Shown piece after piece: positions 1 to 64,000 of a DNA stretch of 64,000 bases. The DNA is from Styela clava. Taxonomy: Eukaryota. The stretch is from the NCBI RefSeq assembly GCF_964204865.1, contig NC_135264.1, forward strand, positions 4,464,001 to 4,528,000, in the 5' to 3' direction. Numbering within the stretch: the stretch's first letter is position 1; every line of letters begins with the position of its first letter. The position numbers and the translations under genes were made by a program. Under the pieces are notes generated by a model. It saw only the letters and a program-made list of their open reading frames with translations, ran no database searches and was not told where the DNA came from.

Positions 1-1311
1 AGGCAGAAATGAAGAAAAAATGTGACACAGACGAACTACATTACGTAAGAATGTAGCCAAATGAAGGCTGCACCCTTCTCGACAAAATTTCGCGAGAGCT
101 CAAGGTTATCAAGATGAACTGATCTACTTATCATGCGTGTGAAATGATTTACATTCAAAAATAACTGGCAAGGGGGTTACTTCTTCTTTTTCTTTGAAAA
201 TGGTTTTTTTTTGTTCATAAGCAGGGCTTCCATTTGCTTGAAACCAACTGTAAAGACTACGGTAAAATAAATTGACCCAAGTACAGGTAGTAGTCTACTC
301 TTCAGAAGAGAATTGGGGTTGGTGTTTGAGTTTTGCCCTATTTCACAGAACAAAATACTTGACAATTTGGGATATTCTTACAGTAAAATTTGTCTTCACT
401 CGGTAATAAACATTCGTCAGGGTCGTGCAGTAATTTCAGATGATTTTTCAAATACTTATTGAAATACAAATCTCAACAGTATTTAGTGATATATAGCATA
501 AATTTAGTAGCGAAAATGATCATACCTGTCAGTAAGTATACTTCGTGTAGCGTACAAAGCAATTTGCGTTAAAAAATGAAGTAAAAACGCCTCCGTGATG
601 GATTTAAAAACTAGTAACCACCAGAAAAATCGAATTTTTGCCAAGCAATAAATTTAGCGACACATTACACATTTGGCTAAAAATTTATTCTTAATATATC
701 GTCATACACCAGCTTCTGCTATCTGAAATTTAACACTGCGAACGGCTTCAGCATTGCTAGCTATCTCATCATTCGATATCTGAAGATGGCCTAGTCAAAT
801 ACTTGCTATACTTCGAAGAGCTCTTGGTACATCAGCCGTCCCAACAGACGTCACTTCAGAGGAAAGTTGCAGACAAAGAAAGAATTATTTTGTGTCCTAA
901 AATTATTTTTAAGTGTTATGGGATGCTTCATTACCAACTCCATTGAGGTCAAGAAACGTTTAAAACGACTCTTCCCATTGTTTAAATTTCGGGACAAATG
1001 ACAATAGTATTGGCAGACGACTGGTTCTCATTAGGCTCGTTGTCTTGATGAAAATCAATACCAGCTGACAATTAAAATAACTTGACTTCAGAATTTGATT
1101 TAAATAAAAAGTATAAACGCCCTCGTTCACACTCGATATAAAACATCCAAATTTCGAGTAATATGAAATTGTACCGTCATAATTCAGATTATTAAAATCG
1201 TGAAGGGATTAGCGTGTTGTCCGGTTTCTGTAAAACGTAAACAGCAAACGATTTGCATATAGGTTTTTGAATACCTGGTTTCAAGCAAATATGTTCATAT
1301 AAATTAATTTG

Positions 1312-1421
1312 GGTCTTCCTGAAGTATGAGCACCAAGATGGCGCACAACCTGAACTCAGGTTGTGTATCAGGTTAGGGTTCAGGTTATGCGACATTTTGG
1401 TGCGCATACTTCAGGAGTACC
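1312..1421. mobile_element. Merlin-like MITE (GG..CC termini, 8-bp TSD) with internal GGTTAGGGTT
   Basis: Imperfect inverted termini ggtcttcctgaagtatgagcacc / ggtgcgcatacttcaggagtacc. Flanks ttaatttg / ataatttg. Same family at 13945 and 20406. Confidence 0.65.
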
Positions 1422-4321
1422 ATAATTTGATTTCAGTACACGCCGACAGGCATTTCAAATATCAATTTTCATTTGAGTTACCTTAAATACAACAAAGCAT
1501 AAATCTTGCGAAAAAGATTGCGAGGAAAATGTTATAGAAAAAAACTTTTATTTTTATATATGAATAAATGCCCTTCTGAAATTTCTTCCGTAAAAGTCAC
1601 ACGACATTTGATTATTTAGCTATGTTAGAGTTCATGCTCGTCCTTATTCACAAGTCTTGTCTAATATAACTAATATAATATATCTATAATATTTTCATAT
1701 AAAATAGCGCGTTTATCAACTTTGATAATATTGACTCCAATATTTTGTACAATTGATCAACATTTCTTGGCGTGAAAGACTAAAATTGTCTAATTCAAGT
1801 ATCTATAGTATCTAATTAGTTTATGAATACCGGCACTTATATCATTATTGAGTGATTCATTAGGTGACGTATAAAAATCACCACGCATTGTTCTTAAACC
1901 GAAGGAAAATCAAAAACACTTGTGACGTGGTGATTCATTAAAATCGCATTGATACAATTTCCCACGCTAATACAACATGAATAGAAAAAAACTTGATAAT
2001 TTTAAATTCGCATTGTTCCATATGATAAAGTACTGCAACAAAAAACTTCCCAAACAAAATCGATTTGCTGATTTTTATTCTATGAAAGTGCGTAAAAAAC
2101 GATTTGAAGGTTAAATACCATTCTCTTATAGTTATATACGGTAGAAAGTTGTTAACTGTTGATAAATTTTATACCTTAATATTTTTTTTCTGAAATTGGA
2201 ATTTCAGTTCGCTCTACACATTGCTGCTATTTTAATTGCCTTATTTATCTGACAAGCTAAGAACAAATATTTGCATTTTCACAAAAATCATAATTGAAAA
2301 ACAGTAATGACAGTCACAGATATACGACAAAACTAAATGAATAAGTTCAAAGAACATTTGCCGAAAGACTTCGTGTAAATCATTTTTGTAAATACCACTC
2401 ATCTAAATACACAAAGTATTATGTATATCCTTTACTTCAATCTATGTACTGGCTCATCTGCGCGAAATAAAATAGTAAGCCATTTTGTAGTAAACATTGT
2501 GGGATTACTCACCCTTACTCAGGGCGCGGAACCAAGCTAGCCCCTTCAACATGTTAGATAAGTTTGAAGTGCTGTCATCACAAGGATTAGTCAAATACTC
2601 GACAAAAGCAACCGAATAAGAATGTGGTTGTCTCTACTTTCACTAGATGTGAATTTTTGTAATGGAATACACGTCGCAAATACCAATCCACTCAAGTCTA
2701 GAATCTGGACAGTAAATCAAAATGAAATACTCTCGAACAAAAGTGGACCCTATAACAAACGAGTAGTGAGTTGCGCGTTATGGCCGCACATACATATTTT
2801 TCTCAATAAGTAGAAATATACTGAAAACAATTACATAATAGAATTATAAAATAAGACAAAGTATGATAACATGTGAAATCGAGGAATGAAAAGCAACCAT
2901 TTATTGACTACGTCTCTAGGACAGTGGGTTTCAATCTTTATGAGGTGGAACCCTATCCTTATATTAGATTATATCTAGACAATATATATTAATAGAGATT
3001 CTTCGATACTCTGAATGAAAACTTATGTAACCCCTTGACTGCGTACAATCCCGGATGTAAATCACTGCTCAATACAATAGAACTAAAAATAAGATAACAA
3101 AAACTTTCTTGGAGATAGGTCACGTAAAATGTGAATATACATAGAATATTGGAATAAAATGTTTCAACTGATGCACTTGCTAAACGATTCGGTGTCAACA
3201 AATACCGTCCCGAACAAAATAATTTGTCAATTCACCGACAGCATGTGTGGTGACCAACCGTCCATGAATGTCCAAACAAGGCTGGACAGGCTCTAAGCAT
3301 TTAACATCTCTATTTCAGAGGTATAACATATACAATAGTCGAGCATCTCTGACAATAAATGCAGCTCAAACAGTGCCGCTCGGTGAAACGGTAAATTAAT
3401 TAACACTGCACTGGCGAACTTTATCACTTTGGCTATAATAGTCACAAACCAGTTTGCAGAGCGCGCTGATTGGATGCAATTATAATACAAAAGTTTTAAG
3501 AACTTGCCCATACTAACATGAATGAATCTTTTCCTGATTATAGCGAAAATGTGAATAATTCAATAAAAAATATCAAAGACAAAAAATAATATTTGAATCA
3601 TACAGCATGAAGGTTTAGGAACAGGACCCGACAACCGAATTAAATCTGAGTTCCGATGATTTTATTGTTTGAAAGTGGGGTCACCACAAATCGGAAATAT
3701 AGGCCAAGTCGCTGGCTGCTGTTTCGAGTCCGACTCCAGTAGATTTCATAATCAACAACGAAATACATAGATATTTGACACTAAGAATTTCATCTATTTT
3801 TTTAATATATATTTATTAATATATATATAAAACACAGTTGATCAGTACAGGATGTATATCGGTTTACTGATGTATTGACAACATTACCCTCGACACTAAC
3901 ACGGCCTTTTTAGCTATTGTTTCAACAAGCAGCTTTCGATTTTCCTAAAGCAGCATTAATCTACTTGATATATCATATTTCATGGATTTTTTTTTTCTAA
4001 TTTGAAGACTCGTTAGTCGAGTTGAGTCGTTACGTTTAGATGTCTCGGATAAGTTTGATTTTTCGAAAAAGGTTACTCGAGGTGATTGCACCATATAGCA
4101 GAAGATTGACCGATTTCCCAAGATGGCAGTGTGGTTCACGCAACCGTGGTAAGCTACAACTTTCTCTACTATCAAGCCAATTCATCTGAAATTAATACTT
4201 CTTCAAGGTTGTAGCGATGTTCACGTAACCAGTGATCAGTTGCGATCACCTGGTTAACTATTCCACACACGACAAATGGCAAGAGGTCGTATTTTATCTC
4301 TTCTCCTAAGTGGCCTTATAC

Positions 4322-5124
4322 CAGGGGTGGGCGACCCCTGGCACGCGTGCCCACTTGGCACGCGAGCCCATTTATTCGGCACGCGAGCGAGGCCTCAGAA
4401 ATGAGATCATTTTCTTTCGATAAAAAGTTTCGACGCTCTGATTTATCTGATGAAGCTCGGTGTTTGTTTATTCATTATCGTTTGTTAACAATATGTTATT
4501 CATTTAAAATTTTAAACTCTCTTTTTCTTTTCATGACATTTGGCTATAAAGAAATATATTATGACGTAACAACCGAGTTAGCTCTCGACGAATTGTGACG
4601 AGACACCGCATTCATTGGGGGTTCATTGTTACGTAATATATAGTTCGTCTGTGCCACTATTTTTCTTCATTTCTGATTGATTTATGAAGTTGTACCGTAA
4701 ATATATACTACTACGGTTGTACTACGCTAAATACTACTACGGTTGTACAGCTCATGTTGGTTAGAGTTACTTGCTAACTTACTGAAATAAATTGATTGAT
4801 GATTAAAGAAATATAAACAGTAGTTCGTATATTTCTTTGAAAGTTACAAAATATAATCCCAATGTAAATCTCTATCAACGGTAATGCAGCAGAAGAAGTC
4901 TCACTTATATAGAATAAGAAAAGTAATCAAATCTATTTGTCGGGCTGATATTTTCCCGAATAGTGAATCTGTCTGTAGCTTACATGTTTAGAAGGTTTAT
5001 TATTGTGTATTTTTGCTTTAAAGGAACAATGCGTTGTTTTTAATTTTGGTCGGCACGCGGAAGAATTTTGTCGTTAAATTTAGCCGATTTGGGTACGCGA
5101 GCCGAAAAAGGTTGCCCACCCCTG
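4322..5124. mobile_element. Non-autonomous hAT (Charlie/Buster-type) element
   Basis: TIRs caggggtgggcgacc / ggttgcccacccctg. 8-bp TSD ccttatac (4314-4321) / ctttatac (5125-5132). No ORF. Confidence 0.85.
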
Positions 5125-6829
5125 CTTTATACCGTCTCTCGAGTCTTCGGAAACGTGACTGCGGACCGACTCGAATAGAGTAACCGAATCGAGACACCCC
5201 AATATGGATAAGATAAAATTTAGTGCAGGAGATCAGTGTGCCAAACTCTATAACAGCTGTTAACATATCTAATACTTGGCTTCGCCACAGCGATCCAAGA
5301 CATAATAATCTAGTTCAATACGTGTATATCCCGTCAGATATAACTGCCATCAAATCGGAGGCAAAGTTTTTAGCGTAAATGATATTTTTCATGTTTATCA
5401 GAAAACATGAGATTTCATAAGGCGGGAAATCATTTTGTCGATAAGTGATTTTGCTACCGACTGTCAAAATAAGACAATTATGGCGATATGCACTCATCCG
5501 ATCAGACTGAGAAAGCAATGGAGTCTAGAAGAAAACTTGCAATGTCGAATAAACAAAGAAATTGTTTTTAAAAAATTTTATAAGCATTTTTTATATCAAT
5601 TCTTGGAAAAAGTTTGATTGTCGAAAACGCAATGGAATAAGATTTATATATATATGATTAGGAGATCGAACGCTCAATTGCCAAAAAATGGACGATGGGT
5701 ATCATTATTGATTCCTACTTACTTACCAAATGAGTATTTAAATATACCACGAAGAAACTGAATAATACAATCCTCATATAGAAAATTAGGATAAGCAGTT
5801 CAAATAAAGTTGGGATGGGTTGTTTCAAAGATAAGAAAAGCTCTAAGCTGTTGCGCTATTGTTAGCACAGTATCATGTTAATCTTTTTTTACAGATCTTG
5901 ATATCATCATATCTAATTAAAACAGACCTGGACGGATTGATTATCATTGAGTAACTATAAGTAATGGAGATAAACACTATATATACTATACACAATGTTC
6001 AATCTAACGATCTGTTCATTTATTGTATTTTCCACAGTAAAAACATACAATTGTCGATACGGATTACAGGTGTGCATGGAACCCCATAAATGACATAGAT
6101 CTAGAACAGGGGTCTCAAACTCTCGGCCCGCGGGCCAATTGCAGCCCGCAGAACGATAGTTTGTGGCCCCCGCCTTGGCATAAAAAGTTTAATGTTAGTG
6201 CGGCCCGCAAGTCACTCAGCTCAGTTAGTATGATTAATACATTTAATATAAGATATGAACACGTAAGGCAAAACAAAATATTTTATCATCTGTCCCCCGA
6301 AAGGCATATGCGGTATGGTAACCTACTAGTGTCTGTAGGCCTGATATTTGATGGCGGAACCGCTTGAAATGAATTAACAGTGTTTCATGATTTTTGACGT
6401 CACATCACTAACGCTTATTGATTGATACATTGTAACCATATTTTCCATATGATGAGACATCGCCGTCCATCGGCTAAATGCTTGGTTGAAACATCAGCGC
6501 AACAGCGATAACAAGTTGCGCGTCTTGGATTATAGTTTGTATAGTTTGAAGGGCTCTATTACATCATTGTGACGTCGTAGTTACGTAATTTTTGGATGGC
6601 GTAGTCAGGTGGGGGTTAGAATTGACACGTAAAAAAATTGTCCGGGGGTTAGGATTGACACGTAAGAAATTTGTTTGGCTTCGCCCACTAAAAGTATGTA
6701 ACTATGACGTTCAGACCTAAAAAAGAGACTAGAAAACTATTACTTTTATTTATTTAAAAATTTTGGGAATCACAGACCAAAATAATAAAATGATCAAAGG
6801 TACGAAACTACACGAGACCCCACGATTGG

Positions 6830-8135
6830 TGAAAATATTGCAACAGCAGAAAAGCCATTCACAGAAGGCGAATTTGTAAAAAAGTGCTTATTACAGACTG
6901 CAAGTATACTCTGTCCAGTAAAGTCAGTTTAGCAATGTCATCCTTTCTGCCAACGGCAGAGCGTATTTCTGATCTGTCAAGTGACATTTATGATCAACTG
7001 TGTGAGAAAGCCAAATGTTTCAGTGCATACTCAGTTGCTCTCGATGAGACCATAGACATCACCGACACTACCCAGCTTGCAATTTATGTCCGTGTTGTTA
7101 ATGACAATTTTGAAGTGATGGAGAGGTTGCTCAGAGTAATTCCAATGCATGGCCAGTCCACCGCTCAGCAGATGTTTTGCCAGTTGTGTGAGGTCAATAA
7201 TAATGCCGGTTTGACATGGCGGATGTTTGCTGGGATAACAACCAATGGAGCACCATCAATTACAGAAAAAAATGGACTGGTGGCAAAACTGGGAGAGGAG
7301 GGTGTAGAGGAGGCCATTGCTCTCCACTGCATTATCCATCAGCAGTCCATTTGCAGCAAATGCCTGAAGTTTGACAATGGGATGTCTGTCGTTGTGAAAT
7401 GCATCAACAAATCAGATCCAGGGGCTTAAAACACCGAAGATTCCGTGCTTTTTTGCAGGATATTGAGTCAGAATATGGGGATGTACTCTACTTTTCTTGT
7501 AGATATCACATACAAGGTTAATGTCCGTAGTATGTCCACCAAGATGGCGAAAACTGGAACGTAGTATGTGTATCAGGTTAGGGTTAGGCCATAATTTTAT
7601 GTCAATTTACCTTATTTTAGTTCTAATACGAGTTTAGGGACTAGCCGAATGACTTTCATACTATTTGTACCTGAAATTATGGCCTAACCCTAACCAGGTA
7701 CACATGCTACGTTCCGGTGTCTGCCATCTTGGTGCACATACTACGGGAGTACCGTTACAAGGCCCTGAGCATGTGGGGGAATTCTCCACAAAACTAGTGT
7801 TATGGAAAGCCCAATATGCCCCAATATGCCCCTTCTGTGCTTGAAATGCAACTCATTGACTTACAGTGCAACTCTAAACTCAAAGCGAAATTCTGGGAGG
7901 TGAGTGGAAAAGTCGACAAGCTTGGGCAATTTTCGAGAGAATTGTTCTCCGGCTTTCCAGAATCTTCAAGCGGACTATGTGCCTTTTGGAAGCGCATACT
8001 TGCGTTTAAAGCTTTTCTCAATTTTAACACTTAACTAACTATTGAACATCTTCAATCCGTACTGTGGGTCTCAATTTCCTTCCCCCTCAAACCAAATATG
8101 TGGCTCTGCTATGCGACAGAAGGCGCTGCCAAGTA
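6830..8135 (+). pseudogene. hAT-Charlie/GTF2IRD2-like transposase pseudogene
   Basis: ORF 6884-7429 has YSVALDETIDITDTTQLAIYVR (first catalytic Asp), ITTNGAPSI (decayed TDGA) and LHCIIHQQ (CxxH). C-terminal fragment MQLIDLQCN at 7816-8034. Frameshifts and a MITE insertion. Confidence 0.85.
7517..7753. mobile_element. Merlin-like MITE with long inverted arms containing TTAGGG/CCCTAA, inserted in the transposase remnant
   Basis: Arms ccgtagtatgtccaccaagatggcg...caggttagggttaggccataattt and aaattatggcctaaccctaaccagg...catactacgggagtacc. Degenerate 8-bp flanks catacaag / gttacaag. Homologous to 28276-28468. Confidence 0.7.
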
Positions 8136-8460
8136 TAACCTGAGTTCAGGTTGTGCGCATACTTCAGGAGATCCTCTTTTTGGGTATGCATGCAAGAGAT
8201 GAGCGATGTAATTGTCGATCGTTGCTAATCAGGAGCAAGGTCAAAATCTGATACGATTGTCGATATAGCACCTCTTCAACTGTGCTGTGAAAACGTCCAA
8301 CCAGGTCTTCGGAAAAGGCCTATAGAAGTGCTTTCCGCAAGTATGTTTCCCAGCTTTTCATTACAGGAAAGGGAGTGTTTCCATATAATGGAATGTTATC
8401 AAATCACTAATTATTAAAATCATAAACAACCTACTGGCGTATGAGCCGGTTCCTCTAGTT

Positions 8461-10066
8461 CAGGGATCACCAAACTTTTTTGACCGCGGGCCGGGTATGA
8501 CTCAAACTGTGTTGAAACCAGCCGGACAAATATTTTTGTCAATGCAATACAATAAATTCACAAAAGTTTGAAAATCCATTCAATTTATCCAACAATAAAT
8601 ATAATCCACATTTCTGAAGACTTGAATATATAAGTATAATAAGTTTATTTTAATTTTCCCGCAAAAAAGTCATACACAAAACATAAACAATGAACACACA
8701 GAAGATTGGGAAACTGGAAAAATCTTTATAAAGGTTTAATAGATCGAGAACATCCTAGGAAAACAAATATACAAGATTTCTAAATCTATCCAACTATCCT
8801 GAGTTTAGCTGTAAGCAAAACGTTGCTGTCATTAATTAGGAATGTTAAAAATGCACTTTTTCGCGCCTAAAATATGTACGCATCACGTCTGCTATGTACC
8901 GTTACGCCGCGTTGGAATTCCGCTTATATAAACGACTACGGACTGCCTGCGGTACCTTGGAACTCCATGAAATTTTGAAATAATTTAGATAAAATAAACA
9001 ACTATTATCTGGTATTCGATTTTTTTATTAGCGCATTAATTTCCAGTTATATGTAGTGCAAATTTTGATATTGTTTATGGACACCAATAAAATTTATGTG
9101 AATGTGTGTATTTCCTACCTATCTTAATACTTACCATTTTTTATGAAGTTTGTTCTATCAGAACATCTTTAATTATTACCCACAATGAACCACTGTCAAA
9201 CTAACATGCACAACTCCAGCGTTTATTTGCGACGATAAAATCCTGAAATAGTCTCAATATTCCATAGATGTGCCGCAGATCGAAAGATTAGAGACTGATA
9301 TGTGTTCTGTTTTCGGTTCTATTACATTTGAACCCACGTACATTTGAACCCATGACAATTGCACCTGTATGCTATTGCACCTATGGAATTTTTTTTGTTT
9401 CACGGATAGTTAAACCCATACTAACCCTAACCCATGGGTTTTAGCACCCGCATATAGATTGAACCCGTGGATATACGCATGGGTTCAAACGTACATGGGT
9501 TCAAATGTACGGTCACCTCTTTTTTCATATTTATTACAGTTATAAACCAAAAAAGTAATACAATCCTTATGGAAAAAATTGGCATGTCGGGCGGTACTAA
9601 AATTTCAATATCTTCGTTGTTTCTGGACCGTTTTTTATAAACTTTCTATAAACTTTCTTTTTATAAACTATAAACTATTTTGTCAGAGCTATTTCAAGAC
9701 TAATTTTTCATTACTACAATTAAAACTACAACTCTTAAGAAGGCAAATGATGATTGAATTATTTGATTCATACTTGAAATTTCAAACACAACCAAAAACT
9801 AACGAATATCCTTCAAAATCGCAAAAACGAAGTACTGCTTACAACCAAGACTGAAAATCTGTCAAGGTGACAAAAGTGTCTGAGCGGATGCAAAAAGGCC
9901 TATTATTACGTCACTTCTTTTGCATCTTGCTGATTTGCCCTTAATATCAAATAAATAAGGAAGACAATGCTCGGGAAAATTTTCATTGAAAAGGAATTTC
10001 GCCCTTTTTGCGTGTTATTGCGGGCCGGATCAAATTACGCCGCGGGCCGTAGTGTGGTGATCCCTG
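8461..10066. mobile_element. Non-autonomous hAT-Charlie element, unit 1 only
   Basis: TIRs cagggatcacca / tggtgatccctg. Perfect TSD ctctagtt (8453-8460, 10067-10074). Empty site catctagttatagagg in units 2 and 3. Confidence 0.92.
9315..9517. mobile_element. GG..CC MITE (Merlin/MULE-like) with catttgaaccc subrepeats and ctaaccctaacc, nested in the Charlie element
   Basis: Inverted subrepeats catttgaaccc / gggttcaaatg. 9-bp flanks tctgttttc / tcttttttc. Confidence 0.65.
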
Positions 10067-10889
10067 CTCTAGTTGTAGAGGCAATTGCATCTAATAATAT
10101 ATCAAAATGGGAATCACAGGCCAAAATAATAAATATTAAAATGATCAAATCTAATAAAATTAACGTTGTGTCTTTCTGTATTAATTATATAGATTGCAGC
10201 GCATATTACAATACCAGAATTGCTTTCGCTTTGAACTTCATAAGGTTTCATTTCAAATTCAATTTAGAAATGTTTACTAAACCACGATTTAACCGAATAT
10301 TTCATTCGAGTCGAGACAGCGGGGAATAAATAAATCGAATATTTGAGGCATTGTTTTTATTACAACTCAATATCTGACTTATGTTTCACTTTATGATATG
10401 TCTTGACGGCGGAAGTTACCAGTATAGCACGAATAGTTATTCTAAAGATAGAAGATTGAGAGCCTTTAGAGCGATTTATGCTCTATGGAATTCATGAATT
10501 ATAGTACTGAAGATGCGCAGCTTGATTGAACTTCCAGAATGGGTTCTTAAGATATTTCTTACTTTTACTTAGTTTAAATGTTTCTATCCCGAAGTGAGAA
10601 TATCGCTGTCAATATAGGAAGAATAAAAAATATTATTAATGTGCTATTACGATGTCATTTAATATTCGATGATTATTTTATTGAAGAGTATTTCACAGAT
10701 AGAAGAAATCTGATGTTCGCATGGAATCATGCAAATATAATTTTGTAAAATAGTTTAAATTCGAGTATCGTTGAAAACTTATGTCATATTCTTGTCTTTC
10801 TGTCCCTGAGTGTTATCGCTCAAATGTAGTTGACTAAGCTTCGTAGAATTTGAAAAAAAATCAATTTGTATTATTCAGCATTAGCAGAC

Positions 10890-12646
10890 ATGAATAAGAA
10901 AACGGTATTGGCTATAGTTTTTGCAGTGATAATGATATTAATCGTCGTTGGTGTAATTATGATTGTTACAAGCCTAGTCTCAACAGTTACAACCAACTAC
11001 AAAAAGTTACAACTGCAACCAACTACAGAAAGTAAAGTATAAGACGTTTATCTGCAGCTATAATTCCTTCCCTAAGATACATACATAAACAAAAATCTAA
11101 AATATAGCATCAGTCGACCGAAGAGAAAATCACGCTTATGCTGTCAAGTGTCAATGCACTTAATTTTGAAAATTCTGCAAATTTTATTATAAAAGAAATT
11201 AGTATATAATAAATAAGATATCATAATATATTCAAACAATGATGATTATTGTTTTTACATGATCCTTCAATTTTAGAATCTGAAAAATAACCTTAGTTTT
11301 GCTGATTTGCACAGGCGAAATGAAGCTGATTTTGAGAAGACTAATCAATTCTATTTGATATTAATTGTTAAACAGATATTACTATTGAAATCATTTTATA
11401 TATGTTGCACAATTGATATATTTGATAACATTGACACAATTATTGATAACTATTTTTTCGATATTTATAGTACCTAAAAATGTATTTTTTTTTTCAGGCC
11501 CTGGAAGGGATGATTGGCATCACTTTTCAACTGGATCGTACAAGTTGTTTCCAACTGAGGTTAATTATGAAGCAGCAAAAAATGGTTGCAGAAATGCAAA
11601 TGCAAGATTGGTAACTGAGGGAATAAGAAATAAAGTCACCCGCAAGTGAGTTCATGTAATGAAACTTATTTCAACCAACCCTTATAATTTCATTCATTTG
11701 TTTATCATCATATTGCAAACGAATTAGATTGGAATACACAATTTCACCAATTGTTTTACGAACGTTTATTTCCGTTTTTTTGTTTTTTTTCTGCATCAAA
11801 TCTGACAAATTAGTTGAAGGAGGCTAAACTTGAGTAGACACATTTTTAAGACAAGCATAAAAATTACCATCAAATTACTGTTTATCAAATTGATAGAAAA
11901 TGTATCAAATTGTAAAATATTTAAATAAAATATTATGTAGCTATCATGTGCTTTGAATAACAACTTTTGGGGAATGCAAGAATCGTGACAAAGAAAAAAA
12001 AAGTCGTCAAAAACAGATCAGTCTGTAAGAACATGTCCTTTGTAGTAAGCAGTGTTATCAGTTTGTCATTATCACAAAGTCTATTATCCTAAAGAATGAT
12101 AAAGAAAGTAGAATGTCCTGTAAAAATTGACGACATTTTGACGATAGCTGGGCCGTTATAAATTTCATTTTTCAAGTCTACACTACATGCTACTTTGTAG
12201 TTTAATGTATATTGTTTTATGCTAATTTGAAATAATGAATTGCGATAAGCATTCTATATGAAATAATTTCAATGAGTTTCGGATCGATAATTCATAGAAG
12301 CTTGATTTTACCTTGAAAAAAGTACATAGTACCTCCAAAGGGATAATTAAGATCTTATCAATTTAGAAGCATTATGGATGAAATGATACTTCCCGCTTTT
12401 AATGCAAATAAACTTGGAGAAGGTTATGGAGTGTGGATAGGATTGGATGACCTGGAAGTAATCAACAAATGGAAATGGATCGACGGTATTGCGTCGACAA
12501 ATGATAACACTGCTTGGGCTCCCAGTGAACCAAATAATGGAAGTGAAAGATGTGGAATGCTGCATAAACTATTAAAATGGTTAATCAATGATGAGTATTG
12601 TTTGGTTGCCAATGCATATGTTTGCGAAATAGCAAAAAGTAAATGA
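10890..12646 (+). CDS. Type II transmembrane C-type lectin, copy 1 (189 aa, EPN motif)
   Basis: Exons 10890-11031, 11498-11645 and 12367-12646, GT-AG, phases 1 and 2 compatible. N-terminal signal-anchor (VLAIVFAVIMILIVVGVIMIV), short Thr-rich neck, CTLD with WIGL, W.W.DG, EPNN, IND and 4 Cys. Confidence 0.9.
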
Positions 12647-13944
12647 CAGACGCAAAAAAATATCAGAGAATAAAATTTCCATGCTTATCATCGGTTCAGC
12701 ATGTTTTACTGTTTTTTCAAAATTGTAAGTAATCAACTACTAACTAACGTTTGAACAATGGTTTTATTTGATACATTCCCTCTTCTAAACAAAGTTAAAC
12801 ATAACATCTCTTCATGCCCGAAATGACAATGTCAAATGTATATTTTTCATAAGTCTGTATTTCAACAATCAAGTCATAAGTATAGTTCCAACTTTATATT
12901 CCAGCCATACATTGCCTGCCTCACATTGTGCACTGGTAAAAATGCATCCTCAAATTTATATTACTCACTCATTAAACTTTGTCAGCTCTGAAAAAAAATT
13001 ATTCCACAGATTACGTCTTTTGATAAATTTTTCTGAATATGTATAAGCATTTTTCGAGAGCAATTTTGATATTTTTCTGAGGCATAAAACTATTTTGATC
13101 CATGAATACTTCTTCCTATAACGATTACCTTTTCGCAACCCATTGGTTGGGAAGCACTTTAATAAAGTAGTGCCAGGGTTTCTATCTGGAAAGAGTGGTC
13201 GACTACTGATGGTATATAAATTTCGCTAAGAACAGTCGTCTATTCCTCATATGTCCTCATATTGTGCACATTCCTGTGGTTACATTTACCGTCTTCTGGT
13301 AACTATTAGAGAAACTTTATCAAGTACTTTAGTGTGATGTCTGATATTCGAGAAAAAGAGGATTTTAAAAAAACAAAGAAAAAATAAAGATGTGATTTTA
13401 TTGCATTTTTGGCTTTTAAACTGTTTTGTTGACTGAAGGTAAACTAACGTTTTCTATCAACTTCTTACATACAAAATTTGTTTGTAGAAAAGACAATTAG
13501 AGCATCAAAGAACTCTTAAACTTGCTTACCAGCATGCAGATTGGATATTACTATGACGTTCAGACCTAAAAAAGAGACTAGAAAACTATTACCTTTATTT
13601 ATTTAAAAAGTTTTGTGGGGTCTATGGGATTCGTTTTTACATTTGAGTTTTGTGTAATGACGTCATCAACATTGTGCACTGTGTGACGGTTTCGCGGTCG
13701 CGTGGCAGCGATCTGATAGTCAGACTATCGGAATGGAGAAAAAAAAATGTTGCTACTTCGTCTTGATTTCGTTATTTGAAGATTGCTCTCTCGTTTATAT
13801 ATTAAATTATTCGGAATGATTTGCCTTGGTATATGATATTAATTAAAGTGACAGCAAACACATTAGAGGATAAATATCTGGGGTTGATACTTAATTGATG
13901 AATTGCCTAATACATAATAATAGAATTGAATTACCGTCTTTTTG

Positions 13945-14041
13945 GGCACTCTTGAAGTATGCGCACCAAGATGTCGCACAACCTGAACCATAACCTGGTA
14001 CACAACCTGAGTTAAGGTTGTGCGCATACTTCAGGAGGTCC
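13945..14041. mobile_element. Merlin-like MITE, duplicated with the lectin unit (also 20406-20501; partial 8137-8173)
   Basis: ggcactcttgaagtatgcgcac...gtgcgcatacttcaggaggtcc. Perfect 8-bp TSD tctttttg (13937-13944, 14042-14049). Confidence 0.75.
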
Positions 14042-15197
14042 TCTTTTTGGGTATGCATGCAAGAGATGAGCAATGCAAGGTCAAAATCTGATACGATTGT
14101 CAATATAGCACCTCTTCAACTGTACTGTGAAAACGTCCAACCAGGTCCTCGGAAACGGCCTATAGAAGTGCTTTTAGCAAGTATGTTTCCCAGCTTTTCA
14201 TTACAGGAAGGGGAGTGTTTCCAAATTAATGAAATGTTATTAAATCACTAATTATTAAAATCACAAACAACTTACTGGCGTATGAGCCGGTTCATCTAGT
14301 TATAGAGGCAATTGCGTCTAATAATATATCAAATGGGAATAACAGACCAAAATGATAAATATTAAAATGATCAAATCTATTTAAATGAATGTTGTGTCTA
14401 TATTTCTGTATCAATTACATTGCAGCGCGATGGCTAGGTGGACCGGCACCTACGATCCAGGCAATCTTAGATGCAAAGAAAACTGTTTTCATTCATACAT
14501 TTTTATTAGACATATATTTTTCTGTTGTACAACATTAAACAACTCGAATCGCATATCACAATACCAGAATCACTTTCGCTTTGAACTTCATAAAGTTTCA
14601 TTTCAAATTCAATTCAGAAATGTTTACTGAACCACGAATGAACAGGATATTTGAGCCATTATTGTTATTTCAACGCAATATCTGACTTGTGTTTCACTTT
14701 ATGATATGTCTTGACGGTGGAAGTTACCAGTTATAGCACGAATAGCTATTCTAAAGATAGAAGATTGGGAGCCTTTGGAGCGATTTATGCTCAATGGTAT
14801 TTATGAATTAAAGTACTGAAGATGCGCAGCTTGAGTGGACTTCCAGAATGGGTTCTTAAGATATTTCTTACTTTAATTAGTTTAAATGTTTTTAACCCGA
14901 AGTGAGAATATCGCTGTCAATATACAAAGAAGAAAAATATTATTAATGTGCTATTACGATGTCATTTGATATTCGATGATTATTTTATTGAAGAATATTT
15001 CTCAGATAGAAGAAATCTGATGTTCGTATGAAATCATGCAAATATAATCTTGTAACATAGTTTGAATTCGAGTATCGTTAGAAACTTATGTCATATTCTT
15101 GACTTTTTGTTCCTGGGTGTTATCGCTCAAATGTAGTTGACTAAGCTTCGTATAATTTAAAAAAAAAATCAATTTGTGTTATTCAGCATTCGCTAAC

Positions 15198-18003
15198 ATG
15201 AATAAGAAAACGGTATTGGGTATAGTTTTAGCAGTGATAATAATAATAATCGGCCTTGTTGTAATTATGATTGTTACAAGCCTAGTCTCAGCAGTTACAA
15301 CCAACTACGAAAATATAACATTGGAACCAACTACAGAAAGTAAAGTATAAGACGTTTATCTGTAGCTATATATTTTTATAAATTCCATACGTTTACAGGT
15401 CGGTTTGCTTACCATTCATTTTTTTATATCGCAATTGACAAATTTGCATTTTCTCTCCAGTGGCCGTTATGTTTTTAACTCTTTGTATAACATCAAAAGT
15501 AATATCCTCAATGTGCCTAAGAATTGATGACCTCATGATTGAATTTTTGTTAATCAGGATTTAATTTGGAAGTCATAAGATACATACATAAACAAAAATC
15601 TAAAATGAAGCATCGGTTGACCGAAGAGAAAATCACGCTTATGCTGTCAATGCACTTATTTTTAAAAATTCTGCAAATTTTATTATAAAATAAATTAGTA
15701 TATATATATATTAAATAAGATATCATAATAAATTCAAAAAAATGATGATTATTGTTTTTACATGATTAACCAATTTTAGTATTTGAAGAACAACTTTAAT
15801 TAATTTTACTGATTTGAACAGGCGAAATAAAACTGATTTTGAGGAGACTAACCAATTTCATTTGATATTAATTGATATTAAACAGTTTATTACTGTTGGA
15901 ATCATTCTATATATCGTCACGCTAATAACCGAATTGCGTAAGTCATTTTTAGCAGTTTTGAGAAAAACGTAAAAAACTTCCTAATGATATTGTTATGCCA
16001 TTGAGAGTCAATAATTTGTCATAATTCAATCTTATGATCATAGCCGGATTTAAGTTAATTTGTATGACGCAGTAAAGTGACGTCATAATGGCGCACTGTG
16101 ACTTAAGCACAAATTTGTCTATGACTTGGGGACATACGCAATTTTGCAACTTTACTATATGCACCAGTCCTGAAAACTAAAAATTTAAAAAAAAATGTAA
16201 TTCTCAATATCTGCAATGCTCAATCCCCAAAATAGCTAATTAGTTTCAATTACATTATTTTTTATGTTTAAAAATATATATTTCATCAATATAACACGTT
16301 CTGCACACCCACCGGAATAAGACTAAGATTAAATATAAAGAATAAAACAGCAATGCACCCAATATAAAAGCCAATCAAAATGAATTGGACTCGGACAGTG
16401 AATATCACAAGTGCACGCCTTCCTATACTGTAGTATAAATTCCAATTAATACGCGGCTAAGCTATAATCCGAAATGAAAAAACTCGAAAATAATTCGACG
16501 AGGGTATTTTGTATTTGTGACGTCATAATAGTCGTGTGGTAACAATGATAATTCATTATGACGAAACAATTGCACAAATGTGCATGTCATACTAAATCTC
16601 CATTTTAATGAGTACCGGAATTCTCAAAATAAAATCTGAGTTAACAGACAGGTGCGCAGCATCACTTGAATACCTATTTTATGAAAAACTCAAAATCACC
16701 AAAATTGACTTACGCAATTTGGTTATTAGCGTTACGATATGTTGCATATTCCATAATATTGATACAATTACTAATAACAATTTTTTCGATATTTATATTA
16801 CCTAAAAATGTATTTTTTTTCAGACACCAGGGGGGATGATTGGCATAAGTTTTCAAATGGATCGTACAAGTTGTTTCTGAGTCATGTTACTTATGAAGCA
16901 GCAAAAAAAGGTTGCAGGAATGTAAATGCAAGATTGGTAACTGAGGGAATAAGAAATGAAGTCACCCGCAAGTGAGTTCATGTAATGAAACTAATTTCAA
17001 CCAACGCTTATAATTTCATTCATTTGTTTATCATCATATCGCAAACGAATAAGATAGGTATAAACAATTTTACCAATTGTTTTACGAACGTTTTTTTCCA
17101 TTTTTTTTTTGTTCTGCATCAAGTCTGACAAATTATTTGAAGGAGGCTAAACTTCAGTAGACACATTTTCAAGACAAGCTCAATAATAACCATTAAGTTA
17201 TTGTTTATCAAATTGATAGAAAATGTATCGAAATGTAAAATATTTAAAAGAATTAGTATGTATGGTTATCATGCGCTTTGAATAACAACTTTTGTGTACT
17301 GCTGCAAGTCGAGAATCGTGAAAGTGAAAAATGAAAGTTTTCAAAAGCAAATCAGTCTGTAAAGGTATTGTAGTAAGCAGTTCTATCAGTTTATTGTTAT
17401 CACAAAGTCTATTATCCCATTTTGCTTCATTGCAATGAGTTGTTTAAGAATGTTAAAGAAAGTAGAATGTCCTGTAAAAATTGAAGACATTTTAACGGGA
17501 GCTTGGTCGTTAAAAATTTCATTTTTCAAGTCTACACTACATGCTACTTTGTAGTATAATTTATATTGTTTTATGCCAATTTGAAAAAATGAATTACGAT
17601 AAGCATCCTATATGAAATACTTTCAATAAGTTCCGGATCGATTATTCACTGGAGCTTGAATTTCCCTTGAAAAAGGTATATTGTGCCTTCAAAGAGATAG
17701 TTAAAATCATATCAATTTAGAAGCATTGTGGATGAAATGATACTTCCAGTTTTCAAAGCAAATAAACTTGGAGCTGTTTATGGAGTGTGGATAGGATTGG
17801 ATGACCAGCAAGAACCAATCAACACATGGAAATGGATTGATGGTATTGCATCGACAAATGATAACACTGCTTGGGCTCCTGGTGAACCAAGTAATTATCT
17901 CGAAAGATGTGGAATGCTGCATAAACTATTGAAGTGGTTAGTCATTGATCAGGATTGTTTGGCTACCAATGCATATATTTGCGAAATAGCAAAAAGTAAA
18001 TGA
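15198..18003 (+). CDS. Type II transmembrane C-type lectin, copy 2 (190 aa, divergent EPS/VID sugar site)
   Basis: Exons 15198-15339, 16824-16971 and 17721-18003. Intact frame. WIGLDDQQEP...WAPGEPSNYLERC...WLVIDQDC. Confidence 0.9.
15914..16737. mobile_element. Non-autonomous TIR element with ~32-bp TIRs and TA (or ATAT) duplication, in intron 1 of lectin copy 2
   Basis: tcgtcacgctaataaccgaattgcgtaagtca / tgacttacgcaatttggttattagcgttacga. Empty site ttttatatatgttgc in copies 1 and 3. Confidence 0.85.
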
Positions 18004-19399
18004 CAGACGCAAAAAAGTATCAGAGAATAGAATTTCCTTGCTTATCATCGGTTCTGCATGTTTTACTGTTGCAACTAATTACCTTTAAAGTTGCAACTAA
18101 TTACCTATACTAACTAACGTTTAAACAATGGTTTTATTTGACACATTCCCTCTTCTGAACAAAGTTAAACATCACTTCATGTCCGAAATGACAATGTCAA
18201 ATGTATATTTTTCATAAGTCTGTATTTCAACAATTAAGTCATAAGTATAGTTCCAACTTTATATTCCAGCCATACATTACCTGCCTCAAATTGTGCACTG
18301 GTAAAAATGCATCTTCAAATTTATATTACTCACTTAGCTGTGTCTTACCATACCTAATAGACCGGTTTTTTTTTTTCAGAAAGTGAAATCCGACAAGAAA
18401 AATGGCAGGGTAATTTGTCCTTAGAAAAGAATTTGAAATATCTGTATGTTCTTATATTTGTGCACTAACTTTAGACATGAATCAAATCTCATTCCGTTAG
18501 AGGTCGGTGGGCTGGCTGTTCATAACAATTAAACTTTGTCAGCTCTGAAAAAAAAAAATTATTCCACAGATTACCTCTTTTGATAAATTTTTCTGAATAT
18601 GTATCAGCATTTTTTAAGAGCAATTTTGAAATTTTTCTGAGGCATAGAACTATTTTGATCCATGAATACCTCTTCCTATAACGATTACCTTTTTGCAACC
18701 CACCGGTTGGGAAGCACTTTAATAAAGTAGTGCCAGTTATGCTTGAATAATTGAAATCTGAAAGATTTCTATCTGGAAACAGTGGTCGACTACTGATGAT
18801 ATATAAATTTTGCTAAGAACAGTCGTCTACTCTTCATATGTCATCATATTGTGCATATTCCTGTGATTACATTTACCGTCTTCTGGTAACTATTAGAGGA
18901 ACTTTATTAAGTACTATATTGTGATGTCTGATATTCGACAAAAAAAAGGATTTCGAAAAAGACAAAGAAAAAATAAAGATGTGATTTTATTGCATTTTTG
19001 GCTTTTAAACTGTTTTGTTGACTGAAGGTAAACTAACAAATCAAAGATCTCTTAAACTTGCTTACCAGCATGCAGATTTGATATTACTATGACGTTCAGA
19101 CCTAAAAAAGAGACTAGAAAACTATTACTTCTATTTATTTGAAAAAATTTGTGGGGTCTATGGGATTCGTTTTTCACTTTTGAGTTTTGTGTAAGACGTC
19201 ATCAACATTGCGCACTGTGTGACGGTTTCGCGGTCCCGTGTCAGCGATCTGATAATCACACTACCGGAATGGAGAAAAAAGTTGTTGCTACTTCGTTTTG
19301 ATTTTCGTTATTTCAAGATTGCTCTCTTGTTTATTTATTAAATTATTCAAATTGATTTGCCTTGGTATTCGATATTAATGAAAGTGACAGCAAACACAC

Positions 19400-20321
19400 T
19401 TGTGCGAGGTCACAAGATGGAATCGGGAATTTACATGTAACGGCTCCTGTCTCCGCGTTCGTTAAAAATACCGGCTTTTTCGCAATATATTGAATTGTTC
19501 TGTCTCGTAATAACTACAAGAATTCAAAATGTCTTTCTATTTTAATTCAGTTGTGTTCAAGGTAACTCGCTGTTGCGGCGACTCGTGTCAAAATAAACTC
19601 ATTATCCATCTAATTTATATGCCGAAGGAAATTCTGATTTAGGGAGAATAAACACCGAAATTGATATTTTTACGGCTTAAATAGCACGCCACGCTTACGA
19701 AAATTATCGAGATTTAAACAAAATGCAATCACAAATGCCTTAGCTACTTTATTTTTCAGTGGTCAAGGGCCGGGGAAACGTCCACATGCATAATAACTAT
19801 TAAAAAATGAACTGCTTTTAAATTTACATAAATTCATTTGTACTTCTCCGTTTTATTTGAAACGTTAGGCAAGCCAAGAAGTCTGTAATTATTGCTTATT
19901 TTTAACACACAGTGAATAATTTTGACATCGCTCAATAGTGATGAAGTAAACAATTGATTGAAATTTTACGTTTAAGCAGAAAATACATTAAAGCATAGAT
20001 TTATTGCGTGTTTAGTTTTACTTAAAAATTAGTCTGACTTTACCAGGTATTGCAAACTGAGCGGAAAACCGAGAATGTATGTGGCCAACCACTATTTGGT
20101 TTTATACATATGACATTGAATGGCAAAGTTTCAATCCGGAGGGTTTTATGCCTAAACAATCTGAGCAATGACGGTATGATACCAACACTCTTATAGCGCC
20201 ACCTTAATATATAGAAACCTGCCCATCACAAAAGCATTTTTTTAGGCAAAAAGAGGGGGGGGCGCGAAGTTTGTAAAATTTTTCAAAGGGGGGCGCGGCT
20301 CAAAAAGTTTAAAAACCCCTG
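19400..20321. mobile_element. One-ended hAT-Charlie fragment in the unit 2/3 spacer
   Basis: Right end ggggggcgcggctcaaaaagtttaaaaacccctg is followed by cactagag. Absent at the homologous site near 13860. Left TIR missing. Confidence 0.7.
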
Positions 20322-21664
20322 CACTAGAGGATAAATATCAGGGGTTTATAAATAATTGATAAATAGCCTAATACATTATAATAGAATTGAATTACCATCT
20401 TTTTGGGTACTCTTGAAGTATACGCACCAAGATGTCGCACAACCTGAACCATAACCTGGTACACAATCTGAGTTCAGGTTGTGCGCACACTTCAGGAGGT
20501 CCTCTTTTTGGGTATGCATGCAAGAGATGAGCGATGTAATTGTCGAACGTTGCTAATCAGGAGCAAGGTCAAAATCTGATACGATTGTCGATATAGCACC
20601 TCTTCAACTGTGCTGTGAAAACGTCCAACCAGGTATTCGGAAACGGCCTATGGAAGTGCTTTCCCAGCTTTTCATTACAGGAAGGGGAGTGTTTCTAAAT
20701 TAATGGAATGTTATCAAATACCTAATTATTAAAATCACAAACACCTTTCTGGCGTATGAGCCAGTTCATCTAGTTATAGAGGCAATTGCATCTAATAATA
20801 TATCAAAATGGGAATCACAGACCAAAATAATAAATAATAAAATGATCAAATATATTAAAATGAATGTTGTGTCTATATTTCTGTATTAATTACATTGCAG
20901 CGCGATGGCTAGGTGGACCGGCACCTACGATCCAGGCAATCTTAGATGCAAAGAAAACTGTTTTCATTCATACATTTTTATTGGACATATATATATTTTT
21001 CTGTTGTACAACATTAAACAACTCGAATCGCATATTACAATACCAGAATTGCTTTCGCTTTGAACTTCATAAAGTTTCATTTCAAATTCAATTTAGAAAT
21101 ATTTACTGAACTACAAATTAAAAGAATATTTGAGCCATTATTGTTATTACAACTCAATATCTGACTTATGTTTCACTTTATGATATGTCTTGACGGTGGA
21201 GGTTACCAGTTATAACACGAATAGCTAGCTATTCTAAAGATAGAAGATTGGGAGCCTTTAAAGCGATTTATGAATTGTAGTACTGAAGATGCGCAGCTTG
21301 AGTGGACTTCCAAAATGGGTTCTTAAAATATTTCTTACTTTTACTTGGTTTAAATGTTTTTAATCCGAAGTGAGAATATCGCTGTCAATATAAAAAGAAT
21401 AAAAAATATTAATAATGTGCTATTACGATGTCATTTAATATTCGATGATTATTTTATTGAATAATATTTCACAGATAGAAGAAATCTGATGTTCGTATGG
21501 AATCATGCAAATATAATCTTGTAAAATAGTTTGAATTCGAATATCGTTGGAAACTTATGTCATAGTCTTGTCTTTCTGTCACGAGTGTTATCGCTCAAAT
21601 GTAGTTGACTAAGCTTTGTAGAATTTAAAAAAAAATCATTTTGCATTATTCAGCATTCGCTAAC

Positions 21665-23657
21665 ATGAATAAAAAAACGGTATTTGGTATAGTTTTAGCA
21701 GTGATAATAATAATAATCGTCCTTGTTTTAATTATGATTGTTACAAGCCTAGTCTCAACAGTTACAACCAACTACAAAATGTTACAATTGCAACCAACTA
21801 CAGAAAGTAAAGTATAAAACGTTTATCAGTAGCTATATATTTTTATAAATTCCATACGTTTACAGGTCGGTTTGCTTACCATTCATTCTTTTACATCGCA
21901 ATTGACAAATTTGCATATTCTGTCCAGTGTCCGTTATGTTTTTAACTCTTTGTATAACATGTATGTTCTGTGTCATCAAAAGTCATATCCTCAATGTTCC
22001 TAAGAAATAGTAATCTTTTGATTGGATTTTTTTGAATCAGGATTTAATTTGGAAGTCATAAGATACATACATAAACAAAAATCTAAAATATAGCATCGGT
22101 TGACCGAAGAGAAAATCACGCTTATGCTGTCAATGCACTTACTTTTGAAAATTCTGCAAATTTTATAATAAAATAAATTAGTGTATAATAAATAAGATAT
22201 CATAATATTTTCAAACAATGATGATTATTGTTGTTACATGATTAATCAATTTTAGAATCTGAAAAATAACCTTAGTTTTACTGATTTGCACAGGCGAAAT
22301 AAAGCTGATTTTGAGAAGACTAATCAATTCCATTTGACATTAATTGTTAAACAGATATAACTGTTGGAATCATTTTATATATGTTGCACAATTAATATAT
22401 TTGATAATATTGAAACAATTATTAATAACAATTTTTTCGATATTTATATTACCTAAAAATGTATTTGTTTTTTCAGGCTCTGGATGGGATGATTGGCATC
22501 ACTTTTCAGCTGGATCGTACAAGTTGTTTCCAACTGAGGTTAATTATGAAGCAGCAAAAAATGGTTGCAGAAATGCAAATGCAAGATTGGTAACTGAAGG
22601 AATAAGGAATAAAGTCACCCGCAAGTGAGTTCATGTAATGAAACTAATTTCAACCAACTCTTATATTTTCATTCATTTGTTTATCATCATATTGCAAACG
22701 AATAAGATAGGAATACACAATTTCACCAATTGTTTTACGAACGTTTATTTCCGTTTTTTTTTTGTTCTGCATCAAATCTGACAAATTAGTTGAAGGAGGC
22801 TAAACTTGAGTAGACACATTTTCAAGACAAGCATAAGAATTACCATCAAATTATTGTTTATCAAATTGATAGAAAATATATCGAATTGTAAAATATTTAA
22901 ATAAAATATTATGTAGCTATTATGTGCTTTGAATAACACCTTTTGTGTAATGCTACAAGACGAGAATCGTGAAAATGAAAAATAAAAGTCGTCAAAAGCA
23001 AATCAGTCTGTAAGAACATGTCCTTTGTAGTAAGCAGTTCTATCTGTTTGTCGTTATCACAAAGTCTATTATCCCATTTTGCTTCATTGCAATGAGTTGT
23101 TTAAGAATGTTAAAGAAAGTAGAATGTCCTGTAAAACATGACGACATTTTAACGGTAGCTGGGCCGTTATAAATTTCATTTTTCAAGTCTACACTACATG
23201 CTACTTTGTAGTTTAATGTATATTGTTTTATGCTAATTTGAAATGATGAATTACGAGAAGCATTCTATATAAAATACTTTCAATGAGTTTCGGATCGATA
23301 ATTCATAGAAACTAGAATTTATCTTGAAAAAAGTACATTGTATCTTCAAAGGGATAATTACCATCTTATCAATTTAGAAGCATTATGGATGAAATGATAC
23401 TTCCCGCTTTTCACGCAAATAAACTTGGATCTGTTTATGGAGTGTGGATAGGATTGGATGACCTGGAAGTAATCAACAAATGGGAATGGATCGACGGTAT
23501 TGCGTCGACAAATGATAACACTGCTTGGGCTCCCAGTGAACCAAATAATGCAAGTGAAAGATGTGGAATGCTGCATAAACTATTAAAGTGGTTAATCAAT
23601 GATGAGTATTGTTTGGATGCCAATGCATATGTTTGCGAAATGGCAAAAAGTAAATGA
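21665..23657 (+). CDS. Type II transmembrane C-type lectin, copy 3 (189 aa, EPN motif)
   Basis: Exons 21665-21806, 22477-22624 and 23378-23657. Intact frame. EPNN/IND. Confidence 0.9.
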
Positions 23658-25556
23658 CAGAGGCAAAAAGTATCAGAGAATAGAATTTCCATGCTTATCA
23701 TCGGCTTTGCATGTTTTACTGTTTATCTAAAGTTGTAACTAATTAACTACTAACTAACGTTTGAACAATGATTTTATTTGATACATTCTCTCTTCTGAAC
23801 AAAGTTAAACATAACATCACTTCATGCCCGAAATAACAATGTCAAATGTATATTTTTCATAAGTCTGTATTTCAACAATCAAGTCATAAGTATATTTCCA
23901 ACTTTATATTCCAGTCATACATTGCCTGCCTCACATTGTGCACTGGTAAAAATGCTTGTCAAAACTATTGTGGAGGTTCAATAAATGTGTCCCAAGTACG
24001 CATTTACTGGTATTTAATTTATACTAAATGTTGCGAAGAACTAGCAATAGGGCGAAGAGATACCCATTACCCATTTCCTTTGCATTAACAAAAGAACAGA
24101 ATGAACTATTCACAAATGGAAATATACTTCGCTTATAGTTTAAGTCTTTAGGATGTAAAAATCTTTAAGAATGATACCAGCCCATTGAAATAATCATGAC
24201 CTCTAATCGTCTATATGCCATAAAACTGTAAATGTGGAAACACAGATTTTTAACAAGATTTCCATTGTCTGGAAATCCACATACACACTATATAAAATGG
24301 GCTAATATTGTCAAAATTGGTTAATTTGTGGTCAAAAGTGGCAGAACTTCATTCCCTTGGTACGTCACTAACAATGCCATTTTATATGAAGTGTCCATTG
24401 ACATAGACCGAATTGAAAAAGCAGGGTTATTATCAACAACAGGGCATTCCTGCATTGGTACTAAGAGATCGTTTGGCTTTACACTCATAATTTTAATCTA
24501 TTCACTTAGTACCCAGTGTCATTGCTTCAATAAGAGTATCTTGAAAGCTTCTTCTTGTATGCAAATATAGAAAAAGTGGACAAGTCAAACCAAAACAAGA
24601 ATTTTTAATTCTTACCAATCAAAAAGTATTATTAAATAATACAAAATAATGGCCTTCTTGTCAGGAAACGCGAAAGATATACCCAGCAGTAATCCTCGGA
24701 AAACTGTATGTCTGATAGATTGAATTGATATTAGACAATCTTAAATTTATTGCGAACATTGTGGTAATATATTGACATTGTTCATTCAAGGATTTATTGC
24801 TCCGTGCTTTTACATCTCTGAGTGCTCGTTGTTGGTTTTGTGGTTTAGAGACTCGGATTAATTGCCTGTTCTACTTACGTCATGCATAATAAACAATATA
24901 TTTCTGTCAACTGGTAAATTGGTTAAACCCAAGACATAGATAAAAAATCGTATGTGGCCTTGCTTGAAAGACACCTATTATTTTATTTTAAAGGTACGCT
25001 CGTGTTTATAAAATAAACACTCCCGAATTGCCAGAAAGAATTGAAATTAAATGAATAAATAATACAACACTCAAGAGGTGTAGGCATTAGAATATATATG
25101 AACATGAAGAACAGTAATTATAAGAGTCAGTTTCATTTTGTGATCATGTCTACCGACCCAAAGTCGAGAATAAATGAAATGTTTCTTTTCGAAATAATAA
25201 TCAGCGAAAACTGTGATAACTTTCTGTCCCATTTTTTTTTGTCCTGCTGCGGTCGTCACGGATCCAACTTTTGCGAATTCTGAACAATTGAATCGTTTCG
25301 AATTAGTCGTGAAAATAGATCTTTCGAGCATAAAGTGCTTATATTCCTTTGTATTTAGGAAATTTTCTATGACCAATGATCATTTTTGCCAGGTTTATAT
25401 ACAAATGGTATTCTATGAAACATTATCATGGAATTAGTGAATACATGAGTATAGCAGTTTTTATTTAATATCGGGGGCAATAACTCTGCGAAAAGATATA
25501 TGTTTATCCGGTCCGAATTTTCTGCTTGCAAGTTTCAGTGAAGGCTTCCTTTGCAT

Positions 25557-25583
25557 TATATATATATATATATATATATATAT
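25557..25583. repeat. (TA)n microsatellite
   Basis: Run of tatata directly visible. Confidence 0.9.
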
Positions 25584-25651
25584 TAGGGATCCGTCGTTTC
25601 CAGTTCTTAAAAGGTGATTTGTTTTCGTACATTTACATAGATAGTTAAGGT

Positions 25652-25831
25652 CAGTGGTGAGATTCAAATTTTTTGTCAGCCGGTTCCATCACAAAAGTCA
25701 TATTTCTCAGTCGGTTCTGTTACAAACAGAACATTGACAGTAACCGGTAAAGCTAAACGGTTCGCTGATCTCATAAAATTCCGCGAGACGGTTCTATAGA
25801 ACCGGTGCGAACCGGCTGAATCCCACTACTG
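25652..25831. mobile_element. 180-bp hAT MITE
   Basis: TIRs cagtggtgagattca / tgaatcccactactg. Perfect TSD gttaaggt. Second copy at 63600-63777. Confidence 0.88.
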
Positions 25832-27297
25832 GTTAAGGTATATATGAATGATGTCAGCGAAGAATTCACCCACGCAAAGCTGTCTGGATGTTATTAGAAC
25901 ATAATTTTCCATTTGTGTGTCTGTGAATTAGCACAAATGAGACCCAAAATATTCACATTACACCAGAACCGCCAAAGGGTGTGATTTTATTTTAAGATAG
26001 TATTGTGAGCATGGGATCTAATTATCTAGGTTTATAACTGTTCAGTACTGTAACTACTATCACGGAGTTGCAATGCTGCTTACTATAGTACAACGCCATT
26101 AGCGCGAAGATAAGTCTGGCGCTACATCATTGGTTCGTTTCCTGTTCTTATTGATCTTTCTCTGCACTGACATATTCACTTTACATATCTGTTAATGCTT
26201 GCGCCACAATTCACTTGCGATTTGCAGGCAAGTGCTTTTTTCGGCTAAGTCGCGTATATTTCTATATATATGTAGTAACTTCAATATAAATATTTTTGTA
26301 AAGCTCTGTTTTAGCTGAATTTATTAATACCGGTTAGACAAGCGGATTCAAGAATATCGTCGTAAATGTTTTTACTGTATTTATTTTGCGAAAAGCTCGG
26401 TCCTTTATAATCTATGGTAGTCGATTAGCACGCTGAGATCAACTTATGGGCGAGGCATGCGTATTGTATGAGACGCGCGTCGAAAACGGATTAGATTGGT
26501 GGATTATTGTTTGTTGAACCTAACTACAAGTGTATTTTAAGTGGTTTCATAGCCTTTATTTTAACCGCGCCCATGAACAGTGCAATTCTCGTCTAGAAAA
26601 GGATATTGATTGATTAGGAAGAGTTTGGCTTTATCTAGTTAGAATGACAATAAATGCACAGTTTTATTTAAAGTGTAAGCTTCCTGTGGCCCTAATTAAA
26701 GTGAAATATTCCGTTAGATATCAATTCGTCCATAAAGTCATTTTAAAAGTGTGAGATGATGATTGAATTTCAAGAATTTTAGAGCTTTGAGGCTTATTCA
26801 ATATTGTACAATAACACAATTCTTTACCGGTCTTGAACTATCATAAAATCTGTAAGACGCAGTATCATGGCCTATTATCCCTATCAAAATAAACAATCTT
26901 TACCTCGTATGTCGTCATATACCGTCGCAGCGCGGTATCACTACCACATATCTTTGTAAACGCTCACGCTGTGTGTTAAACCAAAGTAATAAACCTTTTA
27001 GTCAAGGGATACAAATATCTGTCTTAATGGCGCTAAGCGTTTTATAGTAGCGAAGAAGTAAATAGTTTTTAGCGTACCCAAGTTAATGTCAGCTAAATTA
27101 GTAAAAAGATTCAGGTTGCGCTTTTCGGTTCGCCTAGCACTTATTGTTCTCCGTTTAGCTGGCTTCAGGTTTCGTTAAAATTGTTACTGCGTTCATTCTG
27201 AAATGTAGCGTCGCTCGAAGCTGTTGATAAAATAGCGTAAACTTATGTGAATGTACCTCTAACTTACCTTACAGCTAGTGTGATATAAAATTAAATA

Positions 27298-27376
27298 ATG
27301 AGTAGGTCAAAGGAAGAAAGTCCAAAAAAACTTCCGAGGAAAGGCATCAAACTATTTTCACAAGTGGACTTGCCAG
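27298..27376 (+). CDS. Candidate alternative (distal) first coding exon of the septin, MSRSKEESPKKLPRKGIKLFSQVDLP
   Basis: ATG, open frame, strong cag|gtaagc donor in phase 1, compatible with microexon 32091-32098. An upstream acceptor ccttacag ends at 27274. Confidence 0.55.
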
Positions 27377-28275
27377 GTAAGCGATTCTTATTTTACTGCT
27401 CGTTGTTTTACCTAATTCGTCGTGTTAACGCTTTAACTGAGAGATAATGACTGTCGCAGAACATTTTTTACCTCTGCGCTGTGTTATGTCCGATGATATG
27501 ATTACTATCCTTAAAGTTATCAATTTCTACACATTCTTCGTACAGAATACTATGATTGTATTAGTCTTTGAAACTACTATATTAAAAAATGTTCCTATAG
27601 GTTAAATTTTTATCGAAAATAAGACAATGCTGTATGATTTTTAAAATATCTCTACTCGCTATTAACACTCGTTGTCAAAGCGTTAAGACTGCTCAAAAAC
27701 CTGAGATTTTATCAAACACAATTTTCTGTTTCGGGGGTGTTTTCTACAGACAGCAAACTGAATTCGATAGTTTTAAAATGTAAATACTATTGTTGACATT
27801 AGTTTTAGTTAAACAATAACTGTTAATCAATCAAAAGTGTGACGGTAGATGTTTTTACTTTGTCGTACAATATATTTCTTTAAAAATCTTTAATTTGGGA
27901 TATTTTGAATATTAAATTTTAACTAGAGGTGATATTGTTTTTGGCAAAATTAAGTACTGCGGTCCTTTGCAAAAAAAGTTTTCTGAGAACGAGCCTTGAA
28001 TAAAAAAAACTTTGCTCACCCCTTCCATAGGCTATGCCATTTATGAGGTCTTTAACAATGACTTTATTGGGTCCTGTAGAATCAATTTAACGCCACAATA
28101 GTTCTTTCACGTGAAATGTATTATGAGGTCATGAACAAACTGGTAAACTGCGTGAAATACGAAATTTTAGTTAAAGGCAAGATACGTACGCTAATCGCTA
28201 GAGAATTCTGGGTAGTAACTTACATTTAAAAACACAACGCTGCAATAAATCGAGATGAACCGATATCATCTTTTC

Positions 28276-28468
28276 GGTACTCCCGTAGTATGTGAACCAA
28301 GATAGCGGACACCGTAACGTAGTATGTGTACCAGGTTAGGGTTAGGCCATAATTTCAGGTACAAATACTACTTGGCTACTCCCCGAACTCGTAATAGAAC
28401 TAAAATAAGAAAAATTGGAATAAAATTATTGCCTAACCCTAACCTGGTACACATATTACGGGAGCGCC
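28276..28468. mobile_element. Merlin-like MITE with TTAGGG arms
   Basis: ggtactcccgtagtatg...ggttagggttagg...cctaaccctaacc...tattacgggagcgcc. Homologous to 7517-7753. Confidence 0.7.
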
Positions 28469-29022
28469 CCTTTTTCGCCGATACCAACAAAAGTTCAGAT
28501 GCATAATTTTTGTCACTAGACTTACTACTATCGGTTTGATAAAATGCTTGAAATAACTGCATCGTAAATTTCTCTGTGATTTTCACGTATGAAATGATGG
28601 GCCTCAACAATTTTATCAAATAAATAGCGGTACTTTCCGATAGCTACCGTTGTGCACAGGCGCTAGGAATCACGCGTTTGATTAGATAGCTAATAACGGA
28701 CTGGCTACTGAACGTGATGAAATACAGATATGTTATGTGACATTATGATGTCATATGTTGTATTTACACAACGGGAAAATCAAATTAATAATCAATCATC
28801 ATTTATTATTCGAAATGTTAAAATTTTGGTTACCAAAATACACAAACTAGTTGGATTAGAAATTTAGATGGACATAGATTGGATGATAAATACCTGAAAC
28901 AGTTGAAAATCAGGATAAATGAAATCTACGTTAACCTATAAAATTGTGAGTTGTTTACTCACCTCAACAATTTTCGATAATTCATATATCGGATTCATTA
29001 ACAATGATCAACAATGACAACA

Positions 29023-29363
29023 TCGCGGGCGCGGCTCAACGGGCTAAGCGTTAGGAATACGCTCGCCACCGCACCTCTAATTACTGTGCATGGGTTCGCA
29101 GGTTCGAATCCCATGCAGGGATGGTTATGTGCGAGAGGATTGCTGGATTCCTCGCCGTCGTTGGGTGGTTCACGTAACCGTTGGTCGGTTACGGCTTCCT
29201 CCACCACCAAGTCCATGCTTCCGAAAACAAACAATACAGTAAAACTAATCCCATACCCGACTTGGAATGGTAACCGGACAAGAGGCCGTGGTTCGCCATA
29301 TGGATAAGCCGTCTTGTCGGCTTTCCTCTCCCCCGGGATAAATATGTAAATCCTGTCCTATCC
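29023..29363 (+). mobile_element. tRNA-derived SINE
   Basis: A-box-like ggctcaacggg (~29033), B box ggttcgaatcc (29101-29111), tail aaatcctgtcctatcc. Homologous copies on the minus strand at 37.2 kb and 53.7-54.4 kb. Confidence 0.85.
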
Positions 29364-30127
29364 ATCAATACGACTTTATCTGGTATTTAATGATAAACGA
29401 ATGTGTTGAAGATTTATAAATTTACTACTATTGACAGGTGCCAGAGACCCAGGCAGCAATGGCATTTTGCGTTGAAGTCGTGGTTCGCATTTTTTGTCGG
29501 TTTGATTTACCCATACAAAATATATTTCGTCTAAATATCGTTGAGGCCCAAGCCATTTCATACCCACAACACTTCCACATCTTGCGTTTCACGTTGGGCA
29601 CTTTCCATCTTGGCGAATTTTGCGTCTTGACGTTTACTCATTTTCTTTATGCCTTCCTTCCCATGCGGCGCAGGAAAAATTTCAGATCAACGAAACCAAC
29701 ACAAAAAAGACAATAAAATAAAATTTATATGAATCTCTCAAAACTACTAAGCTCACATCAGTCGAGTTCGAGTCTGCTTTTTCAGCTCTTATCTGTTTTT
29801 CAAATTAGCTCAGGAACCGTATCAATTTAATATCGGTATGCTACCGGTGCCCTGTTTTTGTCATGCTTTTTATTTTAAGGGTGAAAATCCCTATCTCGAA
29901 ACTTGGTGAAAATCCCATCCCTACCAAAGGCTGCCTTCAGCTGAGAATGCGTTATGCGTGATTGACTGTGCGTTTCTCCCAACCGTTTTATCGTTTGTAC
30001 GAAAATAGGCGTGGACGTCAGAACGTCAGGTTATTTTGTTGCTGTTTTTGTATTGCGTTTTGCGCGAAGTCGGTGCATATTTCTGGATTCAAGCGTTTTA
30101 TGCAAGTTATTATTAAATTACTGAGCA

Positions 30128-33100
30128 ATGGCGGGTAAGAAATTTTTTTAATACGCATATCGGTCTAATACATAAAATACGTTACGGTACCGGTATTTCA
30201 TCCAACTGTCCAACCAGCAAACTCATGAAACTGATTAATCTGTTTAACTGTCTAATGCGATACCGCAACGCACTGCCAGACTGCAGTAATAGCAGTCTTA
30301 TTTCATGTAACATTCAGACATTTGACATCAATGAAAATTAGCATTGTTTTGCTGTTAAACTGTTTCTAGTTATTTAGACACAAACAATTTGAGACAAGTT
30401 GAATAAAACATTTGAAATATTTTAAGAAAATTTAAAAACAAGCCAATCTTGTTTTAGTGTTTGGGTACCTAATACTGTAATAAGATATGAGATATCGCCA
30501 GTTTTGACTGTGTTTGAAAGAATATACCGGTACTGATATAGTTTCATTCTTCGTCATTATTATTACTTCAGTACCGGTACCGGTACCGTAGTACTGGTAA
30601 ATTTTATGTTTATAATATTAACGATAATGATTAGCTTGCGGCTGAGAGCTGGAGAGAGAAAATTTCATATTCATGACAATTCTGGTGTTTCAGTTCCTTA
30701 GAATTACTGAATTATGGATTACTGGATTAATTCACGATTGCTGTTATCAAATGTTGTCTGGTACTGCTGTACTGACAGACCGGTATATCAGTACAGCAGT
30801 ATAGGGTCTACTGCTGTTATATTGCTCGGCAGTGTGACGCATATTGCTAAGCGTTACAGTTGGGCACAGTTTCAATTTTTCCCAACATTTGGTTCAATAA
30901 CTCTATTTGTTTATGAAATGCGGGTGTCTGTCACGAGGATTGATATGTCAGATCTCGTCATGCTCCCCCGGATAAATATATAAATCCTATTGTAATATGG
31001 CAATTCTTGACTTCCAGCTTGAAATTCATTCTACCTGTCTTCCAGATCTCTTTTTGCCTATGAGTCAGTGAGTCCTCTCATACAGTCATAAGTATTTATA
31101 GAAAGTCGGTGGGATTTTGTGTATCGTGCTTCTCATGATCTGCCACAAAAACCATGTCGCTTTCTGCCCATTTCACAATATCATCATCTTGATTCTTAAT
31201 AATAACTAGAACGAAGCGATATTATGCTACCAGGTAGCGTTCATGTGATGTAATGATAACTACAAACCCCTAAGTGTTTTTTAAGGGAGCGTGATAAATT
31301 GAAGAGAGGCGTAATCTGAAATATCATGAATAACTTTCAGAAGAAAGAATGTGATTCACCAAAATAAAAAGAAGTTTTCCAGTACCACTATGTTAGAGAT
31401 TTTTTATTAAAAAATAATGGGTGAAAACAAGTTCAGCTCAGGAGGGCTGCTGATGCGTTATGTGAAATTTATTAAAGAATTAACTGGTAAAACAATAATT
31501 GCGCTTAATAAACCTCTGAACTTTCCAGATATGCCTTGTTGCATTTGCAGAATTGATTGTTCACTATTCTAATATCTTTAAGTATGGATTAAATTGGATT
31601 ATTGTATGTTTACTTCTCTACTGTATGCTTATTTTCTATGCAGCAGAGTTGCTTGCTCTAAAAAGGAAAAAAATCATTGCCTTGCTACCATTGATAATCC
31701 TATACTAGTTTCACCAGTAATTTAGATAAATGTTATGAAATTGTTTTTACTTGGCTATTTTATTCATTTTTATTCAAATGGTTTGTCTATGATATCTCTG
31801 GGCCACTGAAGTACTGTATTTTTATTTTTTTTACCAAAATATGAAAAATAGAATGTTTGAAATTTTACCTTATTAAGCTACAATGCACCATATGGTAGGC
31901 CTATATCAAATTTGTTCTATTTATAGAAACTGATTAATTGGTATGACCACCTACTAATTGCCATCCAATCACTGAAGTCTGTTTATTCCTAAATTTTGTG
32001 CATATTTACATTTTATACATTTTTTCTATTGCAACTGATATATACTATTTTTTTTTTCCATATTGTTACTTTGATCTCCTGAATCTACAGAACCTAAGGT
32101 ATGATTTTTTTTACTTATCGTAAATAAGGCTCTTGCCTAATTAAGAATGAAGCTTGCCAAATTCAAATGATTCTGTTGATTTTCTCTTTTTATTTGAAGT
32201 GGACCTCATTTCCTGCTCTAAAGGATAATTCCAAATATCTAAAATAAAATACACATTAAAGTAATATTATTTATTTAGAGAGGAAATGATAGATTATTAT
32301 TGTGCATGACTTTCTACATTTTCTTTTGTGAAAAAACATAATGAAATGCTTATTTCGGTTTCTTATCAAGTCAGAAAACATATGCATCACAGCATGTTTA
32401 TTTAGATAGTAGCCATGTAGTTTTAAGCCCACTCTCTATCCATGGCTTATGCTCTTCTAGAGAATTTTTCCTGAATAGATCAAGCAGTAAAATATATATC
32501 AGTAAATTGCATGCTGACAATCTGTAGATGTGTTTTTGATTTTCTTGGGTGTGCTAGCTTGCTGAAAATGCAGATGTGTGAAATTTATATGATTTCCAGT
32601 CTCTCTCTCTTATATTTGTTGACTTTATTATTTTGAATGGTTTATTTCATCAAAATGTTCTGGGCTAATTTTGATATATTCTTGTCGTTTGTTTTACTGA
32701 GCTATCATATTGTGTAACGTTCGCTGTATCCTAAATTTTAATTTGTCTTGTTTCACCAGTAAAGCTAATTGTTACTTGACACGTCTTGTGGTGTTTTTCT
32801 AAGTCATAATTGGAAACGTTTGTAGGAAACACATTTATAAAAAGAATTTTCATTTTATGCACATAATTCATGTTTCATAATTCATACTGTTTATTTGAAA
32901 TTTACACGGAAAGATATAAAAGACATCAGGTTTAATACATGTGCCCAATTTTCAGAACTCTAAAAATTATTCAATGTTATTACCGGTACATTAAGTTTAG
33001 ACAAATATTATCGTAACTATTTTTTGTAAATTCCTTTCAATTGAATGCAATATTTTCTTCAAAAAGTTTAAAGTTCAATTAAATTAAATTATTTGGAACA

Positions 33101-36100
33101 ATATTTTCACAAGATTGCTCGTTAACTCTGATTTGATCTCAAAATCAGTTTGCAATTCTAAGAAACAGTTTTGATGTTGAAATTGATAACTTTATGGATG
33201 AAATGGGAGCTAAATTTGTATGGGCTTAAATATTTAATTTGTTTCATCATCTTTTTAATTCTCACGATTCATTCCATATGTTTCATTACACTCAACTTCG
33301 AGTTACACAATTCATCTTTGTGTGTTCAAACAATGTACAAATAAAAATTTTGATATTATTAATTACTTTATGTAAATGTTTAATCTCTGCTTCTGCAGTA
33401 CAGCGCTGCCTCCGAAATACGAAAGAAATATGAGGCGTATGCCCCGACGAAAGAAAGTAGGGAAGATCCTTCCAAATTCAAGGTTTGTCAAGAGTATCAT
33501 GAAGTATGGACTTACCTGCTAGCATTGAGTCTGATACTGTACAAATCCCAATTTAGTACACATTTTCATTAGAGTATTTGATACAATGTTGTTAATGTTA
33601 CGTACCGTAATTGATTTATGTAATGATTTTATAGACATTGATAACAGTGTAGCTGCTTAATGTAATTTCTGTTTTAAATTGTTATTATGTTTATTCGAGA
33701 AAAGAATAACACCACTTAAAACATTCTTGAAAGTGGCTTAATCATGGCCAATTTTTCATTAATAGTGATGTTTGCTGTGAAATTCTCTGTGAAATAATAT
33801 AGTGTAACTTATATTTGAAATTAGTTTATTAGTTGGAGGAAATCAGGTTATTGGTTACAAATAAACAAAGCTGCAAATAAGCATCCCTAAAGTGAACCCC
33901 AATGGCTTCAGTTGAAGTATAGGAGAATTCAAAACAATCCATCAAATATATCTTCTATCTTCTTTATTTACTGCTTAAATCTTGCCTGAACAAAAATATG
34001 GATTAATCCATTCCATATAGTATTTCACAACAGCACTGATTTGCAAAAGAATCTGACAGAGTCTTATTTATATTTTGTAGAATCCTAACATAAATAAGTT
34101 TTTTTCGGAAATTGTAATTTGCAAGCCAATATCTAAGTAGAAACATAATTTACTTGTTATGAACTGGTGGTGGATTTATTTTGGTGAAAGGATTTCCTGC
34201 GTGTTTGTGGTTTTATTTTGATTGAATTTTTCCTTTTCGCATGGATTGTGTTGTGACGAACTCATTTATTTATTGTTTTGAAATATATTTCGAAATCTAT
34301 ATTAAATAATTCAAATAATCTTTCAAGGATATACCTATGAAAGTTTATCAATTCTATAATTCAGCTTAAAAACAATTTTCTGCCTTCTAGCCAATTGTTT
34401 GTGGCAGTGATTGCTGAGCATGTGACATACATGAATCATGCCTCAATGATTACTGTACCATACTTGGTATAGTTTCGCTAACCAAATTGCTGCAAACCAC
34501 TGGTGGGCATTTTAATCTGCTGAAACTAATGCAGCGGGTGATGGTATTTTTATTCAATATGTGTTGTCTTTTATGTTCAAATTTCCATGCTATTTTATTA
34601 CAGTTTACCAACCCAGAAACTGCTGGCTATGTTGGATTTGCAAATCTGCCAAACCAAGTACATAGGAAATCTGTGAAAAAGGGATTTGAATTCACTCTTA
34701 TGGTGGTTGGTAAGTCATTATCCATGAAGCAGACTATTTTGTTATTACAGAATCCTGCTTCATTAATCTTATTGGTTATTGCTTATTTTTTTTTTAATAA
34801 TATAACATTTGACATCCACCGTAGCAATAGTAAAATATTCTATAAAGAGAAGGAAATGGTCTGAACTTCAATTGAATTGCCATTGAAGTGCTAAGAGGAA
34901 ACAAGGCCTACTTCTACCAACATTAATATTGTCGTACTTATTAGTTACTCTCATTGAAATTTTTTGAGAGAGAGATTTAATTTCTAATTTTATCAAAGAG
35001 ATAGAGGCCCTACCTGATATTTTAAGAAATGCTGAAATATTGCTTAATCACATAGCTTTGAATAGAATGTTTCATTTTGGTCTTAAAGTGTATTCTACAA
35101 ACTAAAAGTACAAAGTAACTCTTAACTACTTTGTGCATGTAGTCGATTCAACGAAGCTGTATGCCTGTATCTAATGAATACAATTAAAATAAGTGAGTCT
35201 GTAAGAATATTATGTACGAAAGGAATCTTACAACAAAAAATTATTTTGAATTTAACTCGAAAAATATCATTATCTGCTGCACGTTTATTCCTAAATTTTA
35301 TTCGAAAATTATCTTCAACCTTGATTTCATCATTTTCAAATTTCATTGCTGTATATTGATTGCAACAAAATCAAATTCTACACCTGATATTGTTTGCTAG
35401 AGCTGATGTAAAATGAATTGCATTTTTTTTCCCAGGTGAATCTGGTCTGGGCAAATCAACTTTAGTGAACAGCCTTTTCTTGACTGATTTATATCCAGAG
35501 AGGACAATTCCTGCTGCTGCTGATAAAATCAATCAAACAGTCAAAATTGATGCAAGTACGGTTGAAATTGAAGAAAGGGGAGTCAAACTAAGACTGACAG
35601 TGGTAGACACTCCTGGATATGGGGATGCATTGGATTGTTCAGATTGGTAAAAATTAATTTCTATGTTTTCAGGATTAGGATTATTTGTTTTAAGTCTTGT
35701 TCAATGTCTGTGTAAATTAAAGCTTTCAATCAATCCCTAATTGGTGACGATGTGACAATTTCATTTTTTTGTCTGATTTATTCCAAAGGCTTTCATAGAC
35801 TCAGCAAGAATTGTTGAATTAATATTACAAATTGCACACAGTCACCATCAGACTAGTGATCTCCTCTTTTAATATCTTTATCATAACCTTTTTGTTAGAC
35901 TGAAACATTCAATAGAATTTCAGATTTATTTGATTCATATGTTAGCTATGTGTACATGATGGCGAACAATATTACGTTGTCCATTACCTAAAACAATGCA
36001 AATGTTCACTGTAAGTTCCTACTTTTACAGATAAACTGAAAGGTAATGCGGGAATATTTCTATCTTGGAAAACAATATGCCCTTTCTGTATACATTGAGT

Positions 36101-39100
36101 ACTTTTATCCCCAGGCAAAAACATGAGAACCAATATTTTCAAATATCAAGTTCATCAACATATATATTCGTCGACATATGACAAGGACATAATGTCCTAT
36201 ACACTAGCTAAATTTAATAGAGTGTAAAAATTTAGACAATCTACTCTTTTACAGCATCATAAGGGTCATAAATACCTCTTTGGTGTTGTGTAGATATTGC
36301 TGGAGGGCATAGTCTCAGTATTTGAAATCATTTTGATTGATAGGCACTGCATCGTCGAGGCACTGCATCGTCGGAGCAGGAATAAAAAAAAGTGCTGTGG
36401 TACTCATAAAATATTTCAACCATTCTGGCAAATGAAGGCATTTTTTCCATGACTCCATGATTACACTCTTCTAGATTAATCATGGGAAGTATAAAGAGAT
36501 CAGAAGGATTCGAAATTTTTCTGGTATACCAGAAGTTTATCATATCCAATCACTTCATCACTAGGTTGTGATAGCGAAATAATATCTCAATGCCCTGAAT
36601 GCAATACCATCACATATTTATCTATTCTATGTGGATTTAGCATTACTGTAAAAGACTTCTCTTTAAATCAAATTCAGTCGATTTAGATGTAGAAATCTGT
36701 CCCATTTTTACCACAAAAATATTTTTTTATTCTAGTTTCAAGCCCATTATACAGTACATTGATGATCAGTTTGAACGTTATCTCCACGACGAGAGTGGTT
36801 TGAATAGACGTCACATTATAGATAATCGAGTACATAGTTGCTTCTATTTCATTTCGCCTGCGGGTCATGGGTAAGTTATGTTACAGACATGTATTTATGC
36901 AAATATATTCAGATTGAAATCGATACTAAAAGATGTTGTGTTTTTTTTAAATAAAAAAGCCTGAAGCCTCTTGATGTTGAATTCATGAAAGCCTTACACA
37001 ATCGTGTCAATATAGTACCAGTGATAGCCAAAGCTGACACCTTGACAATGGCAGAAGTGAAAAGGTTGAAGCAGAGGATCTTAGAGGAGATCGCTTCTCA
37101 TGGAATTCAAATTTACCAACTTCCTGATGCAGATGACGATGAGGACGAGGAGTTTAAAGAACAGACCAGACTTCTTCGAGTAAGATAGGTTTTTCATATT
37201 TAACCCTAAAAAGAGGAAAGACGATAAGACGGCTTCATCATTCGGCGTACCACAGCCTCTTTTATGGGATTAGTTAGCCAGTTGTTTGATCGGATGCATG
37301 GATGATGGAGAAAGCCTTAACCAACCAGGGTTATGTGAAAACCACCCTACAACGAGAAATCCTCGGACACATATTTATCCCCCCTCAGAATTCGAACCTA
37401 CGAACCCATGCTGGGTAACCAAGAGGTGCGGTGCCAATAGTATTCCTAATGCTTAGCATGATTCGTCAACCGCCAATTCAAATAAAATTGTTTAAATCTT
37501 TTGGAGACTATGCCAATGTCCAATAATTAGTATCCTTATCTTTGGGCTATTTTTCTTCAAATTAAGATAATAGTTTGTATAAAATAAGCTTTTTTTAGTT
37601 TTCTTAATATGTTGTTTCTATTTTATAGGAAAGCATTCCATTTGCTGTTGTTGGGTCAACACAATTGATTGAAGTCAAAGGCAAAAAGGTCAGGGGTCGT
37701 CTGTATCCGTGGGGAGTTGTCGAAGTCGAAAATCCAGAACATTGCGATTTCCTGAAACTCAGAACCATGCTCATGTAAGATTGTGAAGTTTCAAAGTTCA
37801 ACGATTTAAGAGTTATTAATCTTCCAACAATATGTTCTTCAACCCTTTTTTGGGGGTATTATATACTAGTTAAGGTTATGATTTACGATGTTTATTAAAT
37901 CGAGTTCATCTAACTCAAGATTGGGCAAGGTTTTTGGACTTAGACTGGCGGGCCGTGTAAGTGTAACGTAAAAAGTTACATTTTATGAACAACATTTACA
38001 GTGTTACGAAAGCGAAAGTGGAAACATTAAGCCTCATGCCAAAACTAAATTTAAACGAAATCTGAACAAATTCTGCGAGTTATTTTTAACTAAACTAAAC
38101 ATCAAAATTCGGTTGTGGCAGCATCGGCTGGGTCAGATTGAATTACCCAACAGGCCGGATTTGGCCCACGGGCCATAGTTTGCCCATGACAGGCCCATTC
38201 ACTATTTGTTCAAGTTACATCTTCTTTTGTCTGGAGAAGTTAGACTTTCATTTTGTAGAATGAGATCATTTTAATTTGACTAATTATTATACGTACTGTG
38301 ATTTATATTGCATATCACTATTGCAGAACACACATGCAAGATTTGCAAGAAGTTACCCATGATCTTCATTATGAAAACTTCCGTGCACAGAGACTTAAGC
38401 ATAAAGAAGGAAGTGCTGAAGAGTAAGTAGAATACATGATTTGAATAAATATAGTTTTTAAATTGATAAAACATTAATATTGAATTGATTAGTATTCTGC
38501 TCATTCAGTGGTAGGAGAGTGGTATTGGATCAGTTACAAATGAAATTGTACATACAAGTAAATAATTATCTAAAAAAGTACTATGTTTGTTAATTTGATC
38601 AAGTAGTATCAAACTGCAATTTCTTTGAGAACGCAATCGATTTTGCTTACATTTAGTCATCTTTATGATGATATACAACACTAGCTCAGATTGATTACAT
38701 TACACAGCTAAACTAGGTAATCATGGATGAGTATACAGTCATTTACTAAGCTTTATAATGTGGTATTATCTCTATTTCCTAGCGCGAGTTGGTTTCTTGC
38801 ACAAATTTCAATGACACTTTAGTTTATTTTTGATCCAATGGTTTAAACTGTGTCACTGTTTGTCCCTCTGAGAGTGATAATCTTATTTGTCACATTGATT
38901 TGTGAAACTCTTTTGATCCCTTTGGGAGACTGACAAAATTTAAACGGATTTGATTTTAAATATTTAAAATTTTCTTACAGGCCTGAAGATCCATCTCTCT
39001 CACAAAAAGATAAAATTTTGTTGCAGAAAGACGCAGAGGTAACATTTGTTTTTTAGAAGATTTATGTTTGTATACGAAGCTAGATTTAGAAACATGTAAT

Positions 39101-39635
39101 TTGATGATTCAAAGTATTTTTCATTAAAATATTATATATTTACAAATAGTCCCTATTTTCCTGTTTGTCCATGTTCATTATCTGTGAATTTCATGCCTTT
39201 GCAAAAACAAGCTGAGAATGCCGCAAGTATGGTTGTTCCCACTTTGGTAACTTGGCATATGTAGTTCATCACCACGTGGTCATCATATCAACCAAGCATA
39301 GTACAAGACTTGAATATTTTTTGGTCTTCACTAATATTTACTTTTTTGTTCTGTTTATGGATTGCTATTACCAGGATCATTTTTTAAGTTACCACTGACG
39401 AAAATTACCTCCTAAACTTTACAGTAGTGGTTAATAGAAGTTTCAGAAATTATTTCAATTAAGCATTTTTTTGAATTCCCTTAGTCAGTTTCTTATATCA
39501 TTTTATATAAACCCTTTTCCTAATTAACAGCTTCGTCAAATGCAACAAATGCTGGCTCGTATGCAAGCACAGATGAAAGCTCAACAAAAACAACCAAGCC
39601 CAGGAGGAGGAAAAATGCAATCACATCAAGTTTAA
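30128..39635 (+). CDS. SEPT2: Septin, SEPT2 group (391 aa from the proximal ATG, 415 aa with the distal first exon)
   Basis: Exons 30128-30134, 32091-32098, 33399-33482, 34604-34709, 35436-35646, 36736-36870, 36960-37179, 37629-37774, 38327-38422, 38981-39038, 39531-39635, all GT-AG with compatible phases. [44 protein letters not shown] (polybasic region + G1), DTPG (G3), AKAD (G4), RGRLYPWG septin unique element, C-terminal coiled coil. The core from 34604 is certain; the 5' exons are inferred. Confidence 0.93.
32091..32098 (+). CDS. 8-nt microexon (AACCTAAG) of the septin
   Basis: Polypyrimidine tract, then ctacag|aacctaag|gtatga. Bridges the phase-1 first exons to the phase-0 exon at 33399. 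Confidence 0.7.
37205..37475 (-). mobile_element. Degenerate SINE copy in septin intron
   Basis: gataagacggctt, gaattcgaacc (B box, reverse) and tattcctaatgcttagc match the 29023 SINE in reverse. Confidence 0.75.
37917..38190. mobile_element. Old Charlie-type MITE in septin intron
   Basis: ggcgggcc motif near the left end and ggccggatttggcccacgggccatagtttgccca near the right end, typical of Charlie subterminal sequence. TSD not clear. Confidence 0.5.
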
Positions 39636-41554
39636 TGAAGAAGATATGTCATAGTTTACTCAATAATGACATGGTGTGGGCTTCATTATCTTAAATATAA
39701 TTTAGTCTTCAAGAGTTGCTGTTAAAGATAGATTCAGCATGAACACTTCATTAAAATATATCATTATATCTACCACCATTTATATTTATAACCAAGAATT
39801 ACAAAGATTGATATTTGAATCAGTATTTTCATTCCAAAATTATATGAAACATACATGTGTCCTTACCTTACACAGGTCATGTTGACACAAAGCACAAATG
39901 TGATATACAAGAACAATAAAAATGTTTTTTTAAGAGAAGTCTCACAAGTTTGTTTGAAGAATAAATGTTTGCACAGATTTTTGGTGTTGGTTGTCCAATG
40001 TAGTAAAAACTGAAATTAATCTGCGCTTTGTTTTGATGTAATATTTCTTACTGCCTTAAATCACATATTATTAAACAATTGTAAATTTGATTTGGCTTCT
40101 TTTCCTGCTTGATCGTTTAATACCCTTAATATCAAATGCTCTTTTAGTTATATTCTGTTTCGTGTTTTGTTTTTTTGAATTTGTGCAGTATGCTAATGTC
40201 GATACCGAAACTCAAATGAAGGTTGACGGCAGTTGAACGTTTTATTTTTATGTATATCATCCTAAATAATATCTGGAACAGGGCAAATCAATTTTGATGT
40301 GGCTTTAAATTTTTCGTACTCTTTGTTTCTTGAAATATGCCTTCCTTTGCAACGAAACACATTGACTCTATTTCAGGAAGGCCGGTTTTTGTATGTTAAC
40401 GCATTGGTCATTCGTCGATGCCCTTATTTTTTCATCTAATAAAGATATATGGAACATAACTAACCCAAACTTTTATTTGCATCCCTCATAGATGTTTTAA
40501 ATGCTCATTTAATGAGCATTCAGTTTTCACCTACTGCCAAGAACCATTAGTGTTCTGTGTGCATAATTTTGAGAAAATTCTTGCCCAAAGAGTTTCATTG
40601 TAATAAATAACATAAAATTGTACAAATTGCTGTATATTTCGATTGGGTGGTTGACATATCTATCTAAAGGTTCGTTAGGGACGATTTTGACAACGCTTTG
40701 CTGATTGTTTGGCTGGTTCTGTTAGTGAAGATATTACTCAGCTCCTGTCACTGGGATTTCTGAGTCAATAACTACTCATGCTTTTGCACTGGTGTACACC
40801 TAAAATACAAGGGATATGTGCAAAATGTCTGGTTTGAGTGAGTCAACAGTTTTGCTTCCTACTGACCCCAAACGTAGTTCGTTAGAATTCATATGAGACG
40901 AGCATATAACTAGACCAGCGTTTCCCAAACTGTGTTCCGTGGAAAAAATATCAAAATTACGACTAAATTGGACGCCATGGCGATCTCGGGATCGTGAATA
41001 TGTCGCCCAACTGGCGACCGTTCAACATTGCGTCACCGTCGGTCCAAAGCGGACTACTTTAGGAGGGTAGCGGCATTTTCGTTAACCTTCTTTTTCCATC
41101 TCTGCCTGATTTAACTTTGAAATGCTGAAAAATCACTCATGTTCGATAAACTCAATTATTGTACGTCTTTTCTTTCAATTGATTTATTTTTACTGTTTAT
41201 CTGTACAATATTTTATGCACGACTGAAATAAATATCTTATTCAGCAATTAAATGGACCTCTGCTCGCAAAATTGCAGCAAGTACTTCTATCCCCGTTGCT
41301 ACGTAACATTAGTGGAAAACACTACGTAATAGAAAGTAAACGACTTAGAGAAGCAAAATGAATATATTGATTCATATACACAGCATTTAAAATAAGAAAC
41401 AATGAAACATTTATGATAAATACAATATGTAAAATATTAAACTATATTTTAGTTAAGTTTAACACAATTCTGTTAGTTTTCGCGCCGCATTTGGCTACTC
41501 GCCGCGTCGCACTACTGCGCCGCGGTGCACCCTTTGGGAACCATTGCATTACAT

Positions 41555-42626
41555 CAGGGTGGTCCGAACTGCGGCCCGCAAAATAGCGTACACTACTAAA
41601 TCATTGGCAGATATTTGTGTTTATTAGCAGAAAAAAATTGATTTATATTTAAACTATTCCAACTGGGAATAGTTCTTTTCCCAACCCTGATGTCGGGATT
41701 GATGTTTGTTGAAATCACGAAATTTTTATTGTTATATCTATAAACGTCAAGACGGTAGCTATATGGAGATGAGCAAATGACGTCCTGTTATTAGCAGAAA
41801 AAATTTGATCTATATTTAAACTATTCCAACTGAGAATAGTTCTTTTCCCAATCCTGATGTCGGGATTGATGTTTGTTAAAATCACGAAATTTTATTATTG
41901 TATCTATAAACGTCAAGACGGTAGCTATATGAAAATGAGCAAATGACGTCCTGTGATCGGTAAGAAGGTAATAAATTGTCTTGTGCAGACAGGACCAATC
42001 CGATCAGATGAGCTCGCGTCAGGTAACTCCTCATTTGAAGAGACGATTTGCGCCTTATTTTATTCAAAACACTCCTTTATTTTCCATGTGTTGCCCATGT
42101 GACAGCAGTTAGCTGTCTGCAGAGCTGACTTAGCGCCGCGCAATCCAGTCTTCTTTATCTGGGTCCGAGGTCCCAACTTAGACGGACTTGGTTGTTTTTT
42201 TGGCGGTAGCACTAGACCTGCTCTCACTACAATTATTATATCCATCGTACAATGAATGTAGAAAAAAGATGACCGAAGTAAACTGAGAGTAAACGCATTT
42301 CTTTACCCACAACAACGTTAAACCACAGTGTCTGGTGTGTGTTTCAAATAATATCTGTCACGAAAGAATATAATTTAAAGCGATATTACAAAACCAAACA
42401 AGAGAAAAGATACCGAAAATACCACGATATTTCTCGGGAAGCAATTTTAGAATAACTAAAGGCTTTATAGAGTTTCCTTAAAAACTGATCAAAACGGTAA
42501 ACTCTCATTGTTAAATATATAAAGTAAGTAAACTTGAATAAAATGTTTTGATTACACTTGGGTTCTCTCCGTCTGCGGCCCGCGAGACCTTCTAAAAAGT
42601 TTTTTCGGCCCTTCAACCTTGGACCA
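41555..42626. mobile_element. Nested Charlie element with truncated right TIR
   Basis: cattacat|cagggtggtccgaactgcggcccgc ... cggcccttcaaccttgga-ccattacat. Contains a 167-bp tandem duplication. Confidence 0.65.
41621..41953 (+). repeat. Direct tandem duplication, 2 x ~167 bp
   Basis: ttattagcagaaaa...gagcaaatgacgtcctg at 41621-41787 and 41788-41953. Confidence 0.9.
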
Positions 42627-44492
42627 TTACATCATTTTTTTTTTTTTTATCAATTTTAACTTTTTATTCTTGGTGTTCCGCAACGAGATAAAAGGCGCAA
42701 GTGTTCCGTGGCCAAAAAAAGTTTGTGAAACACTGAACTAGACTATCATCTTTCATATTTACCCTCGGGCACGGTGGGACGAACAACGTTCAGTCACGTA
42801 GCGAACTACGGTATTTTGTTCGGTAACCAGTTCATTTTATATGATGGAATAGTTGAAAGTTCCTTCTTTCTGTTGTCAGGGCATCATAGTGGAGGCCGTG
42901 ACTGACAGATGATCGCCCTACACTAGAAAGGGGTCAAGCAATCCCTGAAATAAGCATTCGCCGCAGTCCGTTCGCTTTGCGCCCGCATATGACAGAGCAT
43001 TAGCAGATTTGTGTCAAGAGGCCCAACTACGCACTCACTTTTCCAAAAACAGTGCTGTTTTATCGAAACTATCATCTTCCACACTTCTTCTGGTTCGGTC
43101 TTATCCTGATGGTCAGACGAACGTCGCTCTTTTTAATCTTATGCATAGGTACATTTGTATTGTATAGTAACGACTTAGATCCACACCTGTTTTAATACTC
43201 ATTCCAAGTATCTTGCAGTCCAGAAGCTCTAACTAAAAATGCATTGGCGATTTTGTTTATTAATCGAATATGACAACTACTAGTCAATATTTCTGATATT
43301 TGCAAACGATCCTGTGGCTTTTGCGTTTTGGAGAAATATTCACAACACATGCAATTCGAATGTCTTGTTTTAATCACCATAAAAATATTTGTTTTAATCA
43401 CCATAAAAATATTTGACAATAAGCTTGCAATCTCAGTGATAATATGTATTTCTATTCTGTACAAAACCATGGAAGTTCGACTTGATACTGGAAAGTTGAA
43501 TTTACCTGATTATGCGTTCAATCTCGATCAGTGGTGACAGTACATTTTTCACCCGTGAACTCACGCAGGACATTTGCACCCACCGATTTCAGTAACCGGT
43601 TATAGATTGCACCTGTCTTTTAAACTCATGGCCGTTCGCACCATTCAACATTTGCAACTGTGGACATTTGCACTCGCGAACATCCACTCCCACGTACATT
43701 TGCACCCATGGACAATATCACGCATAAACACTTGTAAGTTGTAACGCACGGATTGGAGTTTCGAAACTGCGTTACATTACCCAACCACTGTAAATTATAA
43801 TCACGTCTCATACAACTCGCAATGCAAACTTGCTGTATTCAGTACTTACTCATATTCTTTAACCCCCAAACTCTTGAACGTTCAACCTCAACCCCCCAGA
43901 CAATCATATACGAACTGAAAGAACTTAGTTGTAATGTACAACATGAACACACGACTGAACACTAACACTCAGTGGCGGCGCGTCAATAGGGCCAACCGGG
44001 GCATTGTTTTTTCGGTATAATGAAAAATATTCGAAAAATACCTCAATATCGGTTGCACAGACTGTCTACACTAGCCATATTCTCCCGACATGGTTCATTT
44101 TTCGCTCGCAAAGCCTTCGCCGAACGTCGACGGGGCGACGCCGATTTTGCCCCGGTTGCTCATTGTATATCGTATTCTCTCTTTTATCTTCCACTTGCCG
44201 CGTTTGTCTCGTTTGTTTTCTGTTTCTTTTACTAAATCATCGGGGCTAGCCCCGAAATTATGACGACACAATGCCGACGTTTCTTACAACAACGTGTTGA
44301 CATATTCACGCATTCCTTCTCGTTCGTTGGTTGCTTGAAGAGTTGATAGTTTTCCTCGCCTTCGTTTTTGTCGCTTGTTTCGCTATTTGAATCAGTTAGA
44401 GACCTTTAGTCCATTTGCTTTCGATTTTCCACATTCCTTTTGAGCTCCTCACTTCTTTCCGGCTTCGCATTTCTTCTTAGCTAGACCTCATA

Positions 44493-47113
44493 ATGAATAA
44501 GGTTGATGCACTACTTCGCACTCCGTTTTCGCAGCTGCCGCTGGAACAAAAATTAGAGGTACAACGTCTTGGGCCTTTTCAACCAAAAAATTGTTCACTG
44601 GAACAATCCCATGACGGAGGAAAGCGTCGGCGTACATTCTGCGCAGAAACTTGGTATAAAAAACACGAATGGTTGTGTTACAGCGAGGACAAAAATGCAC
44701 TTTTTTGTTTTTATTGCCTACTTTTTGCTACCGCCCGTGACTCACGTTGATGTAAATTTGGTTTTAGAGATCTTAAACATCTTTCCGAGCGTGCCAGGGA
44801 TCATCAATCTTCTATGGAGCATCTAGACCAGGGGTCGGGAACCTTTTTGGTCAAGAGAGCCCTAAAATATACATATTTTCAATTGCATTTCCGTGCGAGC
44901 CATATAACATTTCTTCACTTAATCAGGCCTGAAACGTTTACTCAAAAGTCAACACATTCCATGTCAATATACATTTAATGTGACTTCTGATGCTGCATGT
45001 TGTCGCTGCGGGCCTTGAACAGTTGCTCACATGCAGCCCAAGTTGAAATCTACGATACTCATCACCCTTTTTCGTTTAGGCATCTCCGTAGTATTTTAAA
45101 ATTCTATCGCTTTGTGATGTCACAATATATGTTCCAGAATCCCGATGTTTTGTCACAATGCCTGTCTGGTAATTCTCTTACATAACATAGACATGCGCTG
45201 GGCCCGCGTTGTCAAACGTATTAGGAATTTTTTGCCAAATTTGGCCATAAAATTGTTTGAATTCTAGCAACAATAAATAGTAAGCTTAATCTTAGAATAA
45301 TAGATTTTTCTGGGAGCCATATGCCGTCACCAAAAGAGCCATATATGGCTCGCGAGCCATGGGTTCCCGACCCCTGATCTAGACAATGCAGTAAAATACC
45401 GAACATTCGGAAATGTTAATATTGCAGCACAGTTGGATGAAGGACGCGCGGTTTCTATTCGTCGGCACAACCAAAACGTCGAGAAAAACCGCCATGTTTT
45501 CGGTCGATTGATAGATGTTTTGAAGTTCATTGGTTGTCACGAGACGGGCTGGCTCTTCTAATAGAGGGGTATTTTTGGATATGGTGGAATACACCGCATC
45601 CCTAGATACAGTATTGAAAGATCATCTTGGTGCCGCAACTTTTTCGAAAGGGACATCTAAGGATATCCAAAATGATTTGCTCGACTCAATGTATAAAATT
45701 TATTTACAACATTTGGCTCTGGAAATTGAGAATTGCCAGTTTCTTTCGATTCAGTCTGACGAGACAACTGACATCACGTGCATTTCCCAACTGGCTGTGA
45801 TTTTTCGGTTTGTGAAAGATGGTAAACCTACCGAGAGATTTCACAGCTTTGTACCAATCCTTGATCGCACGGCTTGCGGGATATCGGCTGTACTGAAAGA
45901 AGTGTTACAGCCTTACAACGCGAAGTCAAAATTGATAGCTCAAACTTATGACGGCGCGGCAGTCATGAGTGGGTCGAAACATGGTGTTCAAGTTTATATA
46001 AGAGAAGATTTTCCTCATGCGCATTTTTTACATTGTTATGCACACCAATTTAACCTCGTTATTAAAAATATGTGTCTTGATACCCTTCTCGTCCGTATAT
46101 TTTTTGCAAATTTTTCGGGGTTTTCTTCATTTTTTTCCGTTTCGCCAAAGCGCTCTGACCTCCTTCGCCAGATATGTAGCCGCCGTCTCCCAGCTTGTGC
46201 ACCAACACGTTGGAACTTCCAATCACGCGTGGTGCAGGGCGTGTCCGAAATTAGGTCTGAGCTCATTGAGTGTTTCAATGGCATTCAGAGCTCTCCGGTT
46301 TGGGACGAACGCTCTGTGAGGGAGGCGACAGGTCTAAAGCGTCTGCTAGAAGATGGTGAGTTTTCATTTTTTCTCGCTTTTTTCTCCACAATATTCTATC
46401 ACGTGGATGTATTATACGGCACATTGCAGTCAAGGCTAATAGATGGAGCGTCTGTGCAGTCGTGTATTTCAGACTTCTGCGTTGCTGTATCTCGTATCCG
46501 GGAAACAATAAAATACGACGACACATGGAGTGCTTCTTTACGCCGCGGGCAAACAACGCAGCGTTTGATTTTGTCTGCAGAGGAATGCTGTGACATTCTG
46601 GTGAATCAAATAGGCGATCGTCTGCGCACTGAACACCTTGCCGCGTTCTCTTTGATGAACCCCAAAAATTTTTCAAAATTTGCACGTCAATTTCCCATCC
46701 ATTTGTTGGCTACTGTCTTCAAATTTTACCCCATGATAAACGTGGGTAAATTGGGAATTGAATTGCGATGTATATACACCAATCAAACTTTTTTGAACAT
46801 CACATCAACTTGCGCGCTCTATGGGTTCCTCATAGATAACACTCTAGTAACTACCTTTGCGGCGTCTGCAAAATTTCTGGACATCATTTTGACGACGCCT
46901 ATTTCTTCCGCCGACGCAGAGCGAACATTCAGCACGCTGAAGCGTATTAAAACGTATCTCAGAAACACAATGAAGCAAGATAGATTAAATTCCTTGGCTG
47001 TTTTATTCATTCACAGAGACGTTATTTCTGGGATGCATGACTTCAATCAGCGCGTTATTGAGCATTTTGCTTCCAAGAAACCGCGGCGTGTTGCATATAT
47101 GTTCAAGCAGTAG
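44493..47113 (+). pseudogene. hAT transposase (TTF-type Zn finger, DDE, C-terminal dimerisation domain), disrupted
   Basis: WLCYS..LFCFYCLLF zinc finger, SIQSDETTDI, QTYDGAAVMSG, HCYAH, TRW, SADAERTFSTLKRIKTYLRNTM. Three lesions: TGA at 44748, MITE at 44829-45376, frameshift near 45545 where the expected RGHDE segment is missing. Confidence 0.92.
44829..45376. mobile_element. 548-bp Charlie-type MITE inserted in the transposase ORF
   Basis: Perfect 15-bp TIRs caggggtcgggaacc and perfect TSD atctagac. Removing it rejoins MEHLD|NAVKYRTF in frame. Confidence 0.95.
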
Positions 47114-49724
47114 AAGTCTAGCAGCATATTTATCTATGAGTGAGCGACGCATGTCCTTATCTTTGCATTACCTTTCCTTTCTTCATAGTAACGTTTTAAA
47201 CCTTATTTTAGGTTTTGTCTGTTTTCCCGAAGTTTCTGTTAATATGTCATGGAATTTATCTGGGTAAATATTGCCTTTCCTTTTGAAAGAGGTTTCAAAA
47301 TAAACTATGTCTATATTTATTAATCCCTTGACTTGGACCGGTTTTAAAGACACTTTCTTATCGTTAAAAATTGTCGATTTTGCCGATTGGTTGTTACCGA
47401 TGGAATGGTTTTTATACTCATAAAATGATGGGAGAACTTACAGCGCTCATCCTGTCCCCGTAGATGGGGTTGACTTGCCCCGCAGTAGCTTACCCGGTTG
47501 TCAAAATGACCACGCGCCGCCACTGCTAACACTCCTATTCAAAGGTGCGAATGTACATTTTTGCCAACGCCCGCGAGTGCAAATGTATGCGGGTGCAAAT
47601 GTCCGTGGGTCCGAAAGTATGCAGGTGCAAATGTTTTGGTACTAATGTGAGTGCAAAGTTAATAAAACACGAGCAGTAGGCCCACCTGGTCTTTGTTGTG
47701 TGTAGCGCGAAAATCCCTATTCGTACCAGTAGGCTACATCAATGTAAATTGTAAACGATGATATCTCACAAATAGCTTGCTTTGATCATTTCCCATATAT
47801 ATATATTTTTGAATTGAATTTCACCTGAATACAGTATTTGGAACTTCTGCCAACAAAGCATTCAAAAGACTGTCCGACGTGCTTGCTAATAAATATTCAT
47901 AGACTATTGCTGTAAATTTTACGATCATTTCCGTGACCTTGAAAAGATTCTATATCCAGAAATCACTTTTGCTCTGTAGGTTTCGGGAATTTTCAATGTC
48001 ATTGGCAATCGCATCTTGCAAGTCTTCCCCCGATTATACAATCAGTTCTATATAATATGATGTGGCGATGCCACGAAAATAAGGTAAAAATACAAAAATG
48101 GACAAATTAAGTTCGTTAGTTGTGCAATAGCCTACTCGCAAAATTGCTGATTTTGGAATCATCCAAGCTGGAATTTGAGTTGGTATTGCTGATTGTTTCT
48201 ATATAATTAGGGATGTAAGTTTCGAATATTTTATTTTCGGATCGAATTCCAAATCAGAATGTTTCGATTCGAATATTTCCGATTTAGTATAACATTACAT
48301 TATCATTAACTTTCTTTAAATTTGGAAGAACTATAGCATAAAGTGTGATGAAATATCGATAATTATTCTAAGAATGAGTCAAGATAATAAAAAAACACAT
48401 TGAATGGATGCATTAACTACCTAATATATATCTTAGAGAAAATTTATTTTTGTTACATAGAAGTACACTCAGTTATATTAACTTATTACATAAATTTATG
48501 TTTGCAAACAATACCGGATGTATAGTGATCGTTTCTACCTAAATTACTCTCCAAAATTCATCCAAATGATAAACTCCAATGAAACATGCGTTAGTACCGC
48601 TTGCGCTGTGATTTTAAAGAAAGTAAATGCTAACGAGGGAAGAATCGCAGATCTATGTTTTAAAAGGGGAATAATGTTGTTATTATAATGACATTATATA
48701 GGTAAATAAAAGAAACGTTTATATAATTTCATATTTGTAAAACTTCTTAACATTTTAAGTAGTCTAAAAAAATTGAAAGAAACCATTGGTTCCTCTAAAT
48801 CTGTGACTCATATGAATTACCAGAAGTGTTAAGACTTGGAAACGCTGTAAACGGAGGTAATGACACTCATGTCGTGCCGCGGCCTATATTTCAGCCGTTG
48901 TACACCACATAATTAAACTTTCTGTATCTAGGCGTATTGCCACATTAAAATGAATACACTTTTTTTCTTTTCTCAAAATATGTGATATGTTAATATATAC
49001 CTTCTATGGATAAATTGGATCTCTATATCATGCTGACGATATTGGTGGAATACAAATTAATTGCATTATGGAAATTATTCAAATATTGGAATTAAACCTT
49101 CATACATACATCATGGATTATGAATTCTATTGACTGTATAATTTGTATTATGTTAATAATCAAACATGGTGTGCTGGAAATCAATTTAATGTCAAATCCA
49201 TGTAATGATATTATGAATTGGATCTCATGAATTGTTTAATTGTTACATTTTTTTAAAAGAAAAAAAAATATTTTCGACCCGGAGAGCTGGAACAGGCCTT
49301 TTTATTTAAAAGTTCGTCAAATGTGGACTACCATTATGCTAATATTGTATATGTCATATGGAATTTTATAGATTTTGATTCAAAGATAAAATCCTTCCAG
49401 CGCCCACACATGGATTGCTTTCAGTTATTATATTACTACACAAAATAGTTTCGTGAGTTTCAGAAGTTTGATATAGGAAGAATATTTTTGCACAATAACG
49501 ATTCCATTTTCATGCATATCAATTGCGGTTAAGATGATGTTGAAGAACTTGTAAGAGTTTGAACATTTTATTAGTTGGTAACGCATGTTGATAATAAATA
49601 AGCACACAATTTCACCTGTCCAAAGTAAACGAAAACTAAAGTTTAGGAAGTATGAAAAAACGTAGAGCATTGCTATATCACGACTTTAACATCCAAGTTG
49701 ACTCTTGGGAAAAGCGGAAACAGG

Positions 49725-49801
49725 TATAAAAATACAATATCACGTTGTTACAAAGCAGACATGCTGAACGTGCCTGGCTGCGATTTTCGTAGAAATTACA
49801 G
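49725..49801 (+). promoter_or_regulatory. Candidate TATA box and short non-coding first exon for the downstream receptor gene
   Basis: tataaaa at 49725 and donor-like acag|gtcggt at 49801. The acceptor tttttaacag at 54660 precedes the ATG at 54724 and needs a partner. The pairing is inferred. Confidence 0.3.
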
Positions 49802-52800
49802 GTCGGTTGGATGAAGGTCGACTAGAGTCATGACCCGCACTTGACCTTTGCCGATATTTTAGGTTTAAACTATAACTATCAAAGTTTATCATTGTCGTCA
49901 AATTTTGACCAATACCAACAGAACACAGAAAAAGAGTAAAATCAAATATATATACGGATTTTTTATAGGGAAAATATGCAACAGTTGCAATTTTTCTGAA
50001 AATTCAATCAGTCGAACTAATTTGATATCAATTCATAATGAATTTCAACCAGACTTATCTTGTAAACATAACCAAGCAAACATTGGCAAATAATATCAGA
50101 ACAATATTAGCAGAGATTGTGCATTGACTTTACTCACTGAAAGTTTTGTAACACAAATGTTGGAATTAATTCATCATCGGTTTGGATACTTGATCAATGA
50201 AAAATGACTAGTATTTGTTGTTTTGTTCTGCCCAATCACGCCGTTAAGTTTTGTCTAAAAAGCATGTCTAGACACAACAATTGAGTAACTTTTTAAATTT
50301 ATAATATTGAAATTTTTTATTATTCATTGTGTATTAGAAAATGTAATGCTGCAACAAATTTAGGTCCAAATTGTCGCACTGGTATAACAAAAAGTAGCGG
50401 GTGTGAACAGGACAAGGGTTAACCTCTATCGCGCTCGCGAGAAGCGAGCATTTTGCCCAGTAACCGCCCTATGGAGTAGTTAAGGCAGTTATTACTTTCA
50501 GATGTATTGACACTGGTTCCGTATTGGATTGGAAAATTCGGCTTAAACTCCAGGTTGATGCTTTCTGTTTTTTCTCACTGAGCAAGCTCTACGCCATAGC
50601 AATAATTACTAGAAATCAGTCAATAAGTGCAATCTTATCCTGAAGGCCATCATCGCGAACCGTTAAAAATACAGTAAAATCTGAAAAGTCAAATCCAAAA
50701 ATAAATGAATAGCAGAAAAACAATGACTTTCACTGCACTGCAGAAGTCTCTATTGCTTTTAAACAACTTTCAATACGGTATTTTCATTCTAAATCATATG
50801 ATATTGAAATATCATGAGGAAATCTGCATATAATATGAAGTTGTGAATAAACATGCCCAAAGATGTAATAAACGTTTTGAAATGACCGTAAACGTGGCTG
50901 TCACAAAACTTCTTCGAAATTTTCATGCAACTTTATGACGTAATAAACTAAAACCTTGAAACGTTGGATTAATGCGAAATATTGATTTTATGTTAGAAGT
51001 AAATCTTGTCGTTGCGCAGTCATACTTTGAAACGTGTTTTTGTGGAATCGATATTACATTATTCTTAGCGAACAAAAAGCAGTACTAGGCAAGAAAAATA
51101 CTTTTATTCAGATTTAACAGGCAACAGCAAAATTGCACTTTATACCGCACGTATCAGTATCGAGAGACATTAGTATATCCAGGTTAGCGATTATGTCATC
51201 CCTTTGGATCGAAGGTGGCGCCTGTGTGATATTTCGTCGCTCTACCTTTAACAGCAGACATCTTAAAATTCCATATTATGACGTCATAATATGAACGGGT
51301 TATTGTCGACCTTTGGTGCCAAATCGCGTGAACCACTAACTTAAGTCGTTTGCTCTAATCTAATTGACTCTTTCAAACATGCATGACCCATAGATAAACC
51401 TTGAATAGTTGCCACATTACTCTTGTTTATTGGTCGATTCTTACGTGCGCACGTATTTCTATTTTCTATACTGGCTTTGACAAAATTACCTTTCAGATAT
51501 TCCATTTTGTGCAATGCAAAAACTACGAGATGAAATAGACACATGCTAACAGGGTTGGGAAGGATCAGAGTTAAAGTCTGTAGAATCTAGCGATTTCGAG
51601 GTTTTGTTGTAGGCAGATAGGAATCAATGTATATTTGAATATCGGTCACCAGGCGAGTGACAAGTTTATTACTATATAGTGATATAAGCCTGAGAATAGA
51701 CAATGCGTATGCCATTTAGTAAAAATGTTTGATATCCATATTGGTATGCTTTGTAAGGACATTAGATCTTATTTGCAATTCTGGAATGCTTCATTCGCAT
51801 TAGACGTATTTTATTCAAACTTTTTATAGTTTATTTGTTTTGTCTTCTAATAATAGATATCAGCAACGATTTGCATTATTCATTAACTTGTGTCTACCAT
51901 AATCATGTAAGTGATTAGCAATGGTTTAGCAATCAGTTTATCCGTATTTTTTCTCCATAACTTTGTATTGTTTAGAACAGTGGTTACCATACTTTTTTAT
52001 TAAATTCATCCCTTTGCCTATTTTGGACTATTTAAAAAAGTTATGCAAAACTAATAAATATACAAATTTGTTGTTTTAACATATATGCAAATCAAATGCA
52101 AGAAAGCATTATTGCTAATATAACACCATAAATTATTTTTAACTATGAATTATTTTAGTCGTGTGTAAGAAGACTGAAATATGTTAATGCTACTTCTAGA
52201 AGACTTAGCACAGCGAGATTTTTTACAGCGTACTTTTTCTTTTCACATTGGTACATTTCGCAGAACATATAGCTAATATGCTTCAAACCGCAATCTTGAT
52301 GTGAGATTCTTATTATTAAATTTATTTCTCGTTAGGAAACTTCAAAACTAAATATTAAATTAAATGATTAATATAAATCATTCACGATAAATGTTCCATT
52401 GAAGAATTAGTATACGTTTCCATAACGCATCGTGACGTGATGACGTCATATTTTAAAGAAATACGTCACGTAAAAACGTTCGGTAAATATGAAAAGATCA
52501 GGCGAGCCAAACTAGGTAATTTATTCCCAGGAGATCAGGTAAACTCGCTCCTTATTTCCAAATTCTATATTACAAAATTTAGACAAATTTCAAAATCTCA
52601 GTGAAGTTTTCGCAGCCTGACGTAACTGAGGTAACAATGCCTGGATTGAATTTTATTAACAATCAAAATTGCCGTCCAATAAATGCATTTATAAATTAGG
52701 TGATTTTTTGAAAATTATATATATATATATATTATAGCTAATCTGGGTATACAAACCTGTTCTAGCAGGATAATGTAGTATTATTCCACTAATTTTTAAA

Positions 52801-53662
52801 TTAATTAAACCTAATTTATATGTATTATAAGGTTGGCCATTTTATTTTCGGTGCAATAAATCGTGTCAGTATTGACATCCATTTTCCTAATCGAAACTAA
52901 TTCGCATCGTGATACAGCTCGAAGCCAGGAAATCAATATTGGGATTTTTCAAGAAATTGATTTTGGCAAAGTTTGTGGAAATATATTATAATATTTGCAT
53001 CATGTGCTGTTCGTTTCAAAACTTTATTTATAATTTTAAAATATCAATTGAACATCCAAAATACTTCGAATTTTATAAAAGCAGATATCACCTCTTTGTA
53101 GTACCGTAGATATGCTGACCACAATACATAAAGATGGGGAAATAGAAATATTGAATTTGGGAACCAATAAATAAATAAACATCGTACCCACAAATAAAGT
53201 TATATGCTTCAATTTGACCTTTAATCTAATATCGGACTATTTCAACACTGCTCATATGTAGTCATGGCGTGTCAAAGACATTTATAAGATAATAATAATT
53301 TTTAGGGAAAAATATTTTACATTCAAGCGCATGATCAATACATTTTTAGATGTTATTTCATAAATTGGTATATGTTCTGGTAGGAAATCGTGACGGTAGA
53401 CATTTTTCTGATAATGGTTGGTGCGTAATTTTATATATTAGCAACTTTTCGTGATATATCATTAATTTGCCTTAATATATTGATATGGAATGTGCAAATG
53501 CCAAAATGAAAATTCAAATTAAATCTAGTGGGATCAGATGAGTTGGAAAGAAAGACTCATATGATAGGTGCAGAGAAAAAGAAATTTGCAGCTGATTTAC
53601 CTGAGGTTTGTTAACGATGGCGAATGAATATTTCTATGGCACAGTGCTATCTTTTTATGACG

Positions 53663-54430
53663 AATAGGATTTACATAGTTATTCCGCGGGTAGGAAAGCC
53701 GATAAGACGGCTTGGCGAACCACGGCCTCTCGTCCGGTTACCATTCCATGTCGGTTATGACATTAGTTAGTACAGGGTGGTCTAAACCCAGGCCCGCGGG
53801 CCACATGTGGCCCGCCGCTCCATTATCTGTGGCCCGCATCACATTCGGAGAGAATCAAAAAATCGCATTTTGTAATAAAATTAATCAGAAAAATATTTTT
53901 ACGTATTGTTACATCTCCAATGGCACTGAATTGACTAGTGTTATGGCTAGCTGTGAGGCAACTAGCGAAGTTGAATGATGTGCTTTGTAGTCTAAATTAG
54001 TATCTGGCTTTCTATCTTTTTGGTCGGGAATATATGCTAACAATATAGGCATCATAGAAAACTAAGAATCGAATGCGGATTCTATTAGCCAGAGCAGGCT
54101 ATGTCTTATAACTATGTGTTTGCACAATAAATGTTTATTTTGTATTGCACTGTTTACCTATTCCCGGCACTATTGTGGCCCGTGAACAGTGCAAAAATAA
54201 TTTTGTGGCGCGCGGAGCCGACAATGTTGGACCACCCTGAGTTAGTTATTTGTTTTCGGAAGCATGGACTTGATGTTGGAAAAAGCCGTAACCGACCAGC
54301 GATTACGTGAACCACCCTACGGCGGCGAGGAGTTCAGAAATCCTCGCGCACATGACCATCCCCGCATGGGATTCGGTGCTGTGTCGAGCGTATTCCTAAC
54401 GCTTAGCACGATGAGCCACACCGCCGCGCC
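53663..54430 (-). mobile_element. tRNA-derived SINE interrupted by a MITE
   Basis: Reverse-complement homology to 29023-29363 on both sides of 53773-54239. Confidence 0.85.
53773..54239. mobile_element. Charlie-type MITE inside the SINE
   Basis: TIRs cagggtggtc / gaccaccctg. TSD agttagta / agttagtt. Confidence 0.85.
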
Positions 54431-54723
54431 ATATACCTGTTTGTAACCTGATCCGAAATCAACCATGAACCACTCATGATCGCTTTGTAGTTCATGTTAT
54501 TATGGGAATAAATTGTATACAAACTTCAAAGTTGAAACTTGTGAAGCAGTATTCTTTTTAGAAGAAACACGATTTGTTTGCTTGTTTGCGTGCCGTATTA
54601 AAAAATGGACGCTTTAATCTGTACAATGCAAATTGCAATTAACTATTGATTTTTTAACAGGCTGAGTATTATATAATTTGGCATAGTCAACATGCATACG
54701 TGATATTTAATTAAGATTAAAAT

Positions 54724-57700
54724 ATGGAGCCACGTACCTTGGTCATAACATTAACAATCGCATTATTCAAATTAGGATATTCATCATCACAATATACTTC
54801 TCCCCCGTTCCACAGGACGTTTTCTGATGCTTGCATTTCAGCGGGCATAAAAGATGAAAATGCTTGTCCGCGAATCGCTGGCAAAAGTCAGTGGTCAAAG
54901 GAAAAACGAACTTCTGAAAGTGACACGAGGTTTAAACCAACTAACCCTAGGAAATGTTTTTCAAAAGTATTAGTGTCAACCCAAAAGTGTAACGCAAAAC
55001 CAGAATGTGTAATGACAGCTTACAAATACTCACTTCCAAACAGAGGTCGTTCAGCTGGAAAAAGCAATCCTTCTCATTGCATAAAAGACTGGTCTATCGA
55101 AAGTACATGTAAGGCAAATGGACCAGGTGGAAAAAATACCAGAACTACATATTTTAATTGTTTTAGAAAAGGAGCGAGGAATTTTTGTGGAGTCAAATTT
55201 GAGAATTGTAAACCGGTTCCTTGTTTTACTTGGACTGGTTATAAGAGGCAATGTTTCATGGAATGTAAGACGCCAAAATTCACTGGGATTGCGATGCATT
55301 TTGTAAGAAATTGTAAAGAATGTGGCGGGGATATAACAAATAATACTAATTGTTCTGGGGGAGAGGAAGCAGCAACAAGGTTAGGGCGATGCATTGTGAG
55401 ATCAAAGGCAAGAGCTAGAGCGCCAGATTGTGTTTTAGACACGACAACTGCAATTGTAACCACGGCTCAACCGGAAACAACAAGGGGCATCACTACCGCT
55501 AAGATAACAAAATTAACAACCACCACAATTCAAACTAGTCCGCATACCACATATGGGAGGACCATCACAACACCAGAAACTTTCAGAACATCTACTGCTA
55601 TAAAGAAATTGGATGCGACAACAAGTCATACCACAAAAGCAAAAATAACAACTGGACCAAATAACCACATAAAAACAAAGCCCACCAAAACCGTTCTTAG
55701 CACAACAAAACAGGACAAAACTGAACCGACTACAACAACTTCAAAATCCACAACTACTAAACAAACCACAGGTTTTACAAAATCAACTGCGACAATTACC
55801 ACTACCTCCACAACTATAGTACCAGACTATATATCAGTGAGCTCTACAAAGTCAATTGTAAGAGCTACAACAACAAATCCTCGAACTACATCTTTAAATT
55901 TTAACCAGGAGGAATCCACAGCTATTGTAGCTGCAATACCTGGTGGTCAATCAGGTCACGATGATAATCCTTTCAACTTGGTAACCATAGCTGGCGGTGC
56001 TGGTGCTGGCATCATATTTATTGTGTTGATAGCAATCATAATATTTCTGTTGATGAAAAGAGACACTAAAACGCCGCCCGGACCGGCTTATAGCTCATCT
56101 TCGTTGTATAGATCACGAAGTGGTAGAAATCCCGTTGTTGATAGTTCTTCATTTCGCATTGCCACTTGGATTAGAGAAAGGCCAGCATTACCGAACAGAA
56201 GCCGAACGTCATCTGATTCGGTGAGTTATTAGATAGGCATGATAAATATTTCAGTTTTAGGTAATTTTTTCATGTAAGAATAGTAATTTAAATAAGTAAA
56301 CAATTATATAATACTTTATGTTTCACTTACTTTGCTTGGCAATTACTGTGATTGTTTGAAAATTATATCCGCAAACAGAATTTTGTTAAATTTATATGCA
56401 GCCTAATGCCTTTGTTAGTACATATTGTAACATTCGTTCGTTCAATTTTATACGAAGAAGCAAACGAATAACAACTTCACTAGGACTCAAGACTATTCAA
56501 TAATGTATATAAGTGAAGGCGGTCAATACTAATGGCAATGCAATTCACGAAGTACTAGAAATGCCAAATGATTAAATCGTGACGTAGAAAATCATTATAT
56601 ATACAATAGCGAATAGGTACATCTGAGCCTACATTTATTGTATTGTAAAATATAAGGTTTTATTGGTGCGTGATGTTAGTTACAATGTCACAATGCTATT
56701 TATTTAATTAAATTTCTAAAATCTTAGCCGTGTGAGGCGACCATGGACCAAGATCAATGCTTATTGAAAATGCATATGCTAGAATTCGTTCTTTGTACTC
56801 TGTCAGAACTTGCCAAATACGTTCTCCCGAATTAAAATAGATTATTTCGTCGGCTTTACAAAATAGGAAACACAAAATCGATTAGTAAACGTCAATGTTG
56901 TTAGAATCGACCCTATTCTAGTTTCCAAATGGTTTCTGCGGGATGGTGTACATTTGAATTCACTTTAATTTCTCACTTTAGGGGGTGTCTGACGCTGAAT
57001 ATTGGAAAATTGGAGAATCATCAGAAGAAAAAATAGCAACACCCAATAAATCACAAACATCTATAGTCCCAGATATTGTGAAAATTATTCAAGTCGAAGG
57101 GGAAGGTACTATCATTTATTTCTAAATATGCAAGAATTTTAGTTTCAACATGACGACTTACAAAAACAGACAAACTGATATTTAAATGATATTAGAACTG
57201 TTTAGTCACATGTAATAAATTCAGAATTTAAAAAATATGAATTTCATTTTGCAGTGTACAAAATGAAAAAAAAAAATAACTACTACAAAGTATCTATCAC
57301 TGCTTTAATATATATTAGCATGGCGATTCTGGAAAAATTTTTAATGGTAAATATCAGAATTGTTTTGGCAACTATTATTTCAGAAGCATGATCTAAGTTA
57401 ATTTTGAAAGTTGCACTATATATTTAAATATTTTCCTAATAAATTCTCATATTTTCAGAGCACATTTACGATGAAGTATCCTTTGGTATGGTGCAAGACG
57501 ACATGCAAAAGTTTGTACCGATTACTCGAGACAGTCCATTTAAAAATAGTCGAACATCAGCCAAAAGCACTCATAGCGAACCGGCGGAAACGTCAACATC
57601 TCGTGAACAGGAATGGCCAAGGAGTGAAAGCGCGGTATATGCAGTTGTACGCAAAACGCGTAAGAGAAATGCGAATTCTACGAAGAAAAGTCCCTCCGAA

Positions 57701-57892
57701 GCTGGAGATGGAGACTTTAGGCGAAGAGTCGCCTCAGAACATTCCGCCAGTATTACTAGATTAAATGGACGACACCTTCGAGAAGGGGTTTTGCAAATTG
57801 AATTTGATGAGAAAGAAGGCCTGCGATGTAGATTATCAAACTCTAATGTTTATATGAATTTTGAAGAGACGGAACCTCCTCCGGTTATATAG
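54724..57892 (+). CDS. Uncharacterised type I membrane receptor (~684 aa): signal peptide, 18-Cys domain, Thr-rich stalk, TM helix, Tyr-motif tail
   Basis: Exons 54724-56220 (tcg|gtgagt), 56982-57105 (tttag|...gaag|gtact) and 57459-57892 (tttcag|), phases 0 and 1, joining into the 57488-57892 ORF frame. TM IAGGAGAGIIFIVLIAIIIFLLM followed by KR. Confidence 0.85.
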
Positions 57893-59279
57893 CGAAATAG
57901 TTTCTCTCACCGTAAAGCGACGTATTCACCTACGGGCGTACTCGACAGCGTATGATTTGATTAATTAATTTGATTATGATTCATGAATAAAATAGTTCTA
58001 CAATTGTTTTAGTTGTGTAAATATATATCAGTTGTTTGCGTAGTTGTTGTTCTTTACCTAATAAAATTAAATTATTTTTTCAAGATTTAACTTTTGGTGG
58101 ATGCCTTAAAATGATACAAAGACTATATATAAAAGATAGCAGAATAAATGTACAGTTAAGATTGAGATTGGGAGAGTTGATGAAAAATATAATTATGTAA
58201 ATAATTAGATTAATTAGTAGTTGGCCTGATCGGTACAAGTGCTGTTTTGGTTTATACGCTATCATCCTACCGACTGATGCCAAATTAACTGATAAAGCAA
58301 AGACGCGATTACGCAAGTCTCAATCATGCAATACAGATGGTACTTTACATTCACACTTTGCGCAAAAGAAATTTGGAAATTACGGTAAACAGTGTACGTG
58401 AACGTACACCAACTTCTACTTACCTGAACCAACGCTTTTATACCGATAAAATACATTTTAAACGTATGAAATATGATTGCGCAACATTCATCGAGGTTAT
58501 TAAACAATATTGACACAGTCGATCATGTCATTCTGCGAGATAAATTGAATGATTATTACAAAAACGAATAGAACTGTACAATATTAACTAAACGACCACA
58601 ATTACTTACAGTCTGTAGCCTACCTTCAGTTATTTTTTGATCATGACTTGATTCTATGTTCACATCACTACTCAAAGTTTCTACGGCGTCTTAGTCAAGG
58701 AGAATGTCACTGAAACCTTAGTTCAGAGGTCATTAAAGATAATTTGTGACCTTTTCACCATTATGTGACTTTTTGTAGTGACCCAAAATCGCAATTGATA
58801 TTAACCAAACATTCTTCTACCAATGAATATTTATGTGGGTAGTTTATGCCATTTTCTGTACGTTTATATCGTTCGTAAAATACCTGCAATAAACACTCTT
58901 TCTACTCTTTTTACTTTCTGAAAGTTATTTCGACTTCAAACTATCGCATAAACTAAGATTAGTATTAAGAATTATCGAAACATTTTGTAGTGAAATCGTC
59001 AACTGCGGTTGTTGCGCATTCTCCACAGAATGTCTTCATTTTCTTCTGCAAAGTTTCTTTAATACGCATGCGATGCATTGCAGATGAAGCACGATCAGAT
59101 TTGTTCCTCGGTCCGACTTAGCAATGATTAGAAATGTAATAACTCCCCACTTTGAAAATTCCTGTCTAAGCCCCGGCAAGATATTCGGGAGTGTTACAAA
59201 TGTCTAATAAAAACTTTGCGCATTTTCTCCTATAAAGTCAGCTTGTTAACGCTACATCTGCAAAAAAGTACCCTGAACT

Positions 59280-61145
59280 TATCACAGCCCTGGACCAATT
59301 GCTTCTAAATTTTCAGTGGTTAAAGATTGTTGTTATCGCTAGAATGCCATTAATTTTATTTATTTCAAAATTTTCCTGCGGGCTTCATGGAATTCGATTT
59401 CACTTCGACGTCTTGAGTGGTGACGTCAGCACAATTTAAATCAAGAGAGCGATACCCGAATATTTGAACACGAAAATTTCATAGCAATTGGAATAGTAGT
59501 TAAAAAAATGCAAATTTTTCATGACAACGAGAAGAAAAATACCAACAACAACAACAACATAATAACAAGAAAGCTATGCTCAAATATATGGATACGAAGG
59601 TCAAGACAAAGTAGTAGGAATGTGAAATCTGACATATTTCCCTACGGTACCACAATCCTCAGGACTAATAGAAACCCGGAACCGCCAGAAGGTGCGTAAT
59701 TTTGGATGACGTCATGGCACACAAAGAAACAATCACGTGGAGCCCACAACAATTTTTGAAATAAATTAAAGAAATAGCTTTTTAGCAAACAAGAGAATCT
59801 TTGACCACTGAAAAATCCAAATTAATTGGTCGTCCAAAACAAAGCAATTTTTCCTAACAATAAGAAGAAAAATACCAACAAGAACAACAACAAAATAAAA
59901 AAGAGAATATCGGTCAGAGACCGAAGACTTATCGATCGAAAGTTAGGGGATTCCCCAAAACAGCGCTCTTACTCCATAGTGACACCTTGTGTTCCATCAC
60001 TAATTAATAAATAACTCGCTAATTATACGACATAATTCGCCCAAAATCAATAGGCTTCTGGTCCGAGATATTATGAATGCACATGCAAAATCTGGTGCAG
60101 ATTTAATCTCGCTTTCGGAGGATATCGCGTGCATCTAACAGACAGACAGACATACAAACAGACAAATACCTATCAACATATTTACCGATTAAAATCGATA
60201 AGTAACAAAGGAGCGATGCTTCAATATATGGACACGAAAGCCAAAACGAAGTAGTAGGGGTATGCACCCTGACACAGCACACTGCCAGTACTGCAATCCG
60301 CACGACTAATGCGAACCCGGAACCGCCAACAGGCGCGTAATTTTTGATAGCATCAAAGCACTCAAAAACATAAACCCATGGGACCCAGACAATTTTTGTA
60401 ATAAAAAAGTAATAGCTTTCTAGCAAAAAATATTACCTTGAATCGCTATAAATTTTGAAGCAATTGGTCCAGTAATTGAAGAGAAAAGCTATTTTTTAGA
60501 AAGGAATAAAAAGGACTAGGATTGGAAGAAAAATACCAACAAGAATAAGAACAACAACAAAATAATAACACAAAAAAACGATGCTCAAACACGTGGACAC
60601 GAAACTCAAAACGAGGTAGTGCGGGTATATGCAGTCAGTCACGTGATTAGACCATACCGCAATCTTCTAACTATCGACTAACGCGAAACCGCCACAAGGT
60701 GCGCAATTTTTGACGAAGTCGTGGTACACAAAAAACGAGCCCACAGAAATTTTTAAAATAAAAAAAAGTAAAAATATTTAATGATATTAATGACTCGGAT
60801 CATTAGATATTTCAATTCACACTGAAACTGGAAGTATGAATCATTATCGTCACAGGACATGGAAAAGCTAGGACTCTCCGGTACTCTGATACTCGGTACT
60901 GGTAAATTACCGTAGCTCTTTCAAAGTTCCAGCTTCATTCAGGATATGATTTTGTGGGAATTGTTGATAAAAATTTTATTCCAATCAAAATTTCAAGAGG
61001 TTTCAAGATTGTTGTTGTCGTCAAAAGACTCTTATTTATTTCAAAAATTTCTGTGGGCTTTATGAGTTTCGTTTTTCCCTTTTTAAACGTTTTGTTTGCC
61101 GACGTCATCAAAAGGAAAAATTGCACACCGTGCGGCGGTTCAACG
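59280..61145. repeat. Diverged ~330-bp repeat array, three direct units plus partial inverted copies
   Basis: gaagaaaaataccaacaa..aacaacaac, ga.acgaa....aa....a.gtagt and aaccgcca..agg.gcg.aattttt recur near 59530, 59862/60215 and 60525. Reverse-complement pieces at ~59290-59430 and ~61030-61142. Confidence 0.75.
59897..60205 (-). mobile_element. DINE-1/HINE-like non-autonomous Helentron element
   Basis: Subterminal IRs acttatcgat (59927-59936) / atcgataagt (60194-60203). Terminal hairpin tcggtc-aga-gaccga (59910-59924). (ACAG)n microsatellite near 60138-60165. Inserted in an A/T run with no TSD. Confidence 0.75.
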
Positions 61146-62175
61146 ATCGCATTTCATCGATCATTCTCATTCATTCAGGTGTTTTATGATTTATTCTACC
61201 GGTACTGTGGAAGATTTGCTACTACAGTTGTGACTCAAATAATGTGGTACTTCAATTCAAGTTGAGACTGGACTCCTGAATTATCATTGTTAAAGTATAC
61301 CTGGGAAATCTAGGACAGTCCGGGTAGGCTTACTGGTAAGTTATGTAGCTGTTCCAGTTTTGTTTAGGATATATATATATGACTTTTGCAGGAAAGTTTG
61401 AGTAAAACATTTCGTTTTAGCATTCGTGTCCATTGCTCTCTTGAAGGAAAAAGCGATTTTTTACAGCAACAAGAAGGAAAAATACAAAAGAGAATTCTAA
61501 TATCAGCAACCTATTAATACCAGTGAAACGGTAGACCTCTTGTCAGATAAGAAAACCATGTACTTTCACGCTACGTCTGGATTACTATAAAACATCTAAG
61601 ACGATTTTCCTACAAGAGTATCGTTTACGAAAAATAGGGATCCAACAGAAAACGCAACACGGATGCTGTTCACCATCACAATTCTTAATCTAAAGTCTAC
61701 CCCCGTATCTTTTTTAGGTTTACCCTGAAGCAGGGATGAAACTCCTCAAAATCGTGTAAATAACCGTGCACATAAATCACAAGCTGGTTTTGAACAAAGT
61801 GGCACATATGTGTACTTTGCTACGTGATATAAAACTAATACGTCCTGGAAAAAAATTCCAAAATTTCCTCCTATGCTGCATTTGCTGCAAGCATACCATT
61901 TAATGGCAACTAGCTCGTAGTTGTGATTAGCGCATTTTAATTTGCAATGTAGTGTTAATGATATGGACCATATAAGTCACGAGCTATTAAAGTATTTTAA
62001 ATTGTGAATATTTGATCCAAAATAAAGCTGATTAAAAACTTTATAAAACTGATCTTTGTGTAGTGTAGTTTTTTAATCTGGTCAATACTTTGTGTCCCTA
62101 GTATTTACCGTTCAGAAGGTTATAAATTTAATAGGTCGGATAAAGGAATTTGATAAATTTCGAAAAACTTCAACC

Positions 62176-62651
62176 CAGTGGCTCCCAATCTTTTATGACT
62201 CGTGGCCCAATTTCGGGCGCTCTTAGCATTTGTGTCAATTCTTCAAACATTCTGGTCTTACCCTGGTTAAGGCAACGTAATTATCGTCTCATTTCCGTTT
62301 CATGGGAATATTATGAATTAAAGTATATTTCTCTGTGTCGACAATACGTTTACCACGGCTATCTCACAGTTTTGTGAAACTGTCTTTGTTTGTAAGTGAA
62401 ATAGGTTCGACCATTATCTGCAGGCCTGCCAAATAACTACAAGGGTTAGAACTTGCAGAGCATCAAAGAATTCATGCAAAAGAAAGTGAAATCGCCTTGT
62501 GAAATAAATTTATATCAGGAAATGAAAACAAGGAATTTTCTCACGGAGGAAAAGAAAGCAAACGAAATTGCATTAAAATCAATTTTGCGTCTATTCTTGT
62601 GGCCGCTCCAACTGCTCTAGTGGGCCAGGGGCCTCAGTTTGGGTACCGCTG
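62176..62651. mobile_element. Old Charlie-type non-autonomous element
   Basis: cagtggctcccaa ... tttgggtaccgctg. TSD decayed. Confidence 0.55.
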
Positions 62652-63151
62652 CTCTATCCCTACAGCATTGAAAAACAAGAGATGTTAATTGAAATTATTT
62701 CAACAGATTTTACTGTAATAAAGCCTTTATGTTTTTGAAAAAGCTAAGCTGTACTAATTTATCTAAGTCACTAAGAATTGTATAAAATATTATTTCAAAT
62801 CTTTTTTTTTTTATCGTAGACCCGTTTATTTAAAAAAAAATGGAATGACATTTTTATTTATCAGTAATTGGACGATGCCCGTCCACCTCCCGCGACTAGA
62901 AACGAGTATTATAACTTCGAGTCTCGTTGCAGCCTTGAGATTTTTTTAGGTGTTTTTTTTAAATTGAACCTATCCAATCTACTTCGGTGAGTATCTTGCC
63001 TGTCGTGTATCACGCAATCTAAAAAATTCGCCATAAACAATAGCGTTATACATGAACAATATGACGGCATAATAGATTATTTATGACGTCATTGTTAAAG
63101 AGGGCCTCATAAATGATATAGCCTTTCATCGCCTAAATCCGGTCCTGCACC

Positions 63152-63452
63152 CAGGGATATCTGAAACAAATCGAATGTTTGAATCGATTAGGAATTAACC
63201 ATATTCGATATTTTCATTTTAAAGAATAATTTAAGATGCTTTCATTTAAAAAATTATTACTTCAGGTCTTTTTATAAAGTAAAAAATACCAAACTAATCG
63301 CATCACAGTTTATCTCAACTTTCTCCCATTTTCAAATTTAAACTAATTCATTATACATTGCAATATTTTGGTGTATATTTGCTATTTCATATTTAAAATA
63401 TTATTCCAGAATGTATTCGATAAAGTAGATTATTCGGTTTCGAACATCCCTG
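63152..63452. mobile_element. Old hAT-like MITE
   Basis: cagggatatctgaaac / gtttcgaacatccctg with ttcga subrepeats. No clear TSD. Confidence 0.45.
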
Positions 63453-63599
63453 GACTAACTACTGCTATTTTACAGATCACAAATATATCATTGATTTTAC
63501 TCCTGTTAGGCTAACATCGTTTAGCCATTTCCTAATTGCAGAAAATTAATGCGGTTATTGGTTAAGGAATTGAGAATGAACTGAATTGTATCTTATATA

Positions 63600-63777
63600 T
63601 AGTGTAGGGATTCCAATTTTTGTAAGCCTGTTCCATCGCACAAATGTCATATTTTTCAGCCTGTTCTGTTACAAAAAGTCATGCTTTTTTCAGTAATGCC
63701 AACCGGTTCGCTGATCTCATAAAATTCCGTGAGACGGTTCTATAGAACCGGTGCGAACCGACTGAATCCCACTACTG
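63600..63777. mobile_element. Second copy of the 180-bp hAT MITE
   Basis: Near-identical to 25652-25831 (gttcgctgatctcataaaattccg...tgaatcccactactg). Confidence 0.85.
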
Positions 63778-64000
63778 CTTGTAAGCCTTATTCACGTACA
63801 ACATATAAGAATGTAGATGCTTTATATTCTACTGCTCTCTTCTAGAAAAGCAAATTCAGACCAGAATTGAAACGCTTTATCGCCAGTTTACTTCGTCCAA
63901 CTTGAATACGTTTAAGAATGAACTGAATTCTATTGATATTGATGACTTCAGCAGCATCCAGGATCCCAACACTTGCTTTGAAAATTTTTTTGAAAAATTC

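What the first reader, a model, noticed from the sequence alone, without database searches (positions are those of the whole stretch)
54724..57892. Orphan immunoreceptor-like gene: whole ectodomain and TM in one exon, signalling tail on two further exons
Seen: signal peptide, ~200-aa basic 18-Cys domain, ~160-aa Thr-rich stalk, TM, then a ~240-aa low-complexity tail with spaced tyrosine motifs EYWKI, IYDEV, VYAVV and VYMNF plus a terminal PPPV. The ORF track shows only disconnected pieces. Known: pYxN binds Grb2 SH2, pYDEV binds Nck SH2, and VYAxV resembles ITIM-type/SHP sites (not a strict ITIM). Inference: a non-catalytic tyrosine-phosphorylated receptor of a family I do not recognise, a candidate for adhesion, phagocytosis or allorecognition. 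Retention of the first coding intron would end the protein at 56232 without these motifs.
Basis: partly seen in the sequence, partly recalled or inferred. Interest (0 to 1): 0.75.

Follow-up and report, generated by a model that had tools for sequence, protein, structure and literature searches.

The report
Sea-squirt receptor with eroded thrombospondin repeats
A single-copy, spliced sea-squirt gene encodes a membrane protein whose outer part is likely built from worn-down thrombospondin repeats on a mucin-like stalk, and it likely works as an adhesion receptor that signals to the actin skeleton through one conserved tyrosine site, rather than as a variable immune or self-recognition receptor.

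The parts
54724..56220 (+). Coding exon 1: signal peptide, whole ectodomain, TM and first ~53 aa of tail (aa 1-499)
   Evidence: P0002 and P0005 are genomic open frames that also run from signal peptide through TM and then leave the alignment near this donor
54724..54792 (+). Likely signal peptide (aa 1-23)
   Evidence: hydrophobic N-terminus in 4 of 4 relatives; cleavage site inferred
54793..55080 (+). Module D1 (aa 24-119; C37, 48, 78, 89, 95, 119): three predicted strands, fold unresolved, possibly a very degenerate TSR with an N-terminal cap
   Evidence: strands; no TSR match for this part
55081..55224 (+). Module D2 (aa 120-167): likely degenerate short TSR lacking the second Cys
   Evidence: profile alignments; no structural TSR match
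55225..55431 (+). Module D3 (aa 168-236): likely TSR with CxxxC...[RK]xC...C...C...C and an extra C200
55444..55968 (+). Thr-rich mucin-like stalk (aa 241-415), variable in length and sequence
   Evidence: 9 of 67 aligned residues identical to P0004; pN/pS 0.78
55990..56061 (+). Transmembrane helix (aa ~423-446) with an N-terminal small-xxx-small (GxxxG) motif
56110..56193 (+). Conserved juxtamembrane block (aa 463-490), ending in an RxxPxxP class-I SH3-type motif (aa 484-490)
   Evidence: aa 455-492: 26, 29 and 28 of 38 identical in the three relatives; RxxPxxP in 3 of 4
56221..56981 (+). Intron 1 (761 nt, GT..AG, phase 0)
56982..57105 (+). Coding exon 2; carries EYWKI (Y506 at 57000-57002)
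   Evidence: aa 499-512 identical at 12 of 14 in P0004
57106..57458 (+). Intron 2 (353 nt, GT..AG, phase 1)
57459..57892 (+). Coding exon 3 to stop codon
57467..57478 (+). YDEV (Y544): YDxV Nck-type site, YDDV in P0004
   Evidence: motif class from PMC12203975 passages
57638..57649 (+). YAVV (Y601): not conserved (HAAV in P0004)
57719..57838 (+). Conserved C-terminal block (aa 628-667): RxRxxS site, then a predicted-hairpin-like stretch; function unexplained
   Evidence: aa 626-684: 33 of 57 identical to P0004; window identity up to 10 of 11; hairpin is my reading of the sequence, not a computed fold
57851..57862 (+). YMNF (Y672): Tyr and +3 hydrophobic kept in P0004 (YIDL), +2 Asn lost
57893..58111 (+). 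3' UTR covered by transcript contigs; AATAAA at 57986 and 58060

Best explanation
This is a spliced, single-copy gene for a 684-aa single-pass membrane protein that likely acts as an adhesion or matrix receptor: two to three likely degenerate thrombospondin type-1 repeats sit on a Thr-rich stalk, and the enzyme-free tail likely recruits an Nck-type adaptor to a conserved YD[E/D]V site to drive actin assembly. Shown: gene structure, splicing, single copy, conservation pattern. Predicted: D3 is a TSR (about 0.8), D2 a shortened TSR (about 0.6), D1 open (about 0.35), with a C167-C200 bond tying D2 to D3. Inferred and untested: the basic ectodomain (+12 to +22 in four relatives) binds a polyanionic ligand such as a sulfated glycan; binding clusters the receptor via the GxxxG helix; a Src-family kinase docks by its SH3 on RxxPxxP and phosphorylates Y544 and Y506; SH2 adaptors then link to actin; the two conserved non-tyrosine blocks bind further, unknown partners.
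Confidence: 0.52

Rival explanations
1. It is a haemocyte immunoreceptor for aggregation or phagocytosis, the counterpart of the Halocynthia roretzi two-ITAM membrane glycoprotein (called A74, name recalled), signalling through tyrosine kinases and PI3K.
For: Such a non-catalytic tyrosine-motif glycoprotein exists in a related ascidian (PMC5465252 passage). Four of six tail tyrosines are YxxPhi. Nck-actin coupling would also serve engulfment, so this overlaps with the best explanation.
Against: No ITAM, ITIM, ITSM or YxxM in the Styela tail; only a loose hemITAM-like match in P0004. No named Halocynthia protein came up, though a member hidden inside a 50% cluster cannot be excluded. The primary paper is not held.
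Confidence: 0.2
2. It is an endocytic or scavenger-type receptor: the basic head captures polyanionic cargo and the conserved YxxPhi motifs (Y506, Y544, Y672) are sorting signals rather than SH2 sites.
For: Three YxxPhi motifs are kept in P0004 while the SH2-specific +2 Asn is not. Basic ectodomain in 4 of 4. That YxxPhi binds adaptin complexes is recalled knowledge.
Against: The acidic context and YD[E/D]V are kept, which fits a kinase/SH2 site; long conserved non-tyrosine blocks suggest more than sorting.
Confidence: 0.13
3. The ectodomain is a new disulfide-rich fold and the TSR likeness is convergent Cys spacing.
For: Pfam and PDB sequence searches are blank; no WxxW; structural scores are low and D1-D2 do not match TSRs.
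Against: Cys-fixed shuffles are exceeded, the D3 model matches two different TSR structures, and the C167/C200 prediction held. This rival remains live for D1 alone.
Confidence: 0.12
4. It is a polymorphic allorecognition receptor like Botryllus FcoR, with intron retention switching off the signalling tail.
For: AVYAVV fits the FcoR core-2 motif [A/D]VYxxV, and FcoR genes do use intron retention (PMC12582321 section 13); 46 of 20000 shuffles give this motif. One run (X5) differs at 14 of 734 ectodomain bases.
Against: Single copy; Cys-region variants are 11 synonymous to 6 non-synonymous, pN/pS 0.15 (from cut tables); the motif is single, not paired, and lost in P0004; FcoR are Ig-superfamily multigene receptors (abstract).
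Confidence: 0.03

Closest known systems
THSD7A (type-1A TSR domains d1/d2; bioRxiv 10.1101/2023.05.03.539264, parts 1-2 of 5 read; PDB 8oxr)
   Same: Type I membrane protein with tandem non-canonical TSRs; best structural match to D3; a short helix before strand C in both (model, text); adhesion role in podocytes.
   Different: THSD7A has 21 predicted TSRs, a WxxxxW motif and a 26-aa tail; this protein has at most three modules, no such motif, a mucin stalk and a 239-aa tail. A separate multi-exon THSD7-like gene lies at G000:C8 near 0.2 Mb (one exon, E 0.0011 to 8oxr).
Nephrin-type YDxV/Nck adhesion receptors (PMC12203975, passages read)
   Same: Enzyme-free single-pass receptor with a YDxV site in a disordered tail; this is the model for how it likely works.
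   Different: Nephrin has Ig-like domains and three YDxV motifs; here one YDxV and a TSR-like head. No homology is claimed.
Halocynthia roretzi two-ITAM haemocyte glycoprotein (A74; seen only through the review PMC5465252, passage)
   Same: Ascidian non-catalytic membrane glycoprotein with tyrosine motifs.
   Different: Two ITAMs are reported there, none here; sequences could not be compared.
Botryllus fester co-receptors, FcoR (PMC12582321, abstract and section 13 read)
   Same: Tunicate receptors with tyrosine motifs; one core-2-like AVYAVV.
   Different: Ig and sushi ectodomains, multigene, polymorphic, with ITIM/hemITAM; this gene is single-copy, under apparent purifying selection, without ITIM.
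Styela alternating long/short TSR arrays (G000:C18 near 5.90 Mb, G000:C10 near 19.05 Mb; unnamed)
   Same: A short+long TSR pair profile aligns end to end to aa 122-225; the C18 array also lies in one long open frame and the C10 gene has Thr-rich linkers.
   Different: They keep WxxW and all six Cys; no TM or tyrosine tail was seen in the stretches read; similarity is only at profile level.

Membership tests
Thrombospondin type-1 repeat (TSR) | Six conserved Cys with CxxxC and [RK]xC (module D3) | tested here: met
   C177, 181, 197, 210, 223, 236 in 4 of 4 relatives; C5-C6 spacing is longer than usual
Thrombospondin type-1 repeat (TSR) | WxxW (or WxxxxW) motif on strand A | tested here: not met
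   0 WxxW in 4 of 4 ectodomains; only 2-3 isolated Trp each; feature
Thrombospondin type-1 repeat (TSR) | Pfam TSP1-clan score above cut-off | tested here: not met
   no TSP1 family at E <= 10
Thrombospondin type-1 repeat (TSR) | Elongated three-stranded fold | tested here: inconclusive
Thrombospondin type-1 repeat (TSR) | C1-C5, C2-C6, C3-C4 disulfide connectivity | not testable with these tools
   no coordinates returned; indirect support from C167/C200 co-loss
THSD7 orthologues | About 21 alternating TSRs and a 26-aa tail | tested here: not met
   separate THSD7-like gene
ITAM/ITIM immunoreceptors | ITAM, ITIM or ITSM consensus in the tail | tested here: not met
   none in either full tail (patterns recalled, ITIM as)
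Botryllus FcoR | Ig-superfamily ectodomain, multigene and polymorphic | tested here: not met
Halocynthia A74 | Sequence homology to A74 | not testable with these tools
   paper and sequence not held
YDxV/Nck-coupled receptors (works like) | Conserved YDxV in a cytoplasmic tail | tested here: met
   YDEV and YDDV in 2 of 2 full tails
YDxV/Nck-coupled receptors (works like) | Phosphorylation and Nck SH2 binding | not testable with these tools
   needs experiment

The most novel reading that the evidence does not exclude
This is the founding member of an undescribed ascidian receptor family whose D1-D2 head has been rebuilt from TSRs into a new fold, and whose two strongly conserved non-tyrosine tail blocks (aa 463-490 and 628-667) are a new signalling module; it is the styelid blood-cell receptor that triggers aggregation or engulfment through Src and Nck without ITAMs, which would make the long-unresolved ascidian A74-type pathway testable.
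Probability: 0.12. Interest if true: 0.65.

Novelty: new variant of a known kind. Interest (0 to 1): 0.4.

Why it matters
It turns an 'uncharacterized' protein into a testable receptor and shows how a TSR can erode below Pfam detection while keeping its disulfide logic. TSR head + mucin stalk + long YDxV tail is an architecture I found in no described family (searches found no paper on it). If the mechanism holds, ascidians built a nephrin-like Src-Nck-actin adhesion receptor from different parts. The most conserved parts of the protein are two tail blocks of unknown function, which are the best handle for finding new partners. It is a narrowly distributed single gene, so the reach is modest.

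Tried and rejected
Pfam on the window pieces and on all four proteins gave no domain hit; only sub-threshold TM matches. PDB sequence searches blank or chance. First fold from 2 sequences had pLDDT 38 and its Foldseek search was meaningless. Word-indexed homologue searches found only self and P0002, or nothing. Metagenome scans: 169 and 150 pattern matches, none confirmed. Single-unit profiles from the C18 array did not beat shuffles (85-277 of 500); only the pair profile did. Ten long TSR-bearing open frames elsewhere in the genome were read as possible paralogues; none has this architecture. Homodimer job on the ectodomain: no answer, score 0.00, alignment not used; no evidence either way. 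Retained intron 1: no RNA-like contig covers intron 1 in the six runs, but contigs drop rare forms, so this is no evidence of absence; one low-depth X5 contig enters intron 2. No listed run is on record as RNA and no tissue is given, so haemocyte expression is untested. Nck gene not located. A recalled resemblance of the juxtamembrane block to human THSD1 could not be tested, as no tool gave that sequence. Earlier scan notes: nothing near this place, by sequence, or by words. Supplementary tables of Styela expression papers were not searched and may list this gene. The species behind P0002, P0004 and P0005 are not given; that they are ascidians is an inference.

Full report
Observation. The three-exon model is correct. 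Joining 54724-56220, 56982-57105 and 57459-57892 gives 684 aa with 18 Cys in aa 37-236, a stalk with 58 Thr in 160 residues, one TM helix and a tail of about 239 aa with the four tyrosine motifs named. It equals NCBI XP_039257462.2, 'uncharacterized protein LOC120334074' of Styela clava, at every residue. Intron 1 is removed in contigs of 5 of the 6 RNA-like runs laid (two studies) and intron 2 in 6 of 6 (three studies); the DNA-like run X9 reads through both. So the gene is real, transcribed and already predicted, but unnamed.

Relatives and copy number. HMMER over 1.84 billion representatives returns four proteins: itself, P0002 (50% over the Cys region), P0004 (38%) and P0005 (36%), all three unnamed. 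P0004 is full length; P0002 and P0005 are genomic open frames that run from signal peptide through TM and leave the alignment near the first donor, so the one-exon ectodomain appears shared. In the own genome the ectodomain and the C-terminal block hit only this locus, the TM region adds two unrelated weak hits at E 0.14 and 0.19, and P0004 hits only this locus. These searches score only best candidates, so very distant paralogues could be missed.

The tail. Against P0004, Y506 (EYWK), Y544 (YDEV to YDDV) and Y672 are kept; Y601 becomes His and the Asn that makes Y672 a Grb2-type site is lost. No ITAM, ITIM, ITSM or YxxM is present. YD[ED][VP] is rare by chance (106 and 233 of 20000 shuffles), YxN is common (4533 of 20000). 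YDxV sites of nephrin bind Nck after Src-family phosphorylation and drive N-WASP/Arp2/3 actin assembly (PMC12203975 passages). The best-conserved parts are not the tyrosines: aa 455-492 are 26-29 of 38 identical in all three relatives and aa 626-684 are 33 of 57 identical in P0004, against 77 of 203 for the ectodomain. The first block ends in RxxPxxP (3 of 4), the second starts with RxRxxS; both motifs are common by chance, and neither block is explained.

Polymorphism. From the union of 39 listed coding variants (tables cut: 33 and 19 rows not shown), the Cys region has 11 silent and 6 replacement changes (pN/pS 0.15), the tail 5 and 3 (0.18), the stalk 4 and 9 (0.78). This fits purifying selection on the head, not allorecognition-type diversity.

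Mechanism. Most likely an adhesion or matrix receptor. The stalk holds a basic TSR-like head (+22, +16, +20, +12) away from the membrane; it would bind a polyanionic ligand, cluster through the GxxxG helix, be phosphorylated by a Src-family kinase and recruit an Nck-type adaptor to Y544 to build actin. Gene structure and conservation are shown, the TSR assignment is predicted, and ligand, kinase, adaptor and cell type are inferred. That TSRs bind sulfated glycans, that GxxxG favours helix pairing and that RxxPxxP is a class-I SH3 ligand are recalled knowledge. A haemocyte role like the two-ITAM glycoprotein of Halocynthia (PMC5465252 passage) is the main rival and is compatible with the same biochemistry; it could not be tested.

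Comparison and novelty. It is not THSD7 (21 repeats, 26-aa tail; a separate THSD7-like gene exists), not an FcoR and not an ITAM/ITIM receptor. Searches for the gene id, for Styela with thrombospondin and transmembrane, and for tunicate TSR receptors with Nck found no paper; one search listed 11 papers, none about such a protein by title or abstract start. Supplements were not searched. Verdict: a real, undescribed, narrowly distributed variant of the TSR-bearing single-pass adhesion receptors with an Nck-type tail; interest 0.4.

Noticed in passing
window:34646-39632 (+): Multi-exon septin gene upstream of the receptor, same strand; two exons hit Pfam Septin. Looks septin-7-like (recalled).
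   Followed up: partly
window:45524-47110 (+): 529-aa open frame with DUF4371 and hAT dimerisation domains: a hAT transposase. A transposase-like frame at 6833-7426 had no Pfam hit.
   Followed up: partly
window:53680-54430: Nested high-copy repeats just upstream of the gene, with very deep cover in the RNA-like runs and a second copy at 29105-29354 on the other strand.
   Followed up: no
window:54645-54662: A T-rich AG acceptor at 54660 lies 63 bases before the ATG and one X6 contig starts at 54662, though one X3 contig starts at 54600; an upstream non-coding exon or trans-splicing is possible.
   Followed up: no
L074:1859-4405 (G000:C18 near 5.90 Mb) and L081:757-1971 (G000:C10 near 19.05 Mb): Arrays of alternating long and short TSR units; the C18 one fills an 849-aa open frame with 85 Cys.
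   Followed up: partly
L065, L066, L067, L068, L069 (G000:C8 9.55-9.76 Mb), L070, L072: A family of long single-frame genes with an unrecognised Cys-rich N-terminal region followed by 2-4 TSRs, tandemly repeated on C8.
   Followed up: no
L071:4099-5742 and L073:4241-5737: Open frames with TSR, LDLa-like, long middle and EGF-like parts, resembling complement C6-C9-type MACPF proteins (recalled), largely in one frame.
   Followed up: no
L113:3792-4862 (-), just beyond the window's end: 357-aa open frame resembling a glutaminyl cyclase / M28 peptidase (recalled), next to a LINE-like frame.
   Followed up: no

What the first reader, a model, noticed from the sequence alone, without database searches (positions are those of the whole stretch)
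57096..57484. Splice junction builds EEHIYDEV, identical to the EPEC Tir Nck-recruiting motif
Seen: exon 2 end (gaa g) plus exon 3 start (ag cac att tac gat gaa gta) encodes EGEEHIYDEVSF. Known: enteropathogenic E. coli Tir uses EEHIpYDEVAADP (Y474) to bind Nck SH2 and drive N-WASP/Arp2/3 actin assembly, and nephrin uses YDxV similarly. Inference: a convergent optimal Nck site, predicting that clustering of this receptor nucleates actin.
Basis: partly seen in the sequence, partly recalled or inferred. Interest (0 to 1): 0.7.

Follow-up and report, generated by a model that had tools for sequence, protein, structure and literature searches.

The report
Sea-squirt receptor with Nck-type docking motif
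A spliced sea-squirt membrane-receptor gene does encode the same eight amino acids that E. coli Tir uses to grab the actin adaptor Nck, and a related protein keeps the core of the motif, so it likely is a real docking site, but such short sites recur in many unrelated proteins and the exact match is probably ordinary convergence.

Summary
The junction is real. Assembled contigs from 6 of 7 RNA-like runs (3 studies) join 57105 to 57459, giving EEHIYDEV at residues 540-547 of a 684-aa single-pass protein, identical to a record named Styela clava LOC120334074. The 8/8 identity to Tir holds. The surprise is smaller than claimed. Only one Glu plus one base come from exon 2; HIYDEV lies wholly in exon 3, and no alternative splice was seen. 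The one homologue covering the site keeps Y-D-x-V but only 4 of 8 residues. An unrelated ORF of the same genome matches Tir 8/8 too (EHIYDEVA), and nephrin and vaccinia A36 carry near-copies. The genome encodes Nck and N-WASP, so a phospho-Tyr544-Nck-actin link is plausible (about 50%) but untested; the site is monovalent, and three other tail blocks are better conserved. The ectodomain has a weakly thrombospondin-repeat-like module and a Thr-rich stalk. Verdict: a new, uncharacterised receptor carrying a known motif class.

The parts
54724..56220 (+). Exon 1 (coding): likely signal peptide, Cys-rich ectodomain, Thr-rich stalk, transmembrane helix, start of tail (aa 1-499)
   Evidence: covered by contigs of X1, X5, X6; signal peptide by inspection only
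54832..55431 (+). Cys-rich ectodomain, 18 Cys (aa 37-236), no Pfam family
   Evidence: 80 of 215 identical to P0003 over aa 22-236
55207..55431 (+). Last Cys module (aa 162-236), predicted thrombospondin-type-1-like fold
   Evidence: AlphaFold2 pLDDT 85.6, pTM 0.64; best structural match THSD7A Z 4.4, rmsd 5.9, 70 aligned; 5 of top 8 rows are TSR entries; Foldseek no hit at E<=0.001
55432..55968 (+). Thr/Ser-rich mucin-like stalk (aa 237-415), variable in length among homologues
55987..56058 (+). Single transmembrane helix (about aa 422-445) with G425-x-x-x-G429
   Evidence: only hydrophobic 19-residue peak above 1.6, maximum 3.12
56122..56196 (+). Most conserved tail block (aa 467-491), partner unknown
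   Evidence: 23 of 25 identical to P0003; also kept in P0002, P0004
56221..56981 (+). Intron 1, 761 nt, GT..AG, phase 0
   Evidence: joint in X1, X5; exon-1 loose ends in X2-X4
56982..57105 (+). Exon 2 (aa 500-541), with conserved Tyr506 block (aa 500-511)
   Evidence: 10 of 12 identical to P0003
57106..57458 (+). Intron 2, 353 nt, GT..AG, phase 1, splits codon E541
   Evidence: joint in 6 of 7 RNA-guess runs laid
57102..57478 (+). EEHIYDEV motif (aa 540-547): 57102-57105 plus 57459-57478; Tyr544 = 57467-57469
   Evidence: homologue has QENVYDDV at the aligned place
57459..57892 (+). Exon 3 (coding, to TAG stop), aa 541-684
   Evidence: homologue P0003 ends at the aligned position
57758..57853 (+). 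Conserved C-terminal block (aa 641-672) ending in Tyr672 (YxN here)
   Evidence: 20 of 32 identical to P0003; also in P0006
57893..58111 (+). 3' untranslated region, AATAAA at 57986 and 58060
   Evidence: longest contig ends 58062, 58067, 58111; contigs cannot fix the true end

Best explanation
This is a three-exon, single-copy ascidian gene for a 684-aa protein with one predicted membrane helix, whose tail carries one conserved Y-D-x-V site that likely binds the Nck SH2 domain once phosphorylated and would thereby link the clustered receptor to N-WASP/Arp2/3 actin assembly. Shown: gene structure, splicing, motif, retention of the core in a homologue, Nck and N-WASP genes in the genome. Inferred: topology; a TSP1-like head on a mucin stalk binds a matrix or cell-surface ligand; clustering (perhaps helped by the GxxxG helix) lets a Src/Abl-type kinase phosphorylate Tyr544; Nck docks and recruits WIP/N-WASP or PAK. 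The identity to Tir is convergence on a shared SH2/kinase preference, not shared ancestry, and Tyr544 is one of several conserved tail elements.
For: Junction in 6 of 7 RNA-guess runs. Tyr544 is the only Y[DE]x[VP] in the tail, and Tyr432 the only one in P0003's tail, at the aligned place; shuffling P0003's tail 200,000 times gave YD[DE]V within 10 residues of that place in 0.07% and Y[DE]x[VP] in 1.2%; flanks are only 9 of 27 and 9 of 49 identical, so keeping Y, D and V by descent alone is roughly 1-4% (my arithmetic). One allele's tail differences are 8 synonymous to 2 replacement codons, against 3 to 9 in the stalk (38 of 41 exon differences of run X5). Nck orthologue: SH3-SH3-SH3-SH2 on G000 C8, best PDB hits Nck1/Nck2 (E 4e-18 and 8e-19); N-WASP WH1 exon (E 2e-11). 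A clustered 12-residue Tir phosphopeptide suffices for actin assembly (PMC2172230); Tir motif Kd 40 nM, nephrin 370 nM (PMC4238058).
Against: No phosphorylation, binding or cell data. Conservation rests on one homologue of unknown species; it keeps 4 of 8 residues, and 4 of the 6 tail tyrosines are kept anyway. Three other tail blocks are better conserved (23/25, 10/12, 20/32). The motif class is not enriched over a Tyr-to-Phe control in the genome (17 vs 13). Singly phosphorylated nephrin did not cluster with Nck/N-WASP in vitro, and this tail has one site. SH2 domains cross-react widely (PMC7145657; PMC3593179). The TSP1-like call is weak (Z 4.4).
Confidence: 0.5

Rival explanations
1. Tyr544 is a real phosphosite but mainly serves another SH2 protein (a Src-family kinase, SHP2, RasGAP, Csk), giving kinase-feedback or inhibitory signalling rather than actin nucleation.
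For: Acidic-x-I/V-Y-D/E-E/D-V also fits Src-family substrate and SH2 preferences (recalled); EPIYA-type peptides, among which Tir's EHIYD is counted, bind many SH2 proteins (PMC3593179); the genome has at least 50 SH2 exon matches.
Against: Asp at +1 and Val at +3 are the kept residues, which is the Nck consensus; no ITIM or hemITAM pattern in either tail.
Confidence: 0.25
2. The receptor signals mainly through its better-conserved blocks (aa 467-491, Tyr506, aa 641-672); YDEV is an accessory or drifting motif and the Tir match is coincidence.
For: Block identities 23/25, 10/12, 20/32 versus 4/8; Tyr and Phe versions of the pattern are about equally frequent in the genome; several hits lie in very short ORFs or in a 753-aa ORF with no sign of being a receptor.
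Against: Y, D and V are kept amid 18-33% identical flanks.
Confidence: 0.23
3. The motif is a regulated module switched in or out by alternative splicing, or was acquired from a bacterial or viral effector.
For: An in-frame AG at 57476 would remove the tyrosine while keeping the rest of the tail; the Atlas listed poxvirus A36 among feature neighbours of the tail at 0.77.
Against: All 6 spliced contigs use 57459 and no other joint is listed (contigs drop rare forms); 0.77 is within the range shuffled proteins reach; an intron interrupts the motif; the whole-library search returned only 6 proteins, all aligned through the ectodomain, stalk or tail of this receptor type; no Tir Pfam domain.
Confidence: 0.02

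Closest known systems
EPEC Tir (pY474 Nck site)
   Same: 8 of 8 residues around the tyrosine; motif in a cytoplasmic tail behind a membrane helix; one such site
   Different: No homology elsewhere; Tir is a bacterial effector with two membrane helices and an intimin-binding loop (PMC3593179); this is an intron-containing host gene with one predicted helix; residues +4 onward differ
Nephrin (three YDxV sites; Y1176 context HLYDEV, PMC4238058)
   Same: Chordate single-pass receptor with HxYDEV in its tail, the host precedent for the motif
   Different: Nephrin has Ig/FN3 domains (recalled) and three sites; this has a Cys-rich/mucin ectodomain and one site
Vaccinia A36 (pY112 TEHIYDSV, Nck; downstream Grb2 site)
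   Same: Near-identical Nck site, followed here by a YxN tyrosine (Tyr672)
   Different: Sites about 20 residues apart in A36 (PMC9333988), 128 here; YxN is absent in P0003, present in P0006
TSR-bearing single-pass proteins (THSD7A, semaphorin-5A, UNC5)
   Same: Best though weak structural matches of the last Cys module; single-pass architecture
   Different: No Pfam TSP1 hit, Z at most 4.4, no sequence homology found; repeats degenerate
Botryllus fester co-receptors (FcoR, PMC11507803)
   Same: Ascidian type I proteins of similar size with tyrosine motifs
   Different: FcoR are a polymorphic multigene family with ITIM/hemITAM; this gene is single-copy with neither pattern

Membership tests
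Nck SH2 ligand motif (ELM LIG_SH2_NCK_1 class) | pY-D/E-x-V/P consensus | tested here: met
   YDEV at 544-547; consensus from PMC8187788; the ELM regular expression itself was not seen
Nck SH2 ligand motif (ELM LIG_SH2_NCK_1 class) | Cytoplasmic, accessible position | tested here: met
   About 100 residues after the only hydrophobic helix; topology predicted, not measured
Nck SH2 ligand motif (ELM LIG_SH2_NCK_1 class) | Conserved in homologues | tested here: met
   1 of 1 homologue covering the site keeps Y-D-x-V; the other 4 hits do not cover it
Nck SH2 ligand motif (ELM LIG_SH2_NCK_1 class) | Nck present in the organism | tested here: met
   G000 C8 8.858-8.873 Mb, best hits Nck1/Nck2
Nck SH2 ligand motif (ELM LIG_SH2_NCK_1 class) | Tyrosine is phosphorylated and binds Nck SH2 | not testable with these tools
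   Needs phosphoproteomics and binding assay
Tir effector family | Homology beyond the motif; two membrane helices with intimin-binding domain | tested here: not met
   One helix; no Tir Pfam hit; only 6 library hits, none named or shaped like Tir
Nephrin family | Ig-domain ectodomain (recalled) and three YDxV sites | tested here: not met
   No Ig Pfam hit; one YDxV
Thrombospondin type 1 repeat proteins | Three-stranded TSR fold | tested here: inconclusive
   THSD7A Z 4.4 rmsd 5.9 over 70; Sema5A Z 3.0; TSP-1 Z 2.9, 2.9, 2.7; tied with unrelated folds below rank 1; Foldseek none
Thrombospondin type 1 repeat proteins | Pfam TSP1-family match / WxxW ladder (recalled) | tested here: not met
   No family at E<=10; one invariant Trp in the module
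Fester co-receptor / ITIM-hemITAM receptors | ITIM or hemITAM pattern; multigene family | tested here: not met
   No pattern match (patterns from PMC11507803); one genomic match each for ectodomain and exon 3 (counts are lower bounds)

The most novel reading that the evidence does not exclude
Probability: 0.12. Interest if true: 0.6.

Novelty: new member of a known kind. Interest (0 to 1): 0.3.

Why it matters
If Tyr544 recruits Nck, this orphan receptor gives a testable handle on how ascidian cells couple adhesion to actin, and one more case of host and pathogen converging on the same SH2 ligand. The convergence itself is already known from Tir, A36, reovirus p14 and nephrin, so the match is not surprising to a specialist. 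The more unexplained features are the two strongly conserved tail blocks and the degenerate Cys-rich head.

Tried and rejected
Alternative splice choices: 44 donor-acceptor pairs translated, 2 keep YDEV, only 57105>57459 seen in contigs. Stop read-through or frameshift after TAG 57890 (the frame continues to a DSV end, another frame begins YSEI): rejected, P0003 ends at the aligned place and no indel is listed in the contigs. Paralogue search by alignment in the own genome was not accepted by the tool; single-protein searches gave one match each. More orthologue tails: search of shorter proteins found none among 73 candidates. Atlas: no usable hit for the ectodomain, chance-level hits for the tail. 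PDB sequence search with the family profile hit only transmembrane segments, E>=0.03. Whole-ectodomain model was mediocre (pLDDT 66), Foldseek empty. First Nck candidates L022 and L011 were not Nck by best hit. PBD search returned PAK-like and CRIB exons, not WASP (names recalled). Earlier-findings look-ups were empty. Paper search for LOC120334074 found 0 papers; listings showed no title on this gene.

Full report
Observation. The finding lies in a three-exon gene on the + strand: exon 1 54724-56220, exon 2 56982-57105, exon 3 57459-57892, both introns GT..AG. The spliced product is 684 aa and reads EGEEHIYDEVSF with Tyr at 544. A database protein of the same sequence is named uncharacterized protein LOC120334074 of Styela clava, an ascidian. 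Of 12 runs listed, 8 were laid: contigs of 6 of the 7 RNA-guess runs, from 3 studies, skip exactly the 353-nt intron; X7 laid nothing; X9 reads through both introns. One low-depth X5 contig reads intron 2 unspliced. No other joint and no indel in the coding region was listed; contigs drop rare forms, so minor isoforms are not excluded. The Tir sequence around Y474 was read in a table of PMC13516693 and a passage of PMC9333988: 8 of 8 identical.

What the junction contributes. Only E540 and the first base of E541 come from exon 2; HIYDEV is encoded within exon 3. Of 44 donor-acceptor pairs tried, 2 keep YDEV, and an in-frame AG at 57476 would drop the tyrosine, but it is not seen in use. 'Splicing builds the motif' is therefore true only trivially.

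The protein. Hydropathy gives one membrane helix at about aa 422-445; a signal peptide is inferred by inspection. Before the helix lie an 18-Cys region (aa 37-236) and a Thr-rich stalk; after it a 239-aa tail. No Pfam family passes. The last Cys module folds confidently alone (pLDDT 85.6). Its best match among 48,161 chains is a THSD7A thrombospondin didomain (Z 4.4, rmsd 5.9, 70 aligned), and 5 of the top 8 rows are TSR entries, but Z values are low and tied with unrelated folds, and Foldseek found nothing (the whole-ectodomain model gave the same top hit at Z 4.1). I read it as a degenerate TSP1-like module, weakly supported. The gene gave one match per query in its genome. A search of 1.84 billion representatives returned 6 proteins including itself; only P0003 (560 aa, about 40% identical, source unnamed) covers the whole tail. 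P0002 and P0004 stop matching at the position of intron 1, which suggests a shared intron (inference).

Is the motif selected? P0003 has QENVYDDV at the aligned place: Y, D and V kept, 4 of 8 overall, between flanks 9 of 27 and 9 of 49 identical. It is the only Y[DE]x[VP] in either tail. In 200,000 shuffles of P0003's tail YD[DE]V fell within 10 residues of that place in 0.07%; that test ignores common descent, and cubing the flank identity gives about 1-4%. In one allele (38 of 41 exon differences of run X5) the tail has 8 synonymous and 2 replacement codons, the stalk 3 and 9. Against: it is one homologue; 4 of 6 tail tyrosines are kept; and blocks aa 467-491 (23/25), 500-511 (10/12) and 641-672 (20/32) are better conserved than the motif. 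Tyr601 (VYAVV) is not kept; Tyr672 is, but its YxN is present in P0006 and absent in P0003.

Is the Tir identity special? A naive calculation makes the 8-mer rare (about 5e-4 per 1e7 residues, assumed frequencies). But a genome scan for codons of E[HN][IV]Y[DE][DE][IV] (GTG codons not covered) gave 17 places, this gene included, against 13 for the Tyr-to-Phe control, 3 for the reversed pattern and 5.3 expected from base composition; several of the 17 are duplicates or short ORFs, and the control hits were not inspected. One hit, in an unrelated 1485-aa ORF on C8, reads KEHIYDEVAG, also 8 of 8 with Tir; another predicted membrane protein has REHIYEEI. For codons of exact EHIYDEV, 2 places were seen against 0.13 expected, which fits repeated selection of this ligand, while the class as a whole is not enriched. 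Vaccinia A36 has TEHIYDSV (PMC9333988) and human nephrin HLYDEV (PMC4238058). The match is thus convergence on a known short motif; transfer is not supported, since an intron splits the motif and nothing else resembles Tir.

Mechanism. The genome encodes Nck (three SH3 and one SH2 on C8; best solved-structure hits Nck1 and Nck2, with the KHFKV and IGQRKF stretches identical) and an N-WASP WH1 exon. The Nck consensus is pY-D/E-x-V/P (PMC8187788). A clustered 12-residue Tir phosphopeptide is enough for actin assembly (PMC2172230), and the Tir motif binds Nck SH2 at 40 nM versus 370 nM for nephrin, but singly phosphorylated nephrin did not cluster in vitro. The likeliest model (0.5): ligand-driven clustering, Src/Abl-type phosphorylation of Tyr544, Nck docking, local actin assembly through N-WASP or PAK. 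Every step after the sequence is inferred. Rivals: another SH2 partner (0.25; promiscuity in PMC3593179 and PMC7145657), an accessory or drifting motif (0.23), splice switch or transfer (0.02).

Comparison and novelty. It likely works like nephrin, Tir and A36 at this one site but belongs to none of those families, nor to the Botryllus FcoR family (PMC11507803). A full-text search for the locus name found no paper. Papers were seen as search listings plus found passages (abstract passages for PMC2172230, PMC3593179, PMC2999339, PMC11507803); none was read whole, no supplements were opened, and Frese 2006 is cited only through these papers. Verdict: observation confirmed, interpretation partly supported, new member of a known kind, interest 0.3.

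Noticed in passing
window 56122-56196 and 57758-57853 (+): Two tail blocks far better conserved than the Nck motif (23/25 and 20/32 with P0003; the second also in P0006), matching no Pfam family; partners unknown.
   Followed up: partly
L052 / G000:C8 about 17.096-17.100 Mb (-): Unrelated ORF of at least 1485 aa without Pfam hit (895 aa scanned) holding KEHIYDEVAG (8/8 with Tir) plus several other acidic tyrosine motifs (YEEI twice, ENIYDDP): looks like an SH2 docking scaffold.
   Followed up: partly
L041 (G000:C3:18281035, -): Another predicted single-pass protein whose tail has REHIYEEI and further tyrosine motifs.
   Followed up: no
window 57476: In-frame AG 18 nt downstream of the used acceptor would delete the motif's tyrosine and keep the rest of the tail; not seen in contigs.
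   Followed up: partly
window 57890-57970: After the TAG the same frame runs 20 codons to a DSV end and another frame begins YSEI; judged untranslated because the homologue ends at the TAG position.
   Followed up: yes
window 12347-12643, 17701-18000, 23358-23654 (+): Three closely similar C-type lectin exons in tandem (Pfam Lectin_C for the one scanned).
   Followed up: no
window 34418-35647 (+): Septin-like GTPase exons (name recalled from the P-loop motifs).
   Followed up: no
window 45524-47113 (+) and 6833-7429 (+): Open 529-aa hAT-family transposase-like ORF (DUF4371, hAT dimerisation domain) and a shorter related ORF.
   Followed up: no
L033-L034 (G000:C8 8.858-8.873 Mb, -) and L060 (C8:9353139, -): Nck orthologue and an N-WASP WH1 exon.
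   Followed up: yes
L037-L039 (G000:C1 27.53-27.65 Mb): Three paralogous short ORFs sharing SENIYEEI; not identified.
   Followed up: no
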